Positions 1 through 57,713 of a stretch of DNA of 57,713 nt are shown piece after piece. The notes under the pieces are model-generated. The model ran no database searches. It worked only from the letters and a program-made list of their open reading frames with translations, and had not been told where the DNA came from. Origin of the DNA: Candidatus Omnitrophota bacterium (GTDB lineage Bacteria > Omnitrophota > Gorgyraeia > 2-02-FULL-51-18); NCBI GenBank assembly GCA_016197155.1, contig JACPWF010000032.1:1-57713 (forward strand), read 5' to 3'. Positions within the stretch are counted from its first letter, which is position 1, and the number at the start of each line of letters is the position of its first letter. Made by a program: the position numbers and the translations under genes.

Positions 1-1
1 C

Positions 2-3000
2 CTTGACCAAAGACAACTCACAGCCGAAGTCTACGGCCACACCACCCTCCTCGGTCCCTTCAAAGACTCACAAGGAACCATCATTGGCTCTCTCTCAAGG
101 CATGAGCCCAATGACAGACCCGCTTTTTATGAGGTTCGTCTCTTAAACGGACAGCTGAGAACCGTTTCCACTTTTCGTTTCCCCGGTGACACGCAAGACC
201 GTTTGAGCGTGATGATTGATGCCCCACTCGTGGGGAAAAGACAGTCGGCTTTTGAGGTAGTCATCTTGCCGAACGGCGGATCATTCATGAGGCAAACCCC
301 CGTCACTCAACTCATTTACCGTTCCTATGATCCCAAAACCGGTGATGCGTTTCTGGAGTCGTGGTTAGGCGACAGCCGCACCCCTCGCCCCCGTAAACCC
401 GCTCGTACCTACGTTCGTGGCGGAAAAAATTATTTCCCGTCTGTTTTCAGAAAACCCGGCGAGAAAAAGGACCGTTATGCGGTATCGTTCGCGCCACCCA
501 AACCGGACGGGAAAACAGTGGCCGGTTCCCACGAACTGACCGTGTCCCCGACTCGTGTCAATGTCTCACGCGGAACCGTCGTCCAGTCCATCCTTCACGG
601 CTACAATCCGGATACCCGTGAAGCCCTGGTTGAGTCCTGGATCGGCCCGAAGGGCTCCAAGCGCCCCACATTCAACAGAACAGTAACCTACGTGGACAGG
701 TTGGGGACTTCCCTTCCCGGGATTATTTTTTATTCAAGGGGTTCTTTTAGGGAACGCTACGCGGTTCTTCTAAAAAAAACTGTAGCGGACGGAAAGACGG
801 CAGTGGGCGCCCGGGAAGTATGGATAGATCCCAAGACAAGAAGGATTCGCATATCGCCACAGCCTGTTGTTTGGGCCATTTATCACAGTTACAATCCCAG
901 AACCGGAGAGGCTTCGATGGAATCGTGGGTGGGAGGCAAGGGGACCAAACCTGCCGTCGGGGTCAACTATAGCGTCATCGATGACAACGGCGTCAGTCAC
1001 CCCGTTTTCAAAGATGACGCCGGCGTTTATTCCATGCCGCCGCTTAATACCAAACTCGATGCGCCCGGGAAATCCACCATCACTTACGTCGTCAATTTCC
1101 GGACGCGTCAGATATCCAGTCAAAGAGTCGCCAAAGTAGTTGTCGTTAAAAATTATTTTCGCGGCGGAGTGGGAATCGGCCAGATTTTGAAGGTTCTGCC
1201 GTTCCCGTTAAACGGCGACGTTTATCACGTGCTGACACGGATCGATAACTTGAGGATGCCCGTCCACGTGGACGAAGACGGAAAGGTTTCCCTCATTTCT
1301 CCCCGCGCCCGGCTACAAAATGCCGGTGACACGGCGATCGCTTACGTGGACGATCCCCGGACCGCGGGGCCTGATTATGCCAAGCGGGTGTCCAAACTCA
1401 CCGTCGAAAAGGTATTCGTGGAAAATGGCAGGGTGACGGGCCGTATTCTACGCATCGAGCCGTTTGGCGCCGAATACAAGGGTGCAATTTTTAGGGATGT
1501 GTCGGATGCCAAAGGGGTCTTGCGTTACCACGTTCGCCTGAAGGACATTCCGTCCATGATTTATGAAATTGCGCGTGACGATTCGGGTGTCGAGCTTGGA
1601 TCAAACAACTATTATTATAACGACCGCGCGAAAAAAATGAGCGAAATCAAGGGTTCTTTAGTGGGAGCGACAGGTTTCCTGCCTGAGAAAGATGAGAAAG
1701 GAAATCTCAGAGGCATAGAGATCCGTACTAGCGAACCCATTGATTTTCGGGCGCTGTCCAAAGAATACCGTGAGAAAATCCGCCGGCGCGGAAGAGGCGC
1801 CAGACTCGCCCTATCCAAAAAAGCGGTCCTGCTCGGGATGAGCGCCGTTTTACTCGCGGTTATGAATCACCGTCTCTTTTTCCCTCCGAGGGTTCCGAAG
1901 CCATCCGGATCTTCGATCAGAGCCGTGTCTTCCGAAGACTGGTTAAGAAATTACGATCCCAATAAACGGTCGGACAGCGAGGTCATTTTTCAAGCGGACC
2001 CCGCCCGTCACGTTTTAACGGTGAAAGTTTTGATGCCGGACGGGAGCCACCGAACGCTGGAAAAGAAAGACCGCGCCGCCATTAATTATCAGCCGACGGA
2101 AAACACCGATAACCGAAACATCGCCTACTACACCTACGGGCACATGGCCGAGCTTGTGGCCGCCCTACTTTCGCCGGATGACCCTATTTTCCAGCATCCG
2201 GTCCTGCGCCGCCTGGGCATTCCCCGCGAGAGAGGCCAAGATCACGCCAAAATTTTACGTCAAATGGGCGTGCGCGTGCTTCGCTTGTATTCCGAACCCG
2301 ACCGGGACCAAAACCCATACGACTACGAAGGTTTTAATCTCATTATGGATCATGTCCATGAGGAACGGCATGGCGGGTTGTCTGTGATCGGCACTCACTG
2401 GGCGGGACTCGGGCCTTCTTTTCCGGGTTTTCCGGCCCTCGGCAAGAACACAACTGAAACCCGCGAAGCCGTGAAGCGGAGCGTCGAGCGCATCGTAGAA
2501 CAATACGCCGCAAAGCCCTGGTGGTTAGGCATGATTCTGGGAGTGGAAAATAACGCGCACGTGACAGGCGGTTTTTTAAGGCGGGAAGAGGATGGATATG
2601 AGTTAAGTCTCGCGCAACACTACGAATTTCAGGCATGGCTTGCCCAGGCCGCCAAGAAAAAAGAAGAAGAAATGAGCGGCTCTTTGCGTTTAAAGATCCG
2701 GCACCCCTATGGCATCGGCAACGCCTATCTGACAGACCAAGAGGCCGGTTTAATAAAAGCGGCGAACAACCGATACGGCAACCCCATCGACTACATTGCC
2801 GGCACGTTTTATCGGGGGAACGGGATTATTCCAGGCGATCCTCGCGATATCGTCCGTGTCATGCGGGCCTCCGGGCAAGCGGGTTTGCCCTTCATGCTCG
2901 CGGAAGTGGGAGCTCCCGCTGTTTCGCCCACAGACTCTGCTCCGTTGGAATACTTGAATAAAGTTTATGCTTCCCTTCTTCCCGATCAGCAATGGGTTTA

Positions 3001-6000
3001 CGCCGTCGCTCCTTTTGAGGCAACCTCCGAAGAATGGAAAGGGGGTCACCCGAATGAAAAACGCTTTGGAATCATGAACAATCAAAACCGCGAGCGTTAT
3101 TTTGAAAAATGGATTGGTATCTCACCGGCCCGTTTGGCGCGCCAGATTTTGTTTTCCCGATTCAGTCCGCTCATTTGGCTGGGTTTATTTTTATTCGCCG
3201 GCACACTTTTGGGTCCCCCGGTATCGGCTCAAAAAGTTTCCAACCAATATTATCAGAGCAGATTTAGTAAAAAATTAGGAGGCCAGGTCCTGTTCCAACC
3301 TGCCGGTGAATCCATCAAAGCCTCATTCTTCAGCGCACCCACACCCACAGGCCGCACCGTCATTTACAACTCCAAACGCTATCCCGAAGCGCGGAGAACT
3401 GATAAAAGGAACGGCCGCGTCCAGCGTCTGGCCATCGTGGGAGAGGGGGAAGAAAAAGGCAAAGAGGTTGCCCGGCTCGACCTTCTGAAAGGGGAGGCCG
3501 AGGTGCTGGAATCCGAGGGGTTCTCCCACGTCCACGATTTTTCCGTCAACCCCACTAACCCCTCAGAAATCATCATCGCCGGACCCAAGAAGCTAATCAT
3601 TTTGTCAAAAAAAGACACCCAGGGCCGGATCATCGCCAGAAAGACCCCTGTTCGCGCCGATAAAGCGACGCGCCACAACCCCGAAGGGCTGGATGATGAC
3701 AACGCGTGGGACGAAGCATACACGTCTGAAGGCAGTATGGTCGAAATCGCCCGCGACGGTTTTGTGACAACTTACGATCCAATACACGAGGGAAAAACCG
3801 GCGTGCTGAAACCTCTAAGAAAGTATCGTCTCGAAAGCGGACCTGGCGGCAGGACTGTGAGGGTTCTTGTCAGACAAATCGAAGTTTCTGTTAGTTGGCA
3901 GAGGAAAATTATTCATACAAAAGAAATTCCCGTGGATCCGGACGGAGGACAGATCGAAGAAACAGCCGCTAATGAGCGGATCGATCGTGAGATGACCTTT
4001 GACGGAGTGCTTTTGGTTGAAATCCGCCGATGGAAAAGTCCGTCCGGTCGGCGGATGTCTCAACGTACTTTTTACGATGAGGCCGCCTCACGGGCCGTCG
4101 GAGGGCAGGTGCCCTCCCGTTCCGATTTTTCCGTCGACGGCGTGATTTATTCCAAAACCACTCATCAAAACCCTGTTTCCATGGAGACGGCTCTTGGAGG
4201 AAAAATAGACCGCCTTGATCCTGAACTGCGGGCGTTATGGACTGCTCAAGGGATAAGAGACAACACCATGATGCAGCCGGCGACCACGGTGACCAGGAAT
4301 GGGATAGGGTCGATAGAATACCGAAGGGTCGGGGACAAGACGGGGCGGTTGGTTGTCACGAAGGCCGGGGGCACCCTGAGCCTCGCCGTGGATTGGGATT
4401 TGGAAAATCACCCGGTACACAGTTTTAAAATAACACCTGGCGGCCACGTGACGCATGAATATATTTCAGACGGCAAGGGAACTTTGGCGAGTTTTTTCTC
4501 GTCGACTCGGAGGGGTCAGAGGGACAAACAAACATTTCTCTCTCTCACCAACCGCTTACGCGGTCTCAACGACAACACAGAGTTAAAAGTCGTCCGGGAA
4601 ATTCCGTGGGTTCGTCGAACCGTCAATGGAGAAATGGAATATACCCGTCCCACAAGCCCCGAGGCCGAGACCAGAATATTCTATCTGTCCCATGATCCGA
4701 TGGGCTTGCCGGTATGGTCCGAACGGGTGGTTGCAAATGGGGATTTGCATCGCACGGTCTATTTTCCCGGAAAACGCGCTCTAAAGCTTTCCAACAAGAG
4801 CAAATTTTTCGGAGGCGCCGGCTACGCATATTGGCGCATCCGCCTGGGGGTGGCTTATGGTTACAATCTGCCGCTGGATAGGGCGCGAGGCAACGAAACT
4901 TTCAACGCATCTTCTTTCGACACGTTTGATTTTGAAATCAGAGGTCAGTCCGGAGGGGAAAAATACCAGGTCATTTTTATCGACGCGCAAGGGCGCCGGG
5001 CGGTTTGGACGCCGGATCCGGCGGGCAAAACCTATCAAGTGGTCAAAATACCCTTGGCGGCCATGAAACGAAAGGGAGTGAATCTCGAAAAACTCATCAA
5101 TATCGTGTTTTCGTTTGGCGGTGATGTGGGCAATCCAAAAGGCGCCACCCTCTACGTCAATGATTTCCTTTTCCGTTCACCAAACCAGGCTGTTCCCACC
5201 AGTCTGTTTCGAGGTCCCGTCGAATCTCTGGGCGATACAGACTCGCATATTTTCACCGCGGAGACTATCAACAACAGTGCTTCCTCGTTGGGATTGGTTT
5301 CCTCCTATACGTACAACGCCTCACGGACACGATCCGAACGGGACCCGCTTTTGGTCTCGACAACGGACTATATTCTCACCGATTCCGACGGCAACCACTA
5401 CTTCCTTTACGGCGAGGAAGAAAGCCAGGTGAGTTTTGTCGAAGTGAAGAGTTCGGAAAAGAAGCTACTCTATCGGATCTATCTCAATGGTTACGTGAAG
5501 GACAATTATTTAAGCATCCAAAGGGAGCGCCATTACTTCGATGCGAATGAATTGCCCGTTTATGCGGTTGACGAATTTACCGGCGATCTTTTGTGGATAG
5601 TTTATACCCGCCACCTTCCCAATGGAGACACGGTGGACTGGAAGAGGCGTGTTCACAACGGCCACTTAACACAAGAGGAACAGGTCAAGCTCTTTGGTCC
5701 GGACGGCAACCAGCGTTGGGAGAGGTATCTCGGGGATCAATTCGATCTTGTCCGAGGCAAACGCGTGCCGCGCCGGATCTCCTGGACTCCTTTCATTGGC
5801 CCCGAACCCGACGGAGTTGCCTGGAATCGGCGGCTCCAAGAAGTTCGTGGTTTGATGAACGAGCGTCCCCACTCCTCTCTTTTGAAAAAGGGCTTAATCG
5901 GAGAAGAAGGGAAGACCCCACAGCACCTGCCTTTTCAATTGCCCGAGGAGCTTGTGAAGGCAGGCGAATGGATTTTGGCGGCGGGATTTTTTATTTCATT

Positions 6001-9000
6001 GCTGTTGGCGGGAATCGTATGGAGTAAGCGGAGAAACCGTGCGTATCGTTTCTTGGAGGGGGATGCCGAAGCCGGTGTTCGGCGAGCGGCCCACGATCGT
6101 TATCTTCAGTCACGGTCCGAAAGACAGGGGGCTCGGTTATCCAGGCACACTTCTTTTCAGGAAATTGAGAATCGCTATCGAAGCGTTTTGGAGACTTATT
6201 GGAATGAATTGTACATTCCGGAGGCTGACAGTTCCCTATTACCAAAAGAAAAATTGATTCAAGCCGTTTTGAGGGACCTGTATGCGTCCTGGAACCGGCC
6301 CACCTCCGAACGATCCATTACTGCCTTGGCTGGCGACGGCCATTATGTGATCATGCCCAGCGTGCGGGAAGGCGTGGACTGGGAACTCGTGCCGCTACTG
6401 GATCATTTCCGTGCGCAGGCGTTCGGCATCGTTACCGAAGAATTGGCCGGAAATTTTCATTTTATTGAGTATCTTGTCGAAAAAAGCAAAACGATGGAAG
6501 CGGCCCGTATTTTGGAAATGGTCAAGGCGTACAAGGCCTTCTGGTACGACTGGATTCAAGGCCATGAGTTCCCACTCATCATGAACAAGGTCATCGGGGA
6601 CGAAGAAGCGTTCAGTTTCGAATGGTTTGTGGTTTTCTATGAATACCGCAGTCGTTTTGGTTTGGAAGAGGGGGCGGCCCGGGATCTCGATCAGGATCCG
6701 TCCCTCGTTCACAAAAGGCTCATGGAAGAAAACGAACGGGCCAAAACCGATTTCAACATGAGTCTTAGAAGCCCCCTGCGCCTCGAATTGGCGGGTTTTG
6801 TGAAGGCCCAAATTCCGCATGTGTTTCAGAACCCTCTGCGTCACGCGTTTTCGCGGGAAAATATCCAAAGCTATTTTGCGCAGGGGCCTACGGCGATGCT
6901 GGGACATGTGTTCTGGTTTACCGTCACAGCATTTTGGATACTGACGCTTTACGTTCAGTACCCTCAATGGGGGCACTATCTTATTCCTTTTATCCACTCC
7001 TTTTTCACGGACATCCAGGGCTTTACCCATCCGGCCGGCCCGGTTGTCATGGGCGGCCTTATCCTGACTAATCTTTATTTCCTCGAGAGGGCTACGCGGA
7101 ACCTGCGACATTTTAGGGAGTTTTTCACCGTCTTGGCGGGCACGGGACTGGTGTATTTTATCAACGATCTTTTTCATCTTCATTTTTTTCCCGAATCTGC
7201 TTTGGGAGGGACGCTTTTGGTCATGCTCGCCACGATTCCGATCTGGCTTTTTACCAAACTTCTTTATGCTTTCCCCGCCTGGACACTCATGGCGGGCGTC
7301 GCTTTCGTGGCCGGAAAAATTAAGAGGCTAAACACGTTTAAAGGCGATTCACAGCTTGGAAAAGTGGGATCCTACTTCGGGAAGCAATTAACAAAAATCG
7401 CCGAGAAACTGAACGGGCAAGGCGCCCGGTTGACACCCGCGGATGTTGAGAGGGAAATTCTCTCCGAGTTTAGGGATTTGGCCAATGACTTGTACAAAAA
7501 ACGGCTTATTGGCTCTGAGGATCTTGAGCGGATGACAGGGGTTCGGGATCTTGCGGGTATAGATAGTCTGGACTTAGGGGCCCTTCCGGTGACACGGGCC
7601 AAGGACCGTTTGAAACGCTGGGCCAATCGGGTGTCTATCAGGGGGCCGTCCGTCCCGTTGCCCTGGCCTGAGCTTCCCTCCATGTGGGTACGCCTGATCT
7701 GGAAGGGAGACAAGTTTGCGTACTCATGGGATGAGGTAGATAAAAAGGAGACATCCGGCGTCACAATTCTGCAAAAGGTGAGAAGGGCCTATGGAAATGG
7801 GATGGATTTCCGCTATCTTATGCAATTTCTTGTGGACAAAAATCTTATTACGCGGCAAGAGGCGATAGCCGCCATTGATTCAGGAATTGACCAACCAATG
7901 GCCCCCATTCTTCTTGAAGGCAAAAGCGAAGAGGCCCGCCAAGCCATCGATGCTGCCATGATGAGCTGGGTCAATGACAGGCTCCAAACGGTAAAGAAAA
8001 CAATCGATGATACGATGCAGATCCGTGAGGCTTATGAAGCGGCGTTTATTCGATGGTACCGCTCCGAGAATGAAGACGCGGATCCCTTACCGGAACAGGT
8101 GCGGCAGGAAGTGGGTCTCAAATTTAAATTTGTGGTGGGCGTCGCTCAATCGGAGGCCAGACTCAGGCGCGACGAAACCGGTGACAGCGGGCGCGCGCTT
8201 GATTATATGCGGGCGATTCGTGACCTTAACCTTGTCACTGTTTTTTTCCCATTACAGTCGCTTTCCCGGCCTAATCCAAAAGTCGACGACTCCGTGGGCA
8301 GTTACAAGGGGGTGATGCTTTCTTATATCCTCGGTTCCGGAGAAGTCGCCGGCTATGATCTGGCGGTCTTCGTGGACGCCGATACCGAGGTAAACCGCGA
8401 GGATGCCTTCGCTTACCTTCCTTCCTCGGAGCGGTTTCTGGAAAACCCAAGGCTTGGAATACTCAATTTCCGGCAGTACATCTTTAACACCGAGTATAGT
8501 GATCAGACGCGCGTGACCGGCGTGGCGATTGGAACGAAATGGGGTCCGTACCTCAGGGCTCGCTCTTTGGTGGGTCAGCAGGGTTTTTACGGCCACGGCT
8601 CCATATTGCGCACGCGCTATCTTTGGACATTGGTAGGGTCCCAAATGGACAAAGTCGGCGAAGACCTGCCTATTTCTTTCTCCATGAGAATCGGTTTGAA
8701 GCGAATCACACCGAATTTGGCCGAACACCTGGGTAGCGCAGAAGTGGAGCAGGACGAGCTTGTTTGGATGGGTGAGGGGATCGAAACCACTCATGGGGAT
8801 TATCAGGAACCCACCACGAAGAAATGGGCCTCGGCCACGGAACAGGTAGTCAGAAGCCTGATTTTCAGGATTTTTAAAAGGGATCCCTACGTTCCCCGAG
8901 CCGAGAAAGACGACGTGGGGCTCGGCGTCGATTTCTACCGCGTCAACAGCTGGTTTGCCGTTTCCGCTATACTGCTTTACAACATCAGCATTTTCTTTCT

Positions 9001-12000
9001 CGGCATCAGCGCGGCCTCGATCTTTGAAGGAAAATTCGCGCTTCTAGGAGTGGCGGCCGCCCTGTCCATCAACTGGCTTCTCGTCGTTCAGTTGTATGAG
9101 ACGCAGGGGACGGAATTGCGGAGAGGAGGTTGGTTTGCGCCTTTTATTGCTTTGATCCGGTTCCTCGTTCCCGGCGGTTTCAAGGCTTTTCCCCCTCTTA
9201 TTTTTTCGCAGGCCCATGGTGTCCAGATGTCCCGCGACCGGGACGCGCGCTACACAAAGAGCAAAAAAGGCCCCGGGGTAGCCATGGATGTGTGGGAAAA
9301 CACTTACGCCAAAGGAAGGTGGGGGATCATCGTTTCCCTCATCAATATCCCACTCACCCTGATTCAAATGGCGTTGGGTTTGATCAACCAATACGTTTAT
9401 GACACCCACATCGGTTTTCAGGCGTTTGATCCCTGGCTTTATCTTTTCAATTTTCTGTACCTGATGGTGAATTGGGTTACGTTGGTCATGCCGGCATTTG
9501 CCAACCCAACCCCAAACCGCAAACAGAAGTGGGTGGATCTGCGCCGCCATATCCGACAGGGCTACCAGGATATCGGCGCGGGAGTTTGGAACTGGCTGTC
9601 AGATTTCGGCCGCCGGGTTTTGGGGCACCACTACGATGTCAGGCCTGTGCATACTCCCGAACAACTTGGCGACGAATTTACCAGAAGGGATTTGTTGGGC
9701 ATGAGATTGATTGGTCCCTCTACGCCCAGGGGATCGGATAAATTCAATGAACAGTCCTATGCCCTCACGGCTGCCTTTCAATCCGGCCTTGATCCTCTGG
9801 CGATCCGCCGTGAATTTGCAGATAGCCTGAGAGATTCAGGCCTTTTACCCGATGCATTGTACGATCCTGCACAAGAAACAGTTACTTCCCCCACGAGGAG
9901 AGGAGGAAGGAATGGCGCGCGCCTGGCCATGGGATCGTCCCCGGAGAGTGGTTGGGAAGATCGGCAAATTGAACAGGCCCTTCTTCCTTACCCGAGGAAT
10001 CCTGCCACATCGTCTCAACTGAGGGATCTTTTCCGGGAGGGGCCCAGTACGCTTTCCGGGGCGTTTAAGGCGTCTGAATTAACCCGCAGGGACGCGGGTG
10101 ATTACGCGACTTATGTGGAGAGAGTGGAGGACAATTTAAAACGTGTCACCGTTCACGATCTGGAGGCTGTGGCGGACATGCTTTTACACGAGCAAAAAAT
10201 CGTGTCTGAAATGAAGCGCGTGATTCACGATACTCGGCCGGACATGCAGGACTCTATTATCGAAGAGAAGGCGTTGGAGACCGTGAGAAAATGGGGTCTT
10301 GTCTATCCTTTCCTGGTTCAGGAGCTGGAGAAAGCCTTTGCGATAGAACGCTCACTGCAGACGACCATGCTTATCAGCGAAGCCGTGAGAGGGGCCGTGC
10401 CCACAGATTTTGAACTTTTGAAGGCAAAAACTGAATTCAAAGAGCGAAAAGTTTCTCCGGTCGCCTCTCGATCTGACGCGGCCCTTCGTTTTACCCGGTC
10501 TGCCTATTATTACCGCCGCCTGGACGGCACGTTCCCGCGGAATGACTGGACCTCCGTCCAAGAGTTGAAGGTGGCGCAAAACGCTCTCCGTTTTTACTGG
10601 CAGATCGAGCAAAGATCCCTGCGTGGGCGTCAAGATGTGCCAAAGGAATATCAGGATAATCCGTTTACCAAGATGAATGATATCGCCAATTACGTGACCT
10701 ATGAAGCGTTGGCGGGAGAAGACGGAAATTTTGATGCGGGCCCGCTCGATGAGGCCAGGTTCCGTCTCAGAGTGCGTCAGGCCATCGCAGGCAATGAGTT
10801 GGATCTCAATAATCCCACCGTCTTGGACGCCGCTACCGGCAACCTGTCCAAATACACTCAAGGTGTTTTGAGGGAAGCGGCCTACAAGCTTACCGCCCCC
10901 GACGTGGGGGGAGATTATTTCATTGATGAGTTGTTCCATCGCTACATCACTGATGCCGGGAGGCCGATCACGCTTGCCTACATCACGGACAATAACGGTG
11001 AAGGGGTGATTGATCTTCTGTTTGTCCGGGAAATGCTGAGGACCAACCCGAACTTAAGAGTGGTTTTCATACCCAAGTCCGTGCAGATTCGGAATGACCT
11101 TTCTTGGATGGACGTTGAAAAAATATTGGATTTTGACGCGAGGCAACCCGAGGGTCGTCAGCTTTTAAAGGAACTGCGCGAGGAACGGGACAAGCCGGAG
11201 GGGACAAGAAGGTTTGAGCTCTTCAAGGAAGGGGCCGAAATTCAGGGCATTGACCCCGTTCGCATGACCCGGCCTATGGCCGAGATTCTTTTAAAAGCGG
11301 ACGTCATTATCGGAAAAGGCCAGGCCAACGCCGAAGTGCGCGGTTGGAAAAAACCAATTTATTATTTGGCCATGGTGAAGGGGCGCGTTGCCCAGGCCGC
11401 CCATGGTATTTGTAACGGCAGAAAAGATTCAGTCGCCTTTTCCATCCGGTACGGCGCCGACCATTATGTGGACTGGGCGGACAGCGCGTTTAAACGTTAC
11501 GCGGACCCCGTGGCTCGCGAGGACACTCCCGTGGGCCGTCAAACGACACGCGAGTTTATTGACGCTTTGATCCATTGGGAAAACCGGGATGAGTATATTG
11601 CCCAAAGGGACGCTTGGGAAACAAAGCGGGACCAAGCAGTGAAAGAAAAGAAAGCCGGTCGGCCGGAGGCGCTCAGTCGATTGAGCAATCCTCCTGTTCC
11701 ACAATACACAGTCAACCCCGCTTATACGCGTCTTTTAAATGAACAGGGCGGCGATGAAAAGGCGACCTATGAAAGGATTATGGAAGAGGCTGACAGACGA
11801 AAGAGGACTTTTGCGGAAATCGTTGCGACAGTCCAGTCGCTCGGCACGGGCCCATCCCCCCGTGTCAGTTACAATCCAAGCTATCAGAGGGTTATTGACC
11901 ACTACAAAGATAATGAAGAAGCGGCCTTCCAGTCGGTACATGAGAAAGTGAGAGAGTATCGGCAATCTTTTGCGGATTCACTTGCCCGCTGGAGCGCGGA

Positions 12001-24000: not shown

Positions 24001-27000
24001 TCGCCAGAACGGTATCTATGGGGTGCTCGGTTTGGACGAAGGGAAATCAGAGATCATGCGAATTTCCATGAACAACGGGACGCCTGTGGACGATGAGGGG
24101 AAAGAGCTGACACCGCCGTTCAAAAATGCTATTAGCGGGGCATTAATTATGAGGGCCGGACAAAATAAAATTGATGATATTCAGTTTGGATTTGACCAGA
24201 GAGAAGATTTAGATGACCGTTTTGTGAGCGATGACGGCCGTTTTAAACAGATGCTAGTGCCACAAAGCACTCAGGACCTTGGGTGGCCAAGAAACACCAG
24301 AATGCCGATGAGCTCATGGGGTATTACGGAAACCGACAAGCTTGGTTTTGTCCAGGTTTGGTCGGAATCGGAAGACGTGCCGCACACCGCAAGCCAGATC
24401 AACATCGACGAGTTATATCAAATACTGGGGCATTTTCGTTGGAAGGACGCGATATTGACCGGAACCAGCGGAGATATTTCTGCCGAAGTCAACGGACAGC
24501 ATTATTCCGCAAAGGCTCGGTGGAACTCAAGTCTCCAAAGTTTAATCGGCAAGCATGATAAAGGGCCCGATCATGGCTACCGGCGTTTGGGCCGTGTTAT
24601 GTTCTTGTATCCCAAATCCGCCGCCCGGCTGGCTAGAGAAGTCGGAGGCTGGAAGTTGGAAGCTGGAAGAGCGCTTCGAGTCATTTTAATGGGACTGGCG
24701 CTGTTTTTCCCGGCCGTGGGCGCGCAGGCGTCGGTGACAAAATACACTCCATACGGCCGCGCGGAGATCACCGCGAGCAACAGCACGCTTCGCACGATTG
24801 GCGCAAAGGCGGGACTGAATCCGTTGGCTTTTCGCACGATGCTTTACCGCAATCGCAGTCAGATGCATCGTCTGGGGATCGGGAAGGATCTTACCGGAGA
24901 GGAAGTGGAGGTCATGCCAGCCCGCCGCGTGCGAGAACTGCTTAGAAAACATTTAAAAGAGAATGAAAAAGTTTACGTCCCCTCTTTCCGCCCCGGCGGG
25001 GAAGGGAATCTCGTCCAAACGGCTGTAAAGAAAGGGACGATTACTTTTAGTCAATACCGCGATGCGGCGGAGACGGGCCGCGGGCCTTCTTTGAGGAAAA
25101 CAGCGAGGAAAACAGCCAAGGTGAACCAGTCGTGGCTGGGAATCGTCTGGTTGCCCGTAGCCGTAGCCGTAGCGGTTGCCGTGATGATCTTTGGAATGAT
25201 TTTGGCCCGCCGGAAAATTGTCCCGGCAGGCCCGCAGTCTGTCATTATCACTCCGCCTCGCGTGTCACGAAATCCATTGCCGCTCGCGAAGATCAACCAG
25301 AATAAGACTCTTGGACTGTGGATCTTTTTGACGGCGGCCTTTGCGGGATTGGTAGAATTATTTGGTTCCCTGGCGGCCAAGCGGCTGATGGAAAAGAAAC
25401 CGCAGGGCATCGGGCCCACAACGAGCGGAGCCTCATTCCGCGCGGCGCCGGCGCGGTCGCCGTTTGAAGCGGCCTGGATGGACAGGCCGTTTACGACGGA
25501 AATCCTGGCCCGTTCGTTCGGACTCCCAAGGAGCGAGGTTTACCGCGCTTTTCGGGCTGGTCTTTTTGGAAATATTTTGGAAGAGGAAGCCAATGGATCG
25601 TTCCGTTTCAGAAAAGGCCTGCGTTCGGCGGATTTTGAGGCCATTCAAAACATTCCCTCTTGGCAGTTCTGGAATCCTTACCGCCGACTCAATCTCACAT
25701 TCCTGGTCAGAGTCAGACTCCAGGCCATGTGGAAGGCGACGTCTTCGGATTGGATGGTTGAGGTCTTCGCGGCCGTGATACGGGAAAATCTTGGCCAGCT
25801 GACGAATGCGGAGCTCCGTTCGGCCCGCTTTGACCTTTTGTTGGAAAAAATATTGGAAAAGAAACTGGCAAACGCTCCATTGACCGCGTATCCCATGGAT
25901 TTGGTGGTGGCTCTCAAAGGACGCTTTGACCATTTGAATCCCGAAGCCGGCGGCCTTCTGGCGTCTCTCACCCTTGATCGGCTCCAAGCGTACCTTCGTG
26001 AGCAGGGGAAAACTCTCCGTGAATCCACGGTTTCGTTGATTAAACGGCGGTATCAGTCACGCGACCAGGCGATAAGACAGCGGATTCGAGACCGTATTCT
26101 GGACATCGAAAAACAATTCGCGCGTGTCCAAGCAGAAATGAGCATGGCTCGTTCTCTGGCGGTTTCACCCGCCGCCCGGCTGGCTCAGAGATCCTTCGGT
26201 CGCCTCCGGCAACCTCCAGGCGACAGATTAGTCGTGGGAATCGAAGCGGCTGAAAAATCAACTTTTGCGGCGCGCCTGGCGGCCGTGAAGGAACTCCTCG
26301 GATCAAACTTGTCCCGTGGTGTCCGTTTCGAGCATGTCCAGTCCGTCGGGCCGGAGAGTGTGGGCGCGACAGGCGCGCGGTTTGCTTATTTTGTCGGTCA
26401 AGACGTGCCGCTGGGTGATGCGGCCGCGAGGCTGGCGGTTTTGAAGGGCGTGCGGGGGATACTCCACCAAGCCAATGCGTTCGAAACGAATGAAGAAGCG
26501 GCCCGGATCGGCATGCTTAAGTTTATGAGAGACATTATGGAAGGACAGCGGGGCGCAAGGCTGGCCATCGGCGATTTAAGACAAGCCTTGTCTGAGGTTG
26601 GAAAAAGTTTGCCTCCACCGGCCCGGATGGCCGTTGTGAACGACGGATCGCGGCTGGCCCTTTTGAGCGGCACGACGCCCATTATTCGGCATCTGGAAAC
26701 TGCCCTCAGTGCGGAAAACAATGAGACGGCCATTGTGTCCGCTCAAGCGGCCGCGCGGTCGGCGGTGGATTATTTACAGCCTTCAAAACCCGGTTTCATT
26801 TCAAGAATTTATAAATTAATCGGCGCCCTGCGCGCGCTTGGCCGGAGCTTTGCCGTTGAACTTGGCGCGGACTTGAGTGGCGAGGTGACGATCGTGACGA
26901 CTCAGGCCGTGATTGACGGGCGCGAGTCTGCCTATCAAGATTCGAGAAATGAACTTTTGAAACGCTTGGAAGCACTGCGCACTCTTAACGTGAGAGAATT

Positions 27001-28457: not shown

Positions 28458-29597
28458 ATGACTCCCTATTTTATGGCCCTCGAAAAGAAACTGAAAATTC
28501 TCCACCTGACCTCTCACCTCGACATCGGAGGCATCACGAGCGTCCTTTTGACGTTGTCGAAGGCCTTCCGTGAAAACGGCCACGAGGTGGCGATTTTGTC
28601 CGGCGGCGGAAGCTGTGAAGAGGCGCTACGAGGGGCCGGCGCGCGCGTTTACACCTTCTCCATCCGCACCAAGAACGAACTTTCTCCGAAACTTTTTTTT
28701 GCGCTTCCTAAAATTATCCGTCTGGTTCGCGAGGAAAGATTTAATATTCTCCATGCCCATACCCGCGTAACGCAGGTTTTGGCCGCGATGGTTTCGCTGT
28801 TTACGAAAGTGCCGGTGGTGACCACGGCGCATGGTTTTTATAAACGCCGGCTGTTCAGGAAAATGTTTGGCGCCTGGGGAAAACGCGTGGTGGCCATCAG
28901 CCCTCTTGTGGCTGAGGAGCTTGAAAAAACGCATCGGGTGCCGCGTTCGAAAATTCGCATTGTTTATAACGGCATGGACATCGCGGATTTTAAAAGAAGG
29001 ATGATGGCTCACAATCCTGAATGGATCAAAAAAGAACTGGGGATTGATGAAAAAATATTTGTGATCGGGTCTATTTCAAGACTGGTGCACGACAAGGGCC
29101 AGCATTTTCTGATTGAAGCCGTAAAAAAATTAAACAAAAAACATAAAAATACCATTCTCGTTATCGTGGGTGATGGCCGCGAAAAGAAATCGCTCGAAAA
29201 ATTAGCCTCAAAACTTCCTAAAAATCAGGTGAAGTTTCTTTCCGCTCAGCCGGACATCACAGGCATTCTTTCGGTTCTCGACGTTTTTGTTCATCCGGCG
29301 ACGTTTCGTGAGGGGTTTGGTCTGACGCTTTTGGAGGCGATGACGGCGAAGATTCCGGTGATTGCGACGGACATTTGGGCGCTCAACACGATTATTCGAA
29401 ATGGAGTAAACGGCACGCTGGTTGCTCCCAAAAATGCCGATGAAATCAGCCGTGCGATAGAATCCGTGATCGAGCATCCCGAGACGGCAGGCTCCGTGGC
29501 GGAAAATGCGTTTGAAATGTGCTCCAAACTTTATTCGGCCGAGCGGATGGCCGCGGAATTGGAAACCGTGTACGGCGAGGTGTTGAATGAGCCTTAA
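28458..29597 (+). CDS. Glycosyltransferase family 4 (start possibly ATG 28473)
   Basis: LKILHL..DIGG, ILHAH, EGFGLTLLEAM, GVNGTLV. Confidence 0.93.
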   Translation: MTPYFMALEKKLKILHLTSHLDIGGITSVLLTLSKAFRENGHEVAILSGGGSCEEALRGAGARVYTFSIRTKNELSPKLFFALPKIIRLVREERFNILHAHTRVTQVLAAMVSLFTKVPVVTTAHGFYKRRLFRKMFGAWGKRVVAISPLVAEELEKTHRVPRSKIRIVYNGMDIADFKRRMMAHNPEWIKKELGIDEKIFVIGSISRLVHDKGQHFLIEAVKKLNKKHKNTILVIVGDGREKKSLEKLASKLPKNQVKFLSAQPDITGILSVLDVFVHPATFREGFGLTLLEAMTAKIPVIATDIWALNTIIRNGVNGTLVAPKNADEISRAIESVIEHPETAGSVAENAFEMCSKLYSAERMAAELETVYGEVLNEP

Positions 29598-30426
29598 AAA
29601 TTTGAACGTCGTTTCTTTTGAAAGCCGTCTCTCCAAAACAATGGGGGATCTCATTCAGCTTAACGGCGGCCGTCCGATTCTCGCGCCGGCGATGAAAGAA
29701 GTGCCGCTCGAAAATAATCCCGCGGCTTTTTCATTCGCGGAAAAAATTTTAAAGGGCGAGATCGACACGGTCATTTTTTTGACGGGGGTCGGAACGAAGG
29801 CCCTCATGGCCGCCATCGAGACGCGCCACAAAAAAGAAATCGTCCTCGAGGCGCTTCGAAAAACCTGCGTGGTGGCGCGCGGCCCCAAACCCACGCGGGT
29901 TCTGAAGGAATGGAATGTTCCGATCCAGGTCGCGGTGCCCGAACCCAACACCTGGCGGGAAATTTTAAGTTCGCTGGATCAATATAAAGAAAAATATCCC
30001 GTGAATGGCCGCCGCGTGGCCGTGCAGGAGTACGGCGTGCCGAGCCCCGAGCTTGCGGCGGGATTGGAGGAGAGGGGCGCCGACGTGCTCCCCGTTCCGG
30101 TTTATCGCTGGGCGCTCCCGGACGACACCGGACCGCTTCAAGGCGCGGTCGCGATGATTTGCGAAGGAAAGGCCGACGTGGTGATCTTTACGACGTCGGT
30201 GCAAATTCAGCATCTGTTTCAAATCGCCAAAGAAATGGGCGCAGGGGAGAAATTAAAAAAGGCGTTCGCTCAGACTGTTGTGGCATCCGTAGGCCCCGAT
30301 TGCACTGAGGCGATCCGGTCATTCGGGATCACGGTGGACATTGAGCCTACGCACCCGAAGATGGGGCCGCTCGTCACGGAAACGGCAAACAAGGCCGAAG
30401 AAATTTTGAAACGAAAAAGAAAATGA
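29587..30426 (+). CDS. hemD: Uroporphyrinogen-III synthase
   Basis: FESR, FLTGVG, ARGPKP, AVQEYG, PVYRW, FTTSVQ, SVGP; lies in a hem cluster. Confidence 0.9.
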
Positions 30427-31457
30427 AAGAAAGTATTTTCCTGAAAGCCTGCCGGCGCCAGAAATCGCCGGTGACACCCGTCTGGCTCATGCGCCAGGCC
30501 GGGCGCTACATGAAGGATTACCGCGCGATCCGCGAGAAAACCCCTTTTTTGGAAATTTGCAAAAATAAGGACCTGGTCACCGAGATCACCGTGACCGCGC
30601 AGGCAAAAATCAAAGCGGACGCGGCGATTATTTTTGCGGACATCCTGCTCATCCTCGAGTCCTTCGGGCTGGGGCTCGATTATTTGAAAGGGGACGGTCC
30701 CGCGGTCGCTCGCCCGATCCGCGCCGGAGGGGACGTTCAGAATTTACCGGAGGTTAATCCCGCGGAAAGTCTCGGATTTGTTTTGGACGCGATCCGGCAG
30801 ACGCGCTCGGCGCTCCCGAAAAATATTCCCCTCATCGGTTTTGCCGGCGCGCCGTTCACGATCGCGTCCTACATGATCGAGGGCGGCGCGTCGAAAGATT
30901 TTCGGGAAACGAAAAAGCGGATGCTGTCGGACGAGCCGCTTTGGAATCTTTTGATGGAAAAAATCGTTCGCGCGACCGTTCTTTATTTGAATGAACAGAT
31001 CCGCGCGGGCGCCGACGCTCTACAGCTTTTCGACAGCTGGGTGGGCTGTCTTTCGCCGGAGGAATACAGGCGGTTCGTTTTGCCGCACACGAAGAAATTA
31101 ATCGAAGGAGTGAACGGCGGCGCACCGCTCATCCATTTTGGGACGGGCACCGGAAAGTTTCTCGATCTTTTGCGCGATGCGGGCGGGGACGTGATCGGCG
31201 TCGATCACCGCATCGGGCTTGGGGAAGCTTGGAAGAAGATCGGCTACGACCGCGCGGTGCAGGGAAATCTCGATCCGAATATTTTGGCGACGGGATCTCT
31301 TGAGGAGATCCGGCGTGAGGTAAAAAGAATTTTAGCGGAAGCCGAAGGCCGGGCAGGGCACATTTTTAATTTAGGGCACGGGGTTCTCCGGCAAACACCG
31401 GTGGAAAACGCGATTGCCGTTGTGGAAATGGTGCATGAGTTTAGCGGAAAGTCATGA
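30423..31457 (+). CDS. hemE: Uroporphyrinogen decarboxylase
   Basis: [31 protein letters not shown]. Confidence 0.97.
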
Positions 31458-32338
31458 GTAAGACGGCCATTCTCCTCATCGGTTTCGGCGGTCCCGAGCG
31501 CCGCGCGGATTTTGAGCCATTTTTGCGAAGCGTGGCTCAGGGGACAAATATTCCCGATCGCCGCATCCGGGAGGTCCTGCGCCACTACGAGCTTGTCGGC
31601 CCGTCGCCCTACAACGCTCAGGTTTTCCGGATAAAGGAAGCGCTTGAAAAACGCGCGGGCGCGCCTGTTTTCGCCGGTTTCCGCCATTCGGCGCCGTCCA
31701 TTGAAGAGGCCTGCGAGCGGCTAAAAAAAGAAAGAATCGAAAAAACGGTTTGTTTTGTTTTGGCGCCTTTTCGCTGTTATGCGAGTTTTGAAAAATATAA
31801 GGCGAAGGTCGACCCGTCGCTGAATATTGTTTTTACCCCGCCTTTTCACAATCACCCTTTGTTCATTGAGGCGCAGGCGGAACAGATCGGACCGGGTCCG
31901 GTTGACGATGCGACATTTTTTATTTTCTCCGCGCATTCCATTCCGCAGAAAATGGACGACGAAAGCGCTTATTCACTGCAATTTCGTGAAACGGCCTCTT
32001 TGGCGGCCAAGAAGGCAGGCCTCAAGCATTGGGAGATTGCTTACCAGAGTAGGAGCGCCCGCCCCCGCCTGCCAGATGGCGGGCAGGGGAATCCCGCCGA
32101 ACCCTGGCTCGAGCCGAGCCTTGAGAAGGCATTGGAGCGCGTCGATGGAAAAAAATTCAAAACGGTCTGCGTCATTCCCGCGGGATTTTTGGTGGAAAAT
32201 ATGGAAATTCTTTATGACCTGGACATTGAATTCCGAAAAAACGCCGAGGGAAAGGGATTCAGCTACTTCCGCGCTCGGACCGTGGCGGATCATCCCCGAT
32301 TCATCGAAATGATGGGGCAAATGCCATGCCAAACGTAG
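31454..32338 (+). CDS. hemH: Ferrochelatase (HemH/CpfC)
   Basis: [24 protein letters not shown]...[19 protein letters not shown]. Confidence 0.93.
32064..32087. repeat. REP-like palindrome inserted in-frame in hemH
   Basis: CCCGCCTGCCAGATGGCGGGCAGG lengthens the QSR...PWLEP loop (PRLPDGGQG). Confidence 0.7.
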
Positions 32339-33762
32339 CCATCATCGGCGGTGGCATCGCGGGCCTCGCCTGCGCCCACCGTCTTCGGGAGCTGAGCGCT
32401 CATCCTGAGCGAAGCGAAGGATCCGCTCTTGAATTTAAAATATTCGAATCGGGCCCCCGGCTCGGCGGCCCGATCGAGACGGAAAAAAGGGACGGGTTTC
32501 TTTTGGAGAAGGGGGCCGACTCTTTTATTTCCGAAAAGCCCGCCGCGCTCCGGCTCTGCGAACGTCTGGGAATTTCATCCACCGTCATCAACACCGAAGA
32601 AAATAACCGCCGGATCTTTATCGTCAAAGACGGGCGGCTCGTTTCTCTGCCGGAAGGATTTTATCTCGTGGCGCCCGGAAAGGTCCGCTCATTTTTGGCG
32701 AGCCCCTTATTTTCCTGGCCCGGCAAGGTCCGCATGCTTTTGGAACCGTGGGCGCCGCCGAAATATTCGGCCGACGAGGAGACCGTGGCGGCCTTTCTTC
32801 GCCGGCGGTTCGGAACCGAGGCGCTCGCGCGGGTCGGCCAGCCGATGCTGGCCGGCATTTACACGGGCGATGCCGAGCGGCTCAGCATGAATGCTGTCAT
32901 GCCGTGGTTTCTTGAGCTCGAAAAAAAATACGGCAGTGTCACGCGCGGGTTGAGAAAGAACCTGAAAGACAAAAAAAGGGATTGGGACGCCGTGCGCGGG
33001 CCGCGCTACAGCCTTTTTCTCTCGCTGAATGAAGGGATGGGTGCGCTCATCCGGGCCCTTGTTTCGAAATTGCCGCCCGAATCCGTTTTTCTGAACTGCC
33101 GGATCAAAAATATTTCCTACGATCACGAAAAAAAGGTTTGGGTACTCCTCGACGAAAAAGGGACGCGCCACACCGCGGACGCCGTTTGCGCGGCGGTTCC
33201 TCCGCGCGCCGCAGGGGATTTTTTGAATATTCATAACCAATTGAATATAAATGAGTTATACCATTTCGAATACGAATCGCTCGCGGCGATTCACCTCGCC
33301 TACAAAAAAGAACAGTTTCGCCGGCCCCTTTCGGGTTTTGGATTCATCAGCCCCAGACTGGAGAAAAATCCGCTCATTGCCTGCACATTTTCCAGCCAAA
33401 AGTTTAAAAACAGGGCGCCGGAGGGATTTGAACTTTTGCGCGCGTTTGTGGGCGGCGCTTTCGGGAAAAATTTTTATGAAAAAGAAGACGCGGATCTCAT
33501 GGGCCTCGTCGGGGAAAATTTGTCGGCGCTTTTGGGCATCAAAGGAAGGCCGGTTTTCTCGGCGCTTCATCGCCATCCGCGTTCTATGGTACAATACACT
33601 CTCGGCCACCGGTCCCGGGTCGAAAAAATTCGGGAAGAGGCGCGCCGGTTCCCCCGCCTTTTTTTCGCCGGAAGCGCGTACGACGGCGTGGGGATTCCCG
33701 ATTGCGTCAAAAGCGGTGAAACGGCGGCTGAGGAGATTTTTGAAGGAGAAACCTATGCTTAA
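32326..33762 (+). CDS. hemY: Protoporphyrinogen/coproporphyrinogen oxidase (HemY family)
   Basis: IIGGGIAGL, EKGADSF, GIYTGD...LS, QYTLGH, GVGIPDC. Confidence 0.95.
   Translation: MPNVAIIGGGIAGLACAHRLRELSAHPERSEGSALEFKIFESGPRLGGPIETEKRDGFLLEKGADSFISEKPAALRLCERLGISSTVINTEENNRRIFIVKDGRLVSLPEGFYLVAPGKVRSFLASPLFSWPGKVRMLLEPWAPPKYSADEETVAAFLRRRFGTEALARVGQPMLAGIYTGDAERLSMNAVMPWFLELEKKYGSVTRGLRKNLKDKKRDWDAVRGPRYSLFLSLNEGMGALIRALVSKLPPESVFLNCRIKNISYDHEKKVWVLLDEKGTRHTADAVCAAVPPRAAGDFLNIHNQLNINELYHFEYESLAAIHLAYKKEQFRRPLSGFGFISPRLEKNPLIACTFSSQKFKNRAPEGFELLRAFVGGAFGKNFYEKEDADLMGLVGENLSALLGIKGRPVFSALHRHPRSMVQYTLGHRSRVEKIREEARRFPRLFFAGSAYDGVGIPDCVKSGETAAEEIFEGETYA
32399..32423. repeat. REP-like element inserted in-frame in hemY
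   Basis: CTCATCCTGAGCGAAGCGAAGGATC (ATCCT...AGGAT stem) encodes HPERSEGS in the loop after the Rossmann helix. Confidence 0.65.
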
Positions 33763-34363
33763 ACTCTATTGTTTCCCGCGATCCGGAAATTCCCGCGAAG
33801 TCAAAATTGTTCTCGCCGAAAAAAATATTCCCTTTGAGCCCGTCAATGTCCACGCCGACGAATCCGTGAAAAAATCCCCCGAATTTGTGAAGGCGAGCCC
33901 GAACGGCAAGGTCCCCGCCATCATCGACGGCGGCGTTTACATGAACGAAGCGTTTCTCATCAACCAATACCTCGACGAAAAATATCCGGCCCCGCCGCTC
34001 ATGCCCAAAACCGACCCGGCCAGGGAAGAGATCCGCCGCTTCGTGAACGCGATCGACAAAAAAATGGTTTTGAATATCGGGCTTCTCGTGATCGAGTGTC
34101 TGCTGAAGCCAAAGGGCGAACAGCGCGAGGATTTTAAGGAGAAAAAACGCGCCGAGGTGCTCGAGGGCCTGCGCGAAATCGACCAAATGCTGAGCGGGCG
34201 GCAATACCTGTTCGGCGATTTTTCGCTCGCGGACGTGGCCGTGACGCCGCACCTGGCCGCGCTTCCGGTTTTGGGAACGGGCATTCCTTCCGAATTTAAA
34301 AATGCCACCGCCTGGTTTGAGCTCGTGAAGGCCAGGCCCAGTTTCAAAAAATCCGGGGAGTGA
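33755..34363 (+). CDS. Glutathione S-transferase family protein
   Basis: RBS GAAGGAG, ATG 33755; MLKLY, SPNGKVP, YLFGDFSLAD. The longer 33251 ORF start overlaps hemY and is not credible. Confidence 0.92.
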   Translation: MLKLYCFPRSGNSREVKIVLAEKNIPFEPVNVHADESVKKSPEFVKASPNGKVPAIIDGGVYMNEAFLINQYLDEKYPAPPLMPKTDPAREEIRRFVNAIDKKMVLNIGLLVIECLLKPKGEQREDFKEKKRAEVLEGLREIDQMLSGRQYLFGDFSLADVAVTPHLAALPVLGTGIPSEFKNATAWFELVKARPSFKKSGE

Positions 34364-36192
34364 TGGAATTCTCCAAATCCATCCAGGTCGCCGAAGAGGC
34401 GCGCGAAGAAGCGGGCCGTTACCCCAGTTTTGTCGGCGACCTTTTTGTCGGGCGAATCCGTTGGGAGCTCATTTTTCCTTATCCGGACCAGGACCCCGCC
34501 GACAAAAAAATCGGCGATGAATTCTTAAAAAAACTCGAGGCGTTTTTAAAATCAAAAGTCGACGCCGACGCGATCGACCGCACGGGGATCATTCCGGACG
34601 ACGTGATGAAGGGCCTGGCGGAGCTGGGCTGTTTCGGCATCAAGATTCCCAAAGAATACGGGGGCCTCGGGTTTTCGCAGATCAATTACAACCGCGCGGT
34701 GGCGCTCGTCGCCAGCCACTGCGGGTCCACGGCGGTTTTATTGTCCGCGCATCAGAGCATCGGCGTGCCCCAGCCTCTCAAGCTCTTCGGCACGCCGGAA
34801 CAGAAGAAAAAATACCTGCCGCTTTTCGCGAAAGGGGCCGTGTCGGCCTTCGCGCTCACCGAACCCGACGTGGGGTCGGACCCCGCCAAGATGAGCACCA
34901 CCGCGACGCCGGTCGAAGGCGGGGCTTTTTATCTTTTGAACGGCGAAAAACTCTGGTGCACCAACGGCACGATCGCCGACGTCATCGTCGTCATGGCCAA
35001 AACCCCGTCCGTGACCGTGAACGGCCGCGAGAAAACGCAGATCACGGCGTTCATCGTCGAAAAAAATATGCCGGGGTTCGAGGTCGCGCACCGCTGTAGT
35101 TTCATGGGTTTAAAAGGCATTCAAAACGGCCTTTTGCGTTTTAAAAACGTGAAGGTTCCGAAAGAAAATATCATCTGGGGCCTCGGGCAGGGGTTAAAAT
35201 TGGCGCTGGTGACGCTCAACACGGGCCGTCTCACGGTTCCCGCCGCCTGCGGGGCGATGGCCAAAAAATCCCTCCTCATCGCGCGGGATTGGGCGAATAA
35301 ACGCGTCCAGTGGGGCGCCCCGATCGGCCATCACGAGGCGATCACGTCGAAAATTTCCATGATGTCCGCCACGACGTTCGCGATGGACAGCGTCACCTGG
35401 CTTTCGTCCGCGTTTGTCGACAAAGGCAAGATCGACATACGGCTCGAGGCGGCGATGGCGAAACTTTTCTGCACGGAGGCCGCCTGGCGCATCGCCGACG
35501 ACACGGTGCAGATCCGGGGCGGGCGCGGCTACGAGACCGCCGATTCCTTAAAAGGAAGAGGCGAGGAGCCGATCCCCGTCGAGCGCTTCATGCGCGACGC
35601 GCGGATCAATCTCATCATTGAGGGCACGAGCGAGATCATGCATCTTTTCATCGCGCGCGAGGCGATGGACCCGCATCTGAAACGGATCCTGCCGCTCTTA
35701 AGTCCGCGCACGGGCCTCCCGGAAAAATTAAAAAAGATGATGGCGGCGTTTTTCCACTACGCGGTGTGGTACCCGCGGCAGTGGGTGTACCTCGACCGGT
35801 GGAGAAATCACGCGAAGGTCTCATCCGTGATCTGGCGCCACATCCGTTTCATCGAAAAAACCAGCCATCGCCTCGCGCGCGAACTCTTCCACGCGATGGC
35901 CGTTTATCAGGCAGGGCTTGAGAAACACCAGCAGATCCTCACGCGCTTTGTGAATATCGGGACAGACCTTTTCGCGATGGCGGCCGCCTGTTCACGGGCT
36001 TCTTATTTGGCGGGACAGGGCATCGATGAGGGCTGTGAGGAACTGGCGGATTTATTTTGCAAAGAGGCGCGCCTGCGCGTCGAGCGCGAGTTTCGCGCCC
36101 AGCGTGAAAATGACGATAAAATGATTTACAGGGTCGGCAGAAAAATGCTTGAGGGCCGCTACCGATGGCTCGAAGAGGGGATCGTGAAGTGA
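34360..36192 (+). CDS. Acyl-CoA dehydrogenase (long, ACAD9/VLCAD-like)
   Basis: IPKEYGGLG, AHQSIG, FALTEPDVGSD, NGEKLWCTN, RVQWG, GGRGYE, IIEGTSEI. Confidence 0.95.
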   Translation: MMEFSKSIQVAEEAREEAGRYPSFVGDLFVGRIRWELIFPYPDQDPADKKIGDEFLKKLEAFLKSKVDADAIDRTGIIPDDVMKGLAELGCFGIKIPKEYGGLGFSQINYNRAVALVASHCGSTAVLLSAHQSIGVPQPLKLFGTPEQKKKYLPLFAKGAVSAFALTEPDVGSDPAKMSTTATPVEGGAFYLLNGEKLWCTNGTIADVIVVMAKTPSVTVNGREKTQITAFIVEKNMPGFEVAHRCSFMGLKGIQNGLLRFKNVKVPKENIIWGLGQGLKLALVTLNTGRLTVPAACGAMAKKSLLIARDWANKRVQWGAPIGHHEAITSKISMMSATTFAMDSVTWLSSAFVDKGKIDIRLEAAMAKLFCTEAAWRIADDTVQIRGGRGYETADSLKGRGEEPIPVERFMRDARINLIIEGTSEIMHLFIAREAMDPHLKRILPLLSPRTGLPEKLKKMMAAFFHYAVWYPRQWVYLDRWRNHAKVSSVIWRHIRFIEKTSHRLARELFHAMAVYQAGLEKHQQILTRFVNIGTDLFAMAAACSRASYLAGQGIDEGCEELADLFCKEARLRVEREFRAQRENDDKMIYRVGRKMLEGRYRWLEEGIVK

Positions 36193-36743
36193 AAAAAACG
36201 GTTTTGGTGGCGCTGGCGGACGGATTTGAGGAGATTGAGGCGGTCACGCCGATCGATGTCCTTCGCCGCGCGGGGCTCGACGTGATCGTCGCCGGCGTCG
36301 GAAAAAAAGAAATCTCCGGCGCGCACGGCATCACGATCCGGGCGGACGTGATGCTCGAGGACTATCGGGATTTGCCGGACGCCGTTGTTTTGCCGGGGGG
36401 CATGCCCGGCGCGGACAATTTAAAAAAATCAAAAGCGCTCGGCGCGCTCCTTTCCAAAATGGATCAAAATAAAAAGTTAATCGGCGCCATCTGCGCGGCG
36501 CCCGCGCGGGTCCTGGCCGGCGCGGGCATTCTCGACGGAAAAAAAGCGACGTGCTATCCGGGCTACGAAAACGACCTCGGCGCCAAAACCACCTTTGTCA
36601 CCGACCGGGTCGTCAAAGACGGCCGTGTCATCACCAGCCGCGGGCCCGGCACCGCGCTTGAATTTGCGCTCGAGCTGGTTTGTGAGTTGACGGATTCCCG
36701 GACAGCCGGCAGGCTCGCCCAAGCGCTGATCGCGCGATCTTAA
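36189..36743 (+). CDS. DJ-1/PfpI (YajL/ThiJ) family protein
   Basis: GTG start overlaps the upstream stop; GFEEIEA, LPGGMPG, AICAAP, TSRGPGT. Confidence 0.95.
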   Translation: MKKTVLVALADGFEEIEAVTPIDVLRRAGLDVIVAGVGKKEISGAHGITIRADVMLEDYRDLPDAVVLPGGMPGADNLKKSKALGALLSKMDQNKKLIGAICAAPARVLAGAGILDGKKATCYPGYENDLGAKTTFVTDRVVKDGRVITSRGPGTALEFALELVCELTDSRTAGRLAQALIARS

Positions 36744-36763
36744 TTTTTAAAACCTCCCTGGAC

Positions 36764-36792
36764 TTGACAAATGAAATACAATGTAATACAAT
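36764..36792 (+). promoter_or_regulatory. Sigma70 promoter of the TA operon with a direct-repeat operator
   Basis: TTGACA (36764)-17 bp-TACAAT (36787); AATACAAT repeated at 36775 and 36785. Confidence 0.75.
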
Positions 36793-36798
36793 TTACTC

Positions 36799-37065
36799 AT
36801 GAGGGTCTTATACGGCAGGCGCATCGCCAAGAAAGTAAAAACCCATAAAATTCCAAAAGAGATATGGGTCGATTTTAGGGACGCATTCGAAAGTTTTTCA
36901 GTCAGCCGCAATTTTAGATTATTTGACATAAAGAAATTAACAAACAAAGGGCCTTACGTTTATTACAGGCTTCGGATCAGAACGTATCGAGCCCTATTTC
37001 ATATGGACGATCAGAATCTTCATGTGGAAGATATAGGCCCAAGAGGAGGTGTCTATCAGCCATGA
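36799..37065 (+). CDS. RelE/ParE-family toxin
   Basis: 88 aa, basic; DIKKL...YYRLRIRTYRALF...IGPRGGVY. Confidence 0.85.
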   Translation: MRVLYGRRIAKKVKTHKIPKEIWVDFRDAFESFSVSRNFRLFDIKKLTNKGPYVYYRLRIRTYRALFHMDDQNLHVEDIGPRGGVYQP

Positions 37066-37277
37066 GCGTCAAAACCGTTCGGTTCAATAAAGAAGAAGAA
37101 TCGATGTTGAAAAGTCTCCTCAGTTACTATCACGCCGATTTTTCTCATTGCATCAAGGATCTGATCGTGGAGAAACTCGAAGATTTACGGGATATCGGCG
37201 TTGTCCGACTTTTGAGAGAGGGGAAACGGGCGGATTATTTGTTGGCTGATCAAATCACCGCGCTTTTTGATGATTGA
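37062..37277 (+). CDS. Ribbon-helix-helix antitoxin (DUF6290/CopG-like)
   Basis: SVKTVRFNKEEE...EKLEDLRD; ATGA overlap with the toxin gene. Confidence 0.75.
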   Translation: MSVKTVRFNKEEESMLKSLLSYYHADFSHCIKDLIVEKLEDLRDIGVVRLLREGKRADYLLADQITALFDD

Positions 37278-38190
37278 AAATATTTTCTCCTGGTCGAAGT
37301 CCACAGACGAAAAATTCCGCGACTGCGCGCGCAAATATTATTACGACAAATACCTCTCCTGGGGCGGATGGGAGTCCGGCGCTTCCGCCCGGACCCGCTC
37401 GGCCTACGTCCTTAAAAATTTAAAAAACCGCTGGGCGTGGCGCGGCGAGCGCGTGCATCACGTCATCGAGCATGTCCTCAAATCCCTCCGGCAGGGCCGC
37501 GCGGTCCCGTTGGAGGAGGCCCTCTCGCATTTGACGCGCATCATGCGCGAAGATTACCTGGCCTCCAAAGCGAAAAAATACCTCGAGAATCCCAAAAGAA
37601 ATCTCGGGCTTTTTGAGCATGAGTACGAGAAAAATATCGAGGATCCCGTCTGGAAACGGGTCCACGAAGGGGCCGTCGAATGCGTCCAAAATTTTTACCG
37701 CTCGGATTTTTTTAAGGAACTTTCGGAGGAGGACAAGGCGCACTGGCTTTTGATCGAGGATTTGGAAGCATTCACGTTTGACGGCGCCAAGATTTACGTG
37801 AAGCTCGATTTTGCCAGAAGAAAAAATGACGCGATCGAGATCATCGACTGGAAAACCGGCAAGAATGAAAACGCGGCGCCCTCGGTCCAGATCGGGGCCT
37901 ACGCGATCTACGCGATGCAGAAATGGCAGGTGCCGCTCGAGGGTGTTCGCGCCTATCTTTTTAATCTCGCGAGCCCCTTTCCCGTCCCAACCCTCCAAAT
38001 CCTCACGCCGGCGCTGATCGAGGCGACTCAAAACACCATGGCCGAGAGTATCGGCCGGATGCGTTCCCTTTTGGCGGACCCGGCGAAAAATATTCCCAAA
38101 TCCGCAGACCATTTTCCATTCACGGAAAAACCAGAGCTCTGCGCGCAGTGCAATTTTTACAAGATCTGCGAGAAGTATTGTAAATCTTGA
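37270..38190 (+). CDS. PD-(D/E)XK nuclease with Fe-S staple (AddB/Cas4-like)
   Basis: FSWS..., N-terminal C (DCARKYY), GERVH, KLD...IIDWKTG, QIGAY, C-terminal CAQCNFYKIC. Confidence 0.88.
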   Translation: MIENIFSWSKSTDEKFRDCARKYYYDKYLSWGGWESGASARTRSAYVLKNLKNRWAWRGERVHHVIEHVLKSLRQGRAVPLEEALSHLTRIMREDYLASKAKKYLENPKRNLGLFEHEYEKNIEDPVWKRVHEGAVECVQNFYRSDFFKELSEEDKAHWLLIEDLEAFTFDGAKIYVKLDFARRKNDAIEIIDWKTGKNENAAPSVQIGAYAIYAMQKWQVPLEGVRAYLFNLASPFPVPTLQILTPALIEATQNTMAESIGRMRSLLADPAKNIPKSADHFPFTEKPELCAQCNFYKICEKYCKS

Positions 38191-38264
38191 TTGGGCCCCC
38201 CGCATTTGGTATCCTATAAGGGTCTTTCATTCAACCTATATTTTACATAAACTATTTAAAATAA

Positions 38265-38498
38265 ATGAGTTGTGAATACACGGAAAGCCTCGATGCCTCG
38301 TGGCAGCTTTGTCCGGTCCCCATTTTGATGACTGAGGAAAGAATAAAGGAAATGAAAAAGGGGGCGGTTCTCCGGGTCGTTTTCACGGACCCGGGCGCGG
38401 TGCCCGACCTCGAGGCCTGGTGCGCGGCGGCCGGACACCGGATTTTGGGATTTGAGAACGAAAAACCAAGAAGTTTCGCGTACATCCGGAAAGGGTGA
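38265..38498 (+). CDS. tusA: TusA/SirA-family sulfur carrier
   Basis: LDA...LCPVP, TDPGAVPDLEAWC...GH. Confidence 0.85.
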   Translation: MSCEYTESLDASWQLCPVPILMTEERIKEMKKGAVLRVVFTDPGAVPDLEAWCAAAGHRILGFENEKPRSFAYIRKG

Positions 38499-38502
38499 GG
38501 CC

Positions 38503-39477
38503 ATGAAAAAAGGTTTAAGGCAGAGCATTCAGAAAACCGTTTCGGCGATCGAAAAGGCCGAGCGCATTTTGGTCGCTTCGCACGTGAATCCCGACGGCGA
38601 TACGCTGGGCTGTCTTTTGGCTTTGGGCCTGGCCCTCCTTCGAATGGAAAAAAAAGTGACGCTCGTCTGCCAGGACGGGATCCCGTCGCGGTTTCAATTT
38701 CTGCCGGGCAGTGAGCTCATCGTCTCCGGCACCTCGGAGCGGGCCGACGTGGCGATCGCCGTCGACTGCGGCAGTGTCCGCCAACTCGGCAAAAAAGTCG
38801 CGCCCATTTTTTTTAAGGCCAAGACCACCGTGCAGGTCGATCACCACGATTTCGGCCAGGCCTTCGGGAAAATTCAGGTTTTGGAGGACGAGGCCTCCGC
38901 GGTGGGCGAGATCGTGTATGAACTCATCCAGGCGATCGGCGTCGAGGTGACGCCCGCGATCGCGGTTTGTCTTTTGACGTCGATCGTGATCGACACGGGA
39001 TCCTTTCGTTTCTCGAATATCCGCGCGAAGACCTTTGACATTTGCAGCCGGCTCGTGAAAACCGGCGTGGACCTCCGGCATCTGATTGAGGAATCTTACT
39101 GGATCAAAAGCCGCTCGGCCGTCAAACTTTCCAGCTACGGGCTTTTGAACGCGGATTATTCGCGGAGCGGGGAAATCGCGTGGACGGTTTTGCGCAAAAA
39201 AGATTTTGTCCGGTATCTGGCAAAAACCTCGGATGCCGATTCGGTCGCCGACGACCTCCGGCTGGTCGAAGGGGTGAAGATCGCCGCGGTGTTCCGGGAA
39301 ATGGAGAACGGGAAATGGCGCGTGAGCCTGCGTTCGCGGCACGGGATCAACACCGGGAACGTCGCGCGGCTGTTCGGCGGCGGCGGGCATCACAATTCGG
39401 CCGGATGCATCATCGGGAAGTCGGAAAGGGAAAAAAGAAAGCTCCTGGACGAGCTGGAGAAATTGGTGAACGTTTGA
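38503..39477 (+). CDS. nrnA: DHH/DHHA1 oligoribonuclease / PAP phosphatase
   Basis: HVNPDGD, VDC, DHH, DTGSF, SLRS, GGGGH. Confidence 0.93.
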   Translation: MKKGLRQSIQKTVSAIEKAERILVASHVNPDGDTLGCLLALGLALLRMEKKVTLVCQDGIPSRFQFLPGSELIVSGTSERADVAIAVDCGSVRQLGKKVAPIFFKAKTTVQVDHHDFGQAFGKIQVLEDEASAVGEIVYELIQAIGVEVTPAIAVCLLTSIVIDTGSFRFSNIRAKTFDICSRLVKTGVDLRHLIEESYWIKSRSAVKLSSYGLLNADYSRSGEIAWTVLRKKDFVRYLAKTSDADSVADDLRLVEGVKIAAVFREMENGKWRVSLRSRHGINTGNVARLFGGGGHHNSAGCIIGKSEREKRKLLDELEKLVNV

Positions 39478-40697
39478 AATATGTTTTAGTCATCCCCGAC
39501 GGGATGGGGGACAAGCCTCTGGCGAGTCTCGGCGGAAAAACGCCGCTGGAGGCCGCGCGCACGCCGAACATGGATTTTTTCGCCGCCCACGGGGTCGTGG
39601 GCCTGAGCCAGAATATTCCCGATGGGTTCACGCCGGGGACGGACATCGGCTGTATGAGCGTTTTTGGATACGACCCCAAGATTTATTTTACCGGCCGCGG
39701 GCCGCTGGAGGCGGCGGAGCTGGGGATCGCGCTCGAAAAGGATGACCTGGCCTTTCGCTGTAATCTCGTCACGGCCGAGGGCGGGGTGTTAAAAGATTTT
39801 AGCGCGGGCCACGTGAGCGTGGCCGAGGCCAGGATTTTGATCGAGGTCTTGGGTGAGAGGCTAAGGGAAAAACACGGTGAGCGCTTCCGGTTTTATCCGG
39901 GCGGGGGAACGGGCTACCGGAATCTTTTTATTTATCACAAGGCCGATCCGGGAATGGCGCGGATCGTTTCGACGCCGCCGCACGACATCATGGGCCGCGC
40001 GTACCGGGATTATCTGCCAAAGGGAAAAGGCACGGATTTTTTGGCGGCGCTCATGACGGAATCGCGGGAGATCCTGGAAAATCATCCGGTGAACGAAAAG
40101 CGCGCCGAGAACGGAAAAGCCCGCGCGAACCTGATCTGGCTTTGGGGACAGGGTGTGCCGCCGCATTTTCCGTCTTATCACAAGCGATTCGGATTTCAGG
40201 GGGCGGTGATCACGGCGGTGGATCTTTTGAAGGGCATCGCGATTCACGCGGGGCTCGACGTGATCGCGGTGCCGGGTGTCACCGGTTATTTTGACACCAA
40301 TTACACCGGAAAGGCCGAATACGCGGTGAATGTCCTTCGCAGCCGCGATTTTGTCGCGGTGCATGTCGAGTCCACGGACGAGGCCGGGCACATGGGCGAC
40401 GCGGCGCTCAAGATCAGAGCGATCGAGGATGTGGACCGCTGGGTTTTGGGAACGTTGAGAGAAAAATTGAAAGAATTTGAAGCGTTCAAGATCCTCATTC
40501 TTCCCGATCATTACACGTGCGTCGAGACGCGCACGCATTCGCCAGACCCGGTGCCGTTTTTAATCTATTCGAGCCGGGAAGAAAAAAGGGGCCCGCGGAA
40601 ATTTTGCGAGAAAACGGCCGCGGAGTCAAAAATTTTTGTGAAAGAAGGTCACACGCTCATGAACCTTTTTGTGAAAGGCGGGGTTTTGCCTTCATGA
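39474..40697 (+). CDS. apgM: Cofactor-independent phosphoglycerate mutase (ApgM type)
   Basis: TTG start overlaps the upstream TGA; PDGMGD, TPLEAA.TPNMD, GRGPLEAA, PPHD, DEAGH, PDH, THS. Confidence 0.9.
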   Translation: MKYVLVIPDGMGDKPLASLGGKTPLEAARTPNMDFFAAHGVVGLSQNIPDGFTPGTDIGCMSVFGYDPKIYFTGRGPLEAAELGIALEKDDLAFRCNLVTAEGGVLKDFSAGHVSVAEARILIEVLGERLREKHGERFRFYPGGGTGYRNLFIYHKADPGMARIVSTPPHDIMGRAYRDYLPKGKGTDFLAALMTESREILENHPVNEKRAENGKARANLIWLWGQGVPPHFPSYHKRFGFQGAVITAVDLLKGIAIHAGLDVIAVPGVTGYFDTNYTGKAEYAVNVLRSRDFVAVHVESTDEAGHMGDAALKIRAIEDVDRWVLGTLREKLKEFEAFKILILPDHYTCVETRTHSPDPVPFLIYSSREEKRGPRKFCEKTAAESKIFVKEGHTLMNLFVKGGVLPS

Positions 40698-41824
40698 AAA
40701 CACAGGTCCTGGTGATCGGCGGCGGATTCGCGGGCCTGTCGACCGCGCTTCGTCTGGCTGAAAGAGGAATGAAGGACGTGGTCGTCATCGAGCAGGAAAA
40801 AGCGCTCGGCGGCCACGCCTCGGGACGCAATGCCGGCATGATCCGGCAGTCGGTGGCGGACCCTTTTTTGGCGGCGCTCGCGCGGGAGGGCAGGGATTTA
40901 TTGAAGAGGCGGAAATTTTTTATTGAAAGCGGCTCGCTTCTTTTGGCCAAAGGCCGGTCGGGAGCGGAGCTGGATCAGATTGAACAGGCCATGAAAGAAG
41001 CCGGCGTGAAATCAAAACGTCTGCCCTGTCAACGGGCGGTTTCCCGTGTGCCGCTTCTTGAGGGAGCCGATTTTGAGGAGGCGCTTTTCACGCCCACGGA
41101 CGGTCTTGTGGACATTGAGGCGCTTTTGAAATATTTATTGTCGCGCCTCAAACATTTTCAAATACCCGTTATTTGCGGAAGCGGCGTCACGGGTATCGGA
41201 AAAGAAGGAAATGTTTTTGAGGTGCGCACGGGAAAGCGCATCCTTTTCTGTGAAAAACTCGTCAATGCGGCCGGCGCTTGGGCGGGGATTTTGGGCGACA
41301 AAGCGGGCGCGTTTCAGGTTTCTTTTAAGGCTTATAGGCGTCATCTTTTTTTGAGCCGTCCTCTTCGCGGCGTCAAGCGCGACTGGCCGTTTGTTTGGGA
41401 CCTGTCTCATCAGTTGTATTTTCGTCCCGTGAAAGGATCGCTTCTTTTGAGCCCCTGTGACAAGGCTCTGTTCTCTCTCGAGGCCAATCAGGCAAAAATT
41501 CCGGGAGAAAAAACGGACCCTCAAATACGCGAAGAATTGAATTTAAAATTGAAAAATTTCTTTCCCGATTTCAAAAAAGTGAAGCTGGTCTCGGTGAAAG
41601 CAGGTTTGAGAACCATGGTGCGGGACGGGCGTTTTGTGGTGGGAGAAGATAAGACCTTGAAGGGATTTTTTTGGGTGGCAGGCCTCGGCGGACACGGTGT
41701 GACGACCTGCCTGTCGGTGGGGGAATTGGCGGCGCGGTTTATTTTGGGCAAAAAAGTGGACGGCGCTTTGAAAGAGGCGTTTTCACCCGGCCGGTTTAAG
41801 GAGGAATATGCTCCCGCTTGTTGA
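40694..41824 (+). CDS. FAD-dependent oxidoreductase (DAO/glycine oxidase family)
   Basis: VIGGGFAG, ASGRNAG, VNAAGAWA, GLGGHG. Confidence 0.92.
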   Translation: MKTQVLVIGGGFAGLSTALRLAERGMKDVVVIEQEKALGGHASGRNAGMIRQSVADPFLAALAREGRDLLKRRKFFIESGSLLLAKGRSGAELDQIEQAMKEAGVKSKRLPCQRAVSRVPLLEGADFEEALFTPTDGLVDIEALLKYLLSRLKHFQIPVICGSGVTGIGKEGNVFEVRTGKRILFCEKLVNAAGAWAGILGDKAGAFQVSFKAYRRHLFLSRPLRGVKRDWPFVWDLSHQLYFRPVKGSLLLSPCDKALFSLEANQAKIPGEKTDPQIREELNLKLKNFFPDFKKVKLVSVKAGLRTMVRDGRFVVGEDKTLKGFFWVAGLGGHGVTTCLSVGELAARFILGKKVDGALKEAFSPGRFKEEYAPAC

Positions 41825-42608
41825 TTATCACATGCACACGCCGCTCTGCGGCCACGCGACCGGAGAGCCGCACGAATACGTCGAGCAGGCGATGAAAGTG
41901 GGGCTTTCGGAGATCGGTTTTTCGGACCACGCGCCGCTGGTGTCTCACGAGGACGCGCGCTACACCATGAAGCGCTCCGAACTGCCCGCTTATCACCGGA
42001 TGATCGAGGAGGTTCAGGCGCGCTACAAAAATTTTTCGATCAAACTGGGGCTCGAGGCCGATTTTATCCCGGGTTATGAGGAAAAAACCCGCGAGATCTT
42101 GTCGGGCTACCCTTACGACTTCGTGATCGGCTCGGTGCACTTCATTGACAATTGGGCTTTCGACGACCCCGATCAGAAAATCAAGTGGAAGGACAAAGAC
42201 GTCGACCGGGTCTACCGCGACTATTATGACCTCCTGAGACGCTCGGCGGCCTCGGGGCTTTTTGACATCATGGGCCACGTGGACCTGGTGAAAAAATTTG
42301 GCCACCGGCCGGTTTCCAATCTGCGGGACGAGGTGGAAAAAACGGCGAGGGTATTCAAAGACTCGAATGTGACGGTCGAGATCAACACATCGGGCTTACG
42401 GAAACCCGTCGGAGAGATTTATCCGTCGCTGGCAATCCTAGAAATTTATCAAAAGGCCGGCGTGCCGATCACGTTTTCATCCGACTCCCATGACCCGCTC
42501 GACGTCGGACGCGATTACGACAAGGCCGCCGCGCTGGCCGAAGCTGCGGGCTACACGGAGTACTCGGTTTTCAGAAAAAGGAAAGTCGAAAAAAGGATGC
42601 GTTTATGA
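41808..42608 (+). CDS. PHP-family histidinol-phosphatase (HisJ/HisK)
   Basis: DYHMHT.LCGHA, SDH, GSVH, GHVDL, EINTSG, SDSH. Confidence 0.92.
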   Translation: MLPLVDYHMHTPLCGHATGEPHEYVEQAMKVGLSEIGFSDHAPLVSHEDARYTMKRSELPAYHRMIEEVQARYKNFSIKLGLEADFIPGYEEKTREILSGYPYDFVIGSVHFIDNWAFDDPDQKIKWKDKDVDRVYRDYYDLLRRSAASGLFDIMGHVDLVKKFGHRPVSNLRDEVEKTARVFKDSNVTVEINTSGLRKPVGEIYPSLAILEIYQKAGVPITFSSDSHDPLDVGRDYDKAAALAEAAGYTEYSVFRKRKVEKRMRL

Positions 42609-43003
42609 TAAAAATCAGGGGCGTCGACCACGCGGCGCTGAGCGTCAAAGATCTCGATCGCTCGCTCAAATTTTACACGGAGGTTTTGGGTTTAAAAATC
42701 ACGGAGCGGGAATATTCCAGGCCCGGCGTTGAATATTTTTTGGACTGCGGCACGTCTCTCATCGGACTGATTCAGGGAGAGCCCGGGGGTGAGAGGCATT
42801 TTTTGCAGGACGGCGGCCTGGGCGGCAATCACGTGGCCTTTCGCGTGGACACCAAGGATTTTGACAAGGTCGTCGAAGAAATAAAAGCGAGGAATATTCC
42901 GATAAGCTTTTTTAAAAAAAGGGAAAAATCCTGGTCGCTTTATTTTTTGGATCCGGACGGAAATAAACTGGAGATCACGGCATGGCCGCTGGAAGAACAG
43001 TAG
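42605..43003 (+). CDS. VOC/glyoxalase family protein
   Basis: DHAAL.V.DL, FYTEVLG, HVAF, YFLDPDGNKLE. Confidence 0.93.
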   Translation: MIKIRGVDHAALSVKDLDRSLKFYTEVLGLKITEREYSRPGVEYFLDCGTSLIGLIQGEPGGERHFLQDGGLGGNHVAFRVDTKDFDKVVEEIKARNIPISFFKKREKSWSLYFLDPDGNKLEITAWPLEEQ

Positions 43004-43043
43004 TCAGCGGAAAGAGGGCAGGTATCAGGAAAAGGAGAAAAAT

Positions 43044-43505
43044 ATGTTGAAAGAAGGGGACAAGGCGCCGGAGTTTACGTTGCCGTCGTCGGGCGGCGGG
43101 GATATTTCGCTGAAAGATTTTAAGGGCAAAGAGCGTGTGGTGCTTTATTTTTATCCGAAGGACGACACGCCGGGGTGCACGGTCGAGGCCTGCGGCTTTC
43201 GTGACGGCATCAAAAAAATAGAATCTCTCGATGCCGTGGTGCTGGGAGTAAGCCCGGATGACACCAAATCGCATGGCAAATTCATCGAAAAATTCAAATT
43301 GCCGTTCATTTTACTGAGCGACACGGATAAAAAAGTCTGTGAAGCTTACGGCGTGTGGGTGAAAAAGAGCCTGTACGGAAAAGAGTACATGGGCGTGGCG
43401 CGCACGACGTTCATCATCGGCAAGGACGGCCGGATCGAAAAAATTTACGAAAAAGTGAAACCGGAAGCGCACCTCGCGGAGGTTTTGGAATTTTTGAAAA
43501 AATAA
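43044..43505 (+). CDS. bcp: Peroxiredoxin Bcp
   Basis: YFYPKDDTPGCTVEAC. Confidence 0.96.
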   Translation: MLKEGDKAPEFTLPSSGGGDISLKDFKGKERVVLYFYPKDDTPGCTVEACGFRDGIKKIESLDAVVLGVSPDDTKSHGKFIEKFKLPFILLSDTDKKVCEAYGVWVKKSLYGKEYMGVARTTFIIGKDGRIEKIYEKVKPEAHLAEVLEFLKK

Positions 43506-43507
43506 CG

Positions 43508-43843
43508 ATGCCGAAAGTTTATTTTGCGGATAAAAATCTCGCGGTCGAGGCGGATCACGGCGAGTCGATCCTGGATGTCGCCCTGCGAAGCGACATTCCC
43601 ATGTACCACACCTGCGGAGGGAATGCCTCCTGCAGCACCTGCCGCGTGCTCGTCCGAAAGGGAGCGGAGAATCTTTCCGCGATAGAATCCGCCGAGTCGC
43701 AGATTTTGGACGCGTTTGATCTGACATCCCCTCATCGCCTGGGCTGCCAGGCGCAAATTTTAAGAGGGGACGTGGAGATCGAGATCCCCGAACACGCCAA
43801 GCCCTGCCGTCCGAGTAAAATTCTTCCTCTCCCGAAAGGATAA
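43508..43843 (+). CDS. 2Fe-2S ferredoxin
   Basis: CGGNASCSTC...RLGCQ; ATG at 43508. Confidence 0.92.
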   Translation: MPKVYFADKNLAVEADHGESILDVALRSDIPMYHTCGGNASCSTCRVLVRKGAENLSAIESAESQILDAFDLTSPHRLGCQAQILRGDVEIEIPEHAKPCRPSKILPLPKG

Positions 43844-43846
43844 ACC

Positions 43847-46290
<2,444 letters not shown>

Positions 46291-46321
46291 CTATCGTTTA
46301 AAATTATTGTTAAATAGGGCC

Positions 46322-48043
46322 ATGCCCATCGAATGCAACCTCTGCGGTTCGCGGCGTTATTATTCCGTCTACAAAAAACCGCGCGCGGCTGTCTTATCCG
46401 CCGTTTCTCCCGCCTACGCCATTTCTGAAAGCCATTTGGAAAAGCCCGACAAGATCGTGCGCTGTGCCGCGTGCGGCCTGGTGTACGCGATCCCTTCTTC
46501 GATGCGCGAAATCGTCCGGGACTACGCCGAGATGGCGGATCCGGAATATTTAAAAGAAGAAAAGGGCCGCCGCGCTCAGGGACGCGTCGTTTTAAAACGC
46601 ATTTCCCGTTTCAAAAGGACGGGAAAAATTCTCGACATCGGCTGCGGGCCGGGATTTCTTCTGGATGAGGCCAAAAATCAGGGCTGGGAGACCGCGGGCG
46701 TCGACCTGTCCGCGTGGGCCAAGGCCCACAGCCGCGACCATTTTGGCATCGACGTTTTTCAGGGCTCTTTGGAAGAGGCCCGTTTTCCGGACCGGACGTT
46801 TGACGCGGTCGTGATGATGGACGTGATCGAACATCTCGAGGATCCCAAGCGCGTTTTGAAAGAGATCCGCCGGATCTTAAAAAATGACGGGGTCCTGTAC
46901 GTCAGCACGCCCGACATTCAAAGCTTCTTAAGCCGCGCCCTTCGCGCGCGGTGGTGGGGGATCAACAAGTACCACCTTTTTTATTTTTCCAAAAAAACCC
47001 TCGAGAGGCTCTTCACGGCCGTGGGTTTTAAAAAGCTCCGCTACGCGTCGTATCCCCGGATTTTTACGCTCCGCTACTGGGCCAGGCGCCTCGAGGCGTA
47101 CCCGGCGTTCATCCACAGACCGGTGGCGGCTCTCGCCGGCCTCGGCAATTGCGGAGAGCGTCTTTTAAAAATCGTTCTGCACGACCAGATCGATGTGGTG
47201 GCGCGGAAGATCACGAGGCTTGATTCGCTCGAGACCGGCGAAGAGACAAAAGAGGGATCGTCCCTCAAAAAACAAAAGGTGACGGCGGTCCTGCCCGCCT
47301 ACAATGCCGAGAAAACGCTCGAGCGGACCGTCGCGGATATTCCGCGCGACGTTGTGGACGAAATCATTTTGGTCGACGACAAATCAAAGGACCGCACCGT
47401 CGCGATCGCGAAGCGGCTGAATCTCGTCGTTTTTCAACACGAAAAAAATAAAGGCTACGGCGCCAACCAAAAAACCTGCTATCGCCGCGCGATCGAGCGG
47501 GGAGCGGACGTCGTCGTGATGGTCCACCCGGATTATCAGTACGATCCGAAGATCATTCCCCAGCTCATCGAGCCGATCCTCCGCGGCGAGGCCGACGCGG
47601 TTTTCGGTTCGCGCATGATGAAAGGCGGGGCGCTTGAAGGCGGCATGCCGATGTGGAAGCACAACGCGAACATTCTTTTGACCGCGTTTGAGAACGTCAT
47701 GCTCGGCACCTATCTCACCGAATACCACTCGGGTTTTCGCGCCTACCGCACGCGGATGCTTTGCGGCATCGCCTACGAAAAAAATTCGGACGGATTTTTG
47801 TTTGACACCGAGATCATCGTCCAGATTCTCGCCAACCATTACAAGATCGATGAAGTTCCCATCCGCACGCGCTATTTCGAGGAGGCCTCTTCGATCAAAC
47901 TGTGGCCGAGCCTCCTGTACGGTCTGGGGATTTTAAAGGAAATGTTCGCCTACGTTCTTTACTCGAAGGGAATTTTAAAAAGGAAGAAACTCGAACCGGT
48001 TACTTTGAAGGATTCTTCGAGCCGGTATAAAGGTACTCGATGA
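46322..48043 (+). CDS. Fusion: class I SAM methyltransferase (N-terminal Cys cluster) plus DPM-synthase-like GT2
   Basis: CNLC...CAAC; LDIGCGPG; DVIEHL; then PAYNAEKT, VDD.S.D, HPDYQY, GSR. Confidence 0.9.
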   Translation: MPIECNLCGSRRYYSVYKKPRAAVLSAVSPAYAISESHLEKPDKIVRCAACGLVYAIPSSMREIVRDYAEMADPEYLKEEKGRRAQGRVVLKRISRFKRTGKILDIGCGPGFLLDEAKNQGWETAGVDLSAWAKAHSRDHFGIDVFQGSLEEARFPDRTFDAVVMMDVIEHLEDPKRVLKEIRRILKNDGVLYVSTPDIQSFLSRALRARWWGINKYHLFYFSKKTLERLFTAVGFKKLRYASYPRIFTLRYWARRLEAYPAFIHRPVAALAGLGNCGERLLKIVLHDQIDVVARKITRLDSLETGEETKEGSSLKKQKVTAVLPAYNAEKTLERTVADIPRDVVDEIILVDDKSKDRTVAIAKRLNLVVFQHEKNKGYGANQKTCYRRAIERGADVVVMVHPDYQYDPKIIPQLIEPILRGEADAVFGSRMMKGGALEGGMPMWKHNANILLTAFENVMLGTYLTEYHSGFRAYRTRMLCGIAYEKNSDGFLFDTEIIVQILANHYKIDEVPIRTRYFEEASSIKLWPSLLYGLGILKEMFAYVLYSKGILKRKKLEPVTLKDSSSRYKGTR

Positions 48044-48539
48044 TGTCGCGCGTGGAAACGACGCCGATCGGAATGCCGTTATCGAGAACGGGCACGTGAC
48101 GGAATTTCCCGATCGACATCTTGTGGAGCGCGTAGGCCAGCGGCGCGTCTTTGTCGAGGCACTCGGGATTCGGCGTCATGATGTTTTTCACGGGGTGCTT
48201 CGACAGGTCTTTCACGATGCCCGCCACTTTCAGCAAAATGTCGCGAAGGCTTAAAATCCCCAACAATTTTTTGTTTGAACCGCAGACAAGCACGCACCCC
48301 TTCATCGGGAAGGCGTGCATTTTATCGATCACTTCCTGAAGGGAAGTCTCCGGGCTCACGAGGATCGGCGGCACCTTGGAAATAAAATCCGCCACGCGCT
48401 CGGTCATGATTTTTTTCTGAAGTTTTTCCTTTGTCGGCTGGGGGATGTCCTTCTGCGTGAAGGAGTGAAGGCATTTTTCGCAAGCATCGCTGCCGAGGAT
48501 ATTTTCGTGACCGCAATAGGGGCATTTGATTTTAGCCAT
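48000..48539 (-). CDS. Zinc-ribbon plus CBS-pair protein
   Basis: CPYC...CEKC; two CBS repeats (MTPNP, FRHVPV). Confidence 0.88.
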   Translation of the reverse strand: MAKIKCPYCGHENILGSDACEKCLHSFTQKDIPQPTKEKLQKKIMTERVADFISKVPPILVSPETSLQEVIDKMHAFPMKGCVLVCGSNKKLLGILSLRDILLKVAGIVKDLSKHPVKNIMTPNPECLDKDAPLAYALHKMSIGKFRHVPVLDNGIPIGVVSTRDIIEYLYTGSKNPSK

Positions 48540-48546
48540 AACCCTC

Positions 48547-49575
48547 CTAACCTTTTTTAGCGACTGTCCACACGTCCTCGGTGTAAAGAACGTCCCTTAA
48601 ATTCCCCGTGCCTTTTTTTTCCCGCGCCCATTTGGCTTGCTCGTCCAGCATGCCGTCGTAGGTCGGTTTTTCGATCGCGCGGAAAACCCCGAACGGCACT
48701 GGCATCCGGGGGTATTCCATCTGCGTCAAAAGATACGCGTAGGCGGGCGAGGGGTCGCTCTCGTTGTGAATGAGAAGGCTTTCCTTTTTGGCCGCGGCCA
48801 GGTCGGTTTCCCCAAGGTCCAGCCCATTCATCACGATGGCCTTTGTCCCGCCTTTTCCGAAAACGAGCGGCTTGCCGTTTTCGAGATAAATCGCGCGGTC
48901 GTCGCGGTTTTCGCGGCCGGTGACCGGGACGAACGCGTCTTTATTGAAGATGATGCAGTTCTGATAGATCTCGACGAACGCCGAGCCTTTGTGTTTGTAG
49001 GCGCGCGAAAGGATCTGGCCCATGTGCCGCGGGTCCGAGTCGACGGTGCGCGCGACGAACGACGCCTCCGCCGCGATCGCCACGCAGAGCGGGTGAATGG
49101 GGTAGTCGATCGTGCCGTAGGGCGAGGATTTGGTGACCTTTCCTTTTTCGGACGTGGGCGAATACTGGCCTTTGGTGAGCCCGTAGATTTGGTTATTCAC
49201 GAGAATGATTTTCAAATCCACGTTCCGCCGCAGGCAATGGATCAAATGATTTCCCCCGATCGAAAGCCCGTCGCCGTCGCCCGTCACGACCCACACGGTG
49301 AGCTCGGGCCGCGCGCATTTGAGGCCCGTCGCGATGGCCGGCGCGCGTCCGTGGATTGTGTGAAAACCGTACGTGTTCATGTAGTAGGGAAAGCGGCTCG
49401 AACAGCCGATGCCCGAAACAAAAACGTGATTTTCCCGCGCGGTGGCCGTGACGTCGGCGAGGGTTTTTTGCATCACCGACAAGATGGCGTAGTCCCCGCA
49501 ACCGGGGCACCAGCGGACATCGGCTCCGGAAATGAAATCTTCTTTGGAATAATGAAGCGCCTCCGTCGCGGTCAT
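48547..49575 (-). CDS. korB: 2-oxoacid:ferredoxin oxidoreductase beta subunit
   Basis: WCPGCGD, SGIGCSSR, HGRA, GDGD, NN.IYGLTKGQ.SPT. Confidence 0.95.
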   Translation of the reverse strand: MTATEALHYSKEDFISGADVRWCPGCGDYAILSVMQKTLADVTATARENHVFVSGIGCSSRFPYYMNTYGFHTIHGRAPAIATGLKCARPELTVWVVTGDGDGLSIGGNHLIHCLRRNVDLKIILVNNQIYGLTKGQYSPTSEKGKVTKSSPYGTIDYPIHPLCVAIAAEASFVARTVDSDPRHMGQILSRAYKHKGSAFVEIYQNCIIFNKDAFVPVTGRENRDDRAIYLENGKPLVFGKGGTKAIVMNGLDLGETDLAAAKKESLLIHNESDPSPAYAYLLTQMEYPRMPVPFGVFRAIEKPTYDGMLDEQAKWAREKKGTGNLRDVLYTEDVWTVAKKG

Positions 49576-51401
49576 AGGTGTTTTTCGATCACTTCTTTAA
49601 TTTCACGGATTTTGAAAGGCTGTCCCGTCACCCGATTGTAGCCCGCCGCGTGAACGCCCTCAAACTCGGCCCGCACGAGAAAGAGGAGGTTGCCCATGTT
49701 GATCTCGGGAATGAGGATGGTCTCAAAACTTTTTAAAATCGCTCCCAGATTTTTAGGGAACGGGTTCAAATAATTCAGATGGCACGCGGAAACTTTTTTG
49801 CCTTCTTTTTGGAGTTCGTCGACCGCCGCGCGGATCGTGCCGTAGGTGCCGCCCCAGCCGAGCACGAGAAGCTTTCCTTTTTTTTCGCCGAAGACCTCGG
49901 CGGGTGGAATGGTCTCGGCGATCCGCCTGATTTTTTCGCGGCGCAGGACCGTCATCCGGTGGTGATTTTCGGGGTCGTAGCTCACCCCTCCCGTGCGGTC
50001 GGCCTTTTCGATGCCGCCGATCCGGTGCTCGAGACCAGGCGTGCCCGGGACGGCCCACGGGCGGGCGAGTGTTTTCTCGTCGCGCACGAACGGCAAAAAG
50101 GGGCCGTCGCTGGTTTTGGGATGCTCGATTTTTATTTTGGGGAGCTTGTCCATCTCCGGCAGTTTCCACGGTTCCGCGCCATTGGCCAGATACCCGTCCG
50201 ACAGGAAAAATACCGGGGTCATGTATTGGGTCGCCAGGCGCACGGCCTCGATGATGAAATCAAAACAGTTGGCCGGCGTCGAAGGGGCCAGGATTGCCAC
50301 CGGCGAATCGCCGTTTCGCCCGAACATCGCCTGCAAGAGATCGGCCTGTTCGGTTTTGGTGGGCAGGCCCGTCGACGGGCCTCCGCGCTGAACGTCCAAA
50401 ATCACCAGCGGCAATTCCGCCATCACGGCGAGGTTGATCATTTCCGATTTGAGGCAGACGCCGGGCCCGCTCGTGGCCGTGACGCCGATCTGGCCGCCGA
50501 AGGAAGCGCCGAGCGCGGCCCCGCAGGCGGCGATTTCGTCCTCGGCCTGGAACGTTTTGACCTTAAAATTTTTGTGCCGCGAAAGCTCATGCAAGATATC
50601 ACTCGCCGGCGTGATGGGGTAGCTCCCGTACAGCACGGTTTTTCCGGTGAGTTCGGAGGCCGCGAGGATCCCGAGCGCCGTCGCCTCATTGCCCGTGATT
50701 TTCCGGTACGTGCCGGGTGAAATATCCGCTTTTTTCACGACGTAACGCGAGGGGATGGTCTCGGTGATGTCGCCGTAATGGTACCCGGCCTTTAGCGCCA
50801 TCAAATTCGCCTCGGCGACTTCCGGTTTTTTGGCGAATTTTTCGTTCACCCATTGAACGGTGTGATCCAAACTCCGCCCGTACATCCAGAACATCAGCCC
50901 CAGCGCGAAAAAGTTTTTACAACGATCCACCTCGGAATACTTGATCTTGGAGCCGGTGAGGGCGTTTCGCGTGAGCGAGGAAAGCGGGACCTGGAGGACG
51001 GAATAATCTTTGAGCGAACTGTCCGCGAGAGGATTCGATTTCCATCCGGCTTTTTTCAGATTGTCGTCACTGAAGGAATCGGAATTGAGGACTAAAAGCC
51101 CGCCTTTGACGAGGTCGTTAAGATTCACCTTTAGCGCCGCGGGATTCATCACGACGAGCACGTCGGGCGCGTCGCCGGCGGTGTAGATGTCGTTTTTGCT
51201 GAATTGGATCTGGAAACTGCTCACTCCCGGGAGCGTGCCCTGGGGCGCGCGAATCTCCGCCGGAAAATCAGGGAGTGTCGCGATGTCGTTGCCCATGAGC
51301 GCGGAGGTGTCGGTGAATTGGTCGCCCGTGAGCTGCATGCCGTCGCCGGAATCCCCGGCGAAGCGAATGGTTACCGCATCAACTTCTTTTTCTTTTCTCA
51401 T
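49572..51401 (-). CDS. korA: 2-oxoacid:ferredoxin oxidoreductase alpha subunit
   Basis: AGDSGDGMQ, PAEIRAP, YPITPAS, QAEDEIA, RGGPSTGLPT. Confidence 0.95.
   Translation of the reverse strand: MRKEKEVDAVTIRFAGDSGDGMQLTGDQFTDTSALMGNDIATLPDFPAEIRAPQGTLPGVSSFQIQFSKNDIYTAGDAPDVLVVMNPAALKVNLNDLVKGGLLVLNSDSFSDDNLKKAGWKSNPLADSSLKDYSVLQVPLSSLTRNALTGSKIKYSEVDRCKNFFALGLMFWMYGRSLDHTVQWVNEKFAKKPEVAEANLMALKAGYHYGDITETIPSRYVVKKADISPGTYRKITGNEATALGILAASELTGKTVLYGSYPITPASDILHELSRHKNFKVKTFQAEDEIAACGAALGASFGGQIGVTATSGPGVCLKSEMINLAVMAELPLVILDVQRGGPSTGLPTKTEQADLLQAMFGRNGDSPVAILAPSTPANCFDFIIEAVRLATQYMTPVFFLSDGYLANGAEPWKLPEMDKLPKIKIEHPKTSDGPFLPFVRDEKTLARPWAVPGTPGLEHRIGGIEKADRTGGVSYDPENHHRMTVLRREKIRRIAETIPPAEVFGEKKGKLLVLGWGGTYGTIRAAVDELQKEGKKVSACHLNYLNPFPKNLGAILKSFETILIPEINMGNLLFLVRAEFEGVHAAGYNRVTGQPFKIREIKEVIEKHL

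Positions 51402-57713: not shown

Follow-up and report, generated by a model that had tools for sequence, protein, structure and literature searches.

The window, the whole stretch of 57,713 nucleotides analysed here from a Candidatus Omnitrophota bacterium, contains a giant open frame that is probably a cellular polyprotein gene of Omnitrophota, its chain cut at or beside a recurrent linker motif and its products directed to their places by the signals they carry. If the chain is cut, one giant gene would supply separate proteins for different cell compartments. Cytoplasmic enzymes, polytopic membrane enzymes (many modules, with 4-10 helices) and exported proteins are encoded in this one frame, and the enzyme content resembles housekeeping carbohydrate and nucleotide metabolism.

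The giant open frame and its linker motif

The frame, one of seven giant ORFs that amount to 28,784 aa or about 6% of the 1.43-Mb genome, is cut by the contig start; its first 141 nt overlap the 3' end of contig C20 (112 nt, 99.1%). It carries 21 copies of [G/A/P]-A-R-[L/M/F]-[A/S/T] at module borders; the longer form of the linker consensus is [S/P/T]-[S/A/Q]-G-A-R-L-[A/S/T].

2..27328, + strand: giant open frame, 9108 aa plus stop; 5' end open (the contig start falls inside)
1796..1810, + strand: motif copy GARLA, aa 599-603
3125..3139, + strand: motif copy PARLA, aa 1042-1046
6128..6142, + strand: motif copy GARLS
7421..7435, + strand: motif copy GARLT
9914..9928, + strand: motif copy GARLA
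12011..12025, + strand: motif copy GARLA
13475..13489, + strand: motif copy GARLA, aligned to a GARLA of the 10,320-aa ORF of genome G026
14783..14797, + strand: motif copy GARLT, aligned to a GARLA in G026
15551..15565, + strand: motif copy GARLA
15659..15673, + strand: motif copy PARLA
18122..18136, + strand: motif copy GARLA
20915..20929, + strand: motif copy GARLA, within the glucan-synthase module
21866..21880, + strand: motif copy AARLA
23546..23560, + strand: motif copy GARLA
24620..24634, + strand: motif copy AARLA
26171..26632, + strand: C-terminal tail with six motif copies (nt 26171, 26267, 26372, 26423, 26552 and 26618), closely spaced and separating pieces of 12-38 aa

The abundance of the motif is far above chance. 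ARLA occurs 2.09 times per 1000 aa in this genome's four ORFs of at least 3000 aa and 0.07-0.09 times per 1000 aa in its six-frame ORFs of 100-600 aa, and is thus about 25-fold denser in the giants. Across four genomes, 28 giant ORFs (135,608 aa) contain 335 motif sites, and GARLA (n = 168) is their commonest 4-mer or 5-mer; the motif is common to giant ORFs across one Omnitrophota clade. It is a peptide under selection at the protein level and not a DNA repeat: the 21 window copies use differing synonymous codons, CGN or AGR for Arg and CTN or TTR for Leu.

No recognised peptidase family appeared in Pfam scans that covered the window ORF, five further giant ORFs of genome G000 and a G014 giant of 14,048 aa. 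This absence, and how sites bound for both sides of the membrane could all be processed, would be explained by a protease-free separation on the ribosome, in which the nascent motif, like the 2A peptides of eukaryotic viruses, makes the ribosome skip a bond or release the chain and restart; the selection at the peptide level is in its favour. However, the conserved part spans only 5-6 residues, the residue directly after it is variable, and we know of no 2A-like ribosomal separation mechanism in bacteria, so that we consider this explanation highly improbable.

The motif delimits whole proteins. The window ORF has the following modules.

1811..3139, + strand: module 604-1046, exported glycoside-hydrolase-like family, no Pfam match
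3140..6142, + strand: module 1047-2047, with signal, about 900 aa without hydrophobic segment, C-terminal anchor (aa 1988-2008, nt 5963-6025) and basic tail; weak CBM30 match (E=0.024)
9929..12025, + strand: ARMT1/DUF89 module (Pfam, E=3.6e-21), without hydrophobic segment
12026..13489, + strand: guanylate-kinase module 1 (Pfam); the alignment to the relative's giant ORF stops at the motif
13490..14797, + strand: guanylate-kinase module 2 (Pfam), aligned to the relative's giant ORF
14798..15565, + strand: NUDIX module (Pfam)
15674..18136, + strand: module 5225-6045, with signal, about 750 soluble aa, C-terminal anchor (nt 18005-18073) and basic tail; paralogue of module 1047-2047
18137..21880, + strand: FKS-type 1,3-beta-glucan-synthase-like module (PF02364, E=1.9e-56), interrupted by the motif at 20915-20929
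21881..23560, + strand: soluble module; its GHMP-kinase label is weakly supported (E=0.084, below the cut-off)

In giant ORFs, domains begin shortly past a motif copy: glycogen synthase after 13 aa, MBL/beta-CASP after 14 aa, and HPr after 2 aa, within a 122-aa module. Alignments between the window ORF and the 10,320-aa ORF of G026, which belongs to another family, start and stop at motif copies, and the module order is not the same; one window junction with the motif corresponds to a junction without it in the relative. The copy inside the glucan-synthase module sits in an inserted loop that is lineage-specific and about 20 aa long; a cut there would split an enzyme.

Export signals behind the motif

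Five signal-like segments each begin 0-16 residues past a motif copy of the window ORF.

1811..1870, + strand: signal-anchor-like segment, aa 604-623, LSKKAVLLGMSAVLLAVMNH, directly behind GARLA
3140..3229, + strand: Sec-type signal-peptide-like segment, aa 1047-1076, after PARLA; ends PVSA before Q
15566..15661, + strand: 36-aa mini-module after GARLA, with a weak hydrophobic stretch, aa 5189-5220
15674..15751, + strand: Sec-type signal-peptide-like segment, aa 5225-5250, after PARLA; ends PTSA before Q
24635..24730, + strand: Sec-type signal-peptide-like segment, aa 8212-8243, after AARLA; ends AQA before S

A sequence-only reading of this DNA had pointed to these five segments, and all five are present in the + strand frame, three of them with the AxA-like ends it described. 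The hydrophobic core that it ascribed to each is found in four (best 19-residue Kyte-Doolittle means of 1.7-1.9) but is weak in aa 5189-5220 (1.15), which looks like a duplicate of the following signal, aa 5225-5250. In the segment at aa 604-623, the 15 residues ahead of the helix include 8 K/R, against 3 behind it; this charge bias and the lack of a clear AxA site make the segment resemble a signal anchor. Modules of cytoplasmic type had been said to lack a hydrophobic segment behind the motif, and this holds. Of these modules, ARMT1/DUF89, the two guanylate kinases and NUDIX are Pfam matches; the GHMP assignment has weak support.

All signal calls were made with our own heuristics, not with SignalP or DeepTMHMM. 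Hydrophobic 12-mers within 40 aa after the motif were found at 30 of all 319 first-set sites (13.1 expected). Without the window ORF the count is 26 of 298 (11.6 expected, P=0.0002), and 41 of 613 (22.5 expected, P=0.0002) when the second set is added, although these P values, like those below, overstate independence because the genomes are related. The window ORF alone has such a segment at 4 of 21 sites (1.47 expected, not significant), the independent replication set alone at 15 of 315 (10.8 expected, P=0.13) with no lipobox signal there, and our first signal caller gave 6 of 103 (1.8-3.6 expected, P ~0.15). The pairing of motif and signal is significant across related giant ORFs and not in one replication set alone.

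No signal follows about 90% of the motif copies. This, and a pairing within chance in the window ORF alone, would suit a giant multi-pass membrane protein that is never processed, with ordinary transmembrane helices and the motif as a conserved linker or docking site for a chaperone or scaffold. Borders that match natural family ends (HPr, glycogen synthase) argue against such a protein, as do the rarer signal classes placed exactly behind the motif, which are more telling than the hydrophobic segments. Two lipobox signals occur in 135,608 aa, both directly behind a motif (P=0.007). The word RRxF[LIVM] lies within 10 aa after a motif in 4 of 24 cases (P=0.0025), and when a hydrophobic stretch is also required, 4 of 7 such Tat-like signals directly follow a motif, at 4-5 residues (P=1e-5). 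TatC was found in this genome and LspA in 4 of the 4 genomes tested.

Homologues outside the giant frames, carrying their signals at the N-terminus, serve as natural controls. Module 604-1046 also occurs as 11 separate ORFs, 412-473 aa long, that bear hydrophobic or lipoprotein-like signals at their N-termini, and as the stand-alone homologue P0152 (395 aa), whose sequence opens with Met and a signal peptide. In a 13,992-aa ORF, the same-family orthologue of this module follows the order GARLA, signal peptide (AIA before Q), domain.

Topology of the uncut chain

Neither aa 624-1040 nor aa 1080-1980 contains a hydrophobic segment (best KD19 0.92 and 0.83), so the exported modules 604-1046 and 1047-2047 adjoin without a stop-transfer helix and the uncut chain has no coherent topology. 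In an uncut chain the two modules cannot both lie outside the membrane. The inference of the sequence-only reading, that the motif marks a new N-terminus exposing an export signal, is supported by this topology, the enrichment, the lipobox and Tat placement, the stand-alone homologues and the 13,992-aa orthologue. An unprocessed single protein agrees with the published view, in the accessible parts of the literature, of Omnitrophota giant genes as encoding one polypeptide with many helices. It is at odds with the incoherent topology at aa 600-2050, and it would place metabolic enzymes on the wrong side of the membrane, as noted in the available part of a 2026 preprint (10.64898/2026.06.07.730766); we judge it decidedly unlikely.

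The premise that Sec signals act near an N-terminus was too strong, since signal-anchor sequences can function at internal positions too, without a free N-terminus. In flavivirus polyproteins, internal signals are cut by the host signal peptidase. The giant chain could similarly be threaded through the membrane whole, its signal-like segments acting as internal start-transfers and signal peptidases I and II cutting on the outer side, while the motif, not needed for exposure, would be a cytoplasmic linker cut later or never. The motifs that precede signals all lie on the basic side of the signal, cytoplasmic by the positive-inside rule, and behind each C-terminal anchor come a basic tail and then a motif. 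A single chain is also coherent over the stretch that runs from the NUDIX module via module 5225-6045 into the glucan synthase, provided that aa 5189-5220 does not form a helix (this leaves 6 helices, an even count). But modules 604-1046 and 1047-2047 are both of exported type with no stop-transfer helix between them, and Tat exports folded proteins after translation, and here four Tat-like signals sit right behind a motif; the motif copies that separate purely cytoplasmic enzymes would be left unexplained. Threading of the whole chain therefore appears unlikely.

Under the polyprotein reading that we favour, the window would hold most of one gene for otherwise independent proteins joined by a short conserved peptide. 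We infer the cut, its exact bond, its timing and its enzyme: the chain would be cut on the cytoplasmic side at or beside the linker peptide, while it is being translated or shortly afterwards, and ahead of export. Each released product would then act as an ordinary protein, exported or anchored if its new N-terminus bears a Sec, lipoprotein or Tat signal, and remaining in the cytoplasm otherwise.

The head domain and known systems

The first modules of 19 ORFs are 19 homologous head domains, and a conserved signal and head open each giant ORF; the head of the window ORF is encoded on contig C20. Invariant residues are D-x-H, E and GG[Y/F]H. Among 68 evaluable head ORFs taken from other Omnitrophota records, 52 have their first motif 60-170 aa past GG[Y/F]H (21% by chance), and across the five genomes compared motif enrichment goes with the number of head copies. 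The head is a candidate protease. It may, however, never meet cytoplasmic sites, since its own signal peptide suggests that it acts outside the cytoplasm.

Structure comparison hints at a TIKI/TraB/erythromycin-esterase-like hydrolase fold. The top six Foldseek matches are all TIKI-superfamily structures (EreC, BcR135, HopBA1), the best with E=0.02 and none at 0.001. Pfam TraB and ChaN each match 1 of 14 members (E=0.03-0.12), and a PDB sequence profile search with the head found nothing relevant. All match scores are below the usual thresholds. With the TIKI/TraB/PrgY/erythromycin-esterase/ChaN proteins the head shares the arrangement D-x-H, E and distal GG[Y/F]H, comparable to E3900, H3902, E3930 and H4030 of the endopeptidase RRSP, and its invariant H and E are 28 residues apart, as are the catalytic H3902 and E3930. 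It differs from the RRSP-type 2His/2Glu set in that its first acidic residue is Asp, not Glu, and from the superfamily in that its fold is split by a helical insertion of about 300 aa.

Omnitrophota giant genes have been described by West-Roberts et al. 2023 (10.1101/2023.11.21.568195), Seymour et al. 2023 (PMC10066038) and the 2026 preprint. As far as the accessible parts of these papers go, those genes resemble ours in taxon and in having ORFs above 20 kb that combine many helices with a signal at the N-terminus and a mixture of enzyme domains, among them starch synthase, NUDIX and glycosyltransferases. They differ in that the products are taken as single proteins, or cleavage by C39/S8 domains is merely speculated. 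Information on cleavage points is stated there as lacking, the preprint removed internal signal-peptide calls as artefacts, and we found no mention in these parts of an inter-module motif, the head domain or internal signals. A search for a published cleavage site in Omnitrophota giant genes found none.

MARTX toxins with a cysteine protease domain (CPD) are likewise very large bacterial proteins, cut in the linkers between modules. The CPD cuts after Leu, which would fit a cut between ARL and A. A TIKI-fold domain (RRSP) also occurs in these toxins, but as an effector rather than a processing enzyme, and we found here no CPD (C80) domain, RTX repeats, eukaryotic target or inositol-phosphate logic. 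The giant chain might itself be an effector polyprotein, secreted whole through its N-terminal signal into a host or prey and cut there as MARTX is, with prey machinery using the internal Sec, Tat and lipoprotein signals. The signal and head that open every giant ORF, the TIKI-fold domains of MARTX and the description of Omnitrophota, in the parts of the literature consulted, as epibionts or predators with giant proteins acting on other cells speak in its favour. The many polytopic modules would, however, be hard to pass across membranes, the enzymes look like housekeeping ones, and neither translocation repeats nor a pore-forming region was seen; this is the least probable of the explanations considered.

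Viral polyproteins (picorna-, flavi- and alphavirus) resemble the proposed gene in design: a single frame yields many mature proteins, and every junction bears a short conserved site. Flaviviruses use internal signal sequences to sort the products to either side of the membrane. No chymotrypsin-like or papain-like protease was found here, and the proposed gene differs further in belonging to a cellular genome, which has several such genes, and in yielding metabolic and envelope products.

The junction peptide along the giant frame

Nucleotides 2-27328 of the forward strand form a single open frame of 9108 codons that is truncated by the contig start (the window ORF, to which the residue numbers below refer). 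It spans 27.3 kb and is thus a giant gene by the definition used for this phylum (an ORF >20 kb in an Omnitrophota genome). The Pfam families found along it are mutually unrelated and comprise ARMT1/DUF89, two guanylate kinases, a NUDIX domain and an FKS-type 1,3-beta-glucan synthase. The 27 kb of uninterrupted frame, the in-frame domains and an architecture common to relatives rule out an assembly or frame artefact. The genome (1.43 Mb in 40 contigs, 93% complete) contains six further giant frames of 1397-6134 aa, several of them truncated at contig ends. Over its first 141 nt, the window shares sequence with the 3' terminus of contig C20 of this genome (112 nt at 99.1%; at the protein level, 58 aa at 83%), with the outermost bases unmatched at both contig ends. 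The gene thus probably begins on C20, and the two contigs are probably adjoining pieces of one gene of ~11,000 aa. Giant homologues of aa 3300-5200 were sought among proteins of 5009-15939 aa and none was found, and module 5189-6045 has matches in 4 of the 39 genomes of the order that were searched. The genes 3' of the window ORF are of ordinary size (190-610 aa), and no obvious processing enzyme is present among them.

Features of the window
2-27328, forward strand: giant ORF, 9108 aa
20915-20929: motif copy in a loop insertion of ~20 aa that interrupts the FKS-type glucan-synthase module and has no counterpart in homologues
26171-26632: cluster of six motif copies in the C-terminal tail, spaced 12-38 aa
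27379-38190: downstream genes for a GT4 glycosyltransferase, HemD, HemE, ferrochelatase, a protoporphyrinogen-oxidase-like flavoprotein, GST, acyl-CoA dehydrogenase, DJ-1/PfpI and a PD-(D/E)XK nuclease

The short motif at the module borders, [G/A/P]-A-R-[L/M/F]-[A/S/T] with GARLA as its core form, has 21 matches in the window ORF (16 ARLA, two ARLT, and one each of ARLS, ARFA and ARMA). Its Arg is encoded by both CGN and AGR and its Leu by both CTN and TTR, synonymous variation that points to selection on the peptide and rules out a DNA repeat or recombination scar as the origin of the motif. Internal start codons at the motif Leu/Met are likewise ruled out, since CTC, CTT and TTA occur there too. 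In this genome, the four ORFs of at least 3000 aa (22,525 aa in all) contain ARLA 47 times, and the six-frame ORFs of 100-300 aa (659,627 aa) contain it 56 times. The motif is also the top 4-mer in relatives' ORFs of 10,320, 14,048, 10,949 and 15,194 aa (genomes G026, G014 and G013), and 335 sites across 28 giant ORFs give the consensus [S/P/T]-[S/A/Q]-G-A-R-L-[A/S/T]. We compared genomes using a degenerate DNA pattern for GARLA, with the same pattern reversed as the control. Forward matches outnumber reversed ones in G013 (96 vs 19) and G014 (104 vs 21); the counts in three genomes of other families in the class are 9 vs 15, 12 vs 10 and 3 vs 1. The motif is therefore a property of a clade, not of the entire class.

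Motif copies coincide with domain limits. A glycogen synthase domain begins 13 aa past one copy and an HPr domain 2 aa past another, the conserved His of the latter being module residue 15, as is the active-site His of E. coli HPr. Alignments to the giant ORF of G026 begin and end at motif copies despite the differing module order. A conserved short site is present at the junctions of independently folding products, as in a polyprotein. The 14,048-aa ORF of G014 (loci L021-L023) carries two HPr domains, a PEP-utilising enzyme domain, an MBL/beta-CASP ribonuclease-like domain, a GNAT domain, two FHA domains and a Fic domain, and appears from these assignments to encode a phosphotransferase-system pair. 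The motif copy within the glucan synthase sits between the cytoplasmic catalytic part and the subsequent helices; if it is used, the enzyme would work as two chains. Clusters comparable to that in the C-terminal tail end ORFs on contigs C7, C16 and C34.

Other lineages have giant proteins with the glucan-synthase module in common, and these lack GARLA. Two of them, P0032 (6521 aa) and P0142 (5601 aa), contain S-S-S-P-[L/I/V/A] six and eight times, respectively, which may be a different junction peptide used in another lineage. A double copy near aa 3225 of P0032 is followed by a hydrophobic stretch ending in Cys, similar to a lipobox. The AAQAL repeat of protein P0007 was rejected as a junction motif because it is a HEAT-type repeat.

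Export signals behind the motif

The sequence-only reading held that signal peptides begin right after motif copies, so that cutting at the motif would expose them. All five signal-like segments are located where it placed them, beginning at aa 604, 1047, 5189, 5225 and 8212. Judged by our own heuristics and by reading (basic n-region, uncharged h-region of ~8-20 residues, small residues at -3/-1), aa 1047-1076, 5225-5250 and 8212-8243 are good Sec-type (signal peptidase I) signals, 26-32 residues long from the motif and ending in PVSA, PTSA and AQA. Of the other two, aa 604-623 looks like a signal anchor, with eight basic residues upstream and without a clear -3/-1 site, and aa 5189-5220 is weakly hydrophobic and resembles a duplicate of the succeeding signal. 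The enzyme modules were said to lack such segments and indeed do. The naming of one of them as GHMP is weakly supported (Pfam E=0.084, below the cut-off). None of the five segments is N-terminal in the uncut chain, and only cutting at the motif would make them so. Within window 15566-15751, a 36-aa piece flanked by two motif copies resembles the next signal in how K, L, G and GRP[S/T] are spaced. Where TSA precedes Q at the end of the real signal, the duplicate has SPA before RLA, an ending that hints at a cut before the Arg.

We assessed the topology of the uncut chain by hydropathy and the positive-inside rule rather than with a trained predictor. Hydrophobic segments are absent from aa 1-590, 624-1040 and 1080-1980 (best 19-residue means of 0.87, 0.92 and 0.83). 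The order is thus a helix (602-620), an exported-type module, a helix (1057-1075), a second exported-type module, a helix (1990-2008) and a basic tail. No stop-transfer helix separates the two exported modules, and the uncut chain can place only one of the two outside. The coherent alternating topology of a single multi-pass membrane protein is not found, and by these hydropathy rules the lack of a consistent single-chain topology at modules 604-1046 and 1047-2047 favours the sequence-only reading. With cuts at the motif, each of these modules is predicted to be a textbook secreted or anchored protein. The stretch aa 5185-6450 is coherent uncut if its weak segment is not a helix.

Homologues of module 604-1046 also occur as separate proteins. 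A large protein collection contains one of near equal length (P0152, 395 aa), in which an initial Met and two basic residues lead into a hydrophobic stretch. The module is matched in 50 of 401 genomes of the phylum; 11 of the 19 loci inspected are stand-alone, module-sized ORFs (412-473 aa) and eight lie within long ORFs. All 11 stand-alone homologues begin with basic and then hydrophobic residues, directly followed by Cys in seven (by eye). In G018, from the same family, the homologue is part of a 13,992-aa ORF, where GARLA is followed by a different signal peptide ending in AIA before Q. In the giants of motif-less lineages, a signal-like segment is still found upstream of the homologue. Three loci of distant Omnitrophota (L051, L053 and L059, in G084, G126 and G375) have such a segment without GARLA, one of them with a Tat-like SRRDVL. 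Sequence comparison thus suggests that internal signals may be general to these giant ORFs and the junction peptide lineage-specific. That internal signals function without a previous cut is an alternative that we consider unlikely given the topology at modules 604-1046 and 1047-2047.

Two other types of signal occur at the motif. In a lipobox signal, a basic and then a hydrophobic segment precede the Cys, which lies 15-25 residues in from the N-terminus (the PROSITE rule). Applied without regard to the motif to 135,608 aa, this rule returned two signals, both in giant ORFs of G013 and both beginning at a motif, whose end precedes the Cys by 17 and 18 aa; a second ORF set returned none. The lipoprotein signal peptidase LspA is encoded in all four genomes tested. 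For Tat signals we required the twin-arginine consensus followed by a moderately hydrophobic stretch, and the presence of TatC (found in the window's genome at 208.7 bits). Among the 24 RRxF[LIVM] words that occur in 294,963 aa, four come no more than 10 residues past a motif, all at 4-5 residues (P=0.0025), and seven are followed by a hydrophobic stretch, four of which are the motif-adjacent ones (P=1e-5). These Tat-like cases (RRxFL plus h-region) come from four ORFs of relatives; the window ORF has neither a lipobox nor a Tat case. Sec, Tat and lipoprotein signals at the same position relative to the motif are hard to explain unless this position becomes an N-terminus.

The excess of hydrophobic segments was measured with a fixed statistic (a 12-residue window of mean hydropathy >=2.0 within 40 residues after the motif), with the motif positions shifted circularly inside each ORF as the control.

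Motif sites followed by a hydrophobic segment. The second set consists of 68 head-bearing ORF pieces from named Omnitrophota records, four duplicates removed. The genomes in these sets are kin, which inflates significance.
28 ORFs: 30 of 319 sites, expected 13.1, P=0.0002
28 ORFs minus the window ORF: 26 of 298 sites, expected 11.6, P=0.0002
Second set: 15 of 315 sites, expected 10.8, P=0.13
Both sets minus the window ORF: 41 of 613 sites, expected 22.5, P=0.0002

The excess is about twofold and is real in the first set, and the second set alone does not confirm it. The window ORF by itself is within chance (4 of 21 sites vs 1.47 expected). A first signal-peptide caller (n/h/c rule) gave 6 of 103 motif sites vs 1.8-3.6 expected (P ~0.15) and was too crude, because each helix yields ~20 positive start positions. 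A loose motif-blind caller, whose calls are mostly buried beta-strands, found a motif in the 30 aa upstream of 13 of its 93 elements vs 6.9 expected (P=0.02). Soluble modules come after most motif copies, as expected if most products are cytoplasmic. The count of the window ORF is compatible with no processing whatsoever; given the incoherent topology at modules 604-1046 and 1047-2047 and the lipobox and Tat signals right behind the motif, we hold this to be unlikely as well, and rank it behind internal signals that act uncut.

Proposed processing before export

We regard as probable, on the sequence evidence, that the giant ORF encodes a polyprotein that would be cut on the cytoplasmic side, at G-A-R-L-A or next to it, ahead of export, and that each product would then be sorted by its own signal. 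Giant Omnitrophota ORFs have already been described by West-Roberts et al. (bioRxiv 10.1101/2023.11.21.568195), who state that missing cleavage points blocked their analysis. According to a 2026 preprint (10.64898/2026.06.07.730766), internal signal calls were deleted as artefacts, and the single-chain topology contradicts the metabolic content, with enzymes on the wrong side of the membrane. The literature consulted, supplements being outside its scope, describes neither the motif nor the head domain nor internal signals for Omnitrophota giant genes.

The motif bears on the question of whether these genes yield one enormous protein or many proteins. Together with the head domain and the adjacent export signals, a conserved junction peptide provides exact, testable cut sites and permits the in-silico splitting of giant ORFs into products. 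If the polyprotein reading is true, a cellular organism uses virus-style polyproteins in ordinary metabolism and envelope building. The motif and a candidate enzyme could also serve as a processing pair for expressing several proteins at a fixed proportion.

The head domain as a candidate protease

When motif-cut pieces were clustered, the first pieces of 19 ORFs were all homologous (19/19). This conserved first module, the head domain, is also found at relatives' loci L013, L015, L021 and L030-L040, and in every giant ORF of known start. The window's genome has two copies, both outside the window:
Contig C20 (L045:16-2286): head copy
Contig C37 (L044:1-1854): head copy

An N-terminal signal containing F-[L/F]-x-Q-D-[L/V]-x-x-A is followed by the head domain proper, of ~450 aa. 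The residues D92, H94, Q100, E122, E175, R461, G486-G487 and H489 (C20 numbering) are invariant and include the motifs D-x-H, E and GG[Y/F]H. The first junction motif lies 60-170 aa past GG[Y/F]H in 52 of 68 evaluable head ORFs (21% expected), and most of the others have G-[S/T]-R-L-[A/S], G-G-R-L-A or S-R-M-[A/G/S] in this place. Head matches number 23 in G013 and five in G014, and the three genomes that show no excess of the motif have none or only weak ones; the two elements occur together. In G013 (2.2 Mb), the 23 matches fall in ~20 ORFs of 913-13,272 aa, amounting to ~76,000 aa or about a tenth of the genome.

The core of the head was modelled with a pLDDT of 91.4. The six best Foldseek matches are EreC (an erythromycin esterase), BcR135 and HopBA1, with E=0.02-0.3 and none <=0.001 (best match E=0.02, probability 0.85; TM-score <=0.26). 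Pfam matched TraB/PrgY (E=0.031) and ChaN (E=0.12), in a single member out of 14 in either case, and a PDB sequence profile search with the head alignment returned chance matches only. The model and these weak Foldseek scores hint at a fold of the TIKI/TraB/erythromycin-esterase type, interrupted by a long helical insertion. The head is a reasonable candidate for a protease. As the only enzyme it is disfavoured, because its signal would be expected to export it from the cytoplasm and because many motif copies lie between cytoplasmic enzymes. Known peptidase families were not detected by Pfam in the giants scanned (the window ORF, five others of its genome and the 14,048-aa ORF of G014).

The chains could also be separated at the ribosome, the motif acting as a co-translational signal for peptide-bond skipping or for a ribosome-bound cutter. 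One ORF would then replace an operon, with modules freed as they are made and sorted by their own Sec, Tat or lipoprotein signals. Bacteria are not known to have a StopGo-like mechanism, and this one would be the first. The lack of a detected peptidase leaves room for such separation, which we consider improbable. Delivery into prey in the manner of MARTX toxins, to which the head fold lends some likeness and the cytoplasmic-type enzymes little, we rank last, as very improbable. The head can be compared with one MARTX effector, RRSP. The RRSP paper lists the structures of EreC, BcR135 and HopBA1 as members of the TIKI superfamily and describes RRSP as a site-specific endopeptidase with catalytic E3900, H3902, E3930 and H4030. 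For the superfamily's 2His/2Glu catalytic set on a parallel beta-sheet core, the candidate counterparts in the head are its invariant D92, H94, E122 and H489. The x-H...E spacing of 28 residues of this superfamily member is also present in the head.
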